A stretch of DNA of 64,000 bases from Spirochaetia bacterium (GCA_965203055.1 OZ241863.1:128001-192000); one strand, 5' to 3'; counted from the stretch's first letter, positions 1 through 64,000 are shown. The notes: generated by a model not told the origin, from the letters alone. Numbers and translations are program-made.

Positions 1-8
1 GCCACGGG

Positions 9-821
9 TCAGCGGTCGACCGGATCCTTGAGGCGAACCATGATGCGTTGCCGGAGGCGGTCCCGCTTCACCTCGAAGGCGTCGTTGCGCGCGGCGATGA
101 TCTTGACCAGCTTGGAGGAGCCGTAGGTGCGCGGGTCGAACGCCGGGTCCAGCTTCTTGAGGTTGTTGGCGATCTTGCGCAGGTCGACCCACGCCGACTC
201 CTGATCCACCATCTCATGGGCCTCGGTGACGATGGAGATCAGGTCGGCGTCGACGCTGGCATCCTCGATCCCCATACTGCCGTTCGGACCCGGATCGCCG
301 GCCGCCGGCTCGGGAGTCGCGCCGGCCGGGTTGTCGCGCCGCCGCGGCCGCCGGCGCCGGTCGCCCTCGTAGCTCTTCATGATGTTCTCGACGTAGCGAA
401 ACTCGTTGCAGGCGTTGACGAACGGCTTCGGGGTATGGTGCTTGCCGATCCCGACCACCTCCATTCCCGCCTCCCGCAGACGAATCGCCAGCTTGGTATA
501 GTCGCTGTCGCTGGAGACGATCACGAATCCGCCGACGTGATCGCTGTAGAGGATATCCATGGCGTCGATGATCATCGCCGAGTCGGTGGCGTTCTTGCCG
601 ACCGTGTTGCGGAACTGCTGGATCGGCTGAATGGCGTGTACCGGGAGCTTCTTCTTCCACGAGTCGAGCTGCGGCGTGGTCCAGTCGCCGTAGATCCGGC
701 GAATGGTGACCACACCGAACTTCACGACTTCCTTCATGACGTGTTCGATTTGCGAAGCCTGCGCGTTGTCGCCGTCGATCAGGACGGCCAGACGGCGCTC
801 GGCGCTAATGGTTGGACTCAT
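9..821 (-). CDS. NYN (PIN-like/DUF88) domain protein with C-terminal OST-HTH/LOTUS domain, putative RNase
   Basis: Motifs LIDGDN, RIYGDW, GKNATDSAMIIDAMD and VSSDSDY; C-terminal FDPRTYGSSKL (OST-HTH). Confidence 0.9.
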   Translation of the reverse strand: MSPTISAERRLAVLIDGDNAQASQIEHVMKEVVKFGVVTIRRIYGDWTTPQLDSWKKKLPVHAIQPIQQFRNTVGKNATDSAMIIDAMDILYSDHVGGFVIVSSDSDYTKLAIRLREAGMEVVGIGKHHTPKPFVNACNEFRYVENIMKSYEGDRRRRPRRRDNPAGATPEPAAGDPGPNGSMGIEDASVDADLISIVTEAHEMVDQESAWVDLRKIANNLKKLDPAFDPRTYGSSKLVKIIAARNDAFEVKRDRLRQRIMVRLKDPVDR

Positions 822-1452
822 ATGAGGTTCCTCGAGGTGTTGGTATTGGTATGTGGTGACCGGCGGCCGGGCGCGCAGCCGCGGTCAGCTCGGCGAAGCG
901 GAAGCAGTCGATCAGGTGGTCGTTGACCACTCCCACCGCCTGCAGATGGGAGTACACGATGATGGGTCCCACGAAGCGAAAGCCGCGCGCTCGCAGGTCT
1001 CGGCTCACCCGCCGCGACAGTTCGGTTGCGGCCGGAACGTCGCCGGCGGCGCGCCACCCGCCCACCACGGGTTGGCCGTCGACGAAGCGCCACAGATAGG
1101 AGCAGAAGCTGCCGAACTGCTCCTGCACGGCGAGAAAGGCGCGCGCGTTGTCGATCGACGCCGCCACTTTCAGCCGGTTGCGCACGATGGCCGGGTTGGC
1201 GAGCAGCGCCGCCTGCTCGGCCGCGCCGTAACGCGCCACCCTGGCTACCTCGAAATCCTGGTAGGCGCGCCGATATCCGGCGCGCTTATGCAGGATGGTG
1301 CGCCAACTCAACCCCGCCTGCGCCCCTTCCAGCACCAGAAACTCGAACTGCAGGCGGTCGTCCTCCCACACCGGCGTACCCCATTCGGCGTCGTGGTAGG
1401 CGCGCATCGACTCGTCTCCGGCGCACCAGTCGCAACGGCGGCGCCCGCCCAT
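805..1452 (-). CDS. tag: DNA-3-methyladenine glycosylase I
   Basis: Motifs RCDW, YHDAEWG, LEGAQAGLSW, IVRNRLKV and VNDHLIDC. Confidence 0.95.
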   Translation of the reverse strand: MGGRRRCDWCAGDESMRAYHDAEWGTPVWEDDRLQFEFLVLEGAQAGLSWRTILHKRAGYRRAYQDFEVARVARYGAAEQAALLANPAIVRNRLKVAASIDNARAFLAVQEQFGSFCSYLWRFVDGQPVVGGWRAAGDVPAATELSRRVSRDLRARGFRFVGPIIVYSHLQAVGVVNDHLIDCFRFAELTAAARPAAGHHIPIPTPRGTSYESNH

Positions 1453-2225
1453 CAGCCGGCGCCCCCCTCACGGTCGCCGGCCGCGGCATGGCGGTTGATC
1501 AGCTCCGTGTTCACCGTACCCGCGGCGCGATCGATGAACGCCGCCAGCGCGGCCACGCGGTGGTCGCGATCGAGCAGGTCCCACAGTTCCCGCACCGCCT
1601 GCCGCGGGGTGGCGCCGAGCGGCAGGAGAAACGGCTCGCCGGCGAACGGCGGCAGCGGCGCGCCGTCGCCCTCGTAGGTAGTGATGCAGTGCCCCCAACC
1701 GGGACGCGGGCTGCGGTAGGTGAAGTGCTGGAAGCTCACCTGCCGCGGGTCGCCGGCGACGGTCTTGATGATGGCCAGTTGATAGCCCCCGCGGCCGCCG
1801 GCGGCAACCACGCCCGCAATGCGCGGCGTGTAGTGGGGCGGGTCCGGCTCCACGTCCCGGCGCGCGAAGGCGGCGGCGAAGGAGTCGCCGGCCGTCATCC
1901 CGGCGGCGATGGTCTCCGTATGGTCGCCGTTGCCGACCACGTGCGCGGCGCGGCCGGCCTGCGCGGTACGGGCGACCGCAGTCGCCCGATACAGAATGAG
2001 GCTGTCGCCGCCGTCCTGCGGCGCCGCGCCGGCCGCCGCCACGACCCGCACCGCGCCGCCGCGGTCCCGGACGAAGCGCCGGTTCCGGCTGCGGTCGCTG
2101 CGCCCCATGATCCAATATAGCTGCACGCCGGCGGCCCCGTCCGCGCTGCAGCCGACCACGAGGCCGCGCCCGGGATAGGCGGTCCGCGCCAGCCAGGCGC
2201 GGTCTTTGCCTACCCCGGCTAGCAT
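1452..2225 (-). CDS. IMP cyclohydrolase-like protein (PurO-like fold)
   Basis: Motifs YPGRG, YWIMGRSDRSRNRRF, GNGDHT and EPDPPHYTPRI; start trimmed to ATG 2225 to avoid overlap with folC. Confidence 0.8.
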   Translation of the reverse strand: MLAGVGKDRAWLARTAYPGRGLVVGCSADGAAGVQLYWIMGRSDRSRNRRFVRDRGGAVRVVAAAGAAPQDGGDSLILYRATAVARTAQAGRAAHVVGNGDHTETIAAGMTAGDSFAAAFARRDVEPDPPHYTPRIAGVVAAGGRGGYQLAIIKTVAGDPRQVSFQHFTYRSPRPGWGHCITTYEGDGAPLPPFAGEPFLLPLGATPRQAVRELWDLLDRDHRVAALAAFIDRAAGTVNTELINRHAAAGDREGGAG

Positions 2226-2299
2226 GGCGCACTCGCCCGCGGGCGCGGGCGCCAGCGGCCCGCCTTTACATGGGATTGGGGAGCGGTTACCGTCGCGCC

Positions 2300-3676
2300 G
2301 TGAGCGAGCACGGCGCCTTCGAGGCGGCCGCCGAACGCCTGCTGAGCCTGACCGACCTGCGCCGCGGCAGCGCTCAGGGCGACCGCCGGCGCTACCGCGC
2401 GCCGCGCATGCGCGCCTTGCTGGAACGGTTGGGGAACCCTCACCTGGCGGTTCCCACCATCCACGTCGCCGGCACCAACGGCAAGGGCACCACCGCGGCA
2501 ATGCTCGCCTCGATTCTGAGCAGCGCGGGCCTGCGCGCCGGCCTGTTCACCTCGCCCCATCTTCACTCCCTGGTGGAACGCATCCGGGTAGGCATGAGTC
2601 CCATCAGCCGCGCGCAGTTCGCCGCCCGGTTCGCCCAGGTCTGGCCCGCGGCGCAAGCGGTCGCCCGCTACTCCGGGTTGCCCGGCCCGGCGGCCCAGGT
2701 CACTACGCTCGAACTGTTGACGGCGATGGGGTTGCATCACTTCCGTGAGGTAGGGGCGGCGTACCAAGTCATCGAGGCGTTCGTCGGCGGCCGCGACGAC
2801 ACTACCAATATAGTGCAGCCGGTACTGTCCGTAATCACCAACATCAGCCGCGATCACGTCCCGGCGCTCGGCCGCACGCTGGTCGATATCGCCCGCGCCA
2901 AGGCCGGCATCATCAAACCGGGGGCGGCGGTCGTGGCGGCGCCGCAACTTCCCTCCGTGCAGGCCGAGCTGGAACGCGCGGCGCACCGCCGGGGGGCGGC
3001 GCTGGAGGCGGTTGCGAGCGTGCCGGCGCCGCCCGCCGCCAACCCGTTGGCGCAGTCGCAGCAGCACCTGCGCTGGCGGGGGCGCCATGGCGAGTACCGC
3101 GTGGCGCTGCCGTTGCGCGGTGCGGTACAGCGCGAAAACGCTGCCGTAGCCATTACCGCCGCGGAACGGTTGATCGATCTCGGCGCGCCACTGACCAGTG
3201 CGGACATCCGGCGCGGGCTGGAACGGGTCACCTGGCCGGCACGGTTCGAACTGCTGCAGCGGCAGCCGGTGCCGGTAGTGGCCGACGGCGCCCACTGCCC
3301 GCACGCCATGGCGCGGCTGGTGGCCGAGCTGCGGCTGGTGCGGCCGCGGCCGCGGCTGCACGCGCTGGTCGGCGGCCAGCAGGGTCACGACGCCGGCGCA
3401 ACGCTGCGCCTCCTGCACCCGCTCGCGGACTCGGTCACCGCGGTCCGCTCGCGCCACCCGCGCGCCCTGCCGGCCGCCGAGCTGGCGGCCGCGCTGCAGG
3501 CGGCAGGCATCGCCGCGCGGGCCAGCGAACTCCCGGTAGCGGACACCCTGCGGGAGTTGCTGGCCGCGGCCGCCGGCACCGACCTGGTGCTTGCCACCGG
3601 CTCACTGGCGGTCGCCGCGGAAGCGCGTGAGGCGCTCTTCCCGGCGATCGCCGCCGATCGCTATCCCGCGGCCTGA
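2300..3676 (+). CDS. folC: Folylpolyglutamate synthase/dihydrofolate synthase
   Basis: Motifs IHVAGTNGKGTT, FTSPHL, GGRDDTTN, WPARFE and DGAH; GTG 2300 chosen (TACCGT 6 nt upstream), ATG 2270 is an alternative. Confidence 0.92.
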   Translation: MSEHGAFEAAAERLLSLTDLRRGSAQGDRRRYRAPRMRALLERLGNPHLAVPTIHVAGTNGKGTTAAMLASILSSAGLRAGLFTSPHLHSLVERIRVGMSPISRAQFAARFAQVWPAAQAVARYSGLPGPAAQVTTLELLTAMGLHHFREVGAAYQVIEAFVGGRDDTTNIVQPVLSVITNISRDHVPALGRTLVDIARAKAGIIKPGAAVVAAPQLPSVQAELERAAHRRGAALEAVASVPAPPAANPLAQSQQHLRWRGRHGEYRVALPLRGAVQRENAAVAITAAERLIDLGAPLTSADIRRGLERVTWPARFELLQRQPVPVVADGAHCPHAMARLVAELRLVRPRPRLHALVGGQQGHDAGATLRLLHPLADSVTAVRSRHPRALPAAELAAALQAAGIAARASELPVADTLRELLAAAAGTDLVLATGSLAVAAEAREALFPAIAADRYPAA

Positions 3677-3702
3677 AGGAACCTGGCGCCCGGCAGTCCG
3701 GC

Positions 3703-3882
3703 TCAGATTATGTCGGTGTCACGCACCGTCTTGCGCTTCGCCTTGCGGGCGTTCTCCACGGCCTCGTCACACACCTTGCGTACTTTCTCCGACAGCGCCT
3801 CGGCCACCGAGGCCGCCGTGTTCATTCCCGCGTCTTTGATGTAGCTCTTGACCTTGGAAGTAACTATCAAGATTTCTGCCAT
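3703..3882 (-). CDS. Bacterial histone (histone-fold singlet, Bd0055/HMf-like), 59 aa
   Basis: MAEILIVTSKVKSYIKDAGMNTAASVAEALSEKVRKVCDEAVENARKAKRKTVRDTDII carries the V-x-SKVK helix-1 start, MNT loop and RKTVxxxD L2 signature; AAGGAG Shine-Dalgarno just upstream of ATG 3882. Confidence 0.9.
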   Translation of the reverse strand: MAEILIVTSKVKSYIKDAGMNTAASVAEALSEKVRKVCDEAVENARKAKRKTVRDTDII

Positions 3883-3922
3883 GCTGTGAGCTCCTTGTGC
3901 TGGATGGATAGTGTCAGGAACC

Positions 3923-3959
3923 GACGCGCGAACCATACCCGAAAGGCAAGGCGCGCGTC
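3923..3959 (-). promoter_or_regulatory. Inverted repeat/hairpin upstream of the histone gene, overlapping a possible promoter
   Basis: GACGCGCG (3923-3930) and CGCGCGTC (3952-3959) form a perfect 8-bp stem with further inner pairing; TATGGT (-10-like) lies inside on the minus strand. Confidence 0.35.
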
Positions 3960-4012
3960 ACCGGTCCTGCTGCGCTTGTTGCGCTTTGCGCGGGCGTGCT
4001 TGCCAAGCCAAC

Positions 4013-4840
4013 TCACGCTCCCGGCACGCGGCCCAAGCGCGCCCCGCAGCGCCGGCAGAAGGCGGCATCCAGCTCGTGGCCCCGGCGGCCGCAGGCCGGA
4101 CAGCGCCGGCGGTTGCGGGCATGGATGGTCTCGGACACCACCTCGGCGGTGACCAGTCCGGTGGGTACGGCGATGATACCGTAGCCCATGATCATGATCA
4201 CCGCGGCGATGCTCTGGCCCAGCCCGGTGCGCGGCGTGACATTCCCGTAGCCCACCGTAGTGAGGGTCACGATGGTCCAATACATGCTTTGCGGGATGCT
4301 GGTAAAGCCGTTCTCCTCGCCCTCGACCACGTAGATCAGCGAGCCCAGGATCACCGCAATGATCAACACGCTGAACAGGAACACCGTGATCTTGCGCCGA
4401 CTGGCGCGCAGCGCGCCCAGGATCACCGCGGCTTCCGCCATGTAGGGAACCAGCTTCAGAACCCGAAACACGCGCAGCACGCGCAGGAGCCGCAACACTG
4501 CCAGGTAATGGGTTCCGGGCAGCACCAGTGCGAGGAACGCCGGCAGCACCGCCAGCAGGTCGATGATCCCGAAGAAGCTCGCCGCATAGCGCTGCGGCTG
4601 GCGAACCGCGGTCAGACGCAGCAGATATTCGACCAGGAACACGCCGGTGAACACCCACTCGGCCGCTCGCAAAGCCGAAATCCAGTTCGCGGTTGCGGCG
4701 GAACTCTCGGCCAGCACCACCGCGACGCTGGCGATGATGACGGCAATCAGGACCACGTCGAAGGTGCGGCCGGCGCGGGTATCGGACAGGAAGATGATGG
4801 TATGCAGCCGTTCGCGCCAGTCGGGGAACGATTGCTTCAT
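4013..4840 (-). CDS. Voltage-gated potassium channel (Ion_trans) with C-terminal zinc ribbon
   Basis: S4 LRLLRVLRVFRVLK; selectivity filter TTVGYG; CPAC...CRRC. Confidence 0.93.
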   Translation of the reverse strand: MKQSFPDWRERLHTIIFLSDTRAGRTFDVVLIAVIIASVAVVLAESSAATANWISALRAAEWVFTGVFLVEYLLRLTAVRQPQRYAASFFGIIDLLAVLPAFLALVLPGTHYLAVLRLLRVLRVFRVLKLVPYMAEAAVILGALRASRRKITVFLFSVLIIAVILGSLIYVVEGEENGFTSIPQSMYWTIVTLTTVGYGNVTPRTGLGQSIAAVIMIMGYGIIAVPTGLVTAEVVSETIHARNRRRCPACGRRGHELDAAFCRRCGARLGRVPGA

Positions 4841-4938
4841 CGCGCTGCCGCCGCGTGCCGATTCGCCGCCGCGCGCCGGCGGAGGCGCGCGAGGACGACG
4901 GTTGTGTGGCAGTCAGGGTCGAGGGTGCGCAGGAGGCG

Positions 4939-6396
4939 TCAGGCCGTGGCGCGCTGCGCCGCCGGCAGCTCGAGGAAGCCATCCTCGATCTGACCTCCCA
5001 GGCTGCGGAGCTTGGTCAATACCGCCTGGTAGCCGCGTTCGATGTTGCCGACTTCGGTAAGCGTGCTCTCCCCGTCCGCCACCAGCGCGGCCAGCAGATA
5101 GGCGAAGCCGGCGCGCAGATCGGGCACTTCCAGCTCGCACGCCTGCAGCGAGGTCGGGCCTGAAATCAGCGCGCTGTGCTCGCAGCCGCGGTTGTGGAAG
5201 CGGCACCGCCGGGGGCCGAGGCACGCGGTGTGCAGCTCGATCGCGGCACCCATCTCGCCAAGTGCGGCGACGTAGCCGAGGCGGTGTTCGTAGACGGTCT
5301 CATGGACGGTGGAGACGCCGTCCGCCTGGGTCAGCAGGACCACCAGCGGCGGTTGCCAGTCGGTCATGAACCCAGGATGCGGGGCGGTCTCCATCAGCAC
5401 CGGGCGCGGCGTGCGCGGACCGCGGAAGCGGATGCCGCCGGGCTCCACGTCGCAGCAGCCGCCGGCGGCGCGCAGCGTGGTCAGGAAGGCGCTCAGGTGC
5501 GCGGGCTCCGCGCCGTGCACGAATACGTCGCCGCGCGTGGCGACCGCCGCGGCGGCGTAGGAGGCGGCCTCCAGCCGGTCGCCGATGACCCGGTGACGGG
5601 CGCCGTGGAAGCGCGCTACCCCATCGATCACCCAGGTACGCCCGCGCCGGCGCCGGATGCGCGCGCCCAGCGCCCGCAAGAAGCCGACCAGGTTGCAGAT
5701 CTCCGGCTCGATGGCCGCGTTGCGGATTATCGTTTGCCCGTCGGCGCCGGCTGCCGCCAACAGGAGCTGCTCGGTGGCGCCGACGCTCGGGTAGTCCAGG
5801 CGGATGGCGGCGCCGCGCAGCGCGCTGCAGCGCACGCGGGTAATGCCGTCGTCCCGTTCGATCTCGGCACCCAGGCTGCGCAGCCCCGCGAGGTGGTAGT
5901 CGATCGGCCGGCGGCCGATGGCGTCGCCGCCGATCGACGCGATCTGGGCGCGCCCGAGACGCCGCAACAGCACTGCCAGGAAGATCACGCAGCAGCGATG
6001 CTCCGGGCTCACGTCCGCAGGAATGCGCCAATCGGTGATCGTGGACGGGTCTATCTCCAGGGTGGCTTCGCCAAGCCAGCGCCAGCGCACGCCGAGGGCG
6101 GAACAGATGCGCAGCGTCAACTCCACCTCGCCGATACGCGGCACGTTGTCCAGCACGCTCGGCTCCTCCGCCAGCAATGCGGCAATGATCAGCTTGGGGG
6201 CCGCGTTCTTCGCGCCGGCGACGTGGATCTCGCCGCGCAGCGGACGCCCGCCGCTGACGCTGTAGAAGCGCTCCCCCCGCGCCGGCGGCGCGGGCACGGC
6301 GCGCCCGGCAATGGCGACGTGGCGGCGCTCGGGCAACGCCGGCCCAGCCACCGCGGCAACGGGTTCGCCCGGATCAGAGTAACGGTATGCGCGCAC
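4939..6396 (-). CDS. murA: UDP-N-acetylglucosamine 1-carboxyvinyltransferase, Asp-type active site
   Basis: Motifs GAKNA, GGDAIGRRPIDYH, SVGATE, NAAIEPE, HPGFMTDWQ, DLRAG and IERGY; start uncertain, though GTG 6396 has a GGGGAGG SD. Confidence 0.92.
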   Translation of the reverse strand: MRAYRYSDPGEPVAAVAGPALPERRHVAIAGRAVPAPPARGERFYSVSGGRPLRGEIHVAGAKNAAPKLIIAALLAEEPSVLDNVPRIGEVELTLRICSALGVRWRWLGEATLEIDPSTITDWRIPADVSPEHRCCVIFLAVLLRRLGRAQIASIGGDAIGRRPIDYHLAGLRSLGAEIERDDGITRVRCSALRGAAIRLDYPSVGATEQLLLAAAGADGQTIIRNAAIEPEICNLVGFLRALGARIRRRRGRTWVIDGVARFHGARHRVIGDRLEAASYAAAAVATRGDVFVHGAEPAHLSAFLTTLRAAGGCCDVEPGGIRFRGPRTPRPVLMETAPHPGFMTDWQPPLVVLLTQADGVSTVHETVYEHRLGYVAALGEMGAAIELHTACLGPRRCRFHNRGCEHSALISGPTSLQACELEVPDLRAGFAYLLAALVADGESTLTEVGNIERGYQAVLTKLRSLGGQIEDGFLELPAAQRATA

Positions 6397-6485
6397 GGCC
6401 CCTCCCCAGCGCTAAAGCTCTCTAGCCGCTTTCTCTAATGTTCGGCTGAGGAGGGTGGCGGGCTAAGCGAAATGGCGGGGACGGG

Positions 6486-6737
6486 TCAGGATTGCCGGAT
6501 GCCGTAGCGGCGGCGGAACTTCTCGATCCGGCCGGCGCTGTCCACCAGGGTCTGCTTGCCGGTGTAGAACGGGTGCGAGGCGCTCGATATTTCGATGTTG
6601 ATCAACGGGTACTCGTTGCCGTCCTGCCACGTGATCCGTTCTCTCGAGGAACAGGTGGACCGGCTCAGGAAGGCAAAATCGGAGGAGGTGTCCTTGAACA
6701 CCACGAACCCGTACTTCGGATGGATCTCATTCTGCAT
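6486..6737 (-). CDS. rpmE2: 50S ribosomal protein L31 type B (zinc-free)
   Basis: [22 protein letters not shown] and [10 protein letters not shown]; no CxxC zinc motifs. Confidence 0.95.
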
Positions 6738-6773
6738 GGGCGAAGCCTCTCTCAGGGTGCGCCGGAGGCCGCG

Positions 6774-7235
6774 CTAACCGCTCTCCGGCTGCCGCATAGT
6801 ATACCAAACGCCGCGCCCGAGGGACAGCTTCTTGGTATTCGGGATCTCGGGGGTGGTGCCCTTGCGGTACCCCCAGAACCGCTCGATCACTTCTTCCGAG
6901 AAGTCGATCTGAGTCATCTGCTGCAGCTCTTCGATCTGTTCCCACGACGCCTTCCTGGACTTCTGCTGCGCAGGAGTCATCTCGCGGATTTCTTCCTCGT
7001 ACTGCTCGATCAGGGAATCGATCATCTCCGCCAGCTCCTCCTTGCCGACGCGCGGCGCCTCGGGAGCCACCGCGGCGGTCGCGGCCGGGCTCCCCGCCGG
7101 CTCCGGGGCGTCGGCCGCCGCCTCCTCCGGGGCCGGCTCCGGGGCGGCCTCCGGCGGCGGGTCCGGCTTGCGGCGGAAGGTGCGGTAGAGGACGTAGACG
7201 GCGACTACGACGCCGGCCAGGAGCGCCCAGGTCAC
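6774..7235 (-). CDS. Hypothetical membrane-anchored protein
   Basis: N-terminal TM helix, Pro/Ala/Glu linker, acidic helical C-terminal region; protein-like composition. Confidence 0.7.
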   Translation of the reverse strand: MTWALLAGVVVAVYVLYRTFRRKPDPPPEAAPEPAPEEAAADAPEPAGSPAATAAVAPEAPRVGKEELAEMIDSLIEQYEEEIREMTPAQQKSRKASWEQIEELQQMTQIDFSEEVIERFWGYRKGTTPEIPNTKKLSLGRGVWYTMRQPESG

Positions 7236-7417
7236 CGGCGGGCGCCCCGCGCGGCGGCGGCTTGCGGGGGCGGGCGCCGTCCGGCCCCCGCGTCAACCTC
7301 GTGATTCGTACGTGCAGGCATGTTCGGCCTCAGCATAGGAGGTTGTGGCACTGCCGACAACCTCCCGGCAGTGAGCGGCGTCGACGCGGCCGGGAGAATA
7401 GCGGTACTGTGGCCTCG

Positions 7418-8710
7418 ATGGCGGTCTCGAAGCCGCTCCACGGAGTCACGGTGCTGGACCTGACGCGCGTCCTCGCCGGGCCCTTCTGCACCATGGTGCT
7501 GCGCGACCTGGGCGCCGACGTGATCAAGGTGGAGCCGCCGGAAGGCGATGAGGCGCGCGGCTTCGGACCGTTCCTGCCGGGCGAGGAAGCCGGCAAGCGC
7601 GGCGCTTCGGCCTACTTTACCAGCCTCAACTGCGGCAAGCGCTCGGTGGTGCTGGACCTGAAGCGCGGCGGCGGGCGGACCGCGCTGGCCGAGCTGATCC
7701 GCCGCGCCGACGTCCTGGTGGAAAACTTCCGGCCCGGCACCCTGGCGCGACTCGGCTTCCCGCCGGAGCGCCTGCAGCAGCTCAACCCGCGGCTGGTGTA
7801 CGCCGCGGTCAGCGGTTTCGGCGCCACCGGCCCCGCGGCCCAGCGCCCGGCCTACGACCTGATCATCCAGGCACTGTCGGGCCTGATGTCGATCACCGGC
7901 ACCGCGCCGGACGAGGCGGCGGCGGACCCGGCGCAGGGCGGCGCGGCGCAGCGCGGGCGGCGGGTGCGCGTCGGCACCTCGATCGCCGACATCGTCAGCG
8001 GCCTGTACGCCGCCATCGGCATCGCCGCGGCCCTGGTCCGGCGCGCGCAGAGCGGACCGGGGGCGCAGCTCGACCTGGGAATGCTGGATGCCACCGTCTC
8101 GGTACTGGAAAACGCGATCGCCCGCTATCAGGTCACCGGCTCGGCGCCGGAACCGCTGGGCACGCGCCATCCCTCCATTACCCCGTTCGAGACCTATGCC
8201 ACCGCCGACGACGAGATCGTGGTGGCGGCCGGCAACGACCGCCTGTTCGCGGCCCTGTGCGCGGCGCTCGAGCGGCGCGAGCTGGTGAACGACCCGCGCT
8301 TCGCCGGCAACGCCGCCCGCAACGAGCACGCGGCGGCGCTGAAGGGGGAGTTGGAGAGCGTGTTGGCGCGCCGCTCCAGCCGTACCTGGCTGCCGCGGCT
8401 GGCCGCGGCCGGCGTCCCCGCGGCGGCGGTGAACACGGTGGCGGACCTGTTCCACGACCCGCAGCTCGCGGCGCGCGGCATGTTGCTGCCGGTGAGCGGC
8501 AGCGGCGGCCTGCTGGTTCCCGGCAGCCCGCTCAAGTTCGCCGGCAGCGCGCCGGAGCGGGCGCGGCCGCCGGCGCCGGCGCTCGGCGAGCATACCGAGC
8601 AGGTGTTGGCCGAGCTGGCCGCGGCCCGCGCACAGGGCGGGCCGGGCGGGCCGGAAGGCGCACCGCCGCAGCGCGGCGCCTCACCGGCAACGGGCGGCGG
8701 CCCAGCGTAG
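7418..8710 (+). CDS. CaiB/BaiF family CoA-transferase (family III)
   Basis: Motifs VLDLTRVLAGP, LGADVIKVE, NCGKRS, ENFRPG, YDLIIQALSG and LGEHT; start trimmed to ATG 7418. Confidence 0.93.
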   Translation: MAVSKPLHGVTVLDLTRVLAGPFCTMVLRDLGADVIKVEPPEGDEARGFGPFLPGEEAGKRGASAYFTSLNCGKRSVVLDLKRGGGRTALAELIRRADVLVENFRPGTLARLGFPPERLQQLNPRLVYAAVSGFGATGPAAQRPAYDLIIQALSGLMSITGTAPDEAAADPAQGGAAQRGRRVRVGTSIADIVSGLYAAIGIAAALVRRAQSGPGAQLDLGMLDATVSVLENAIARYQVTGSAPEPLGTRHPSITPFETYATADDEIVVAAGNDRLFAALCAALERRELVNDPRFAGNAARNEHAAALKGELESVLARRSSRTWLPRLAAAGVPAAAVNTVADLFHDPQLAARGMLLPVSGSGGLLVPGSPLKFAGSAPERARPPAPALGEHTEQVLAELAAARAQGGPGGPEGAPPQRGASPATGGGPA

Positions 8711-9091
8711 CGCGGCGGCTACCCGGTCACCGAGCAGGGCGGCCCCGTCGGCGGCGCTGACCCAACGGTACTCGTGGTGCTCCGGGCGGCCCAGCTCGGG
8801 GCTGACCGGCAGGGTCACCGCCGCCTGGCCGGTACGGCCCAGGTAGTAGCGCGCCACCTTGCCGCCGGCATACGGCGCGGTCTCGTAATAGTCGCCGCCC
8901 CACGCCAACTCCACCTGCTCGATGCCGGTCTCTTCGCGCAGTTCGCGCACGGCCGCGGCCAGCGGCTCCTCGCCGGGCGCGACCAGTCCCTTGGGAAAAT
9001 CCCAGTAGCGGTACGCGCGCAACAGCAGGAAGCGCGGGCCGGCGGCGGTGGCGCGCACCGGGACGATACCGGCGGAGAGACGCGCCGCCAT
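8681..9091 (-). CDS. Nudix hydrolase (Ap4A hydrolase-like)
   Basis: WDFPKGLVAPGEEPLAAAVRELREETG Nudix box; EHHEYRW. Confidence 0.9.
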   Translation of the reverse strand: MAARLSAGIVPVRATAAGPRFLLLRAYRYWDFPKGLVAPGEEPLAAAVRELREETGIEQVELAWGGDYYETAPYAGGKVARYYLGRTGQAAVTLPVSPELGRPEHHEYRWVSAADGAALLGDRVAAALRWAAARCR

Positions 9092-9117
9092 ATTCCGGGA
9101 TTCCGGGCCGGGGCGCG

Positions 9118-10536
9118 CTACTCCGGCAGGTGGAACACCGCCATCTTGGTCTCGGTCATCTCCTGCACCGCGTACTTGGGGCCCTCCTTGCCCATGCCGC
9201 TCTCCTTCACGCCGCCGTACGGCATCATGTCGGCGCGCCATTGGGTGCCCCAGTTCACGTGCAGGTTGCCCGACTCGCACTCGCGCACGAATTTCATCGC
9301 CCAATCCACGTTCTGGGTGAAGATGGCGGCGCTCAAGCCGTAGTTGGTGTCGTTGGCCGCGGCGATGGCGGCGTCCAGGTCGGGCGCCTGCGAGACCCCG
9401 ACCACCGGGCCGAAGATCTCGTCGCAGGAGATGCGCATCTCGGGACTGACGTCGGCCACCAGGGTGGGTTCGAACAGTTGGCCGGTACGGTCGCCGCCGG
9501 CCAGCACGCGGGCGCCGGCGCCGGTTGCCTCGCCGAGCCAGCCGGCGATTCGCTCCGAATCCTCCTCACGGATCATCGGCCCCATACCGGTGCTCTCGTG
9601 CAGCGGATTGCCGGTGGAAATGGCCGCGGTGGCCGCGGTCATGGCTTCCAGCAGGTCGCCGTAGATGTCGCGATGGGCGATGACGCGCTGAGTGGAGATG
9701 CACACCTGACCGGCGTTGGAGAAGCCGCTCTGGGCGGCGGCCTTGGCCACCCGCTCCGGGTCGGCGTCCGGCATCACGATCAGCGGCGAGTTGGAGCCCA
9801 GCTCCATGGTCACCCGCTTCAGTCCGGCCACCTTGCAGATCTGCTCGCCGATGTCGCGGCTGCCGGTGAAGGTGATCTTGCGCACTCGGGGGTCGGCGCA
9901 CAATGCGTTGCCGATGGCGCCGCCGGGGCCGGTCAGACACTGCACCGCCTCGGGCGCCGCCCCCGCCTCGACGAACAGCTCGATCAGCTTCAGGGCCGAC
10001 AGCGGGGTGTCGGTGGCCGGCTTGAGAATGCAGGCGTTGCCGGCGGCGAAGGCCGGGCCCACTTTGTGGCACACCAGGTGGAGCGGAAAGTTGAAGGGGC
10101 TGATACCCACCACGATGCCGCACGGCACGCGCACCGTGAAGCCGAGCTTGCCGCTTACGCCGGGGGCGCCGTCCAACGGTATCACCTCGCTGCCGAGGCG
10201 CTTCGCCTCCTCCGCCGAGAGCATGATGATCTCCGCCGCGCGGGTCGCTTCGATCTGCGCTTCGGCGAGGATCTTGCCCTCCTCCAGGGTGATGGTGCGC
10301 GCCAGGTCGGCGGCCCGTTCGCGCATCAGGTCGGCCACCTTGTGAAGTATCTCGTAGCGCTGATAGCCGGTGAGCCCGCGCATGATGGCGGCGCCCCGTT
10401 GCGCGGTCGCCAGCGCCTCCTCCACGTCGTCCAGATCCGAGCGCGGCACCGTGTCCACGACGGAGCCGTCGAACGGGTTGCGCACCTCGATCTTCTCCGC
10501 CCTGTCTACCCACTTGCCGCCGAGCAGCATTTTCAT
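9118..10536 (-). CDS. Aldehyde dehydrogenase family protein
   Basis: Motifs PFNFP, FTGS, MELG, NAGQVCIS (catalytic Cys) and EIFGP; AGGAGG SD. Confidence 0.95.
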   Translation of the reverse strand: MKMLLGGKWVDRAEKIEVRNPFDGSVVDTVPRSDLDDVEEALATAQRGAAIMRGLTGYQRYEILHKVADLMRERAADLARTITLEEGKILAEAQIEATRAAEIIMLSAEEAKRLGSEVIPLDGAPGVSGKLGFTVRVPCGIVVGISPFNFPLHLVCHKVGPAFAAGNACILKPATDTPLSALKLIELFVEAGAAPEAVQCLTGPGGAIGNALCADPRVRKITFTGSRDIGEQICKVAGLKRVTMELGSNSPLIVMPDADPERVAKAAAQSGFSNAGQVCISTQRVIAHRDIYGDLLEAMTAATAAISTGNPLHESTGMGPMIREEDSERIAGWLGEATGAGARVLAGGDRTGQLFEPTLVADVSPEMRISCDEIFGPVVGVSQAPDLDAAIAAANDTNYGLSAAIFTQNVDWAMKFVRECESGNLHVNWGTQWRADMMPYGGVKESGMGKEGPKYAVQEMTETKMAVFHLPE

Positions 10537-11126
10537 TGTTGAACGTCCTCCTGCGGCGCCCGGGCGGCGCCGCTCACGCTCCTATTATCCCGCGCCGGCG
10601 GCGGGTCTGCCAATCGGGCGCGCGCGCGACCGGCGTGCTCGGCGGCGGGCAGGTCCACCACCAGCCAGGCGCCCTCCCGCGCTACCGGATAGGTCTCCGC
10701 CACGTACGGCCCCCTGACCAGGCCCGGCGCCGGCGGGTCGCCCGCCAACTCCGCGTCCGCCAACTCCTCGGCGGCCACCAGCGCCACCTCGTAGCGGCTC
10801 ACCTTGAGGCGCTCGGGGAGGCACCACGACTGGCCGGTGCGCAGGTGAAACTCCCAGCCGTGCCACGGACAGGCCACCACTTCGCGGCTCGCCCGGTAGC
10901 GGTACTCGCCCGGTGCCGGCGACTGCAGCACGCCCCACAGGCGGCCCTCGCACAGCGCGCCGCCCTGGTGCGGGCAGCGGTTGCGCAGGGCGAAGAACTC
11001 GCCGCCGACGTTGAACACGCCGATCGAGCGCCCGGCCACGGTCACGATCTTGCGCCCGCCGGGCGGAATCTCACCCGCTTGCGCGACGGCGTAGCGCGCG
11101 GTTCGCGGGCGCTGCGCCGCGCTCAC
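10533..11126 (-). CDS. Rieske [2Fe-2S] ferredoxin
   Basis: NRCPHQGG and CPWHGWEF motifs; GTG 11126 overlaps the upstream stop (GTGA); this is only the C-terminal part of the 831-aa track ORF. Confidence 0.88.
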   Translation of the reverse strand: MSAAQRPRTARYAVAQAGEIPPGGRKIVTVAGRSIGVFNVGGEFFALRNRCPHQGGALCEGRLWGVLQSPAPGEYRYRASREVVACPWHGWEFHLRTGQSWCLPERLKVSRYEVALVAAEELADAELAGDPPAPGLVRGPYVAETYPVAREGAWLVVDLPAAEHAGRARARLADPPPARDNRSVSGAARAPQEDVQQ

Positions 11127-12229
11127 GGGCGGCGCGGTTCCAGCCGGTAGAGGGCGCGCGCGTGGTGATAGCGAATGCCCGCCTTGACCTCCTCGGAGAG
11201 GCCGTGCGGCAGCACCAGGTCGGGGTTGTCGCTGTCCCAGTGCGGGTAGTCGCTGGCCAGCAGCAGATGATCCGCCAGCGGCCCGAGGTGCTCCAGCAGG
11301 CAGCGGAAGTCGGCGGCGCGCGGCGGCTCTTCGATCGGCTGGGTAGTCAGGTAGAGGTGTTCGGCAATGATCTCCGAGGGCCGCCGCCGCAGGTGCGGCA
11401 CCTCGGCGCGCAGCAGGTTCCAGGCGGCGTCGAGCCGCCACATCAGCGCCGGCGCCCAGCCGAACGCGTTCTCGATCGAGATCAGCTTGATGCCGAAGCG
11501 GTCGAACACCCCCTCGACCACCAGGCTGGTGACGTTGGCCTGCGCCGCCTGGGCCGGACTGAGATGGTCCTCGATGTAGTAGGAGGCATGTCCGGCGCCG
11601 GTAATCGGGTGGCCGTAGGCGCCGAACGCGTGGGTGGCGACGTGCAGCCCCTCCTCGGCGCACGCCTCGTAGATCGGCCAGTACCGGCGCCGGCCCATCG
11701 GCTCCTGGCTGCGGCCCTTGAACAGCACCTGCACGAACCGCCGGTCGCGCGCGCAGCGCCGCACCTCGGCGGCGGCCGCCGCCGGATCTTCCGTCGCCAG
11801 CACGATCGAGGCGCGCAGCCGCGCATCCCGGTCCAGCCACTCGGCCGCCTGCCACTCGTTGGCGGCGCGCGCCAGCGCGGCGCCCAGTTGCAGGTCGAGC
11901 GCCGCGTTGGCCGGCACCAGCGGATTGAGGATCGCGTAGGCGACGTGGTAGCGGTCGAGGAAGTGGCGGCCGGTGAATTCCACCTCCGACCCGGACTGGC
12001 GCCCCGACGGCGGGCGCGCGTCCTCGCGATGGTCCATGAAGCGGGGATAGTAGCCTCCGTTGGGGGTGCGCAGGCCGAACTGATCCAGGTGCCCGCGCCA
12101 GCGCTGCGCAAGGTAGGGGTAGAGATCCTTCAGGGAGTCGATCTCGTTGTGCAGGTCGCAGTCGATGAGCGCCGGGCGCGCCGGCGCGGGCGGGGAATCG
12201 ATCAGCGGTGCGGTTGCCGTGCGGCTCAT
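11123..12229 (-). CDS. Amidohydrolase-2 fold protein (possible dinuclear monooxygenase catalytic subunit)
   Basis: Motifs IDCDLH, ANEWQAAEWL, ATHAFG, EGVFDRF, IENAFGW and SDYPHWD. Confidence 0.88.
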   Translation of the reverse strand: MSRTATAPLIDSPPAPARPALIDCDLHNEIDSLKDLYPYLAQRWRGHLDQFGLRTPNGGYYPRFMDHREDARPPSGRQSGSEVEFTGRHFLDRYHVAYAILNPLVPANAALDLQLGAALARAANEWQAAEWLDRDARLRASIVLATEDPAAAAAEVRRCARDRRFVQVLFKGRSQEPMGRRRYWPIYEACAEEGLHVATHAFGAYGHPITGAGHASYYIEDHLSPAQAAQANVTSLVVEGVFDRFGIKLISIENAFGWAPALMWRLDAAWNLLRAEVPHLRRRPSEIIAEHLYLTTQPIEEPPRAADFRCLLEHLGPLADHLLLASDYPHWDSDNPDLVLPHGLSEEVKAGIRYHHARALYRLEPRRP

Positions 12230-12241
12230 GGTGTCGCCTCC

Positions 12242-13261
12242 TCACAGCCGGTAGAGGCTGCGCGCATTTTCGCTTCCGATCATACCTTGCAGTGAATCCG
12301 GCAGGTGCGCCAGCAGGTCGGCCTCGGCGGCGCCGGTATGGGCGTGGGGATAGTCGCTGGCGTAGAGCAGCATGCGCTCCGAGCCGAGCTGGTCGATCAC
12401 TTCCCGCAACTGGCTCACCCGCGGCGGCGCGTCGAGCGGCTGAATCCCGAGGCGCACGTGCTCGCGCACGTATTCCGACGGCGGCCGGCGCACCCAGGGC
12501 ACCAGCCGGCGCAGGTTCCGCCACTCCTTGTCCATCCGCCACAGGTGCGCCGGCAGCCAGGTGAAGCCCGACTCCAGGAACGCCACGCGCAGCCGGGGGA
12601 ATGCGTCGAACACGCCCTCGACTATCAGACTGGAGAGCTGGGTGGCGAATACCTGCGCCATCGCCGCGTACTCCTCGAGGAAGTAGGAGGGCCAGCCGGT
12701 GGGCGTCGGCGGCATCACCGGGGCGCCGCCGAAGTGAATGCCGGCCACCAGCTCGTGACGTTCGATGCACTCCCACAGCGGGTGGAACAGCCTGCTTCCC
12801 AGCGGATGCTCGGTGCGCGCGGGAATCAGCACCTGAACGAATCCCGGCCGCTGCGCCACGCGCTCGATCTCGGCCGCGGCCAGGGCCGGAATCTGAATCG
12901 GGACCACCACCGAACCCCGCAACCGCGGTTCCGGCTCCAGCCACTCGCAGGTCAGCCAGTCGTTGACCGCCGCGGCCAGCGCCGCCGCCACGTCGGGGTG
13001 GTGCATGCTGTCCACCGCGTACAGGCAACTGGAGACCGCGGCCTCCACCGGCGCGGCGTCGAACAGGTCGGCGCGCAGGCGCTGCAGACTGGAACCGGCG
13101 GCCGCGGCCGTGACCGGCGCCCCCTTGGGGTAGTAGTGCACCGCCGGCCCCCGGTCGAGCGTCTGCGAGAAGTGCTCTACCCAGTGCGCGGTGAGGTAGG
13201 GGAACAACTCAGCGATGCGCGGGGTGCGGACGTGCACGTCGGCGTCGATGAGCGGTCCCAC
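12242..13261 (-). CDS. Amidohydrolase-2 fold protein (paralogous partner subunit)
   Basis: Motifs IDADVH, VNDWLTCEWL, GIHFGG, EGVFDAFP, LESGFTW and SDYPH; start trimmed to GTG 13261. Confidence 0.88.
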   Translation of the reverse strand: MGPLIDADVHVRTPRIAELFPYLTAHWVEHFSQTLDRGPAVHYYPKGAPVTAAAAGSSLQRLRADLFDAAPVEAAVSSCLYAVDSMHHPDVAAALAAAVNDWLTCEWLEPEPRLRGSVVVPIQIPALAAAEIERVAQRPGFVQVLIPARTEHPLGSRLFHPLWECIERHELVAGIHFGGAPVMPPTPTGWPSYFLEEYAAMAQVFATQLSSLIVEGVFDAFPRLRVAFLESGFTWLPAHLWRMDKEWRNLRRLVPWVRRPPSEYVREHVRLGIQPLDAPPRVSQLREVIDQLGSERMLLYASDYPHAHTGAAEADLLAHLPDSLQGMIGSENARSLYRL

Positions 13262-13268
13262 GGCGCCG

Positions 13269-14345
13269 CTAGTCCTCGTGGTCCGGGCGGGCGGCGCCGC
13301 CGAGCGCCCGGCGCAACGGCTCGATGACCGGCTCCGGGGCCGGTTCCGGCAACGGCAGCGGGCGCCGCTGCAGGGCGCTGCGGTAGGCGGCGAGCAGCAC
13401 CGCGTACTGCTCGGCGGCGCGTTCCAGCGCCAGCGGATGCCCGCGTTCCGGGCGCTCGATCCAGTCCAACACCGAGCCGACCAGGGCCGCCTGCGCGGGC
13501 GCGTCCTGCTCCCAGTAGTCGTGGCTGCCGCGCTGCAGCCGGCCATCGCACAGCGTCTCCCACGACCACATGGTCCAGCTCACGTGGCCGCGTTCGCCGT
13601 AGACGCCGATACGCTTGTGCGCCCACACCTCGCCGCGCGCCGCCGGCGGCGCGTCGGGTTGGCGCGGGGCGCCGCGGCCGCAGCGCAGCAGGGCGCGCAG
13701 GCCGCCGGCGAAGTCGATCGCCGCCAGCAAGTCGTCGGGGGCGTAATGGGCGCGCGGGTTCGGCTGCAAACCTTCGGCGCCGGCGGCCTGCGCCAGCACC
13801 GCGGCGGGGCGCGCCGTACCGGCGAAGGCGAACACCGCCTGCAGGCAATGGGTTCCCTGATAGGCGCCGTTCATGCCGCAGCCGGCGTCGATGAAGCGCA
13901 CCTGGCCGAGGGCGCCCTCCGCCACCAAGCGCTGCAGCCGGCGGCGCGGGGCGTGATAGTGAAGCTGATGGTTGACCGCCACCTTCAGCGGGGAGGCGCG
14001 CGCCAGGGCCGCCAGCGCGGCGCAGTCGGGGCCGTCGATGGCGACCGGCTTCTCCACGATCGCGGCCGGGACCCCGGCGGCCGCCACCTGCTCCAGCACC
14101 TCCAGCCGCGCGCTCGGCGGGGTGTTGACGTGCACCACGTCGGGCCGCTCGCGGGCCAGCATCTCGCGGTAGTCGCGGTAGCGGGCGGGAACCCCGTAGT
14201 CGGCGGCCAGCCGGTCCCGGGGAGCGGCGGTGCGCGCCGCCACCGCCACCAGCCGGGCGCGCGGTTGGTAGCGGTAGGCCAGCGCGTGGTGGCGCGCGCG
14301 GGCGCCGCTCGCGCCGATGATCACGCTCCGGTAGCCGCCGTTCAC
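13269..14345 (-). CDS. Gfo/Idh/MocA family oxidoreductase
   Basis: Rossmann VIIGASG, PDVVHVNTP, VEKPVA and GTH motifs; start trimmed to GTG 14345. Confidence 0.85.
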   Translation of the reverse strand: MNGGYRSVIIGASGARARHHALAYRYQPRARLVAVAARTAAPRDRLAADYGVPARYRDYREMLARERPDVVHVNTPPSARLEVLEQVAAAGVPAAIVEKPVAIDGPDCAALAALARASPLKVAVNHQLHYHAPRRRLQRLVAEGALGQVRFIDAGCGMNGAYQGTHCLQAVFAFAGTARPAAVLAQAAGAEGLQPNPRAHYAPDDLLAAIDFAGGLRALLRCGRGAPRQPDAPPAARGEVWAHKRIGVYGERGHVSWTMWSWETLCDGRLQRGSHDYWEQDAPAQAALVGSVLDWIERPERGHPLALERAAEQYAVLLAAYRSALQRRPLPLPEPAPEPVIEPLRRALGGAARPDHED

Positions 14346-14465
14346 GACATGCTGATTGTAGCATGCCTTGGGGGGCGGCGCTCCGCGGCTGCCCGGCGTC
14401 AGTGCCGGCGGCGGTTGCCGGCGGCGGCGGTTGCCGGCGGCGGCACTGCGCCATAAGCTGCTGAA

Positions 14466-15212
14466 ATGGCTGATTTCGACGGCAAGGTCGCGCTGGTCAC
14501 GGGCGGCGGCACCGGTATCGGGCGCGCTACGGCGCTGCTGCTTGCGGCGCAAGGGGCGGCGCTGGCCGTCAACTACTCGCGGTCGCGGCAGGAGGCCGAA
14601 GACACCGTTGCCGAGCTGCGCCGCGGCGGCGGGCGCGCTCTGGCGGTGCGGGCCGACGTAGCGGACGACGCCCAGGTGCGCGCCATGGTGGCGGCCACGG
14701 TGGCGGAGTTCGGCCGCCTCGACATTCTGGTGAACAACGCGGGGCGCACCCGGGCGGTGGCGCCGGCGGATCTCGACGCCATCCACGACGAAGACTTCGA
14801 TCAGATCCTGGGCGTCAACCTGAAGGGCACCTTCTTCTGTTCCCGCGCCGCCATACCCGAAATGAAGCGCGGCGGGGGCGGTCACATCGTGAACGTCGGC
14901 TCCATCGCCGGGTTGACCGGTCAGGGCAGCTCGCTGATCTACTCGGCCAGCAAGGCGGCGGTTATGAACCTGACGCGCGGCATGGCGCACAGTCAGGCCC
15001 CGGCGGTGCAGGTCAACTGCGTGGTGCCCGGCCTGGTGGAGACGCGCTGGACCGCCACCGTGAGCGAGGAGTTCGTGCAACGGAACCGCGCCGCCACCCC
15101 CATGGGACGGGCCGCCGCCCCCGCCGACGTGGCCGCGGCCATCGTCGGCCTGCTGCGCAGCACCTTCATCACCGGCGCCAGCCTGGTGGTCGACGGCGGA
15201 CGAACCATCTAG
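14466..15212 (+). CDS. Short-chain dehydrogenase/reductase (SDR)
   Basis: TGGGTGIG, NNAG and YSASK motifs. Confidence 0.95.
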   Translation: MADFDGKVALVTGGGTGIGRATALLLAAQGAALAVNYSRSRQEAEDTVAELRRGGGRALAVRADVADDAQVRAMVAATVAEFGRLDILVNNAGRTRAVAPADLDAIHDEDFDQILGVNLKGTFFCSRAAIPEMKRGGGGHIVNVGSIAGLTGQGSSLIYSASKAAVMNLTRGMAHSQAPAVQVNCVVPGLVETRWTATVSEEFVQRNRAATPMGRAAAPADVAAAIVGLLRSTFITGASLVVDGGRTI

Positions 15213-15220
15213 TCCAGCCT

Positions 15221-17035
15221 TCAGCCGGGGAACACTGCCGCCGGGCGGCCCCGGGTTGCGGTCCGCAGGCGGAACAGGCCGCCGGCATGCGGCTGCGCGG
15301 CCAGCGCCGGCCCATCCTGCCCGTAGCGCGCAGTGGTGACGTAGAGCTGATCCAGCGCCGGTCCCCCGAACGCGCACGAAGTAGTCAGGTTGGCCGGTAC
15401 CGGGATGGTCTGCAACAGCGCGCCGGAGGTCGGATGCCAGCGCGTCACGCAGCCGCCGCCCCAGTGCGCCACCCACAAAGTTCCATCGAGCGCGACCGTC
15501 ATGCCGTCAGGGACTCCGCGGTCCGCCGGCAGCGTCACCGCGGGGCGCGGATTGGTGATGTTGCCGCTGGCGGCATCGTAGTCGAAGGCGGTGACCTGCC
15601 GGGTCAGGGAATCGATGTAGTACATGGTGCGGCCGTCGGGGCTCCAGTCCATGCCGTTGGTGTTGTCGATGCCGCTCAGGCGCCTGGTCACGGTCAAGTC
15701 TGGCTCCAGGCTGTACAGGTGGCCCAGCGTGTCGGTGGCGCGGTCGACGGCAATCGACCCGAACCAGAAGCGCCCGGCGGGGTCCACCTTGCCGTCGTTG
15801 AAATGGGTCTCGGGACGATCCGCCTCGATGGCCGCGACGCGCGTCCTGGCGCCGCTGACCGGGTCCAGGTGATAGATGCCCGAGGCGGTCGCCGCCAGCA
15901 GCCCGCCCCCCGCGCGCGGCACCACGCAGCCAACGAACTCGCCGACCTCGACCCGGCCGGCAAGGCCGGAGGCGGGTTGGTAGTGGTGCACGATTCCGGC
16001 GAACAGATCGACCCAGTAGAGCGTCCCGGCGGCGGCGTGCCACACGGGTCCTTCGCCCAGTTCGGCGCGCGCGTCGAGCACCAGTTCCGGCTCCGGCTCT
16101 CGCTCCGGCGCGACCGGCGCCGCCCGCACGCGGGCGGGCGCGGCCCGGGTCCCGCCGGCCGGCGCCGTCCCGGCGCCCCGGGCGCGTTCGGCGCGCTCCT
16201 CCCGGCGCCAACACCGCCACTGTTCCCGTTCCGGGTACTCGCCGCGGTCGCCGGACGCACGCCGCGCCAGCAGCTCCCGGTCCGGCTCGAACAGCCGCGC
16301 CACGCGCCGGTCGCCGCGCGCGCGGGCGGCGCGAATCTCGCGCTGCATGCGTTCCATGCCGTAGGCGTCCCGCTTCGGCAGCCAGCACTTGGTGTAGAAG
16401 TAGCTGACGAAGATACGCAGGCGGCCGCTGCAGTTGCCGGAGGTGCTGTGCAGCAGGGAAGAGTGGATCAACACCGTGTCGCCCGCCGCCAGCTCCACCG
16501 CCTGCTCGCCGGCCTGGATCTTCCCAGGGCCCTCGCTGCCGACCAGCGCGCCGCCGCGGTGGGAGCCGGGAATCACCCGCAGCGGGCCATATTCGGCTCC
16601 CTCCTGCAGGTAGGTGAGCACGTTCACCGCGTTCGGCGGCAGGTAATCATCGGTCCAGCCGGGCAGGCTCCACATGTCGCGGTGCCAGGCGCGCACCGCG
16701 CGCGCTTCGGTTGCGCTGACCGGCGGCGTGACGGCGACCTGCAGACTGTCGAAGCCCACGAACGGCCCCATCAGCTCCTCCAGGAGATCCAGCATCGCCG
16801 GCGCCACCAGCGCGGGGAGAAACAGGTCGGGGCGCTCCTGCAGCAGGCCGCGCAATACCGCCCGCGGCTGCCCCACGCCGCCCCCGCGCTGGTCCTCGCC
16901 CCACTCGCGGCGGTAGCGCTCCTCGAACACCTGCCGCCACTGCTCCAACCAGGCCGCGTTGAAGCCGCGCAGGATGGTGTAGCCGCGCTGCTCGAACTCC
17001 GCCACCCGGGCCGACAGGGTACCGTTCACCGTCAT
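15221..17035 (-). CDS. Fusion of PhyH-like Fe(II)/2-oxoglutarate dioxygenase and SMP-30/gluconolactonase
   Basis: N-half has WHRD, LRVIPGSH and LLHST; C-half has LGEGPVW, FNDGKVDPAGRFW, NGMDWSPDG, PDGM and TSCAFGG; ATG 17035 overlaps the sirtuin stop (ATGA). Confidence 0.82.
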   Translation of the reverse strand: MTVNGTLSARVAEFEQRGYTILRGFNAAWLEQWRQVFEERYRREWGEDQRGGGVGQPRAVLRGLLQERPDLFLPALVAPAMLDLLEELMGPFVGFDSLQVAVTPPVSATEARAVRAWHRDMWSLPGWTDDYLPPNAVNVLTYLQEGAEYGPLRVIPGSHRGGALVGSEGPGKIQAGEQAVELAAGDTVLIHSSLLHSTSGNCSGRLRIFVSYFYTKCWLPKRDAYGMERMQREIRAARARGDRRVARLFEPDRELLARRASGDRGEYPEREQWRCWRREERAERARGAGTAPAGGTRAAPARVRAAPVAPEREPEPELVLDARAELGEGPVWHAAAGTLYWVDLFAGIVHHYQPASGLAGRVEVGEFVGCVVPRAGGGLLAATASGIYHLDPVSGARTRVAAIEADRPETHFNDGKVDPAGRFWFGSIAVDRATDTLGHLYSLEPDLTVTRRLSGIDNTNGMDWSPDGRTMYYIDSLTRQVTAFDYDAASGNITNPRPAVTLPADRGVPDGMTVALDGTLWVAHWGGGCVTRWHPTSGALLQTIPVPANLTTSCAFGGPALDQLYVTTARYGQDGPALAAQPHAGGLFRLRTATRGRPAAVFPG

Positions 17036-17859
17036 GCCGACCCACCGAGGGCGCGGACCAGCGCCGGCAGGAGCACGGTCACGTCGCCCTCCAGCCGCAG
17101 ATCGGCAAGCGCGTCGTGGGCGGTCGGACCGCGGTTGATGACGGCGTACCGGGCGCCGTGCTGCGCCGCCCGCAACGGCACGTCCGCGGCGGGCCGCACC
17201 TCCAGCGTGGAACCAATCGCCAGCACCAGGTCGGCGCGGCCCGCGGCGCGGAACGCGCGCTGCAGCTCGGCCGGCGGCAACGGCTGGCCGAACGATACGG
17301 TCGCCGTCTTCAGGAACCCGCCGCAGGCCTGGCAGCGGGGACAGTTGCCGGTGGCCTGGAACTCCTCCAGCGCGGGCTGCGGCGCGCTGCGGGCGCCGCA
17401 TGCCAGACACTCCACCGCCCGGTTGGTGCCGTGCAACTCGATGATCCGCTCGGCCTCGTGGCCGGCATCCCGGTGCAGGCCGTCCACGTTCTGGGTCACC
17501 AGGACGTCCAGCTTGCCGAGCCGGTCCAGCTCCGCCAGGGCGAGGTGGGCGGCGTTGGGCCGCGCCCGGGCGAACTCCCGGTGCCCCTCCGCCTTGTACT
17601 GCCAATGCGCGCGGCGCGCCGCTTCGGAAGCGACGAAGTCCTGGAACAGCACCGGCCGGCGCCGCGTCCACTGTCCGCCCGGGCCGCGAAAGTCGGGGAT
17701 CCCCGAGGCGGTGGACATGCCCGCTCCGGTGAACACCAGCACGCGCCGGGCGGCGCGCACCGCCCCGGCCAAGTCCGCTACCTGCGCCGCCGCCTCTTCC
17801 TCGATCACCGCTGCCGCCGCCTGCCAACCAATCTTGCCCGGTTCGAGCCCCTCCTGCAA
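17032..17859 (-). CDS. Sir2/CobB-family NAD-dependent deacylase
   Basis: Motifs FTGAGMSTASGIPDFRG, TQNVDGLH, ELHG, CxxC...CxxC and IGSTL; start uncertain. Confidence 0.93.
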   Translation of the reverse strand: MQEGLEPGKIGWQAAAAVIEEEAAAQVADLAGAVRAARRVLVFTGAGMSTASGIPDFRGPGGQWTRRRPVLFQDFVASEAARRAHWQYKAEGHREFARARPNAAHLALAELDRLGKLDVLVTQNVDGLHRDAGHEAERIIELHGTNRAVECLACGARSAPQPALEEFQATGNCPRCQACGGFLKTATVSFGQPLPPAELQRAFRAAGRADLVLAIGSTLEVRPAADVPLRAAQHGARYAVINRGPTAHDALADLRLEGDVTVLLPALVRALGGSA

Positions 17860-17895
17860 CGCGCGCCGGCACTGAGCAAGAGTTGTAGCGAGCGG

Positions 17896-18237
17896 TCAGC
17901 GGTGGTCGCCGTCGCCCTGCAGGGTGCCGGCCGCCTGGCGCCGCGCCAGTTTGCGCAGGTTGTGCTCCGCCACCTCCTGCAGCGAGAGATCCAGGTCGGT
18001 GCAGATCTGGGCCAGGTACCACAGCACGTCGCCAAGCTCGCTCTTGAGGGCGGCGCGATCCTCGCCGCTGATCACGCCGCCCTTGTCGCGGAAGATCTTC
18101 TTCACCTTGCCGGCCACCTCCCCCGCTTCGTTGGTCAGGCCCAGGGTCGGGTAGAGGATGGCGTGGTCCACCACCACCCGGTTCCAGGTGCGGCGCGACT
18201 GGCGCTGATAGCGGGCGAAGGTTGCGGCATCTGCCAT
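17896..18237 (-). CDS. MazG-like nucleoside triphosphate pyrophosphohydrolase
   Basis: Motifs LGLTNEAGEVA, ELGDVLWY, N..KL..R and GDGDHR. Confidence 0.9.
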   Translation of the reverse strand: MADAATFARYQRQSRRTWNRVVVDHAILYPTLGLTNEAGEVAGKVKKIFRDKGGVISGEDRAALKSELGDVLWYLAQICTDLDLSLQEVAEHNLRKLARRQAAGTLQGDGDHR

Positions 18238-18399
18238 GCGCCAAGCCTACTACGGGCGCCGCGCCCGGGGCACCCCGCCTGCCGGCGAAGCTGCGCGCGC
18301 AGCGCCGGCCCGCGGCCTTGGGCGGACCGGTAGCAGGCAAGTAGTGGTCATTCGCGCTTAACGCCGTACCGAGACTATACTTATATTGGAAGAGCTCCG

Positions 18400-20262
18400 A
18401 TGAGCTCCATCTCTCTCTCCGATCGGTTTCAACCCTTCGTCGATACCCGCACCGGCGCCGGGGTGCTGGCGCGCATCACGCGCATGGCGTTGCGCTTTCG
18501 CCTGCGCCTGCTGCTTGGCGTGCTGGCCACCATCGCCGCGGCGCTCATGCAGCTCCTCATCCCGCGCTACATGGGCCAGGCGGTGGACCGCATCCACGAG
18601 CTGCTGGCCGCGGCCACGCAGTGGAATCCGGCCACCCGCCAGCAGCTCGTGACCGTGGCGCTCGCCCTGCTCGCGGTGAGCGTCTTGCGCGGGGTGTTCA
18701 TGGCGATCTACATGCAGCAGGGCGAGTCGCTCGGCCAGCACCTCGGGTATTCGTTGCGGCTGGCCTACTACGAAAAGCTGCAGCGCCTCAGCTTCAGCTA
18801 CCACGACCGCGTCCACACCGGCGATCTGATGACGCGCGGCATGCTGGACGTGGAAGGGGTGCGCATGTTCGTCACCTTCGGGTTGTTGCGCACCTTCTAC
18901 CTCGCCGTGCTGATCGGCTTCGGCGGCTACCAACTGGTAGCTACCGATCCGCTGATGGCGCTGGTGGCGTTGAGCTTCGTGCCGGTGGTGGGGTGGCGCG
19001 CCATCGTGTCGCGGCTGCAGCTCCGCGAGAGCTGGTATCAGCTCCAGCGGCGCATGTCGATCCTCACCCGGGTGATGGACGAGAACCTGAGCGGCATCCG
19101 CGTGGTACGCGCCTTCACTTCGCAGGACCACGAGATGAACAAGTTCGACCGCGCCTCGCGGCGCGCCCTGCTGCTGGCGCGCAAGCGCATCCGCATCCGG
19201 GTGCGGAACACGACCGTGATGACCCTCACCTACTACGCCGCCATGTGTCTGGTGTTGCTGACCGGCGGTCTCAAGGTGATGAACGGCGAGGCGAGCGTGG
19301 GCCGCCTCACCGAGTTCCTGGCGTTCATGACCATTCTGCAACTGCCGGTGCGCCAGCTCGGGATGATGGTCAACGCCTTCGCGCGCGCTTCCTCGTCCGG
19401 CCAGCGCCTGTTCGAAGTACTGGATCGGGAGCCCGACGTGGCGGACCGGCCCGGCGCCCGGGCGCTGGCCCTGACCCGCGGCGTGCTGCGCTTCGAGGGG
19501 GTCTCCTTCGCCTACCGCACCGAGGACGGCGACGCCGTGGCGCTGCGCGGGGTTTCGTTCACCGTCGGTCCCGGCCAGACGCTCGGCATCGTCGGCCCGC
19601 CGGGGGCCGGCAAGACGACCATCGCCCATCTGGTACCGCGCTTCTACGACGTCACCGGCGGGCGCATCACCATCGATGAGCAGGACATCCGCAGCGTCAC
19701 CCTGGACTCGCTGCGCAACGCGGTCGGCGTGATCCAGCAGGACAGCTTCGTGTTCACCGCCGCGCTGGAGAAGAACGTCGCCTACGGCGATCCCTGGGCC
19801 GAGCGCGAGCGCATCGAACACGCCACCGCGTCAGCGCAGCTCGACTCCTACGTACGCGGCCTGCCGCTCGGTTACGAGACCCTGGTGGGCGAGCGCGGCG
19901 TGTCGCTGTCGGGCGGCCAGCGGCAGCGGCTGTCGATCGCCCGCAGCGTGATGCTGCGCCCGCCGATCATGATCTTCGACGACTCCACCGCAGCCATCGA
20001 CGCCGGCACCGAGCAGCGCATCCGGGCATCGCTGCGCGAGGTCACGCGGCAGTGCGCCACCATCATCGTCGCCCACCGCCTGAGCTCCCTGATGCACGCC
20101 AACGAGATCCTGTTTCTCGATCACGGCCGCGTCGTGGAGCGCGGCAGCCATGACGAGCTGCTGGCCCAGGGCGGCCGCTACGCGGCGCTGTATGAGTTGC
20201 AGGCGCGCCGGCCGCCGGCCGGCGCCGCGGCCAACGGAGCCGGCCAGGGAGGCAGCTCATGA
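18400..20262 (+). CDS. ABC exporter TMD-NBD half-transporter (degenerate Walker B)
   Basis: 6-TM domain; GPPGAGKT, LSGGQRQR, IFDDST and AHR motifs. Confidence 0.95.
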   Translation: MSSISLSDRFQPFVDTRTGAGVLARITRMALRFRLRLLLGVLATIAAALMQLLIPRYMGQAVDRIHELLAAATQWNPATRQQLVTVALALLAVSVLRGVFMAIYMQQGESLGQHLGYSLRLAYYEKLQRLSFSYHDRVHTGDLMTRGMLDVEGVRMFVTFGLLRTFYLAVLIGFGGYQLVATDPLMALVALSFVPVVGWRAIVSRLQLRESWYQLQRRMSILTRVMDENLSGIRVVRAFTSQDHEMNKFDRASRRALLLARKRIRIRVRNTTVMTLTYYAAMCLVLLTGGLKVMNGEASVGRLTEFLAFMTILQLPVRQLGMMVNAFARASSSGQRLFEVLDREPDVADRPGARALALTRGVLRFEGVSFAYRTEDGDAVALRGVSFTVGPGQTLGIVGPPGAGKTTIAHLVPRFYDVTGGRITIDEQDIRSVTLDSLRNAVGVIQQDSFVFTAALEKNVAYGDPWAERERIEHATASAQLDSYVRGLPLGYETLVGERGVSLSGGQRQRLSIARSVMLRPPIMIFDDSTAAIDAGTEQRIRASLREVTRQCATIIVAHRLSSLMHANEILFLDHGRVVERGSHDELLAQGGRYAALYELQARRPPAGAAANGAGQGGSS

Positions 20263-22178
20263 GCGGCCCCGCCGCGGCGCCGGCCGAGCAGGTCTACCTG
20301 GCGCGCCGCCGGCGCAAGGGGCGCATCCCGCCGCTGGCCGCGGTCGGCTCCCAGGTGAACCGCGAAGAGCAGATGTTCGGCGCGGCGTTCAACGGCCACG
20401 TGGTACGGCGCTTCCTGGCGTTCGTGCGCCCCTACCGGGCCAGGCTGTGGATTTCCGTTGCCGCGGTGCTGGCATTCACCTTCTCGCAGATGGCGTTTCC
20501 GCTCATCATCCGCATCGTCATCGACGACGTGCTGCTGGCGGAAGCCGCCGGCGCGGGGCGCCGCATCCTGTTCGCGGCCTGCGCGGCGTTCGCGGCCCTG
20601 GTGGTGGTCAACTACGCCGCCAACCTGATTCAGGAGTCGGTGGTGGCGCGGGTGGCCGAGCAGGTGCTGTTCGACCTGCGCCGCGCCATGTACCGGCATC
20701 TGCAGCGCGTCGCGCTGGCGTTCATGGACCGCACCGAGGTGGGGCGCCTGATGTCGCGGTTGCAGGGCGACGTCAACGCGCTGCAGGAGTTCCTCGAGTC
20801 CACCGTGTTCGCGGTTGGGGACCTGGTGCTGCTGATCGGCATCATCGTGATCCTGCTGGTCCTGAACCTGCCGCTGGGACTGATGACGCTGGCGATCGTG
20901 CCGGCGCTGCTGGTGGTGCGCGCCATCTGGCTGCCGTTCGCGCGGCGCGCGTTCCTCGGCGCCCGGCAGAGCAGCTCCAACATCAACGGCGCGCTGGCGG
21001 AGAGCATCAACGGCGTCCGGCTGATCCAGGAGCTGGGCCGCCAGCGGGTCAACTTCGATCTGTACGAGGAGAAGGTGTTCGACAATCTGCGCACCCAGAT
21101 CCGGGCGGCGCGCTTCTCGCAGATCATGATCCCGACGGTCGACTCCCTGTCCGGCCTCGCCCTCGGCCTGATCGTGGTGGTGGGCGGCGCGCTGACCCTC
21201 GGCGCGTCGATCGAGCTGGGAGTGCTGATCGCCTTCTTCTTCTACGTGCAGCGCTTCTTCGCCCCGATCCGTTCGGTGACCATGCAGTACAGCATCATGC
21301 AGCGCGCGATGGCCTCCGGGCAGCGCATCTTCGAAGTGCTGGACGTGCCGGTGCAGATCGCGGATCGCCCCGGGGCGCGCGACCCGCGGGAGATAGACGG
21401 CTCCATCGAGTTCCGCAACGTGACCTTCGGCTACGTCGAGGGACAGCCGATCCTGCACGACATTTCGTTTCGCGCGGCGCCGGGCGAGACGATCGCGCTG
21501 GTGGGGCCGACCGGCTCGGGCAAGACCAGCATCACCGCCCTGGCGCATCGCTTCTACGACGTATGGCAGGGCCGCATCCTGGTGGGCGGCCATGACGTGC
21601 GCGACCTGACCCAGGCGTCGCTGGGCCGCCACATCGGCATGGTGCTGCAAGAGCCGTTCCTGTTCACCGGCACCATCAGCGAGAACATCCGCTACGCCGC
21701 CAGGGACGCGACCCAGGAGGACGTGGAGCGAGCCGCCGCGGCGGTGGGCGCCCACGACTTCATTACCCGCCTGCCGCAGGGGTACAACACGATGCTGGAG
21801 CAGCGCGGCAGCAACCTGTCCCTGGGGCAGCGCCAGCTGATCAGCTTTGCCCGCGCCATCGTCGCCGACACCAGGGTTCTGGTGCTCGACGAGGCTACCG
21901 CCAACATCGACAGCTACACCGAGATGCAGATTCAGCACGCGCTGCGCGGACTGCTGCACCAGCGCACCGGCCTGGTGATCGCCCACCGCCTGGCTACCAT
22001 CCGCAACGCGGACCGCATTCTGGTGTTGCAGCAGGGACGCATCACCGAGCAGGGGACGCACGCCGAACTGCTGGCTCGGGACGGGCTCTACGCCGGCCTG
22101 TACGGCATGCACTACGCGTCGTTCGACGACCTTCCCGACGAGGTGGTGGGCGCGGCAGCCGGCCGCGCGGCGACCTGA
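20259..22178 (+). CDS. ABC exporter TMD-NBD half-transporter (heterodimer partner)
   Basis: ATGA overlap with the first half; GPTGSGKT, LSLGQRQL, LDEAT and AHR motifs. Confidence 0.95.
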   Translation: MSGPAAAPAEQVYLARRRRKGRIPPLAAVGSQVNREEQMFGAAFNGHVVRRFLAFVRPYRARLWISVAAVLAFTFSQMAFPLIIRIVIDDVLLAEAAGAGRRILFAACAAFAALVVVNYAANLIQESVVARVAEQVLFDLRRAMYRHLQRVALAFMDRTEVGRLMSRLQGDVNALQEFLESTVFAVGDLVLLIGIIVILLVLNLPLGLMTLAIVPALLVVRAIWLPFARRAFLGARQSSSNINGALAESINGVRLIQELGRQRVNFDLYEEKVFDNLRTQIRAARFSQIMIPTVDSLSGLALGLIVVVGGALTLGASIELGVLIAFFFYVQRFFAPIRSVTMQYSIMQRAMASGQRIFEVLDVPVQIADRPGARDPREIDGSIEFRNVTFGYVEGQPILHDISFRAAPGETIALVGPTGSGKTSITALAHRFYDVWQGRILVGGHDVRDLTQASLGRHIGMVLQEPFLFTGTISENIRYAARDATQEDVERAAAAVGAHDFITRLPQGYNTMLEQRGSNLSLGQRQLISFARAIVADTRVLVLDEATANIDSYTEMQIQHALRGLLHQRTGLVIAHRLATIRNADRILVLQQGRITEQGTHAELLARDGLYAGLYGMHYASFDDLPDEVVGAAAGRAAT

Positions 22179-22256
22179 GCGCCGGCCGCGCGGGCGGTCG
22201 CGGGCGGTACGCCAACCCGCCGGAGCGCGCGCCGGCGCCCCAATACCGCTTCCGCT

Positions 22257-23618
22257 TCAGGTGCGCTGCCGCAACTCCAGCAACGCCGCGGAGGGCCGCA
22301 CCGGATAGGGGGCGGCGTCCTGCAGCGCGCGCACCGGCGCCGGCAGGCTGGCGAGGCTGGCGGCCGCGCGCGCCCGGACCGCCGCCAGCGGCTCCCGCGC
22401 CGCCACCCGCGTTCCCGCGCGCAACTGCGGCCGCAGCAGCGGCACGCGCCGTTCACCGCGGCCGGCGCCCGCGGCGAGCTCCTCGGTCTCCTCCGCAAGG
22501 CAGAGCAGGTCGCGCGCGGCGTGCCGCGCCGCGTAGCAGCGCACCACCTGCTTGATTCCGGGCAGGGTAGCCTTGCCCGGCTCCTCCGAGCGCTTGGCAA
22601 TCGCGCGCCAGCCGCCGCCGCGGCGCACCGCCACCAGCTTGTACACCCCGCCCAGCGCGGGGTCGCCATGGGCGGTGACCAGGCGCGTACCGACGCCCCA
22701 CGCGTCGATCGGCGCGTTGGCGTTGCGCAACTCGGCAATGCGGGTCTCGTCCAGATCGCTCGACACCACGATCTGGGCCTCCTCGAGTCCCGCCGCGTCC
22801 AACTGCGCCCGCACCGCGCGGCTGAGATGGTCGAGCGCGCCACTGTCCAGGCGCACGCCGAAGCCGCGCCGGCCGCGCGCCTGCAGCGCGGCCAGCACCG
22901 GGATGGCATGAGGAATCCCGCTGTCCAGGGTGTCGTAGGTGTCGACCAGCAGTATCGCCCGCTCCGGGTAGAGCTCGGCGAAGCGGGCGAACGCGTCCTG
23001 TTCGTCGCCGAAAGCCTGGATCCAGGAGTGCGCCATGGTACCGCTGACCGGGATGCCGTAGCGGGCGCCGGCGGCGAGGTTGGAGGTGCCGTGCACGCCG
23101 CCGACGTAGGCGGCGCGCGCCGCCGACAACGCCCCGTCCAGCCCCTGGGCGCGGCGCAGCCCGAACTCGAACACCCGCCCCCCGCCCGCGGCCTGCACCA
23201 CGCGCGCCGCCTTGGTGGCGATCAGGGTCTGGAAGTTGACGATGTTGAGCAGCAGACTCTCCAGGAGCTGCGCTTCGGTGAGGCGCGCGGTGACCCGCAG
23301 CAGCGGCTCGCCGGGGAACATCGCGGTCCCCTCCGGCGGCGCGTGCAACGCGCCCTGAAATCGCCAGCGCTCCAGGAACTGCAGGAACTCGGCGCGAAAC
23401 AACCGCAGTCCCTCCAGGTACTCCAGTTGCCGCGCGCTGAAGCGCAGCGCCGCGGCCGCATCGACGACCTCCTCCAGACCCGCCGCCAGCGCATAGCCGC
23501 CGCCGAACGGCGGGCGCCGGAAGAACAGTTCGAAGGCGACCTCGGGATCGCGGCGCTGCAGGAAGTAGCCCTGCAGCATGGTGAGCTGATAGAGGTCGGT
23601 GGCGAGCGCCGAGACCAC
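22257..23618 (-). CDS. pncB: Nicotinate phosphoribosyltransferase
   Basis: Motifs TDLYQLTM, EFGLRRAQG, GTMAHSW, LVDTYD, VRLDSG and GVYKLV; start about 23618-23636. Confidence 0.93.
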   Translation of the reverse strand: MVSALATDLYQLTMLQGYFLQRRDPEVAFELFFRRPPFGGGYALAAGLEEVVDAAAALRFSARQLEYLEGLRLFRAEFLQFLERWRFQGALHAPPEGTAMFPGEPLLRVTARLTEAQLLESLLLNIVNFQTLIATKAARVVQAAGGGRVFEFGLRRAQGLDGALSAARAAYVGGVHGTSNLAAGARYGIPVSGTMAHSWIQAFGDEQDAFARFAELYPERAILLVDTYDTLDSGIPHAIPVLAALQARGRRGFGVRLDSGALDHLSRAVRAQLDAAGLEEAQIVVSSDLDETRIAELRNANAPIDAWGVGTRLVTAHGDPALGGVYKLVAVRRGGGWRAIAKRSEEPGKATLPGIKQVVRCYAARHAARDLLCLAEETEELAAGAGRGERRVPLLRPQLRAGTRVAAREPLAAVRARAAASLASLPAPVRALQDAAPYPVRPSAALLELRQRT

Positions 23619-23632
23619 GCCGGACGCTTCGA

Positions 23633-24232
23633 TCAGGAAATGCGGATTCCCGCGGCGCGCATCTCCGCCAGCGCCCGGGCCACGTTGCCGGCGGGCTGAT
23701 CCACGCCGCGGCTGGCGCCGGCGAACAGTTCGACCTCGAACCCCAGGCGCGCCGCATCGAGGGCCGAGTACGCTACGCAGTAGTCGGTCGCGAGGCCGCA
23801 CAGCGCCACCCGCCGCACCCCCAGCGCCCGCAGATAGCCGGCCAAGCCGGTGGCGGTGCGGCGGTCGTTCTCGAAGAACGCGGAGTAGGAATCCAGCGCC
23901 CGGCGCGTTCCCTTGCGCAAGATCAGGTTGACGCGGCGGGTGTCCAGCGCCGGATGCAACGCCGCTCCGGCGGTGCCCTGCACGCAGTGGTCGGGCCACA
24001 GCGTCTGCTCGATCCCGCCAATGCGCACCGTGCCGTAGAGGGCGGCGCGAGGATGCTGCGAGACGAACGAGCAATGCTTGCGCGGATGCCAGTCCTGGGT
24101 CGCGACCACCAGGTCGTAGGCCGTCATCAGGCGGTTCGCCGCCGCCACCACGGCGTCGCCGTCAGCCACCGCCAGGGCGCCGCCGGGGCAGAAGTCAATC
24201 TGCACGTCGATGACCAGGAGCGCGCTACTCAT
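23633..24232 (-). CDS. pncA: Nicotinamidase/pyrazinamidase
   Basis: Motifs IDVQIDFCPGGAL, TQDWHP, WPDHC, KG...DSYSAF and GLATDYC; ATG 24232 or 24238. Confidence 0.95.
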   Translation of the reverse strand: MSSALLVIDVQIDFCPGGALAVADGDAVVAAANRLMTAYDLVVATQDWHPRKHCSFVSQHPRAALYGTVRIGGIEQTLWPDHCVQGTAGAALHPALDTRRVNLILRKGTRRALDSYSAFFENDRRTATGLAGYLRALGVRRVALCGLATDYCVAYSALDAARLGFEVELFAGASRGVDQPAGNVARALAEMRAAGIRIS

Positions 24233-24321
24233 CGCCATTACGCTACACCCGCCCGGCGCGGCGCGCCAACCCGCAACCGCCGCGCGGTCTCACCCTCAGC
24301 CGGCGCCGGCGCGGGGCGGCT

Positions 24322-25335
24322 TCACTCCCCGCCCGGGCGGGCGGCGGCCAAGCCGGTCCCATGGCGGAGGGCGCCGGCCACCCCCAGCGCCGCCAGCCCC
24401 GCGCCGGCCAGCGCCGCCAGCAGGACCGCGGTGAGTTCGCCCGCCGGCACCTGGGCGAGGTCCGCGGGCGCCACCTTGGGCACGGCGTGCAGCGGCGTGG
24501 ATTCGGCGTAGCCGCCGGGCGGCAGCGCCAGGAACGGCCACAGGCGGCGCAGCGAACCCAGCATCAGGCCGCTCAGGACCGCGAGGGTAATGCCGCGGGC
24601 GCGGCGCAGCAGCCAGGTCAGCAGCTTGCTTACGGCGCCCAGGCCGACCAGCACGCCGGCCTGGAACACGATCAGCGGCAGCAGTTGCGGCGCGCCCCGC
24701 GTCAGGTCGCGCAGCAGATCGATCACGTAGGGGTAGGGGCCAAGCACCAGCAGCACGAAGGCGCCGCTGACGCCGGGCAGCACCATCACCGCGGCGGCAG
24801 TGGCTCCGCTCAGCGCCAGGAACCAGAGCGCCGGTTCGCCGGCGCCGCGCACCGGCAATCCCAGCAGCAGCACGGCCGCGGCCGCGGCCAGCACCAGGGC
24901 CGCGGCCTGCGGCAGGCGCCAGCGCCCCACGGCGCGCAACGGCAGCACCACCGCTACCGGCACCACCCCGCAGAAGAACGCCAGCGCCAACCCCGGCGCC
25001 GCATCGAGCAAGGCTCCCACCGGGTAGCTGAACAGCAACGGCGCCGCCACCATGCCGGCGCCCAGCACCAGCGCGAAGCGCCACGGCACGGCGCCCCAGG
25101 CGCGCGCGACCCGCGCCCGCCAGCGGCCGCCGCGGGCGCGCCACGGCAGCAGCGCGCGGACCACCTCCACCAGGGCGGCGAGGACCGCCACCAGCCGTTC
25201 GTAGATACCCAGGATCAACGCCAGGGTGCCGGCGCTGACACCCGGTACCAGCTCGACGACGCCCAGGCTCAGGCCGCGCACCAGGGTAAGCAGATCGCTC
25301 CGCCACCCGGCGCGGAGCTCGACAGGTCGATTCAC
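24322..25335 (-). CDS. DUF368 membrane protein (putative undecaprenyl-phosphate translocase family)
   Basis: Two repeated motifs, VPGVSAGTLALILGIYERL and LPGVSGAFVLLVLGPY; multiple TM helices. Confidence 0.88.
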   Translation of the reverse strand: MNRPVELRAGWRSDLLTLVRGLSLGVVELVPGVSAGTLALILGIYERLVAVLAALVEVVRALLPWRARGGRWRARVARAWGAVPWRFALVLGAGMVAAPLLFSYPVGALLDAAPGLALAFFCGVVPVAVVLPLRAVGRWRLPQAAALVLAAAAAVLLLGLPVRGAGEPALWFLALSGATAAAVMVLPGVSGAFVLLVLGPYPYVIDLLRDLTRGAPQLLPLIVFQAGVLVGLGAVSKLLTWLLRRARGITLAVLSGLMLGSLRRLWPFLALPPGGYAESTPLHAVPKVAPADLAQVPAGELTAVLLAALAGAGLAALGVAGALRHGTGLAAARPGGE

Positions 25336-25434
25336 CGCCCCAGTGTGCCCGATTCGCGGCCCGCGCTGCAGCCCGCGGCAGCCCGCGGCGCGGGTATGGC
25401 GCACCGCGCCCGTCATCGCTATACTGCGCCCGCT

Positions 25435-26301
25435 ATGAGTGCGCGTTACATGAGCCCGCTGACGGTAAGCGAGGCCACCGAACTGCTTGGCCGGAATCCC
25501 GGAGCCCGGGTGCTGGCGGGCGGCACCGATCTCATGGTGGATATGCGCTTGTCCCGCACCATCCCCGAGCTGATCGTCGACATCAAGAACATCGCCCAAA
25601 CGCGGGAGCTCTCCCTCTCCGACGAAGGTCTGGTGCTGGGCGCCGCGGTAGCCTGCGTCGAACTGACCGACCATCCCACGTTGCGCCGGAGCTACCCCGG
25701 CCTGGTGGAGGCGGCGGAGCTGATCGGCTCGTCCCAGATCCAGAGCCGCGCCAGCCTCGGCGGCAACCTGTGCCACGCCTCCCCCGCGGCCGATACGGTA
25801 CCCGCCCTGGCGGCGGTGCGCGCGGTGTGCCGCATCGCGGGTCCCGGCGGGGAACGGCGCGTGCCGGTGGAGGAGTTCTGCACCGCGCCCGGCGCCAACG
25901 TGCTGGCCGCCGGCGAGTTCCTGGTTGCCTTCGAGATTCCGCCGCCGGGCGCCGGTGCGGCCGATGCCTACCTGCGCTTCATCCCGCGCAATGAAATGGA
26001 CATCGCCGTGGTCGGCGCGGGAGTCAGCGTGAGCCTGGACGGCTCCGCTACCTGTACCGCCGCCCGCGTGGCGCTGGGGGCGGTCGCGCCGACGGTGATC
26101 CTGGTACCGGAAGCCGCCGCGGCGCTGCTCGGGAGCGCCATCGAAGACGCCGACCTGGAACGGGCGGCGGCCGCCGCCGCGGCGGCGGCGCGGCCGATCA
26201 GCGACCGCCGCGGCACCGCCGAGTTCCGGCGCCACGTCGCCGGGGTGCTCACCAAACGCGCCGCCCTGGCGGCGCGGAACCGGGCGCGCGCGGCGCGCTG
26301 A
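25435..26301 (+). CDS. Xanthine/CO dehydrogenase family FAD-binding subunit (CoxM-like)
   Basis: Motifs LAGGTDL, QIQSRASLGGN, ASPAAD and PISDRRGTAEFR. Confidence 0.92.
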   Translation: MSARYMSPLTVSEATELLGRNPGARVLAGGTDLMVDMRLSRTIPELIVDIKNIAQTRELSLSDEGLVLGAAVACVELTDHPTLRRSYPGLVEAAELIGSSQIQSRASLGGNLCHASPAADTVPALAAVRAVCRIAGPGGERRVPVEEFCTAPGANVLAAGEFLVAFEIPPPGAGAADAYLRFIPRNEMDIAVVGAGVSVSLDGSATCTAARVALGAVAPTVILVPEAAAALLGSAIEDADLERAAAAAAAAARPISDRRGTAEFRRHVAGVLTKRAALAARNRARAAR

Positions 26302-26336
26302 AACGGCCTGAAAGCCAAAGAGAGAGGCAGATAATC

Positions 26337-26816
26337 ATGCAACAGACTCACGTCCGAACCACCATCAACGGCGAGCCCACCGAATTCCTGTGCGAGGCGC
26401 ATCTGAGCCTGCTCGACGCGTTGCGCGACAAGGTCGGTCTCACCGGTACCAAGGAGGGCTGCGGCACCGGCGACTGCGGCGCCTGCACCGTCGTGCTGGA
26501 CGGCAACATCGTGTGCTCCTGCCTGGTGTTGGCGGTGGAGACGGCCGGACACGAAATCGAGACGATCGAAGGCGTAGCCAAGGATCAGCAACTCCACCCG
26601 GTGCAGCAGAAGCTGCTGGAGCACGCCGGTCTGCAGTGCGGCATCTGCACCCCCGGCGTCGTGGTCGCGGCCAAGGCGCTGCTGGAGCGCACCCCCGACC
26701 CCAGCGAGAAGGAGATCCGCTACTGGTTGTCCGGCAACCTGTGCCGCTGCACCGGCTACGACAAGATCGTGCGCGCGGTGCAGGACGCGGCCTCGGTGTT
26801 GCAGGCGCAGGGTTAG
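26337..26816 (+). CDS. Xanthine/CO dehydrogenase family 2x[2Fe-2S] subunit (CoxS-like)
   Basis: Motifs [24 protein letters not shown] and GNLCRCTGY. Confidence 0.95.
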
Positions 26817-26834
26817 CCGGACCCGCCGCGCGGC

Positions 26835-27092
26835 ATGGCCCAGGTAGAGATTCCGGCGCGGCTGCTGGCCCGCACCGGCGGCACCGGCCGCGTCGAGGTG
26901 GCCGGCCGCAACGTGCGCCAGGTGCTGCGCGGCCTCGACGAGATGTTTCCGGGGCTGGTCGAGGAGCTGAAGGCCACCACCGCCATCGCGATCGATGGCG
27001 AGATCATCGGCCAGCGGCTGGAGGACGCGGTGCTGGAGCGGGTGGAGCCCGACAGCGAGGTGTACTTCATCCCCGCCGTAGCCGGCGGCTGA
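26835..27092 (+). CDS. MoaD/ThiS family ubiquitin-like sulfur carrier
   Basis: 85 aa, beta-grasp pattern, ends FIPAVAGG. Confidence 0.88.
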
Positions 27093-27148
27093 AACGGCCG
27101 AACCCGCGCCCCGCAGGAGCGCCGCGCGGCGGTCCGGGAGCTGCACGA

Positions 27149-28279
27149 ATGGACGAACTGCACCGCATCATCGAACATCTCGCCGCCGGCCCGCCCGGAC
27201 AGGGGTGCGCGCTGGCGACGCTGGTGTACGTCGAGGGTTCGAGCTACCGCGGCGTGGGAGCGCGCGCGCTGGCCCTGCCTGACGGCAGCACCGTTGGCCT
27301 GATCAGCGGCGGCTGCCTGGAGGGCGACCTGCTGGAGCGCGCCGGCGAGGTGCTGGCCGACGGCCGCCCGCGCACCGTGCGCTACGACTCCACCTCTCCG
27401 GAGGACGCGCTGCTGGGGCTGGGGCTGGGCTGCAACGGGGTGGTCGAGGTGCTGCTGGAACGGGTAACGGCCGCCGACGCCGCGGCGGCCGCCCGCTATC
27501 TGCCGCTGCTGCGGCAGGCGCGCAACGACGGCCGGCGCGCGGCGCTGGCGACGGTGTACCGCTCGCCCGAAGCGGACGAGGTGGGCTCCCGCCTGGCGCT
27601 GATCGAGGCGGCTGCGGCGCCGGCGCGGCCGGCGACGCCCCACTACTTCGGCCCGCTGCGCGACGGGTTGCGGGAGGCGATGGCGCGCGATCTGGCCGCG
27701 CTCCTGGACCACGGCCGCTCGCGCGCCGCGGCGTATGAGGCCGCCGGTGACCGGGTGCAGGCGCTGCTGGAACTGGTGGAACCGCCGCTGGCCCTGACCG
27801 TGTGCGGCGCCGGTCCCGACGCGCAGCCGCTGGTGACCCTGGCCGCCGGCCTCGGCTGGGCGCCGCTGGTGTTCGACCACCGCGCCTCCTTTGCGCGCCC
27901 GGACCGGTTTCCCGACGCGGTGCGCGTGGTGACCGCGGCGCGCGAGGAATTTTCCGCCGCGGTACCGCCGCGGCCGGGTGAGGCGGCGGTGTTGATGACC
28001 CACAGCTACCCTGCCGACCTGCTCTACCTGGAGCAGCTCGCGCCCCGCAACTTGCGCTACCTCGGGGTCCTCGGCCCGCGCCGGCGGCTGGACCGGCTGC
28101 TGGCGGAACTGGGTCCGCGCGCCCCGGCGGAGGGCGTGCTCTACGGTCCGGCCGGGCTCGACATCGGCGCCGACACCCCGGCCGAAATCGCGCTTGCCAT
28201 CGCGGCCGAAATCCGCGCCGTGCTGGCCGGCCGCGGCGGCGGCTCGCTGCGCGCCCGCCCGACGCCGATTCACCGGTGA
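27149..28279 (+). CDS. XdhC/CoxI family molybdenum-cofactor chaperone
   Basis: Motifs GSSYR..GA, ISGGCLE, GLGCNG, YLGVLGP and GLDIGADTPAEIALAI. Confidence 0.92.
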   Translation: MDELHRIIEHLAAGPPGQGCALATLVYVEGSSYRGVGARALALPDGSTVGLISGGCLEGDLLERAGEVLADGRPRTVRYDSTSPEDALLGLGLGCNGVVEVLLERVTAADAAAAARYLPLLRQARNDGRRAALATVYRSPEADEVGSRLALIEAAAAPARPATPHYFGPLRDGLREAMARDLAALLDHGRSRAAAYEAAGDRVQALLELVEPPLALTVCGAGPDAQPLVTLAAGLGWAPLVFDHRASFARPDRFPDAVRVVTAAREEFSAAVPPRPGEAAVLMTHSYPADLLYLEQLAPRNLRYLGVLGPRRRLDRLLAELGPRAPAEGVLYGPAGLDIGADTPAEIALAIAAEIRAVLAGRGGGSLRARPTPIHR

Positions 28280-28896
28280 CCGGCGGCGCCGGCCGCGGGC
28301 GCGTGGCGGGGGTGATCCTGGCCGCCGGCGCTTCCCGGCGGCTGGGGCAACCCAAGCAACTGCTGCGCTACCGCGGCGAGACCCTGATTCACCGCAGCGC
28401 GCGGCTGGCGCACGCGGCCGGCCTGGCGCCGCTGCAGGTGGTGGTGGGCCACCGCGAGCGCGAGATGGCAGCCGCCCTCGGCGAGTTCGGCGCCGCCGCG
28501 GCGGTCGTGGCCAACCCCGACTGGCGCCGGGGCATGGGCGGCTCGCTGGCGCGCGGGATCGCGAGCCTGCCGCCCGCGGCCGCCGCGGCGCTGGTGCTGG
28601 TGTGCGACCAGTCGCAGCTCTCGGCCGCACTGCTCGGCGTCATGCTGGAGCGCTATCGGAGCGGCGGAACGACGCTGGTGGCCTGCCGCTACGCCAGCGG
28701 CGCCCTCGGGGTGCCCGCCCTGTTCGCCCGCTGCCACTTTGCCGAACTGGCCGCGCTGTCCGGCGACCGCGGCGCGCGCGCGCTGTTCGCCCGCCACGCC
28801 GCGTCCCTGGCCGCGGTCAGCTTCCCGGCCGGCGACTGCGACGTCGACACCCCGGCCGACGCCGCCGCCCTCGCCGATCACCAGTGCGCGACCTGA
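28276..28896 (+). CDS. Molybdenum cofactor cytidylyltransferase (MocA-like NTP transferase)
   Basis: Motifs ILAAGASRRLGQPKQLL, CDQ, GDRGAR and DVDTP; GTGA overlap with xdhC. Confidence 0.88.
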   Translation: MTGGAGRGRVAGVILAAGASRRLGQPKQLLRYRGETLIHRSARLAHAAGLAPLQVVVGHREREMAAALGEFGAAAAVVANPDWRRGMGGSLARGIASLPPAAAAALVLVCDQSQLSAALLGVMLERYRSGGTTLVACRYASGALGVPALFARCHFAELAALSGDRGARALFARHAASLAAVSFPAGDCDVDTPADAAALADHQCAT

Positions 28897-28911
28897 CCGG
28901 CGCCCGTTCCG

Positions 28912-30135
28912 TCAGATGCCGAGAACTGCCTCCTGCGCCTGCCGGCGGATGAAACGCCCCAGCAGCGGGACGGCGAACGAGTAGCGGGCGCGGCGATTCT
29001 TGTACACCAGTCCCTGGGCCGCGAGCGCGGCCAGCATCTGGTTGACGTGGCTGCTGCCGAACGGCCGTTCCCTGCCGCGGCCCGATTCTTCGACTACTTC
29101 CTGGAACGTGAACTCCTCGTCGCAGTGGTCCAGCCGCGCGATCACGAACAGCAGGTCCCGCTGCCGGTCGGTAGCCCGCGCCCAGCGCCCGGCGAAGAAG
29201 TCGGCGTCGAGCTTTCGCTCGATCTCGGTCCGCAGGATGGAACCTTCTTCCCCCCGGTCGATCCTCTGTATGAACGCGTCATATACCTCCCGGCAGATGA
29301 ACTGGATGAAGTACGGGTAGCCGCCGGCCATGTCGATGATCCGGTCTACCGAGGAATCACTCAGACGAACCGGACAGTCGGCATCCGCCAGCGGCCGCCG
29401 AATCGCTTCCGCGCTCTCGACCCGGGTCAGGCTGCTCAGAAACCTGACTCTGAACATCCGCTCGGCGAACGTGCGCGCCTGCACCAGCTTGGGAAACAAG
29501 GTCGGAAGCCCGGTCAGGACCAGCATCAGCGGAAGCCCCTTGCGCTGCAGCGACTGGAAGGTATCGAGCAGCATCGACAGGGGAAATTGCTCTCGGGCCG
29601 ATTGATCGCTGAGGTTCTGCGCCTCGTCATAGGCAAACACGATGCCGCGCACGCCGCGGCGCTCCCGGGACAGCGTGCTCCATGCCAACTCCAGCACTGC
29701 CTTGGTCTTGTCGAGGGACAGGCCCGGAGTCCGCTGGTAATGGTCGATCAGGGCGTCATAGCCGAGCGGGTATTCGATCTCCTCCGGGGCGGCTGCGAAT
29801 CCGGCGCTGCGGACCTGCTCGGTTGCCGCGACCAAGTCCGCGGTCAACGGGGCCAGATCGGTGCACAGCCGGACCGCCATGCGGACTTCGCTGATGCTGG
29901 CGGCCTCCGACACGTCGCTGCCGACCCACGCCCACCTTCGTTCGACCGCCAGCGGCTTGAACGAGTCGAGCAGCACCGTCTTCCCCACCCCGCGAAGTCC
30001 GGTCAGAACCAGGTTTTCCAGAATGGTGCGCTGCCCGAGCAGGCGGATCAACTCGCTGCGCTCGGCGTCCCTCCCGGCCAGGTAGGGCGGCGGGTGGCCG
30101 GCGCCCGGGCGGAACGGGTTGGAGAACTTGGCCAT
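28912..30135 (-). CDS. Stand-alone STAND/AAA_16-like P-loop ATPase with probable C-terminal winged helix
   Basis: NPFRPG..PPYLAGR, Walker A GLRGVGKT, Walker B FAYDEAQ, GYPYFIQ. Confidence 0.85.
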   Translation of the reverse strand: MAKFSNPFRPGAGHPPPYLAGRDAERSELIRLLGQRTILENLVLTGLRGVGKTVLLDSFKPLAVERRWAWVGSDVSEAASISEVRMAVRLCTDLAPLTADLVAATEQVRSAGFAAAPEEIEYPLGYDALIDHYQRTPGLSLDKTKAVLELAWSTLSRERRGVRGIVFAYDEAQNLSDQSAREQFPLSMLLDTFQSLQRKGLPLMLVLTGLPTLFPKLVQARTFAERMFRVRFLSSLTRVESAEAIRRPLADADCPVRLSDSSVDRIIDMAGGYPYFIQFICREVYDAFIQRIDRGEEGSILRTEIERKLDADFFAGRWARATDRQRDLLFVIARLDHCDEEFTFQEVVEESGRGRERPFGSSHVNQMLAALAAQGLVYKNRRARYSFAVPLLGRFIRRQAQEAVLGI

Positions 30136-30167
30136 GGCATGTTGACCTCCGTTACAGGTATGGACGC

Positions 30168-30196
30168 AATTTACACCATTGGCTAAGTTAAGTCAA
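30168..30196 (-). promoter_or_regulatory. Sigma70-type promoter of the ATPase gene
   Basis: Minus strand TTGACT-17 nt-TAAATT in an AT-rich gap, followed by a GGAGG SD. Confidence 0.7.
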
Positions 30197-30201
30197 GTTG
30201 A

Positions 30202-31128
30202 TTAGTTCTCTGCGGCGGCCGCGAGCTTTTGGAACAGGTCGCGGAAGATCGGGTCACGCCGGACGAAGCGGGCGCAACGGATCAGGTGGCGGCCCCGGTC
30301 CACGCTCCAGGTGAGCTGATCGGTCAGCACCGGACTGGGCACCAGGTCAGCCGGCACCCAGGCCGGGTCGAGCAGGTAACCAATGGCGGCCACGTCCCAC
30401 AGCACCCGCGACCAGGCGTAGTGATCGGTACCCGACTCCTTGAAGCGCGACGCCAGGAAGGCGCCGAGCCTGCCGTGCGGCTCGACGTGGCGCTCGATCT
30501 CCGGGACGCTGGTGAGCAGGTGGCTGGTCACGCCCATGCAGGGCACCAGCACCAGGGGCACGCCGCAGTCGAGCAGGGTGCGGGCGGCGGGCAGGTCCTG
30601 GCGCAGATTGAACTCCCGGGTATCGGGCCAGTCGAGGGCGTGGCCTCCCAGCCACACCACGACGATCTTCGCGGCCAGCGCCGGCTCGATCAGCAGCGCC
30701 GAGGCGACGTTGGTGATTGCGCCGATCGCCACCACGTAGAGCGGATCGTCGTCCGCGGCGGCCAGCCCGCGCGCGATCAGGTCGCGCACCGCGGCCGACT
30801 CGCGCGGCTGCCCGGCGCGCCCCAGGTAGTCGGTCGAGCCGCGGAAGGCGAATCCGGCGGAGGAGCGCCCGAGGCGCTCCAGGAGGCGCAGGATCTCCCG
30901 GTAGCTCAATTCCATGCCGTGCCCCGGCCCGGTCGAGCGTTCGTTGTGGAACGGCGCCGCGTAGATCGCCTCCACGGCAAGCCGCTCCGGCGAGAGCAGG
31001 GCGTGCACCACCGCGAACTGATCGTCGGTCTCGTTGAAGGCGTCGGTGTCGAGCACCATCCGTACCCGGCCGGCGGGCGGGCGCAGCCGCGGCAGGCGGG
31101 CGGCGGCTGAGAGCTTGGGGAACATCAC
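30202..31128 (-). CDS. Inosine-uridine nucleoside hydrolase family protein
   Basis: Motifs LDTDAFNETDDQFA, IGAITN, WLGG, EFNL..D and LWD. Confidence 0.88.
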   Translation of the reverse strand: MMFPKLSAAARLPRLRPPAGRVRMVLDTDAFNETDDQFAVVHALLSPERLAVEAIYAAPFHNERSTGPGHGMELSYREILRLLERLGRSSAGFAFRGSTDYLGRAGQPRESAAVRDLIARGLAAADDDPLYVVAIGAITNVASALLIEPALAAKIVVVWLGGHALDWPDTREFNLRQDLPAARTLLDCGVPLVLVPCMGVTSHLLTSVPEIERHVEPHGRLGAFLASRFKESGTDHYAWSRVLWDVAAIGYLLDPAWVPADLVPSPVLTDQLTWSVDRGRHLIRCARFVRRDPIFRDLFQKLAAAAEN

Positions 31129-31242
31129 GCCGCATCCTACACCAGCGGGGCCGCGGCGGCCGGGAGCCGTCCGGACACGTATTGCGCCCGCGGCGCGGGA
31201 GACGCACTATAGGGAGCGACGCCACACACCCGGAGGCAGCAG

Positions 31243-33189
<1,947 letters not shown>

Positions 33190-33209
33190 TCTCCCAGGGG
33201 AGTGACCAA

Positions 33210-34334
33210 ATGAGTCGGGCGGGCTGGCTGGTCAGCGCTCCATACGATCTGACGTTCATCATCGGCTCCGCAATCCTGCTGTTCGTTCCCCACGCCGTCC
33301 ACCTGCTGTGGCCGAGCGCCATCGTCGTCGATCTGGTAATAGCCGCGGCGATCGGCGGCCCCCATCTGTTCGCCACCTACACGCTGACCTTCATGGAGCC
33401 CAACTTCCGGCGCCGGTATCCGCGCTATACCGCGGGCGCGCTGCTGCTGCCGCTGATGGTGCTGGGCACCGCGATCGTGAACCTCGATCTGCTGGTCACG
33501 GCGTTCTTCTTTCTGGCCGCCCTGCACGTGATCCATCAGGCCGGCTACGTCGCCGACAGCTACCGCGCCAAACGCCCGGAGCCGGCGGCGGTGCAGGGCA
33601 TGTCCCGCATCATCGACTACGGCTTGCTGCTGTGCAGCCTGTTCGTGCTGGCCACGTTCAAGTTCACCGGCGCCCGCCTGCGCATCTTCGGCCTGGACCT
33701 GAGCGAACACGAATTCGCCACCGGCGGCCGGCGCCTGCTGTTCCCGGAGTTCCTGCAGACCGAGGTGTTGGCGTGGGCGCTGATGGTGGCGTTCGTGCTC
33801 TGCGCCGCCGCGTTCGTCGTCAAGTCCGTGCATGAAGCGCTCACGGGAAGGGCCAATCTGCCGAAGACCCTGCACCTGGCGGTGGCGGCCGGCCTGTTCT
33901 TCGTCACCCCTGCGCTGCAGAATCTCGACGTGGCGTTTCAGGGACTGAATACCTGGCACTCGTTCCAGTACCTCGCAGTGGTGATCTTCCTCAACCGCTA
34001 CCGTCAGGAGCAAGGATTGATCGGCGCGCCGCGGGTGGCGCGCTTCGCGGCCAGCGGCGTGCGCCTGTACGGCGTCTGTCTGGGCCTCACCGCCGTCGCC
34101 GGCATCGTCTACCTGGCGCTGCGCGGAATGGTGCTGCTGCTCGACGCCTGGCCCGGCGACCTGCGGCACCAGCACTACTTCGCCTTCTACGTGGTAGTGC
34201 TGTCGGCGCTCCTGATCCACTACTACTTCGACCACTTCCTGTTCCTGCGCATCGACGACGTAATTACGCCGCGCGCGGAGAACCTGGCGCCCGCCGGACC
34301 GGCGGCGGCCCGGTCAGGCATCGCGCGGCAGTAG
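33210..34334 (+). CDS. Hypothetical polytopic membrane protein with four His-centred motifs
   Basis: About 9-10 hydrophobic segments; GGPHLFATY, LHVIHQ, WHSFQY and IHYYFD; GGGAG SD before ATG 33210. Confidence 0.8.
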   Translation: MSRAGWLVSAPYDLTFIIGSAILLFVPHAVHLLWPSAIVVDLVIAAAIGGPHLFATYTLTFMEPNFRRRYPRYTAGALLLPLMVLGTAIVNLDLLVTAFFFLAALHVIHQAGYVADSYRAKRPEPAAVQGMSRIIDYGLLLCSLFVLATFKFTGARLRIFGLDLSEHEFATGGRRLLFPEFLQTEVLAWALMVAFVLCAAAFVVKSVHEALTGRANLPKTLHLAVAAGLFFVTPALQNLDVAFQGLNTWHSFQYLAVVIFLNRYRQEQGLIGAPRVARFAASGVRLYGVCLGLTAVAGIVYLALRGMVLLLDAWPGDLRHQHYFAFYVVVLSALLIHYYFDHFLFLRIDDVITPRAENLAPAGPAAARSGIARQ

Positions 34335-36502
34335 CGGGCGCCAAGGATGCGAATGTCAAGGGCGGCCGGCAGACGGTCAAGGCGATCCCATGCTAAGGGG
34401 GACTGGACTGTCGAGAACTGAGTTGATAGGCTTAGGCCATGGACTCTCGGAAGGTGCTCGACGAACCCCTGCCCCAGGCCACGCCCCCAGGGTTTGCGCT
34501 CGACGAAGTGGAGGTGCGCCTCGCACACCCCCACGAACGCGTCCAGTGGGACGCGCTGATGAACCACCATCACTATCTCGGCTTCACCCGCTTCGCCGGC
34601 CGCGGCCTGCGCTATCTCGCCGTCTGGCGCGGCCGCTGGCTCGCGCTCGCCGGCTGGCAGGGCGCCGCCCTCAAGTGCGCACCCCGCGATCGCTGGATCG
34701 GCTGGCGCCGCCCCGAAATGTTCCGCCGCCTCCATCTGGTGGCCAACAACACCCGCTTCGTGGTCCTGGGCCAGCGCGGCGTGTTTCCCAATCTCGCCTC
34801 CAGGATGATGGCCGCGATGCTGCGCCAACTCAGCGCCGATTGGCAGCACCACTACGGCCATCCGCTGCTGGTTGCGGAGAGCTTCGTCGATCCGCAGCGC
34901 TTCTCCGGCACCCTGTATCAGGCCGGCAACTGGACCTACGTCGGCGACAGCAAGGGCTACGCGCGCAGCAACGGCCACTACACCGACCCTCACGGCCACC
35001 CGAAGCGTCTCTTCGTGCGCCCCTTGCGGCGCGATGCCCGGCGCATCCTCAGCCAGTCCGGCAAGCTGCCAGACTGCTGGCGGGCACGGCCCGAACACCC
35101 AGACGATAACGCCGCAGTCGACAAGCGCAGTCTGTACGCCGAACTCGAAGACCTCCCCGACTACCGCCGCGGCCAGGGGCGCAAGCACTCCATTGCGACC
35201 GTGCTGACGGTCTACCTGTTGGCTGCGCTGGGCAACTTTCGCGGCCCGGTCGCGGCGGCGGAGTATGCTCAGAGGCTCACGCAGAAGGACCTCAAAGATA
35301 TTGGCGCGTGGCGCAATCGGCGCTCCGGGCGCTACCATCCGCCCCCCAAGTCCACCATCCACCGCGTGCTCATGCACGCCGATACCGAGCACCTCGAAGC
35401 GATCCTGCAGCGCTATTCCGAGTCCCGCCTGCCACCGCCAGCTCCGCGCCAACGCCGCGCCATCGCGGCCGACGGCAAGCGCATTCGCGGCGCCAATCGC
35501 CACGGCTCGCTACGCTACGAGACCGCCACCCTGGTCGAGCACGGCACCGGCGTGCCGCTCGCCAGTCTCAACTTCCACGACGAGAATGGCGAGTTGGCCG
35601 CCGTCGGCGCCCTGCTCGAGACCGTCCCGATCGCCGGCGCGGTGATCACCCTCGATGCCCTCCACACCACCCGCGACACCGCCACCAACATCGTCGAACA
35701 GCACCAGGCCCACTATCAGATGACCGTCAAGCAGAACTCCTCCGAGACCTACGAGGCACTCGTCAGCATCCCCTGGGAACACGCTACCGCGCGCTTCTCC
35801 ACAGCGTCCGAGAAGGCCCATGGCCGCATCGAACGGCGCCACATCGAAGTTATGACCCTGCCGCCCAACACCCTCAACTACCCGCACGTCGCGCAGGTGT
35901 TCCGGGTGCGCCGCGACCGCCACGTGCTCAAGAGCGGCGAGAAGACCGTTACCTACGCCTACGGCATCACTTCGGTGCCGGCCTCCGAAGCCTCTGCGGA
36001 GCAACTGCTGGCCTGGAACCGCGGCCACTGGGCGATCGAGTCGAAGAACCACCATCGCCGCGACCGCACCTTGGCTGAGGACGCCTGCCTGGCGCGGCGC
36101 CACGCGGCGCCTGCCAACCGCGCGGTGTGCAACAACCTGGTGCTGGCACTGATCCTGCGCTACCGCCGGTGGACCAACGTGGCGTCGGCACTACGCTACT
36201 TTACCGGGCGCCCGAAGGTAGCCATCAAGGCCCTCATGGCGCCCGGCTGAGGCTGGCGCAGCCCGCTTCGAGCGCTCCAACCACTCCTCGAACCACTCCC
36301 GGCCCGCCCCGCGCTCCCATCCGGTCGCCGTGCGGGGCCAACTGTGCGACTACGGTCGGGACCAAGCCCTCAGGTGCGCCACCCGCTGTCCCATTCCCCT
36401 CCGCCGGAGGCAGCCGCTAGGTTCTCATCTTGATTGTCGCTCGCCACTCCGGCCTCCGCGTCGGCGCGGCTCCGACCAGCCTGGCCTTGGCCACGCCGCT
36501 AC
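34331..36502 (+). mobile_element. Insertion sequence (ISAs1-like), boundaries tentative
   Basis: Transposase flanked by imperfect inverted repeats: GTAGCGGGCGCCAAGG (34331-34346) versus the reverse complement of 36485-36502, GTAGCGGCGTGGCCAAGG; no target duplication seen. Confidence 0.55.
34439..36250 (+). CDS. ISAs1-family DDE transposase with N-terminal DUF4338 (DruA-like) domain
   Basis: N-term HHYLG, RDRWIGW, NNTRF and ESFVDPQRFSGTLYQAGNW; C-term DYRRGQGRKH, AADGK, TLDALH, HGRIERR and HWAIESKNHHRRDRTLAED. Confidence 0.9.
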   Translation: MDSRKVLDEPLPQATPPGFALDEVEVRLAHPHERVQWDALMNHHHYLGFTRFAGRGLRYLAVWRGRWLALAGWQGAALKCAPRDRWIGWRRPEMFRRLHLVANNTRFVVLGQRGVFPNLASRMMAAMLRQLSADWQHHYGHPLLVAESFVDPQRFSGTLYQAGNWTYVGDSKGYARSNGHYTDPHGHPKRLFVRPLRRDARRILSQSGKLPDCWRARPEHPDDNAAVDKRSLYAELEDLPDYRRGQGRKHSIATVLTVYLLAALGNFRGPVAAAEYAQRLTQKDLKDIGAWRNRRSGRYHPPPKSTIHRVLMHADTEHLEAILQRYSESRLPPPAPRQRRAIAADGKRIRGANRHGSLRYETATLVEHGTGVPLASLNFHDENGELAAVGALLETVPIAGAVITLDALHTTRDTATNIVEQHQAHYQMTVKQNSSETYEALVSIPWEHATARFSTASEKAHGRIERRHIEVMTLPPNTLNYPHVAQVFRVRRDRHVLKSGEKTVTYAYGITSVPASEASAEQLLAWNRGHWAIESKNHHRRDRTLAEDACLARRHAAPANRAVCNNLVLALILRYRRWTNVASALRYFTGRPKVAIKALMAPG

Positions 36503-36540
36503 GTTACTTCAGCCGGCGAGCGGCGGCTACCGGGGAAGGC

Positions 36541-37998
36541 TCAGTAGGACTGCTGGTCGGGGTCTATCTCGTCGACCCAGGCGCTGATGCCGCCCTCCAG
36601 GTTGACCACGTCGCGGAACCCTGCCTGCTGCATTTGGGCCACCGCGTTGGCGCTGCGCCCGCCCATCTTGCAGTGCACCACGTAGCTGGCCTGGGGATCG
36701 AGCTCGGCCAGCCGGTCCGGCAGCTCGCCGAGCGGGATCAGGTCGGCGCCCTCGATGTGGTTGATCTCCGCTTCCCACGGCTCGCGCACGTCGATCAGGC
36801 GGACCCCGGCGCCGCGTGCCAACCGCTCCTGCAGCTCGTGCACGTCGATCTCGCGGATACCGCCGCCGGCGCCGTCCGCGCCGGGCGCGGCCTGCCCGCC
36901 GCTGCTGCCGTTCAGCGCCGGCACGCCGCAGAACTGCTCGTAGTCGATCAGCTCGGTGACCGTGGGCCGCTCGCCGCACACTACGCACTGCGGGTTGCGG
37001 CGCAGCTTGAGCTGGCGGAAGCTGAGCTTGAGGGCGTCGTAGATCACCAGCCGCCCGGCGGCCACCTCGCCGAGGCCGAGCAGCGCCTTGATCACCTCGT
37101 TGGCCTGCAAGGCGCCGACCACGCCGGGCAGCACTCCGAGCACCCCGCCCTCGGCGCAGCTCGGCACCAGTCCGGGCGGCGGCGGCTCGCTGTAGAGGCA
37201 GCGGTAGCAGGGTCCGCCCTGATAGTTGAACACCGAGATCTGACCCTCGAAGCGGAAGATGGAGCCATACACGTTGGGCTTGCCGGTGAGCACGCAGGCG
37301 TCGTTCACCAGGTAGCGGGTGGGGAAGTTGTCGGTGCCGTCGGCCACCACGTCGTAGCGCGCGAACAGCTCCAGCGCGTTGGCCGAGGTGAGCGGCTCCT
37401 CGAGCGGCTCGATGGTGATGGCCGGGTTGAGATCGGCCAACCGTTCCTGCGCGCGCTGCAGCTTGGATTGTCCCACCTGCGAGGTGCCGTACAGAATCTG
37501 GCGCTGCAGGTTGGTCTCGTCGATCTTGTCGAACTCCACGATGCCGATGCGCCCCACCCCGGCGGCGGCCAGGTACAGCGCCAGCGGCGAGCCGAGCCCG
37601 CCGGCGCCGATCAGCAGCGCGGAGCCGGCCTTGAGCCGCTCCTGCCCCGCGCGCCCCACGTCGGGGATCAGAATGTGCCGGCTGTAGCGCGCCAGCTCGG
37701 CGGCGCTGAGGGAGGCGCCGCTGCCGCCGGCGATGGAAGGCACGATGGATATGGTGTCGCCGTTCTTGACCGCGGTGTCCTCGCCGTCCTGGTAGCGGAT
37801 GTCTTCCTCGTTCACGTACACGTTGACGAAGTTGCGCAACGAGCCGTCGGCGCCGAACAGGTGCTTGCCGAGCTCGCCGTTGGCGGCCGCCAGTTGCCGC
37901 AGCAGTTCGCCGACGGCGCCCTCGGTCTCGACCGCCACCGTGTCCTGGCCGTCCAGAAAGGGCCGCAGCGGCGTGGGGATGTGAATGGTAATGGCCAT
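36541..37998 (-). CDS. MoaD/ThiS(Ubl)-MoeB/ThiF(E1)-rhodanese fusion
   Basis: Ubl ends VPSIAGG at aa 92; then RYSRH, GAGGLG, TNLQRQ, CYRC, SCAEGG and CVVC; rhodanese HCKMGGRS. Confidence 0.93.
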   Translation of the reverse strand: MAITIHIPTPLRPFLDGQDTVAVETEGAVGELLRQLAAANGELGKHLFGADGSLRNFVNVYVNEEDIRYQDGEDTAVKNGDTISIVPSIAGGSGASLSAAELARYSRHILIPDVGRAGQERLKAGSALLIGAGGLGSPLALYLAAAGVGRIGIVEFDKIDETNLQRQILYGTSQVGQSKLQRAQERLADLNPAITIEPLEEPLTSANALELFARYDVVADGTDNFPTRYLVNDACVLTGKPNVYGSIFRFEGQISVFNYQGGPCYRCLYSEPPPPGLVPSCAEGGVLGVLPGVVGALQANEVIKALLGLGEVAAGRLVIYDALKLSFRQLKLRRNPQCVVCGERPTVTELIDYEQFCGVPALNGSSGGQAAPGADGAGGGIREIDVHELQERLARGAGVRLIDVREPWEAEINHIEGADLIPLGELPDRLAELDPQASYVVHCKMGGRSANAVAQMQQAGFRDVVNLEGGISAWVDEIDPDQQSY

Positions 37999-38145
37999 GA
38001 TCGCTACGATAATAACGCCGAACCGCAGCTACGCAAAATCGCCGCTTCCGCCACCGCCGCCGCGGCGGCGCGGCGTCGCGCGAACGCTTTGAGCAGCTAC
38101 CGGCCGCGCGGCTATAATCGGTTGCCGTGAACGCCATGGACGCCT

Positions 38146-39288
38146 ATGAACGCTGACCAATTGACCATCACCTTGGGACTGGAGGAAGAGTTCTTCCTGG
38201 TCGACCCCGAGACCCGCGATCTGATCGTCGATCCCGACCCGGAGCTGTTCGCCGCCTGCGAGCAGCGCAGCGGTCCGCACAAGGTAGTGCACGAGCTGCT
38301 GCGCACGCAGCTCGAGACCAATACGCGGGTGTGTCATTCGGTGGCCGATCTGCGTACCGCGATGCGCGAGACCCGGTCGCTGGTCGTCGACACCGCGGCC
38401 CGGTTCGGCGCCGCGGTCATGGCCGCCTCGACCCATCCGTTCGCCCATTGGAGCGCCCAGGCGATTACTCCCAAGGAGCGGTACGACCGCTTGACCATGG
38501 ATTTCCAGGAGGTAGTGCGCCGCTTCCTGGTCGGCGGCATGCACATCCATGCCGGCTTCGGCGACGCCGATTCGCGCATCCGGGTGATGACGGCGCTGCG
38601 CCGCTACCTGCCGGTGCTGCACGCGCTGTCCACCTCCTCGCCGTTCAACGAGGGCCGCGAGACCGGCTTGAAATCCTACCGCCTGACCTTGATCGGCGCC
38701 CTGCCGCGCACCAGTCTGCCGCCCGCCTTCCGCTCGCGCGCGGAGTACGACCGGCTGGTCGCCGACTACCAGGCGATGGAGTTCATCGGCGACGGCAGCG
38801 AGTTGTGGTGGGACGCCCGCCCGGCGGTCCGCTTTCCCACCGTGGAGATGCGCATCTGCGATATCTGCCCGCGGCTGGAAGACGCGCTGAGCATCGCCGC
38901 CCTGTATGCCTGTCTGGTGCGCCGGCTGCTGCGCCGGGACGCGGATCAGGGTCTGCCGCCGGAGCCGCCGGCGGCATTGATCGCCGAGAATCGCTGGCAC
39001 GCCGCCAGGTACGGGGTGGTCGCCTTCTTCGGCGACATCGATGCCGGCAAGCGCATCGACATCGACGAGTACGTCGAGCAGCTCAGCGCCGACCTCGCCG
39101 AGGACGCTGCGGCTCTCGGTTGCGAGCAGGAGCTGCAGCGCGTCTCCGAAATCATCCGCCGCGGCGCCGGCGCCGACCGCCAGCTCGACCTGTTCCGGCT
39201 GCGCCGGCTGGAGGGCGACACCGTCCCGCAGGCGCTGCGCGCCGTCGTGGACCTGATCATCGCCGAGACCCGCGAAGGGCTGGCCTGA
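38146..39288 (+). CDS. YbdK-family carboxylate-amine ligase (glutamate-cysteine ligase 2)
   Basis: Motifs LGLEEEFFLVD, STHP, GMHIH, SSPF and WWDARP...TVEMRICD. Confidence 0.92.
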   Translation: MNADQLTITLGLEEEFFLVDPETRDLIVDPDPELFAACEQRSGPHKVVHELLRTQLETNTRVCHSVADLRTAMRETRSLVVDTAARFGAAVMAASTHPFAHWSAQAITPKERYDRLTMDFQEVVRRFLVGGMHIHAGFGDADSRIRVMTALRRYLPVLHALSTSSPFNEGRETGLKSYRLTLIGALPRTSLPPAFRSRAEYDRLVADYQAMEFIGDGSELWWDARPAVRFPTVEMRICDICPRLEDALSIAALYACLVRRLLRRDADQGLPPEPPAALIAENRWHAARYGVVAFFGDIDAGKRIDIDEYVEQLSADLAEDAAALGCEQELQRVSEIIRRGAGADRQLDLFRLRRLEGDTVPQALRAVVDLIIAETREGLA

Positions 39289-39304
39289 CCGGTCCGCGTC
39301 TACC

Positions 39305-40423
39305 CTACGCCAAGCCGCGCAGGAACTGCAGCGCCGGCTGCACCCGGATGCCGTCGGGCGTGAGGTAGTCGTCGGTTCCGGTGGCGCTGAGCTGATGGGC
39401 GGCGGCCCCGGGGAAGCGCTTGCTCAGGTAACGCAGCGCCCGGTCCGGCGGCCGGTCGCTCCACTTCACCTCGATCAGATGGGTCGGAGCGCCGCGTTCG
39501 GTGAGCACGAAGTCCACCTCGCGCCCGTCGACGTCGCGAAAGTAGCGCAGGTCGAGTTCGCGCCCGCGCACGTCCTGCTCGTGATGGACCCACTTCAGGA
39601 GCTGGAGCGCTACCAGATTTTCGAACCGCGCCGCCCGATCGGCGACCGGCAGCCAGTCGTAGTGATAGTGCTTCCGAGACTTCTTGACCGCCCTGATCGC
39701 CGGCGCCCCGAATGGCGCGACGCGCACGATGGCGTAGAGTCGTTCGAAGATCTCCAGCCAGCGGGACAGCGTGCGATGGCTCACCTGCAGGTCTTCGCGC
39801 AGCGCATTCACCGACAGTGGACTGCCCACCAGATCGGACAGCCGCACCGCCAGGAGCTGCAGCGCGCCGAGGTCATCCACCTGCTCGAGGTCGGCGATCT
39901 CATCTTCGATCAGGCGGGCGCGGTACTCTCGGGACCAGCGTTGAGCGGCAGCCGGCGAATCACTCAGGTAGGGCTCCGGGAACCCGCCCTGGTCAAGCAA
40001 CCGGCCCAGACCCGGCGGGTCGTCGATCCCGAGCTCGGCGACCGACAGCGGATGCATCCGCAGGTGATGGTAGCGGCCTTGCAGCGAGTCGCCGCCGTAA
40101 CGATAGTAGTCAAGCCGACCGCTGCCGGTGACCAGGATCCGCCGGCCGTCCTGGCGGTCGTAGAGCCCCTTGAGAAAGCTTCGCCACTGGCGGAACTTGT
40201 GCAGCTCGTCGAACACCAGGAGATCGGTTGCCGGCAGCCGGCCGCGCAGGATCGCGTCCCGATGTTCCGGTATGTCCCAGTTCAGGTAGCCGGCCGCGTC
40301 CGCCAGCAGGTGTCGGGCCAGGGTCGTCTTGCCAACCTGCCGCGGACCGGACACGAACACCATCTTGCGCGCCAAGTCGGAGCGGACCTGCGCGGAGAGA
40401 TACCGCGGGAGGGTGCTGGCCAT
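39305..40423 (-). CDS. AAA_14 ATPase with DUF4143 / PD-(D/E)xK C-terminus
   Basis: Motifs GPRQVGKTT, FDELHK, VTGS, SLQGR, GGFPE and EVDFV...IEVK. Confidence 0.9.
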   Translation of the reverse strand: MASTLPRYLSAQVRSDLARKMVFVSGPRQVGKTTLARHLLADAAGYLNWDIPEHRDAILRGRLPATDLLVFDELHKFRQWRSFLKGLYDRQDGRRILVTGSGRLDYYRYGGDSLQGRYHHLRMHPLSVAELGIDDPPGLGRLLDQGGFPEPYLSDSPAAAQRWSREYRARLIEDEIADLEQVDDLGALQLLAVRLSDLVGSPLSVNALREDLQVSHRTLSRWLEIFERLYAIVRVAPFGAPAIRAVKKSRKHYHYDWLPVADRAARFENLVALQLLKWVHHEQDVRGRELDLRYFRDVDGREVDFVLTERGAPTHLIEVKWSDRPPDRALRYLSKRFPGAAAHQLSATGTDDYLTPDGIRVQPALQFLRGLA

Positions 40424-40504
40424 ACCTCATGCTACGTTATTTGCGTCCATGAGAAAATCATGGCGACTAATTTCTACCCGCCGCAAAATTGACCGCCGCG
40501 CGCG

Positions 40505-41347
40505 TTACCAGAGAAGCTGCTCGGCGGGGAATACCGGGCCGTCGCGGCAGACCAGGGCGTACGCCGCGCGGTCCTGGCCGTTGCCGGCCGCCCGCACGCG
40601 GATGGCGCAGCCCAGGCAGACGCCGAAGCCGCACGCCATCGGTTCTTCCACCGCGGCCTGGCACGGCACGCCGGCGGCGGCCGTCAGTTGCGCGCAGCGC
40701 CGCAGCATCGGATGGGGACCGCACGCCAGCACCATGGTGCGCGCCGGCGCCGCCGCCAACGCCGCTTCCAGCAGGTCGGTGACCAGCCCATGGTGGCCGC
40801 GCGAGCCGTCGTCGGTGGCCACCCGCACCTGCCAGCCGCGGCCGGCCAACTCCTCCTCGCACAGCAGCAGCTCACCGCGCGCGGCGCCGAGCAGCGCGCT
40901 GCCGGTCAGCGGCGCCAGCTCGGCCGCGGCGTGCGCCAGGGGCGGCACGCCGACCCCCCCGCCGACCAGAATCACCCTCCCCTCGGCCGCGGCGGCCAGC
41001 TCGAACCCCCGGCCCAGCGGCCCGAGCAGTTCCAGCTCGGTGCCGGCCGCGGCCGCCGCCAGGGCACGGGTGCCCGGCCCCACCGCCCGCGACAGGAAGC
41101 TGCACCGATCGTCTTCCGCGGCCAGAAAGCTGAACGGGCGCGGCAGGAACACCGCGCTGCCCGGAATCCGGATCTGAGCGAACTGGCCGGCGCGGGCGCG
41201 GCGGCCGATGGCGCGCGTCGTGACCGTGATCAGGTTGTGGCCGGGCGCCGCCGCATGATTGGCCAGCACCCGGCAGCGCTCCTGCACGGCCTGAGGCGGA
41301 GCCGCAGGGCGGGCTCCTCCGGGGTTGGAATCCATCAAGCCGCCCAC
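40505..41347 (-). CDS. pyrK: Dihydroorotate dehydrogenase electron-transfer subunit
   Basis: Motifs RPFS, GPLGRGF, GGGVG, CGPHPM and MACGFGVCLGC...VCRDGPVF. Confidence 0.9.
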   Translation of the reverse strand: MGGLMDSNPGGARPAAPPQAVQERCRVLANHAAAPGHNLITVTTRAIGRRARAGQFAQIRIPGSAVFLPRPFSFLAAEDDRCSFLSRAVGPGTRALAAAAAGTELELLGPLGRGFELAAAAEGRVILVGGGVGVPPLAHAAAELAPLTGSALLGAARGELLLCEEELAGRGWQVRVATDDGSRGHHGLVTDLLEAALAAAPARTMVLACGPHPMLRRCAQLTAAAGVPCQAAVEEPMACGFGVCLGCAIRVRAAGNGQDRAAYALVCRDGPVFPAEQLLW

Positions 41348-41368
41348 CGCCCCTGAAGGAGGACGCCG

Positions 41369-44611
<3,243 letters not shown>

Positions 44612-44752
44612 CGCTCGAGGCGCGGCGCGGCATCCTGTATGAGTGGCAAACCATGCGGCGGCGGGCGTAATGTACCATCGACGACGGCGCCGAGTTCAAG
44701 GGCGGGGGCGAAAGCGCCGCCTGCCGATTGGCCGCGGCCCGGCCGGAAGAGC

Positions 44753-47446
44753 ATGAAGTTGCGGCGCTACTACTCCGGGGATACCGGTCCATCCGCCCGG
44801 CGGCCGCCGGCGGCGCTGCTCGGCCGCCTGTTGCGCCGCCGGCGCAACGCCCGGCGCGACCGCGGCGAGGCGAGGTTGCGGCGCACGGCGCAGCGGGTTG
44901 CGCTGCGGGCGTTCAACAAGCGCTGGACGGTGTGGTGGTTCCTCCGTTCCCGGCTGCGGCCGCGGAACGGCGCCGGCCGCGGCCGCGCGCCGCGGCCGGG
45001 CGAGTCGGCGCCGGCCTTCGATCTGCGGGCCTGCAACCCCATTCACTGGCCGCGCGCCGCCCGCGCCCGGGTGGCGGCGCTGGGGCCGCTCGAGCGGCTG
45101 CCGCCGGGGGTCAGGGCGGACCGCGCCGCCCGCGCCTGGAACCCGCTGCGGCTGCGCCGCTACCACCACGTGGAGGACGCGCCGGCGTTCCACGCCGGAC
45201 CGGTCAGCCGGGCCGGCGCGCTGGCCCGGCTGGCCGCGGCCGGGGTGGTGCTGCACGCCGCGGATGCCGACCCCCGGCTCCAGGCGCTGCTCGGCGCTGA
45301 ACTGCATCGACTGATTACCGCCGACGTGGACGGCCTCGATGCCGGCGGGCGCGAGTTGCGCAGCATCGGCCTGCGCCGGGCGGCGCTGCGCAGCCACTCC
45401 ACGTGGGCGCGCGGCGCTGCGCAGCTGCCGTACGTGTCGGTGCTGCTGGCGACCCGGCGCCCGGCGCTGGTGCCGCAGGCGCTCGCCGCGGTGGCGGCGC
45501 AGACCTATCCGCGGCTGGAGCTGGTGCTGGCGCTGCACGGGAACGAAGCGGCCTTCGCCGGCGTCGAGCGGCGCGCGGCCGAGCTGCCGCTCCCCTGCCG
45601 GATCGTGCGCGTGGCGGGCGGCGCGCCGCTGGGCGCGGTGCTGAACGCCGCGGTCGCGGCGGCCGGCGGGGAGCTGCTGACCAAGATGGACGACGACGAC
45701 CGCTACGGCGCCGATCACGTCTGGGACCTGGTGCTCGCGCGCGAGTACTCGCGCGCGCAGTTGGTGGGCAAGGCCGCCGAGTTCATCTACCTTGCCGCTT
45801 CGGATCGGATGGTCCACCGCTTCGCCGGCGAGGGGGAGGCCTACCGCTACTTCCTGATCGGCGGCACGCTGCTGATCGCCCGCCGCGACCTGGAGCAGGT
45901 GGGCGGCTGGCGCAACGTGCCGGCGCGCGAGGACTTGGGGCTGGTGGAGGACGTCCTGCGCGCCGGCGGGGCGGTATACCGGACCCACGGCGCCGGATTC
46001 GTGCTGGTCCGGCACGGCGCCGGCCACGCCTGGGCCGCGGGCGACGACTACTTCCTGTCGGTCGCCGGCCACGTCAGCCGCGGCTGGAATCCGGCGCTTG
46101 CCGGGCTCCCGGACCGGTCGGCGCGGCCGCCCGCCGCCGCGCCGGGCGGGGCCGGGCCGCCGCCGGCGGGCGGCGTCGAGGAGGAGGCGCCGCCCGCGTC
46201 CCTCCTGTGGCGGGCAGCCAACAAGCGCCGCACGGTGGGGTGGTTCCTCCGCTCCCGGCTCGGGGCGGCGGAGCGTCTGGCCGCTCGCGGCGCCGCGCCC
46301 GCCCGCTCGCCCGCCGGGGAGTCGGCGCCGGCCTTCGATCTGCGAAGATACAACCCGATACACTGGCCGCGCGTCGCCCGCGCGGCGGTGGCCGCGCTGG
46401 GGCCGCTCGACCGGCTGCCGCCCGGCGTCACCGCGGACTGCGCCGTCCGCCGCCGCGACCCATTGCGGTTGCGCCGCTACCACCACGTGGAGGACGCGCC
46501 GGCGTTCCACGCCGGCGCCGTTGCGCGGGCCGGCGCGCTGGTCCGGCTGGCCGCGGCCGGGGTGGTGGTGCACGCGGCGGACGCCGGGCCGCGGCTGCGG
46601 GCACTGCTCGGCCGCGAGTTCCATCGGCTGCTGACCGCGGGCGCCGGCGCGCTGGACGCCGGCGCCCGCGAGCGGCGCAGCATTGGCCTGCGCCGGGCGG
46701 CGCTGCGCGAACACTCGTCGTGGGCGCGCGCCGCGGCGCGCCTGCCGCCGGTGTCGGTGCTGCTGGCGACCCGGCGCCCGGCGCTGGTGCCGCAGGCGCT
46801 CGCCGCGGTGGCGGCGCAGACCTATCCGCGGCTGGAGCTGGTGCTGGCGCTGCACGGGAATGAAGCGGCCTTCGCCGGCGTCGAGCGGCGCGCGGCCGAG
46901 CTGGCGCTCCCCTGCCGGATCGTGCGCGTGGCGGGCGGCGCGCCGCTGGGCGCCGTGTTGAACGCCGCGGTCGCGGCGGCCGGCGGGGAGCTGCTGACCA
47001 AGATGGACGACGACGACCGCTACGGCGCCGACCACGTCTGGGACCTGGTGCTCGCGCGCGAGTATTCCCGCGCGCAGTTGGTGGGCAAGGCGATCGAGTT
47101 CATCTACCTGGCCAGGTCGGACCGCACGCTGTACCGCGCCGCCGGGCGCCCCGAAGCCTATGGGATGAACGGCCTGGCGGGCGGCGCGCTGTTGATCTCG
47201 CGGCGCGACCTGGAGTGGGTCGGCGGCTGGCGCAACGCCCGGCGCGGCGTCGATCAGGCGCTGATCGGCGACGTGCTGCGCGCCGGCGGCGGCGTATACC
47301 GGACCCACAGCACCGGCTTCGCGCTGGTTCGGCACGGCGACCGCCACACCTGGGAGCTGGACGACGGCCACTTCCTGGCCCGGGCCGACCGCATCATTCC
47401 GGGCTGGGCCGCGGCTGCGGCCGACGTCGCCGAGCACGACGCCTGA
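44753..47446 (+). CDS. Internally duplicated GT2-family glycosyltransferase (two ~439-aa units)
   Basis: Twice VSVLLATRRP..AQTYP..KMDDDD.YG..H.WDL; start at ATG 44753 chosen (upstream part of the track ORF overlaps carB). Confidence 0.82.
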   Translation: MKLRRYYSGDTGPSARRPPAALLGRLLRRRRNARRDRGEARLRRTAQRVALRAFNKRWTVWWFLRSRLRPRNGAGRGRAPRPGESAPAFDLRACNPIHWPRAARARVAALGPLERLPPGVRADRAARAWNPLRLRRYHHVEDAPAFHAGPVSRAGALARLAAAGVVLHAADADPRLQALLGAELHRLITADVDGLDAGGRELRSIGLRRAALRSHSTWARGAAQLPYVSVLLATRRPALVPQALAAVAAQTYPRLELVLALHGNEAAFAGVERRAAELPLPCRIVRVAGGAPLGAVLNAAVAAAGGELLTKMDDDDRYGADHVWDLVLAREYSRAQLVGKAAEFIYLAASDRMVHRFAGEGEAYRYFLIGGTLLIARRDLEQVGGWRNVPAREDLGLVEDVLRAGGAVYRTHGAGFVLVRHGAGHAWAAGDDYFLSVAGHVSRGWNPALAGLPDRSARPPAAAPGGAGPPPAGGVEEEAPPASLLWRAANKRRTVGWFLRSRLGAAERLAARGAAPARSPAGESAPAFDLRRYNPIHWPRVARAAVAALGPLDRLPPGVTADCAVRRRDPLRLRRYHHVEDAPAFHAGAVARAGALVRLAAAGVVVHAADAGPRLRALLGREFHRLLTAGAGALDAGARERRSIGLRRAALREHSSWARAAARLPPVSVLLATRRPALVPQALAAVAAQTYPRLELVLALHGNEAAFAGVERRAAELALPCRIVRVAGGAPLGAVLNAAVAAAGGELLTKMDDDDRYGADHVWDLVLAREYSRAQLVGKAIEFIYLARSDRTLYRAAGRPEAYGMNGLAGGALLISRRDLEWVGGWRNARRGVDQALIGDVLRAGGGVYRTHSTGFALVRHGDRHTWELDDGHFLARADRIIPGWAAAAADVAEHDA
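45434..47091 (+). repeat. Direct repeat pair 45434-45774 / 46751-47091 (core of the GT2 duplication)
   Basis: 341-nt copies offset by 1317 nt; about 7 mismatches by eye; flanking parts of the units are more diverged. Confidence 0.9.
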
Positions 47447-48611
47447 CGTCCGCGCGCGCACCGCGCGGGCTCATGCACAGGCCGAGGATGGCCCACTGCA
47501 GCACGCCGATGCTCACCGCGTTCTGCAGCAGCGTGATGGCGAAGATGTTGGTGATGATTACGCTCGTCAGCACGGCGAGCCCGAGCGCCCGCAACGCGGC
47601 GTCCCGCTGCCGGTGCAGCAAGGTCCACAACGCCGCCAGGAGCAGGACGAACGCGCCGAGCCCGACCGCGCCGGTCTGCAATGCGATCTGCAGGAACTGG
47701 CTGTGGGTCGAGAAGGTGATCTCGGACACGTCGCGCAGGATGGTTCCGGCGCCGTAGCCGAAGTAGGGCCGCGCCAGAATCAGATTCAGGATGATCGGCC
47801 AGAACAGCTCGCGCGGACTGCGCACCGACAGGCCGAAGGCAAAGGTCCCGCCGCCGACGATTCCCACGAGAAACTGCGACAGCACGGCCAGAAAGGCGGT
47901 CACGTAGACCGCGAACAGCAGCACCGCGAGCAACGGCAGGTAGGCCAGCCACGCGCCTCCCCGGCGCGTATGGTAGAACCAGAGAAACGCCGGTATCAGT
48001 CCCAGCGACGACGCGATCAGGACTCTGGCGGAGGCTGCGTACGCTATCAGGAACGATCCCAGGACGGCGCCGCCGAGCGCCAGCCATACCGGCGCGGCGC
48101 GCCGGCGGACCGCGAGGCAGGCGAGCAGCAGCAGGACCTGAGTCAACGCCGCGGCGTATTGATAGATCCGCCAGTGGAACGTGGAGGTGCCGATCTCGTC
48201 GCCCAACCGGTCATAGGGAAAGAGGACGACCCGCGCCGCCAGCGCGAGTCCGGCGCCGGCCAGCAGCAGGGCGAAGCCCGGCGAGGCGGACAGATGCTCG
48301 CCGTACTGGTAGGCCGCGGCGAGGTAGATCGCGACCAGCAGGATCACTCCGGTATGCACCGCGGCGCGCGGTTCCGGGTTGCCCAGCGCGGAGACCGCGT
48401 ACACGGCGAACAGCGCGGCGAATGCGAGCAGGACCGGCCGGAAGCCGCGCGCCAGGCTGCCGTCGAGCAGGAACGGCACCGCGCAGGAGGCCAGGGCGCC
48501 GGCCAGCAGGAGATCGCCGAGCGCCGCGTCGTACAGGCCGGTGGCGGCATTCACCGTGGCCGCGAGCACCCCCAGGGAAATCGTGAATGACGCCACCGTC
48601 TGATGGCGCAT
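47394..48611 (-). CDS. O-antigen ligase/polymerase (Wzy_C-like) membrane protein
   Basis: About 11-12 TMs; SAR, R..FW, RPYFGYGAG and HSQFLQIALQTGAVG motifs. Confidence 0.8.
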   Translation of the reverse strand: MRHQTVASFTISLGVLAATVNAATGLYDAALGDLLLAGALASCAVPFLLDGSLARGFRPVLLAFAALFAVYAVSALGNPEPRAAVHTGVILLVAIYLAAAYQYGEHLSASPGFALLLAGAGLALAARVVLFPYDRLGDEIGTSTFHWRIYQYAAALTQVLLLLACLAVRRRAAPVWLALGGAVLGSFLIAYAASARVLIASSLGLIPAFLWFYHTRRGGAWLAYLPLLAVLLFAVYVTAFLAVLSQFLVGIVGGGTFAFGLSVRSPRELFWPIILNLILARPYFGYGAGTILRDVSEITFSTHSQFLQIALQTGAVGLGAFVLLLAALWTLLHRQRDAALRALGLAVLTSVIITNIFAITLLQNAVSIGVLQWAILGLCMSPRGARADVRRRARRRRPQPRPSPE

Positions 48612-48628
48612 GGGCCGCGCGGGCCGCG

Positions 48629-49840
48629 TCAGCGAGCGCTCCAATTGCGGACCGCGTTGAGGACCAGGGCCGCTACCATCCCGATCGCCAGGAACGCGGC
48701 GAACGCGAACATGAGTATTCGGCGGCGCGACGGACCGGACCTCAGGTCCGGGACCTCCGCCCACTCCAGCACCTGAAACACCGACTCCTGCCCGGCCGCC
48801 TCGAGCTTCGCCAGCTCGTACTCCCGTGACAGCAGCTTGAAGAGTTCGACCTGCACCGCTTGTTCAAGGCGCAGGCGGGCGAACTCCTGCGCCAGGTCCG
48901 GCAGCTCGGCCTGCGCCGGAAGCTGCCCGTCGAACTCCACGTATCCCGATTCCATTTCGTCGATGAGCTGGCCGAGATTCTCGCGTTCGGCCTGCAGCAC
49001 CAGCAGCGCCGAGTCGTTGCTCGGAGCCACGCCGGCGTAGGTCTGAATCTCCACTTCCTGCAGCAGCAACTGGGTATTCAGGTCGGCCATGCGGCGCACG
49101 TATTCGCGCGCCAGATCGTCGACGTTCAGCACCCCGTAGCGCTGCTGGAACTCCTTGATGCGTTCCGCGTAGTGGACGATCTGCCGTTCCACCTCACCGT
49201 GCCGCAAGGCGATCAGATCGCGCCTGGTACGGCCGCGGTCGATGCCGAGTTCTTCGAACCGCTGTTCGAGTGTCTCCACCAGGCGGTTGACGACCGCGGC
49301 GGCGAATTCCGGTTCGGCGCTGCGGTACGCAATGCGCAGCGTTCGCTCCGAGAATTGGGTCTCGAACGTGGCCTTGGACAGAAACCGCTTTCGCACCGCG
49401 CCGCGCACCTGCGTGGTGATGTTGTAGCGCGCGGCCAGGTCGAAGTGCTTGGCGACCCGGTCGACCGTCGTCTTGCTGTTCAGGAGGGTGACGGCGAGCC
49501 GCATGTTGTTGACCTGACCCGGCAGCAGGCCGGACAACGAGGAGTTGCTGAGCAGATTGCTCACCTCCGCATTGAAGTCGGGCGCGCTGACCGACCGGGG
49601 TATCAGGAGCAGCGCTTCGGCCTGATAGACGTTGGGCAGCGGGTTGCGCTCCTCGGGCAGCACCAGGGAGAGCAGCAGGTAGATCAGTACCGCGGTGGTA
49701 CCGGCCGCGGTGACCGCGGCAATCAGCCAGCGGTACCGCCAGAGGACGCCGGCCAGGTACCGGATGTCGTAGGCCGCCTCGGGCGCCGGCTCCCGTGACG
49801 GCAACTCTCCCGCGCCGCGCGCGTCGCCCACCTCACTCAC
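48629..49840 (-). CDS. Wzz/GumC-like polysaccharide co-polymerase (chain-length determinant)
   Basis: N- and C-terminal TMs, central coiled coil, AEVPDLRSGPSR proline motif; no kinase domain. Confidence 0.87.
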   Translation of the reverse strand: MSEVGDARGAGELPSREPAPEAAYDIRYLAGVLWRYRWLIAAVTAAGTTAVLIYLLLSLVLPEERNPLPNVYQAEALLLIPRSVSAPDFNAEVSNLLSNSSLSGLLPGQVNNMRLAVTLLNSKTTVDRVAKHFDLAARYNITTQVRGAVRKRFLSKATFETQFSERTLRIAYRSAEPEFAAAVVNRLVETLEQRFEELGIDRGRTRRDLIALRHGEVERQIVHYAERIKEFQQRYGVLNVDDLAREYVRRMADLNTQLLLQEVEIQTYAGVAPSNDSALLVLQAERENLGQLIDEMESGYVEFDGQLPAQAELPDLAQEFARLRLEQAVQVELFKLLSREYELAKLEAAGQESVFQVLEWAEVPDLRSGPSRRRILMFAFAAFLAIGMVAALVLNAVRNWSAR

Positions 49841-49984
49841 TATGCCTAACCGATAGACCGGGATTCACAGCCGGAGCGGCTGCAGACGGTACCCCTCAAA
49901 GTTCGCTACCGCGGCGCTGCTTGTCAACCTCGGCGCCGCGCTGACTTCACTGAGCGCTCCCCTTATAATACCCGTCCATCGAAG

Positions 49985-52057
49985 ATGATGCTGTCGAGAT
50001 CGTGTTTGGCCGGCGCCTCCCGCCGGAGATCGCCGGCGCAGGCGGTCCGCCGGGCGGCGCTGCCGGTTGCGCTGGCGTGCTGCTACGTTCTGGCCGGCCG
50101 GTGGCCGGCGGCCTCCCAGGAGCGCCCCGCTGACGAGCGCCCGAACGTCGTGGTCATCCTGGCGGACGATCTGGGCTACCGCGACGTCAGCTATCAGGGG
50201 GCGGCCGATATCGAGACCCCGCACATCGACCGGCTGGCGCAGACCGGCGTCATCTTCAGCAACGGCTATGTAGCGCATCCGGTCTGCTCGCCGTCGCGCG
50301 CCGCCCTCATGACCGGGCGCTACCCGGCGCGGTTCGGCATGGAGCTCAACCTGTCCTATGCGCCGTTCGACGAGCATCACGGCCTTCCGCTGCAGGAACG
50401 CACCGTCGCCGGATACCTGCGGGAAGCGGGCTACCGCACCGCCATGGTAGGAAAGTGGCATCTCGGCGCGGCGCCGGCATTCCACCCGCTCAACCGCGGC
50501 TTCGACTATTTCTACGGCTTCACCGGCGGCGGGCACGATTACTACCGCATCGACCTTACCCGATCCCCGCTGAAGGAATACCTGCTGCCGCTCAACGACG
50601 GGCGCGGCGCCGCCGGATTCTCCGGCTACCTGACCGATGCCCTCACCGACCGGGCGCTCGAGTTCATCGCCGCGGAGCGGGACGAACCGTTCTTCCTGTA
50701 CCTCTCCTACAACGCGCCGCACACGCCGCTGCAGGCGCCGGCGGAGACGGTGCGGAAGTATCGTCACGTCGCCGACGGCAACCGGCGCAGATACTTGGCG
50801 ATGATCGACTCGCTGGATCACAACGTGGGCCGCATCACCGCGGCGTTGCAGGAAGCGGGGCGCCGGGAGAACACGTTGCTCTTCTTTCTGAGCGATAACG
50901 GCGGTTCGTCCGGCGCGCGCCAGAACTGGGCGGACAACGGGCCGTTGCGGGCCGGCAAGGGCAGTCTGTTCGACGGCGGCATTCGGGTGCCCTTCGCCGC
51001 CTCGTGGCCGGCCCGCTGGCCCGGCGGTACCACCTTCGAGCCGATGGTCATCAACCTGGACGTCGCCGCCACCGCGCTGGCCGCGGCCGGCGCGGTGGCC
51101 GCCGCGGACCGGCCGCTCGACGGGGTGAACCTGGACCCCTTCATACGCGGCGCCGCGGCCGGCGTCCCGCACGAGGCGCTGTTCTGGGCAACCGACCGCA
51201 TCAAGGAACAAGACGTAGGATACGCGGTGCGGACGGCCGATACCAAGTTGGTCAAGGACCGTCTCGGGGCGGGGCCGGCGCTGTTCGACCTGCGCGCCGA
51301 CCCCGGAGAGACGCGCGACCTGCTCGCCCGGGAACCGGCCACCGCAGCGCGGCTCGCCGCGCTCTGGAACGACTGGAACGAGCGCAACTCCACCGATTTC
51401 TTCTTCTGGAACCAGTTGTACCAGACCGAATTGCACGAGATGCAGTGCCGCATCGAACGCTACATGCGCTACTCCGGCTCCGGCCGGCCGCCGCTGCAAC
51501 TGGCCGGCGAGCCGCCGGCGCCGACCCGCGCCGCGCCGGTCGCGCCGCCCGCTCCGGCCGGGCTCGCCGCCGCCGCCGGCGACCGCTCGATCGAACTCAC
51601 CTGGGACGATCCCCGCGACCACGGCATCATGTTCTATGAGATCCGACACAAGAGCTCGCAAGAGAGCGACTGGAGCGAGTGGACCGGCGCCGGCATCTGC
51701 AGCTATGCCGAGACCAGCCACACGCTGTTCGGCCTCACCAACGGCGTACGCTATCGGGTCCAGCTCCGGGTCCACAACGCGGCCGGCGCGAGCGAGCCGA
51801 GCGAGGCCGCGGCGTCCCCGCAGGAGCCGGGGCGGATCGCGTCCGCGGAGCGGATCGCCTCCACCGCGCCGGCGGGCGCCTCGAGCTCCGCCCCGCCTGC
51901 GGCTCCGCCGCCCGGAGCCGCCACCGCGGCGGAGCCTCCGGCCGCCTTGCCGGGGGCGCCGTGGCTGCTGGCCGGCGCGCTGTTCGCGGCCTTGGCGGTC
52001 GGCACGGCGGCGGCCGTCCGGCGCCGCGCCGCCGGCCGCCGCCGGAGCGCTTGCTGA
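49985..52057 (+). CDS. Arylsulfatase-family sulfatase with Fn3 domain and C-terminal TM anchor
   Basis: ADDLG, CSPSRAALMTG (formylglycine motif), GKWHLG and SDNG; Fn3 LTW...GLTNGVRY.V.LR; Pro/Ala linker, TM and Arg-rich tail. Confidence 0.9.
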   Translation: MMLSRSCLAGASRRRSPAQAVRRAALPVALACCYVLAGRWPAASQERPADERPNVVVILADDLGYRDVSYQGAADIETPHIDRLAQTGVIFSNGYVAHPVCSPSRAALMTGRYPARFGMELNLSYAPFDEHHGLPLQERTVAGYLREAGYRTAMVGKWHLGAAPAFHPLNRGFDYFYGFTGGGHDYYRIDLTRSPLKEYLLPLNDGRGAAGFSGYLTDALTDRALEFIAAERDEPFFLYLSYNAPHTPLQAPAETVRKYRHVADGNRRRYLAMIDSLDHNVGRITAALQEAGRRENTLLFFLSDNGGSSGARQNWADNGPLRAGKGSLFDGGIRVPFAASWPARWPGGTTFEPMVINLDVAATALAAAGAVAAADRPLDGVNLDPFIRGAAAGVPHEALFWATDRIKEQDVGYAVRTADTKLVKDRLGAGPALFDLRADPGETRDLLAREPATAARLAALWNDWNERNSTDFFFWNQLYQTELHEMQCRIERYMRYSGSGRPPLQLAGEPPAPTRAAPVAPPAPAGLAAAAGDRSIELTWDDPRDHGIMFYEIRHKSSQESDWSEWTGAGICSYAETSHTLFGLTNGVRYRVQLRVHNAAGASEPSEAAASPQEPGRIASAERIASTAPAGASSSAPPAAPPPGAATAAEPPAALPGAPWLLAGALFAALAVGTAAAVRRRAAGRRRSAC

Positions 52058-53547
52058 AGCGCGCGCCCGCCCGGCTCCGGGCGTGGCTTACGCGCCGCTG
52101 GACGCGTGACCGGCTGCTGCGCTCGTTCTTCACCCGCGTCAGCGGCAGCCTGTTCAGTCAGGTGCTGCTCATCGCCGCGACGCCGATCCTGACGCGGCTG
52201 TATCAGCCCGCTGACTTCGGGGTGCAGGCGGTGTACACCGCCTGCCTCGCGGCGATCGGCGTCATCGCCGGCCTCGGCTATCAGCAAGCCATTCCGCTGC
52301 CCGAAGATGACGCCGCCGCGGCCGGCCTGCTTCTGCTGTCGTTCGGCGCCGCGCTGGGAGTCGCCGGCGTCAGCGCCGCGGGCGTGGCGCTGTTCGCCGA
52401 GCCGGTCGCCGCCCTGGTGGGCGCCCCGGCTCTGGCCGCGTACTTGTGGGTGCTGCCGCTCGGCGTGCTGGTCACCTCCGGCTGTCAGCTCGGCTACCAG
52501 GCGGCGGTGCGCCGCCGCGCCATGGCGCGCCTGGCGCGGGTCTCGGTGCTGCAATCGGCGGCTGCCGCGGCGGCGCAGGTCGGCGCCGCGCCGCTCGGCG
52601 CGTTCGGTCTGATCGGCGGGCGCCTGGCGGGCCAGCTCGCGGCGCTGGCCGCCGTGGCGCAGCTACCGGTGAGTCTGGTGCGCGGCGCGTGGCCCTCCAT
52701 CCGCTGGCCCGAACTGGCGCGCCTCGGGCGCCGCTACTGGCGGTTTCCCGCCTTCAACGGAGCCGCGGCCGTCGTAACCAAGCTGACTGAACACCTGCCG
52801 GCGGTGCTGTTCGCGGCGCTGTTCGGGCCGGCCGCGGCCGGGCTCTACGCGCTGGCGCGGCGGGTGTCGCTGGCGCCGCTGGCGCCGCTCGGCCATTCGA
52901 TTGCCGACGTGCTTGGCGCGCAGGTCGGGCCGGCGCACCGCGCCGCCGCCCTGGGCCCGCTGGTGCGCCGCGGGTACCGCCTGCTGGCGGCCGTCGCCGC
53001 GCCGCCGCTGGTCGTGCTCGCCGCCAGCGGCCCGGAGCTGTTCGGCGTGGTGTTCGGGGCGCAGTGGCGCGCGGCCGGGGAGTTCGCCCGCTGGCTGACC
53101 CCCTGCGTGCTCCTGCAGGTGATCGTGGGGCCGCTGCACTACTGCTTCTCGGCGCTGCGCAAGCAGGCGCTGTTCGCGGTCTATCAGACCTGCGCGCTGG
53201 CGGCCCTGATTGCGGGGCTGCTGCTCGGGTCGCTCCTCGGCGACCAGTACGCAGGGGTCGGGGCGGCGTCCCTGCTGGCGGCGGGCTGCTACTTCCTGCT
53301 GACTTGGCATCTGTTCCGGCTGACCCGCCTCACGCTCGGCCAGGCGCTGGCGCCGCTGCTCCTCCAGGCCCTGCTCGGATTGCTGCTGGCGCTGCCGGCG
53401 ATCGCCGCGGCAGCGAGCGGGCGGGCCGGCCTCACCCTGGCCGGCGCCGGCGTCACCGCCGGGCTGCTGCTGCTGCGCTACGCGCACCTCTTCCGCGCGC
53501 GCCGCAACGAGGAGCCGCCGCCGGCCGCCGCCGCGCCGGCCGCATGA
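52051..53547 (+). CDS. Wzx-type oligosaccharide flippase
   Basis: TPILTRLYQPADFG and AAAGLYALARR; about 12-14 TMs; start uncertain (~52051). Confidence 0.85.
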   Translation: MLKRAPARLRAWLTRRWTRDRLLRSFFTRVSGSLFSQVLLIAATPILTRLYQPADFGVQAVYTACLAAIGVIAGLGYQQAIPLPEDDAAAAGLLLLSFGAALGVAGVSAAGVALFAEPVAALVGAPALAAYLWVLPLGVLVTSGCQLGYQAAVRRRAMARLARVSVLQSAAAAAAQVGAAPLGAFGLIGGRLAGQLAALAAVAQLPVSLVRGAWPSIRWPELARLGRRYWRFPAFNGAAAVVTKLTEHLPAVLFAALFGPAAAGLYALARRVSLAPLAPLGHSIADVLGAQVGPAHRAAALGPLVRRGYRLLAAVAAPPLVVLAASGPELFGVVFGAQWRAAGEFARWLTPCVLLQVIVGPLHYCFSALRKQALFAVYQTCALAALIAGLLLGSLLGDQYAGVGAASLLAAGCYFLLTWHLFRLTRLTLGQALAPLLLQALLGLLLALPAIAAAASGRAGLTLAGAGVTAGLLLLRYAHLFRARRNEEPPPAAAAPAA

Positions 53548-53556
53548 CGAGTGTTC

Positions 53557-54549
53557 TTACGCGCCGGCGGCGGTGACCTTACATCGGCGCGCCACGGTGC
53601 GCGCGAGCTCCCGAAAATCCCGGTAGCAACCGCGCACGGCGTTGGCATGGCCGCCGATGGCGCCGTCCGCCGGCTTCAGGGCGAACATGGGCTTGCGCGC
53701 CTCCTGCGCCAGTGGCATGAGGCTCCGAAAGTGCCTCAGGGTGGCGAGGCACAGGTGGTCATCTTCCATCCGCGGCCGGGGCGTGCCGGTGTCGCCGACG
53801 ACGGAGTCGTGGTATGCGCCCGGAATACGGTCCATCCAGCGTTCATATGCCATGACCGGCCGGTTCAGCCGGACCGCATGTTGGAGCACCACGTAGCCGA
53901 TCGGCTGCATGCCGCCGCCGGGGAGCTCGAGATCCGGCAAGGGATTGCGGGCCCGGCGTTCGGACCAATCCTGCCGCCACCGGCGCAGCGTCGGACCGAG
54001 ATTGCGGAGACCTTGGAGAGAGTAGAGGTCCGGGGCAAGCGGTACGACGACATAGTCCGCGGCCACCAACGCCGCGCGGTTGAGCGCGCCGATATTGGGA
54101 CCGACATCCACCAGAATCAGGTGTGCGCTACAATCCTCCGCGACCATGCGCAGTACCCGCCAGATAGCCGAAAGCACGCGAAACGCTCGTGGTTTGGCGT
54201 CGAGGCAATCCGGCCAATTGCTTCCCAGTTCGTCTTCGGCGCCGGACAACAGCAGGTCGCCGGGGATCAGTTCGATGCCGAGGGCGGGCCGTGCGACCCG
54301 CGGCTTCCGGACGTCGCCGGTTCCTTCCAGCAGCGGCCGCAGGGCAGCATGGATCGTTCCATCGGTTCCATCGGCCCACAGTCGTTCCAGATCTTCGTCT
54401 TCCAGAAACATGCTGGTGAGGTTCGCCTGCGGGTCGAGATCGGCCACGACGACGTTGTAGTCCAGGTTGGCGTACATCCAGGCGAGATGATAGACGAGCG
54501 AGGTCTTGCCAACCCCGCCCTTGTTGTTGAATACGGCGATGCTCTTCAC
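53557..54549 (-). CDS. ParA/Soj-like ATPase (orphan)
   Basis: FNNKGGVGKTS deviant Walker A, DLDPQANLT and VDVGP; GTG 54549 overlaps the upstream stop (GTGA). Confidence 0.9.
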   Translation of the reverse strand: MKSIAVFNNKGGVGKTSLVYHLAWMYANLDYNVVVADLDPQANLTSMFLEDEDLERLWADGTDGTIHAALRPLLEGTGDVRKPRVARPALGIELIPGDLLLSGAEDELGSNWPDCLDAKPRAFRVLSAIWRVLRMVAEDCSAHLILVDVGPNIGALNRAALVAADYVVVPLAPDLYSLQGLRNLGPTLRRWRQDWSERRARNPLPDLELPGGGMQPIGYVVLQHAVRLNRPVMAYERWMDRIPGAYHDSVVGDTGTPRPRMEDDHLCLATLRHFRSLMPLAQEARKPMFALKPADGAIGGHANAVRGCYRDFRELARTVARRCKVTAAGA

Positions 54550-55742
54550 GGCGCAGCCCATACGGTGACGCCGACGAGCGTCGACGCGAACCGGAACTTG
54601 GGTTGCGGATTGCCGTTCGACGCCAGCGCTTTGCGCGCGAGCGGCACGCCCAGTCCGAAGTGCTGCGCGAACCCCAGGTGGTGCATGACCTCGGCCAACA
54701 ACGGATTGCGATAATCGGTGTCGCCGGTGCCGAAAGTCTCCGGCGTGATCCTCCCGTACAGACCGCCCGGGCTGGTAATCTCGACGCGGTCGGCAAACCA
54801 GTAGACGCGCACCGGCGTGTTGGTCCCATCGTAGCTGCGATGCATGACCGCGTTGTGGGCCAGTTGCCGCAAAGCGTCCACCGGATAGTCCGGCCGCCGC
54901 CGCTCCCGCATCGACCCGGCGACCTGAGTGCGAACCGACACGCTTAGCTCCAGCAGCTCGCCGAGCCGGCGCAGCACGTCGTCCAGCCGGCCGGTGAGCT
55001 GATTCTGGCCTGCGATCGGGTCCGTGATCTCCTTCCCGAGGATTCGCAGGAACTGAATGTACGCACCCGGTACCAATGCCTGAGGGTCTCTGCCCAATGC
55101 GAGGATCGCTCCCCACGTGGGCGCGCCTGCATGCATCAGACGCAGAGAACGAAGTTGATGTTCGAGCGATCGCTCGTTCCGTTCCAGAACCTCACCGGCG
55201 ACGGCGTTCGGCAGGTATTGGTTGCCCACGAAGTCCAGGTCGAGGTCGTCGACGGTCGCGCCGGCGGCCGGTCTCATGTCGAACGGCAGATCGGAGGCCC
55301 GACGGCGTTCGCCAAGCAGGCGCTCGTCCGCCACCGATCCTTCGCGGACGGACGGTCCGACCCGGACCCACACGCGGCCATGATACCGTACCGGTGTCTC
55401 CGAGGATGGCTGGACCGTGACGACCGCCACCGCGCAGTTCCGTAACACCCGCTTCTGCACGGTCATCGACGGCAGCGGCAGAATGTCGCCGTCACCGCGA
55501 ATGTTCGCCAACCGTTTGAGCAATTCGTCATCGATCGACAACGACGCGCACGAGCCGTCATCCCGCACCCCGACCAGCACGACGCCCGGCTTGCCGTGCG
55601 CCGGCAGGTCATTGGCGAACGCGCAGATGTTCCGGCGAATCTTCCTGCCGTCGGCGGCCGTTTCCTTGCGCTCCGCCAAGTCGGACTCCAGGTCCGACAT
55701 CAGCGCCTCCAGCTCCGCGTCGGAGTAACTCGGCTCAGCCAT
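54546..55742 (-). CDS. AlbA_2 (Schlafen-like) + HATPase_c_4 protein
   Basis: ESDLAERKE, ICAFAN and GVRDDG (AlbA_2); YPVDALRQLAHNAVMHRSY, DRVEITSPGG, RNP.LA and G.G (HATPase_c_4). Confidence 0.85.
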   Translation of the reverse strand: MAEPSYSDAELEALMSDLESDLAERKETAADGRKIRRNICAFANDLPAHGKPGVVLVGVRDDGSCASLSIDDELLKRLANIRGDGDILPLPSMTVQKRVLRNCAVAVVTVQPSSETPVRYHGRVWVRVGPSVREGSVADERLLGERRRASDLPFDMRPAAGATVDDLDLDFVGNQYLPNAVAGEVLERNERSLEHQLRSLRLMHAGAPTWGAILALGRDPQALVPGAYIQFLRILGKEITDPIAGQNQLTGRLDDVLRRLGELLELSVSVRTQVAGSMRERRRPDYPVDALRQLAHNAVMHRSYDGTNTPVRVYWFADRVEITSPGGLYGRITPETFGTGDTDYRNPLLAEVMHHLGFAQHFGLGVPLARKALASNGNPQPKFRFASTLVGVTVWAAP

Positions 55743-55764
55743 CAGGATCGGCAGTCTATGCGGT

Positions 55765-57705
55765 TCACGGGGAGAACGTCGAGTCCCAGACGTGGATGTT
55801 CCCGGCCAGGTACTGACCCGTCCTGATATCGGCGATTTCGTAGTCAGGCAGCGCCACGACCGCTGCGCACCTGCCGTTCAGGAGCGCGCCGTGCGCGCCG
55901 AAGTCGAAGTCGAGGTTAGCGAAGTGGTGCCGCCGGTCCGGCAGGTCGGCGGGCTCCGACGGCACGACGTGCAGGAAGAATCGCGCCTCTACGTCGTCCG
56001 TTGCGCACGGCTCCTTGAAGTAGGTCAACGTGTTGCCGCCGGCGTCGAAATAGACGTCGAAGACCGAGCCCTCGGCGAGTCGTACCGAATCTCCGGCGAC
56101 GAGAGCCTCCAAATTGTCGGCGACGATAGCAGCCTCGAAGGCGACCCGTCGTCGATCGGCGGAGTTCTTGAGTACCTCGAAAATCGCGCCGTCGGCCAGC
56201 TCCGCGACCGGCACCAAGCCCGCCGACGCTCGCAGCAGGGCAGAGCCATAGCCATAGTAGTCATACTGCACGTCGTCGTCGAACCACACGACGTATGCGC
56301 CGTCCTGAACACCTGCAAGCCAGCGCTGCAGCTGCTCTGCCGCGACCGGCAGATCGCGAAACTCGGTTGCGTCAACGTAGAGATACACGGGGGCCCAATT
56401 GCTGTATACGACGCCCTCAAGCGGGTGCTGTCGCAGGTATTCCAGCGTCTCGGAGTCAAGCCAGTATGATGAAGCGTAGCCGCGGCAGCGGAGGCAGGAA
56501 TTGGCGCGCGCTATTTCGCGGGCGACCGGCTCGACTTGCCCGACCGTCCAGACGCAAAGCAGCGCGATGACGATGGCGCCGGCCAGTCGCGGCGGATGCT
56601 GCCGTACGGAGCTGAGCAGACGATCCAGCGTGAACGCGGCGGTGACCAGCAGCGGGACGTACAGCGGCGTCAGGAATCGGGCCTGAACCCCATGGAAGGT
56701 AGCGCCCAGCATGATCGCCGCCAGGAGCAGTAGGAGATAGATCAGCGCAAAGCCGCCGAACACGCAGCAGGGGGGCCAATCGAACGGCATCCGCGGCATC
56801 CGCCGGCGTCGCTGCGCGCCGATGACCAACCCGACCGCAACCAGCAGCCCGGCGGCCGGTACGAATCGCAGCCATTCGACCGAGACTAGCGGAAGGTCGA
56901 AGTACACCCAGTCCGCAAACCCGCGGCCGATAGCGCTCAGGACCTCCGGCAACGAATAGGGGCCGCCGTCCCGGTACCCGGTGTAGCTCCCGGCGGCCAA
57001 GCGGTTGCGTAGCAGCCACGCTGCCATCGGCGCGGTCGCGGCCAACGAGAAACCGGCGGCGCGCCGCGCGCGCTGCGCCGGCCGTGCGCCGCGCTGACCG
57101 AGCAGGAGCAGCGTGACCACGACGACGACCGCCGCGCCCAGGTAGCGGGTCTGCCACGCCAGCGCGGCCCACGCCGCCGCCCACGCCAGCGAGGAAGTCT
57201 TGTTGCGGGTCAGGTAGTCATCGGTGCGGGTCAGGGCAAGCGCGGCCAGCAGGATGAACAGGGGCTCGGTCAGCGCCCGCGATGCCAACTCCACCAGCGG
57301 GGCCGCCAGCGAGATGGCGAGAGCGGCCCATATCACCAGGACGCGCGATGCGAGGCGCCGCCGCAGGTACCGGGCGACGACGAATATGGTGATGCCGAAG
57401 AGCACGGCGTTGACCGGTCCGGCGACGGCGAGCGGGTCGAATACGTCCAGGCTGGCAACGGCCAGCAGCAGCGGGTAGAGCGGCGGCCACCAGACGTAGG
57501 GATCCCCTCGGTTGAACGTGTGGAAACCGTTGCCATCCAGCAGGTTGCGGGCTGCGGCAATGTAGCTCACCGAGTCCCAGTCCAGCGCCACGCCCCAGGT
57601 GAATTCGCTCGCCAGCACGAGGCCGGCGCCGAGCGCGGCCGCGGCGGCCAGCAGCGAGAGGTCGGCGCGCGTCCGCTCAGGCATGCGGCCGGCAGGGTGG
57701 TTCAT
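55765..57705 (-). CDS. GT-C-fold (ArnT/PMT-like) membrane glycosyltransferase with C-terminal soluble domain
   Basis: WDSVSY..AARNL, WPPLYPLLL, LTEPLF, TRYLG and RFLTP; ATG 57705 overlaps the upstream stop (ATGA). Confidence 0.78.
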   Translation of the reverse strand: MNHPAGRMPERTRADLSLLAAAAALGAGLVLASEFTWGVALDWDSVSYIAAARNLLDGNGFHTFNRGDPYVWWPPLYPLLLAVASLDVFDPLAVAGPVNAVLFGITIFVVARYLRRRLASRVLVIWAALAISLAAPLVELASRALTEPLFILLAALALTRTDDYLTRNKTSSLAWAAAWAALAWQTRYLGAAVVVVVTLLLLGQRGARPAQRARRAAGFSLAATAPMAAWLLRNRLAAGSYTGYRDGGPYSLPEVLSAIGRGFADWVYFDLPLVSVEWLRFVPAAGLLVAVGLVIGAQRRRRMPRMPFDWPPCCVFGGFALIYLLLLLAAIMLGATFHGVQARFLTPLYVPLLVTAAFTLDRLLSSVRQHPPRLAGAIVIALLCVWTVGQVEPVAREIARANSCLRCRGYASSYWLDSETLEYLRQHPLEGVVYSNWAPVYLYVDATEFRDLPVAAEQLQRWLAGVQDGAYVVWFDDDVQYDYYGYGSALLRASAGLVPVAELADGAIFEVLKNSADRRRVAFEAAIVADNLEALVAGDSVRLAEGSVFDVYFDAGGNTLTYFKEPCATDDVEARFFLHVVPSEPADLPDRRHHFANLDFDFGAHGALLNGRCAAVVALPDYEIADIRTGQYLAGNIHVWDSTFSP

Positions 57706-59687
57706 GGCGAAAACGTCACGTCCCAGAGATGGCCTTCTCCCGGCACGTACTGGCCGGTGCGGATGCGGGCGATCTGGTAGTCGGGCAGCGGCGCGACCGC
57801 GACGCACGTTCCGTCCGGCAGATTCCCGCGTTCCGAAAACGAAAAATCGAGGTTTTCGAAGGGCCACTGCAAGCGGCGCAGGGCCGACGGGAGATCGGCG
57901 AGATCCGCCGGGACGACGTGCAGGAAGAACCGCGCATCCACCTCTTTCGCCGTGCACGGCTGCCGGAAATAGGTCAACGCGCCTTCCGCGAGATAGAGGT
58001 CGAAGTTCGAGCGCGCCGCCGGCGCGCCGTAGGAGCCGGCCCGGATCGACTCGGCCACTCGTCGATACGCCGCGTCGGCCAATCGGGCTCCCGAAGGAGC
58101 CGTCAAATTCGGCCGGCTCGGCGCGACGATCCGGAATATGGCGCCATCTTCCAGGTCCGCAACCGGTTCCACGTCCGGCAACGCCGCCAGGTCGTCGTAG
58201 TCGTAGTCGTAATTCCGAAAGAGAAACGACAGGTCGAACAAGACCACGTAGGTCGATTCGGCCGGGTCTCTGTTGGCCAACTGATCCTTCACGGTCGCCA
58301 GCGACATCGCTATCGTACCGGCGCGGATATCGGTATGAAAATAGAGCGCCTGCGGGTCGCTCGACCACCAGCCGCCCGTAAGCCGATTGGCGTTCAGGTA
58401 ACGGATGACGTCGGACTCGGTCCACTCCTTCGCCGTGTAGCCGGCGCCATCCTCCAGCCACTGCCTGATGTCGTAGTAATTCGCGCCGGCCTGCCAAATC
58501 AGCCACAGCGACATGACGACCGATACCACGACGGGAACGCTCCGGGCGCGTGCGTGCGCCATGATCCGGTCCAGTACCAGCGTCGCCGCTACCAGCAGCG
58601 GCGGAAACATCGGCAACAGGTACCTGCCGGGAAGAGTCGTGTCGCCGAGCGGCAGGAATATCGCCAGAAAGAGCGCGTACGCCGCGGTGAAGACGAGAGC
58701 AACGGTCAGTACGGTGCGGTGCGCCGGCAGGAAGCCGGGCCGGCTCCGCGCAAGCGCGTACCCGACGCCGATCGCCGGCAGGATCACTATTGCCGCATTC
58801 GCGGCGACCGCAGGTACGGTGGCGGCGCCCACGCCGACAGCGCCCCCGAGCGCGGCGTTCAGCAAGTGAGATCCGGTTTGCCCCAACAACCACAAGGCGA
58901 GCTCTCCGGTCAGGTTGTGGAGGCTGACGAGAGCGGAAAACCCGTCGGGAAGGTTGTTTCCGAAAACCGATCCTATGACGAATATGTTTCGTACCAGCCA
59001 GACGCCGAACAGCGCCGTCGAAGCGGCCGACCAGATCGCTGCGTCCCGGATCCGGGTACGAACTGCAGCGTCATTCCGCAAGAGGATGGTCAGCGCTCCG
59101 GCGCCGATCAGCGTCACCCCCAGGTAGCGGGTCAGGCTGGCGGCGGCCGCAGCGACCGCCGCCAGCAGGAGCGCCGACCGTTGCCCGGTGTTCAGAAACC
59201 GTTCCAGCAGCGAGAGCGAGACCACGACGAACAGGATGAAGACGATTTCGGTCCACGCGTGAGCCGCCGCGGGGGCCAACGCCGGAGACAGCACGCACGC
59301 GCAACCCGCCCACACGGCGAGCAGCGGCGCGCGGACGTGGCGTTGCAGCCAGGCGGTGACGGCGAAGACCGTCAACCCGAACGCGGCGGCGTTGACGGAG
59401 CCGGCCGCCGCCGCGGCGTCGACACCGAAGAGACGGACCGCGCCTAACAGCAGCGGGAAGAGCGGAGCGGCGCCCTGATACCGGGTCCCGTTCCATTCCA
59501 GGAGCCCGTTTCCGGCCACCAGATTGCGGGCGACCGACAGGTATGAACCGGAGTCCCAGGTCAGCCCCACGCCGAAGTTGGCTTCCCGCAGCAGGATGAG
59601 CAGCGCGCCGAGTACGCCGAGCGCGAGCGGCGCCCATCGGGCCAGGGCGGCCGCTGCCCCGGCGTGTTGCGGCGCGGCTCCGCCCAC
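57702..59687 (-). CDS. GT-C-fold membrane glycosyltransferase, paralogue of the adjacent gene
   Basis: WDSGSY..VARNL, APLFPLLL, WTEIVF, TRYLG and RYLLP; same C-terminal domain; start about GTG 59687. Confidence 0.78.
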   Translation of the reverse strand: MGGAAPQHAGAAAALARWAPLALGVLGALLILLREANFGVGLTWDSGSYLSVARNLVAGNGLLEWNGTRYQGAAPLFPLLLGAVRLFGVDAAAAAGSVNAAAFGLTVFAVTAWLQRHVRAPLLAVWAGCACVLSPALAPAAAHAWTEIVFILFVVVSLSLLERFLNTGQRSALLLAAVAAAAASLTRYLGVTLIGAGALTILLRNDAAVRTRIRDAAIWSAASTALFGVWLVRNIFVIGSVFGNNLPDGFSALVSLHNLTGELALWLLGQTGSHLLNAALGGAVGVGAATVPAVAANAAIVILPAIGVGYALARSRPGFLPAHRTVLTVALVFTAAYALFLAIFLPLGDTTLPGRYLLPMFPPLLVAATLVLDRIMAHARARSVPVVVSVVMSLWLIWQAGANYYDIRQWLEDGAGYTAKEWTESDVIRYLNANRLTGGWWSSDPQALYFHTDIRAGTIAMSLATVKDQLANRDPAESTYVVLFDLSFLFRNYDYDYDDLAALPDVEPVADLEDGAIFRIVAPSRPNLTAPSGARLADAAYRRVAESIRAGSYGAPAARSNFDLYLAEGALTYFRQPCTAKEVDARFFLHVVPADLADLPSALRRLQWPFENLDFSFSERGNLPDGTCVAVAPLPDYQIARIRTGQYVPGEGHLWDVTFSP

Positions 59688-59697
59688 GTGGCGGCGG

Positions 59698-60390
59698 TCA
59701 GCGCTCGGAGCGCTTGCGGAAGACGGCGACGAAGCTCGAGCCGATGAGCGCCACCAGCGGCCCGTCAACGCCCCGCAACCGCATCCCCCACGGCGGAAAG
59801 ATCGAGAACCACTCGACCAGCGCAAGTCCTGCGCGGTCCGCCGCCGCGCGCATCCGCGACGGCGCATGATGGACAAGGGCGAATTGGCGGGCCGGGGCGA
59901 GGACGCGCAACCCGAAGGCCGCGGCGCGATGGACCCACGCGGCGCGATTGGCCCATACGATTACCAGCCGCCCGCCGGCGCGCAGCACCCGCGCCGCTTC
60001 CCGCAGAACGCGTTCGACCACGTCGGCGCTGCACTGTTGGGCCATCTCGACCATCACCGCCGCCTCCGCGGTAGCGTCCGCCAACGGCAGATCGGACGCG
60101 TCGCCGCAGATCGCCTGCAGCCCGTTGCGGCCGGCCTGCCGGCACGCCGCCCGGTTCAGGTCCACGCCGATGACCCGGCGCCCGGCCTGGATCAACGGCA
60201 ACGTCACCAGGCCGGAGCCGCAGCCGAGGTCCAGCACCGTGCCGGCGCCGCCGCCGACGGCGTGCAACACGAACGCTCGTTCGCGCTGAAACCAGCGTTC
60301 GGAGAGATAGCCCGATGCCCTGGCGCTGTTTTCGCCAAACCGCTGCCGCAGCGCGTCGTAATGGGCCTGACCATGATCGGTCTGTTCCAT
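59698..60390 (-). CDS. Class I SAM-dependent methyltransferase
   Basis: Motifs VLDLGCGSG, GVDL, GDASDLP and RVLRAGG; start trimmed to ATG 60390. Confidence 0.88.
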   Translation of the reverse strand: MEQTDHGQAHYDALRQRFGENSARASGYLSERWFQRERAFVLHAVGGGAGTVLDLGCGSGLVTLPLIQAGRRVIGVDLNRAACRQAGRNGLQAICGDASDLPLADATAEAAVMVEMAQQCSADVVERVLREAARVLRAGGRLVIVWANRAAWVHRAAAFGLRVLAPARQFALVHHAPSRMRAAADRAGLALVEWFSIFPPWGMRLRGVDGPLVALIGSSFVAVFRKRSER

Positions 60391-60407
60391 CTTGGACTTA
60401 AACTTAC

Positions 60408-61343
60408 TCAATAATCCGCCAGATAGCGACACAGCCGCGGGCCAGCGCGGTCGGTCACGAAGTTCGGCAATGCCCGCCAGAGCCGCTGCGCTGCCCGGTA
60501 GCGGCGGTAGGGGTCGACCGGCTTGTCGGTCAGCCACATGACCGGTACCGGACTGGCGCCGTATTTGCGCTTGAACCAGTAGGGCCCGCTGCCGGCCGGA
60601 GAGCGCCCGAAGTCGAGGATATCCGCGCCCTCGTTCACGGCATGCTCCACCATGGTCCAATACATGAGGTAGGTGGGGTGGTCGGCAGAGAGATATGCTC
60701 CTCCCCATGGAATCCAGATGATCGGGCCATCGCGCAGCCACAGAAAGCTGGCCCGCAGAGCGCCGTCCATTCGGTTCCGAACCACCGTGATCCGCGCGTC
60801 CAGCTCCGTCATCAAAGCCTCGAACAACGCCGCGGGCGGCAGCGGCGCGCCATGCCGGCCATGAGCCAGGCGCAGCATGGCGCAAAATGCCTGCACCGCG
60901 GCCGCGCCGGTCTCTTCCGCCGCTGCCAGACCGGCCCTGCGGGCGCGCTGCACGTACTTGCGCGCCGTGCGATTGAGGCCCCGTTGCCACACCGCCTCTC
61001 GATCATGGCCAAAGGCGGCCAGGTCGACCCTGAGAACCGCGGGCGATCCCGGCGGCAGTTCCCCTTCCCTGCGCGGCGGCGCCAGCGCCCGAATGTTGAA
61101 CCGACGCCCCGCCATCTCGCGCGCCAGCTCCTGCGCCTCGACCGGGTCCAGGTCGGAATAGCTCAGACCCGGCAGATAGGCGAACACCGGCTTTCCCATG
61201 AGTGCGGGAACCACGGCGAATCGACCGGCCCGCCGCCAGCGATAGACGCCGCAGGCTACCGACCGCCACGCGTCGACGAAGTCGGCGCTGTGCCTGACGG
61301 TCGATCGCGCGATTTCCGGCGCTTCGATCACGCGCCGCATCAC
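60408..61343 (-). CDS. FemAB-related GNAT-fold acyl/aminoacyl transferase
   Basis: Motifs RKYVQRA, YLMYW, LDFGRS..GSG.YWFKRKYGA and LW..LP....RAGP; start 61340-61406. Confidence 0.85.
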   Translation of the reverse strand: MMRRVIEAPEIARSTVRHSADFVDAWRSVACGVYRWRRAGRFAVVPALMGKPVFAYLPGLSYSDLDPVEAQELAREMAGRRFNIRALAPPRREGELPPGSPAVLRVDLAAFGHDREAVWQRGLNRTARKYVQRARRAGLAAAEETGAAAVQAFCAMLRLAHGRHGAPLPPAALFEALMTELDARITVVRNRMDGALRASFLWLRDGPIIWIPWGGAYLSADHPTYLMYWTMVEHAVNEGADILDFGRSPAGSGPYWFKRKYGASPVPVMWLTDKPVDPYRRYRAAQRLWRALPNFVTDRAGPRLCRYLADY

Positions 61344-61456
61344 CGGGCGAAGCGGAGGTTGGCCCTGGCGGCCAAGCCGGCGCGCCGGCCGGGCATCCGC
61401 AGGCAACTGCGGCCGACGACGGTGACGTGCATACCTAACAAATATACAATCGAAGG

Positions 61457-62464
61457 GTGACCGGTCTCAACAGACTGCCGACGCACCGGATGCGCTGGGC
61501 CAAGCCCTGGACCTGGGCCGTCGCCGCGGCGGTCAGCTTGGCGTTGTTTGGCGTGGTCGCCGCACGGCTCGATGCCGCTTCTCTGGCAGCGGTGGCACAG
61601 CAGCTTTCCTGGCCGCCGGTGGGGGCTGCGTTGGCGCTGCTGCTGGCGGGGCACCTGTTCAGTGCCCTGCGCACCCATCTGATCGCCGAGGACCACGTGT
61701 TCAGCACGGCCCTGCGGGTCAGCGCTTGGCACGCAATCTGGCTGATCGCGCTGCCGATGCGCCTGGGCGAAGTGGCGTGGCTGGTCAGCATGCGCAAGGC
61801 CTACGGCTGGAACGCGGCCACGGCAGTCGTCTGCGGCCTGGTGCAGCGGCTGCTGGACTTGGCGGTCATTGCCGCCCTTCTGCTGCTGGCGATGCCGGCC
61901 ATCTTCATCCCGGGCCGGATCGAAGCGCCGCTGGCCGGCGCGCTGGCGGCGGCGGCCGGCGCGCTGGCGCTCATGGGAGCCGTGACCCTGCCGGTCTGGC
62001 TGCGCCTGACCGGCCGCCTGGTAATTGCGGCCGGCCGCCCCCGTGGCTGGCGCGCGCGCTTGCTGCGCCACCTGTGGCGCGGCCGGCGGTGGCTGGAAAG
62101 CGGCCGCCACCGGCGCATCGTGCGGCTCTGCCTGGTGCCTACGGCGTTGTCGTGGATGGCAATCTTCGGCGGCTACTGGCTGCTCTGCCGCGCCGTCGGC
62201 CTGGACGCGGCCTGGTCCGAGGTGCTGTTCGCGGCCGCCGGCGGCAATCTGATCACCGCCCTGCCGGTACAATCGATCGGCGGGTTCGGGCTGCTGGAGG
62301 CGGGCTTCACCGGCATCCTCGCCTGGTTGGGCTCACCTGCCGATACCGCCGCCGCGGCGGCGCTGACCATTCGCTTCGTCGGCTGGGTCGGCACCGGCCT
62401 GTTCTGGCTCCTCAGCCTGGTTGCGGGCCTGCGCGTATACCGCCGGTTGGCGCGGCAATCATGA
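61457..62464 (+). CDS. Lysylphosphatidylglycerol-synthase TM-domain (flippase-like) protein
   Basis: Motifs LPMRLGE, QRLLD and LPVQSIGGFGLLEAG; multiple TMs. Confidence 0.83.
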   Translation: MTGLNRLPTHRMRWAKPWTWAVAAAVSLALFGVVAARLDAASLAAVAQQLSWPPVGAALALLLAGHLFSALRTHLIAEDHVFSTALRVSAWHAIWLIALPMRLGEVAWLVSMRKAYGWNAATAVVCGLVQRLLDLAVIAALLLLAMPAIFIPGRIEAPLAGALAAAAGALALMGAVTLPVWLRLTGRLVIAAGRPRGWRARLLRHLWRGRRWLESGRHRRIVRLCLVPTALSWMAIFGGYWLLCRAVGLDAAWSEVLFAAAGGNLITALPVQSIGGFGLLEAGFTGILAWLGSPADTAAAAALTIRFVGWVGTGLFWLLSLVAGLRVYRRLARQS

Positions 62465-63357
62465 GGTGGCGCAGCGGACGGGCCTTCGACGCCGCGGCGC
62501 ACCGGATCGAGGCGCGGCGCGTGCCCCACAAGGTCGCCGCGCTGACCATCGACGTGGAGCACGACTACAACGGCGGCGGCAGCGAGGCGTTGAACCGGTT
62601 GCCCGATCTGCTGGCCGCGGTAGCGGGCATGGGGATGCCGTTGACGGCCTTCGTCGAAGGGCGCCTGTTCGTCGAACGCCCCGATCTTTGCACCTGCCTG
62701 ATCGAGGCCGGGGCCGACCTGCACCTCCACTGCCATGACCACCGCCGGCCGGGCGACACCGCGGAGAGCCTCGAGGCGGGCATCGACGCGTTCGGGAGCT
62801 TCGTCGGCGCCGCGCCGCGCGGCTACCGCGCGCACACCTACGGCTTGACGGAAGATTTGTTCGACGCGCTGATGGCGGCCGGCTTCGCCTGGGATTCCTC
62901 CATCCTGCCGGGCATCGGCTTCGGCTGCCGGCCGGACGCCGTGTTTCGGCGCGGCGACTGGTTTCTGTTCGACGACTCGCTGGCTGAGTATCCGGTGGCG
63001 AGCTGGCGGTGGCGGGGCCGGGGCACGATCCCGTTCATCTGCTCCTACCGGCAGCTCCTGGGACCGTTCGGCGAATCGATGCTGGAGCGCGCCGCGGCCT
63101 TGCCCGATCTGGTGGTATACGACATGCACATGGTCGATCTGGTGCCGGACGGCCGCCTCGGCAAGTCGCCGCTGCCGCTGTGGTTGAAGGGCGCCCACGC
63201 GCTGGTTCGGCGGCGCCAGCGGGGATTCGGCGACCTGGCGGCGCTGGGCGAACGCCTGCGCCGTCAAGGCTATCGCTGGACCACGATGACGGCGTTGCAT
63301 GAACGGTCGATGAACGGGGCCGGCCGCGGCGAGCCCGGCGCGGTCGGCCAGGGCTAG
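62461..63357 (+). CDS. Polysaccharide deacetylase family protein
   Basis: Motifs LTIDVEHD, TAFVEG, HCHDH, GYRA and WDSS; ATGA overlap with the upstream gene. Confidence 0.85.
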   Translation: MRWRSGRAFDAAAHRIEARRVPHKVAALTIDVEHDYNGGGSEALNRLPDLLAAVAGMGMPLTAFVEGRLFVERPDLCTCLIEAGADLHLHCHDHRRPGDTAESLEAGIDAFGSFVGAAPRGYRAHTYGLTEDLFDALMAAGFAWDSSILPGIGFGCRPDAVFRRGDWFLFDDSLAEYPVASWRWRGRGTIPFICSYRQLLGPFGESMLERAAALPDLVVYDMHMVDLVPDGRLGKSPLPLWLKGAHALVRRRQRGFGDLAALGERLRRQGYRWTTMTALHERSMNGAGRGEPGAVGQG

Positions 63358-64000
63358 GAGGGCTGCACGAGATACGGTTCCTCGTTCGGCGGCAGCGAGA
63401 TCGCGGCCGTCTCCGCGAACGCGGCGATGCGGGCGACCAAGCGGCCGTTCTGGGTGACCTCGAGCGGCGCTCCGAACCAGTCCGCCGGCCGCCTGAAGCG
63501 CAACGTCAGCGGCTGGTCGAACCGGTCATTGTCCAGGCCGTCGGCCAGCACGAACGCTATCCGGCGCGTCACTCCGTCCCGTTCGATCACCTGCAGGGCG
63601 GCCTCGGCGCGCTCCCGTTCCCGCAGGTAGAGCACGACGTCGTTCATCGGGGCGACCCAGAAATCGCGGGCGGCGATGGCGCGCACGTCCCCCTCGAAGT
63701 CTTCCCATTCGTAGAATCCCCAGCCCGCGCTGCCGATGTTGTGGTACACGGGTATGATCCATGCCGTCCTGGCGAGCGCCTGATCCAGGACCGGAACGAG
63801 CTCTGAAGTGTCGTTGATGCACCACTCGCACTCCCGGAAGCGGATGCTTTCCATGGTCAGGCCGGGCAGGAAGAACCAGTTTTCGGGGGTGGTGGCGGCG
63901 TCGGGGACGATGTACGGGGTCTGACCCATCGCCGGAAACGAGAGCCGGCCGGCCAGAAAGCCGGCGTCGGCCAGCGCCTGTTGGGTTTCCGCTTCGCCGC
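63354..64000 (-). CDS. C-terminal part of a probable polysaccharide deacetylase-domain protein (runs off the window)
   Basis: Frame stays open to the window end (..QQALADAGFLAGR..); WIIPVYH, FWVAP..DV..Y and FDQPLTL. Confidence 0.6.
   Translation of the reverse strand, partial: GEAETQQALADAGFLAGRLSFPAMGQTPYIVPDAATTPENWFFLPGLTMESIRFRECEWCINDTSELVPVLDQALARTAWIIPVYHNIGSAGWGFYEWEDFEGDVRAIAARDFWVAPMNDVVLYLRERERAEAALQVIERDGVTRRIAFVLADGLDNDRFDQPLTLRFRRPADWFGAPLEVTQNGRLVARIAAFAETAAISLPPNEEPYLVQPS

Follow-up and report, generated by a model that had tools for sequence, protein, structure and literature searches.

A short histone gene and its upstream region

The window, meaning here the whole 64,000-nucleotide stretch of DNA that was analysed, has a GC content of 70.8% and comes from a host lineage of uncultured Spirochaetia of ~70% GC. 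A small histone gene lies on its minus strand, with a Shine-Dalgarno (SD) sequence and promoter-like boxes ahead of it (Table 1). The product, MAEILIVTSKVKSYIKDAGMNTAASVAEALSEKVRKVCDEAVENARKAKRKTVRDTDII (59 aa), has a mass of 6.5 kDa, a pI of 9.25 and 12 lysine plus arginine residues against 9 aspartate plus glutamate residues. The original prediction had described a basic ORF of this size with an AAGGAG SD of its own; both are present as described, and the residue pattern it gave fits the translation exactly.

Table 1. Positions of the histone gene, its upstream elements, the segments of the protein model and other genes of the window
Feature	Position	Strand	Remarks
Histone gene	3703..3882	minus	59 codons + TGA; ATG 3882..3880, TGA 3705..3703
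Shine-Dalgarno AAGGAG	3891..3896	minus	Direct reading; 8 nt upstream of the histone ATG
18-codon extension of the 77-aa ORF	3883..3936	minus	Outside the protein; probably 5' leader and promoter
Putative -10 hexamer TATGGT	3932..3937	minus	TATAGT in most relatives; from conservation
Putative -35 hexamer GTGACG	3956..3961	minus	18 nt from the -10 box; within the conserved TGACGCG block; inferred
Model alpha1	residues 2-17		59-aa histone
Model L1	residues 18-25		59-aa histone
Model alpha2	residues 26-47		59-aa histone
Model L2	residues 48-54		59-aa histone
Model alpha3	residues 55-57		One turn
Ion-transport protein gene	4013-4840	minus	Voltage-gated type; Pfam Ion_trans, E 6.8e-35
Gene of the 153-aa protein (hyp153)	6774-7235	minus
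Sir2-family deacetylase gene	17032-17859	minus
MazG-like pyrophosphohydrolase gene	17896-18237	minus
Nicotinate phosphoribosyltransferase gene	22257-24074	minus
603-aa ORF	34439-36250	plus	DruA-like N-terminal region (Pfam DruA, E 4.4e-21) and DDE_Tnp_1 transposase domains

The ion-transport protein gene is located directly upstream of the histone gene on the same strand, and its product ends in a short Cys-rich C-terminal tail (DUF7575, below cut-off). This pairing is kept in eight of nine syntenic loci, with a conserved promoter-like element between the two genes. In the 153-aa protein, a hydrophobic N-terminus is accompanied by a linker rich in Pro, Ala and Glu; the protein matches no Pfam or NCBIfam model and stands beside the L31 gene in 7 relatives (59-93% identity). 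Farther along, the Sir2, MazG-like and nicotinate phosphoribosyltransferase genes flank two ABC exporter genes, which gives a NAD-salvage/deacetylase neighbourhood 13 kb from the histone gene. Apart from the 603-aa ORF, nothing resembling a mobile-element gene was noticed in the window.

All 44 candidates from a word-indexed protein search are histone homologues of 59-60 aa with 76-97% identity. When these are aligned with the window protein (45 sequences, the window clade), 24 columns are invariant, and dN/dS values of the histone gene against three orthologues are 0.07, 0.18 and 0.13. By these sequence comparisons, the ORF is a real gene under purifying selection and more than a chance ORF. 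No second histone gene was found in the window: among 739 six-frame ORFs of 40 aa or more, the profile of this clade (A1) matched only the gene itself, the next best having an E value of 1.8.

The gene has been called with a product of 77 aa, which the original prediction regarded as a mis-start. A 77-aa ORF does exist, as the same frame is open up to an ATG at 3936..3934, and this ATG falls within the putative -10 box. Several observations rule out the longer start. All 44 homologues have 59-60 aa. In 9 of 9 syntenic relatives, the corresponding start codon (ATG or GTG) is preceded at the same spacing by an (A/G)GGAG box, and a stop closes the frame 1-23 codons before that codon, within 11 codons at seven of the nine loci. 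The upstream peptide is unconserved among the syntenic loci, and the PF00808 score is 28.6 bits for the 77-aa form versus 29.0 for the 59-aa form. The call of 77 aa is therefore a mis-start, as had been proposed. The Leptospira perolatii gene hlp, also over-called at 77 residues, offers a parallel: according to PMC12701072, an ambiguity between starts for 63 and 77 residues was settled by the position of the SD.

The region upstream of the 59-aa start probably contains a promoter of the histone gene's own, to judge from the alignment of the window with nine syntenic loci. Boxes of the form TGACGCG-N17/18-GGTATAGT-like are present in 8 of the 10 rows, while the other two rows (L007 and L009) do not align there. 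From these boxes, transcription would be predicted to begin near 3925, leaving the ATG of the 77-aa ORF out of the transcript. Since a consensus scan for sigma-70 promoters found none, the window boxes matching at 8 of 12 positions and staying under the scan threshold, this promoter candidate comes from conservation alone. A consensus scan for intrinsic terminators likewise found none, and the RNA after the histone stop folds no better than shuffled sequences (z = +1.41).

Histone fold and oligomeric class

The protein matches Pfam PF00808 (CBFD_NFYB_HMF) over residues 25-58 with 29.0 bits (cut-off 21.4, E 1.3e-6). In phmmer searches against solved structures, HBb/Bd0055 of Bdellovibrio bacteriovorus (8fvx/8cmp) was matched over residues 1-59 (E 2e-10), followed by HLp of L. 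perolatii (9qt0, E 6e-9), the archaeal face-to-face (FtF) histone HTkC (9f2c, E 0.009) and HMfB (E 0.015, over residues 13-58). An AlphaFold2 (AF2) model was built on 70 sequences, namely the window protein and the unaltered translations from 69 of 80 loci in related genomes; L047, L068, L069, L071-L074 and L077-L080 were excluded as identical or near-identical copies or for uncertain starts. The model has a pLDDT of 87.1 and consists of two helices, the second of 22 residues, and a one-turn third helix (Table 1). Foldseek against the PDB returned HBb (9ezz_B, TMq 0.82), HLp (9qt0_A, 0.82) and HMfB (1a7w, 0.72), then eukaryotic and other histone-fold proteins, although with a query of 59 residues only one match reached E <= 0.001.

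A histone fold, likeness to Bd0055 and a single fold with an RKTxxxxD clamp had all been claimed in the original prediction, which also suggested searching against CBFD_NFYB_HMF and Bd0055. Both searches gave matches, with Pfam, AF2 and Foldseek in agreement; the HBb match covers the full length, the solved HBb sequence agrees with the one given in that prediction, and the clamp residues R50...D57 are present in a single fold. The third helix has three residues in the AF2 model, within the 3-4 residues that, together with an alpha2 shorter than the nucleosomal one, define alpha3-truncated histones according to Schwab et al. 2024 (PMC11390915). In the model, the window protein is thus an alpha3-truncated histone fold as defined by these authors.

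Annotation models treat such genes unevenly. NCBIfam NF043032 (archaea_histone) scores the protein at 28.7 bits, below its cut-off of 50, so that such genes will be labelled hypothetical, and the NCBI pipeline would probably leave the histone gene unnamed. JGI labels on homologues of the window histone read 'histone H3/H4'.

The archaeal histones HMfA and HMfB (1a7w, 1b67, 5t5k) share with the window protein the histone fold, the RKT...D clamp, the L2 motif and membership of PF00808. The sequence relation is marginal, however, and unlike these proteins the window protein has a shorter alpha2, a one-turn alpha3 instead of about 10 residues, and none of the four-helix-bundle tetramer interface. 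Without the long alpha3 and the four-helix-bundle interface, a hypernucleosome is not expected of it.

Since 2024-25, short bacterial histones have been divided into two classes, a dimer class and a face-to-face tetramer class (PMC12701072). The latter, represented by HLp, is described as stably tetrameric, with about 60 bp of DNA wrapped (PMC12701072; PMC11390915). The window protein resembles members of both. Its alignment with HBb (8fvx, 8cmp, 9ezz, 9f0e) runs from end to end at 49% identity and includes the N-terminal MAE-L-VTSKVK, the lysines of alpha1, MNT in L1, a conserved Cys in alpha2, RKTV with the R-D clamp, the one-turn alpha3 and the predicted handshake dimer. Differences from HBb are an L1 shorter by one residue, T56 in place of HBb R57, A23 in place of S24, A48 in place of D49 (which augments the clamp in HBb), and the extra basic residues K47, K49 and R54. 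The host differs as well, being a GC-rich spirochaete instead of the predatory Bdellovibrio, and the window protein is known from sequence alone. HLp (9qt0-9qt2) comes from a spirochaete, as the window protein does, and is 44% identical over 55 residues; the two share a short alpha2, the one-turn alpha3, the length of L1 and a TVR-TD tail, and six of the nine DNA-contact residues in the HLp-DNA crystals are identical in the window protein. The gene neighbours differ: the ion channel and FolC in the window, and SMC, methionine aminopeptidase and DUF350 for HLp, according to PMC12701072.

These resemblances allow the reading that the window protein is an HLp-like face-to-face histone, in which two dimers would join into a torus-shaped tetramer wrapping about 60 bp, as in Leptospira. 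In its favour, the host is a spirochaete, L1 lacks the extra residue of HBb, the RKTVRDTD tail is HLp-like, and HLp is nearly as close as HBb both in structure, with equal TMq values, and in single-sequence comparison (38.8 versus 43.4 bits). Against it stand the residues that hold the tetramer together. PMC12701072 gives the HLp interface as R49, S52, N53, R55, T61 and F63, which align with N44, K47, A48, R50, T56 and I58 here, so that two of six are kept. Loss of two residues, R48/N52 in the numbering of Schwab et al. and R49/N53 in HLp, is reported to mark bacterial dimers (PMC11390915), and exactly this arginine and asparagine are gone from the window protein, in which N44 is invariant throughout the 45 clade sequences. 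Among the FtF residues R49, N53 and R55, only R55 is kept, as R50, which is also the clamp arginine. Profiles likewise favour HBb over HLp, by 10 bits with the window-clade profile (HBb 60.4, HLp 50.1, HTkC 26.3 bits) and by 24 bits with a wider profile (86.5 versus 61.7 bits). We regard a face-to-face tetramer as improbable for this protein.

Oligomer modelling, which had been proposed along with the original prediction, predicts a dimer. A four-copy ESMFold2 model scored 0.88 versus 0.01 for the best control; among proteins of solved structure, this mark is attained by 20 of 30 known as pairs and by 1 of 23 known as single chains. Contact agreement between runs is 98% or higher, and the partner pLDDT is at least 87. 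It predicts an antiparallel handshake dimer with contacts 34:34, 21-23 with 52-53, and 7:7. Because the HBb and HLp dimers have already been solved, this result shows likeness to them. Between dimers, no contact is listed with confidence: confident contacts are given only between copies 3 and 4, in a procedure calibrated on two copies in which one partner is scored and unlisted residues are no evidence of no contact. This counts to that extent against the HLp-like tetramer, and the classes themselves were defined by an AlphaFold-multimer procedure, whereas the model here is from ESMFold2.

On sequence and model together, the protein is therefore filed as an HBb-type 'bacterial dimer' with hybrid traits and not as an HLp-type tetramer, an assignment made here by phmmer and profile best match to a class that was originally defined by CLANS sequence clustering. 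The lysines of the class logo, K11, K13 and K17, correspond to K10, K12 and K16 here, and the motif R50-K51-T52...D57 is present; K10, K16, R50, K51, T52 and D57 are invariant in the 45 clade sequences, and conservation of K12 is 90% or higher. The original prediction had grouped Bd0055 and the Leptospira histones together. Likeness to both holds, but a single class does not, as one is a dimer and the other an FtF histone, and the window gene goes with the dimers.

Distribution and inheritance of the gene

A pattern-based scan with one genome per species, answering the survey of related genomes suggested earlier, yielded 101 relatives; 80 of the loci were retained. The nine closest relatives, with histones 75-93% identical to that of the window, are MAGs of uncultured Spirochaetia, Spirochaetales or Spirochaetaceae whose loci have 67-72% GC and whose contigs or chromosomes reach 7.8 Mb. 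They share a gene order with the window that runs Nudix, CoA transferase, hyp153, L31, MurA, ion channel, histone, FolC, IMP cyclohydrolase-like, Tag and NYN/OST-HTH. All 11 genes of the block are found in three of them (L001-L003), 10 in another three (L005, L006, L008) and 4-6 in the rest (L004, L007, L009), where the loci of L007 and L009 end at contig ends. The remaining 71 of the 80 loci have only the histone in common with the window block. Across the syntenic relatives, identity is 75-93% for the histone, 84-94% for L31, 55-87% for MurA and 47-78% for FolC, which places the histone on a level with L31 and above MurA and FolC. There is no conserved partner gene across the family, since the commonest neighbour family occurs at 15 of 80 loci and is clade-specific, in a comparison of ORF calls that are crude and include spurious high-GC frames.

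The low GC content of the gene, which the original prediction had noticed, is borne out at 0.571 versus 0.708 for the window. Together with the patchy distribution of bacterial histones reported by Hocher et al. 2023, it could be taken as the trace of a foreign or mobile gene acquired recently. The deficit is confined to codon positions 1 and 2 (0.53 and 0.39), however, while GC3 is 0.80 against 0.82-0.93 in ten neighbour genes. The low overall value arises from a composition rich in Lys, Ile, Asn and Thr, as in the adjacent L31 gene (0.594 overall), and with GC3 so near that of the neighbours it is no mark of foreign origin, which is ruled out as an explanation of the low GC. The locus speaks against acquisition as well, with synteny kept in nine species and housekeeping genes as neighbours. 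In a quick maximum-likelihood tree of 70 sequences, the midpoint root leaves 43 of the 45 Spirochaetota rows together on one side (support 79), and the phylum labels require 5 changes against a minimum possible of 4; many forks are unresolved because the alignment has 62 columns only. No tblastn match at E <= 1e-3 was found in 50,697 phage and 72,556 plasmid records. A recent foreign or mobile origin is thus most improbable. Synteny, GC3, the tree, the missing phage and plasmid matches and the lack of a shared neighbour family indicate a vertically inherited, stand-alone chromosomal gene, in line with the housekeeping context, as opposed to a mobile island, that had been proposed at the outset.

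Two loci of the tree, L043 and L048, are titled 'Spirochaetaceae' (GC 0.70-0.71), but their histones nest inside the Myxococcota clade, and neighbour families of theirs recur at Myxococcota loci; either a MAG has been mislabelled or mis-binned, or a transfer has taken place. In P0098 (202 aa), a protein from a close relative, the first 36 residues are those of this histone and unrelated Arg/Ser-rich sequence follows, which has the look of a frameshift or of a gene call running on in an assembly of high GC.

An exhaustive search with the window-clade profile returned 877 cluster representatives at E <= 1e-3, of which 296 had E <= 1e-10. Among the best 150, two complete HBb-type folds follow one another in 33, with SK-K and RKTV...D in both halves, a count that is not a frequency because ranking by summed score favours doublets. 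These tandem histones (P0046, P0047, P0049-P0051, P0053, P0057 and others) have about 125-150 aa, and some are longer with N-terminal extensions. In a 2026 review (PMC13088155), the double histone folds of bacteria are said to be rare, of Aquifex/Thermus type, DUF1931-like and without DNA-binding residues. HBb-type doublets may be under-described.

DNA contacts and a possible role in the nucleoid

To our knowledge, HBb and HLp are the only bacterial histones that have been characterised biochemically. In MD simulations of HBb (PMC11317129), the DNA backbone is contacted chiefly by N22, R57, S9, T53, T8, S24, K10, K12, K52 and K16, in minor grooves throughout, and the same work (Hu et al. 2024) states that the DNA-contact residues are conserved in the phyla that have the bacterial dimer class. 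Eight of the ten are identical in the window protein (T8, S9, K10, K12, K16, N21, K51 and T52) and are invariant or nearly so in the alignment of 45 clade sequences. The two that changed are S24 and the second-ranked contact, R57. As these two are replaced, HBb D49 is lost, and the RKTVRDTD tail comes nearer to the RTTVRPTD of HLp, the contact geometry may differ from that of HBb.

With eight of ten HBb contacts kept and the clamp intact, the likeliest mechanism by analogy with HBb is that individual dimers bind DNA non-specifically, bending and compacting it. Two chains would form an antiparallel handshake dimer; in the computed model, the two alpha2 helices cross at residue 34 and each L1 is paired with the L2 of the partner chain. 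As in HBb, each dimer would bind the DNA backbone without sequence preference, with contacts made by the N-terminal end of alpha1 (T8, S9, K10, K12, K16) and by the paired L1/L2 loops (N21, K51, T52), while the R50-D57 clamp would hold L2 in place. Binding would bend the DNA and thereby compact the nucleoid in the manner of HU or IHF, and no DNA-wrapping tetramer or hypernucleosome would be assembled. The gene has a strong ribosome-binding site of its own and probably its own promoter. Its vertical descent at a fixed position in the clade is what a housekeeping nucleoid protein would be expected to show. Taken as a whole, we consider it fairly probable that the gene encodes an alpha3-truncated dimer histone of HBb/Bd0055 type whose dimers bend DNA and compact the nucleoid, expressed from its own ribosome-binding site and probably its own promoter, and inherited vertically at a fixed locus.

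The DNA-binding mode of HBb is itself disputed between end-on coating (PMC10627809) and bending (PMC11317129), and an HBb-type dimer in the window might bind end-on and coat DNA into a straight nucleohistone filament. The window protein belongs to the Bd0055 family, for which PMC10627809 reports an unconventional DNA-binding mode in vitro, and it carries an extra basic patch, R46-K47-A48-K49-R50-K51. For bending by individual HBb dimers, the evidence in PMC11317129 comes from crystals with DNA, from MD and from single-molecule work. The sequence favours neither mode, and we hold end-on coating to be unlikely.

Another possibility is that the protein is a specialised histone-fold protein, acting as a local regulator or as the partner of another protein, with HU or other nucleoid proteins packaging the bulk of the DNA. 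Schwab et al. (PMC11390915) warn that a prokaryotic 'histone' is not necessarily a global organiser, and bacterial histones are reported often to coexist with other nucleoid proteins (PMC11317129). No Bac_DNA_binding (HU/IHF) match was found among the 40 window ORFs scanned with Pfam, a set of GC3-filtered ORFs from 64 kb that carries no weight for the genome as a whole. Conservation of the histone at the level of ribosomal proteins, the strong ribosome-binding site, the conserved backbone-contact residues and the lack of a conserved partner gene argue against a local role, as does the high abundance reported for HBb and the Leptospira histone (PMC11390915; Hocher et al. 2023). A specialised role thus has a low probability in our judgement. 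The statements of the original prediction that the host has histone-based chromatin and that this is a core nucleoid protein are an inference by analogy, as abundance, nucleoid association and essentiality are properties known for Bd0055 and the L. interrogans histone (PMC11390915; Hocher et al. 2023).

The protein could also be a functional intermediate. It combines an HBb-type alpha1 and L1 with an HLp-type L2-alpha3 tail (RKTVRDTD) and the basic patch RKAKRK, and it lacks R57, a major contact in HBb; on this reading it could bind DNA or oligomerise in a way peculiar to itself, for example by dimers that stack on DNA in a concentration-dependent manner. We think this unlikely. If true, the histone could be the principal nucleoid organiser of genomes of 5-8 Mb and 70% GC, possibly replacing HU as reported for Leptospira.

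According to Hocher et al. 2023, histones are found in less than 2% of bacterial genomes, and the bacterial dimer class has already been placed in Spirochaetota, class Spirochaetia (Schwab et al. 2024, PMC11390915; PMC11317129). A search of the full text of articles returned no study of a Spirochaetia-class histone beyond these surveys. The window gene is an expected addition to a catalogued family, no surprise to a specialist, and by itself it opens no new question. What it adds is a well-supported and correctly delimited histone from an uncultured high-GC spirochaete clade, in which the gene is vertically inherited, strongly constrained and stand-alone on the chromosome. For annotation, the value lies in a true product of 59 aa instead of 77 aa. 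With its mixture of HBb and HLp features, the protein would be a reasonable third candidate for a biochemical comparison of dimer and tetramer histones.
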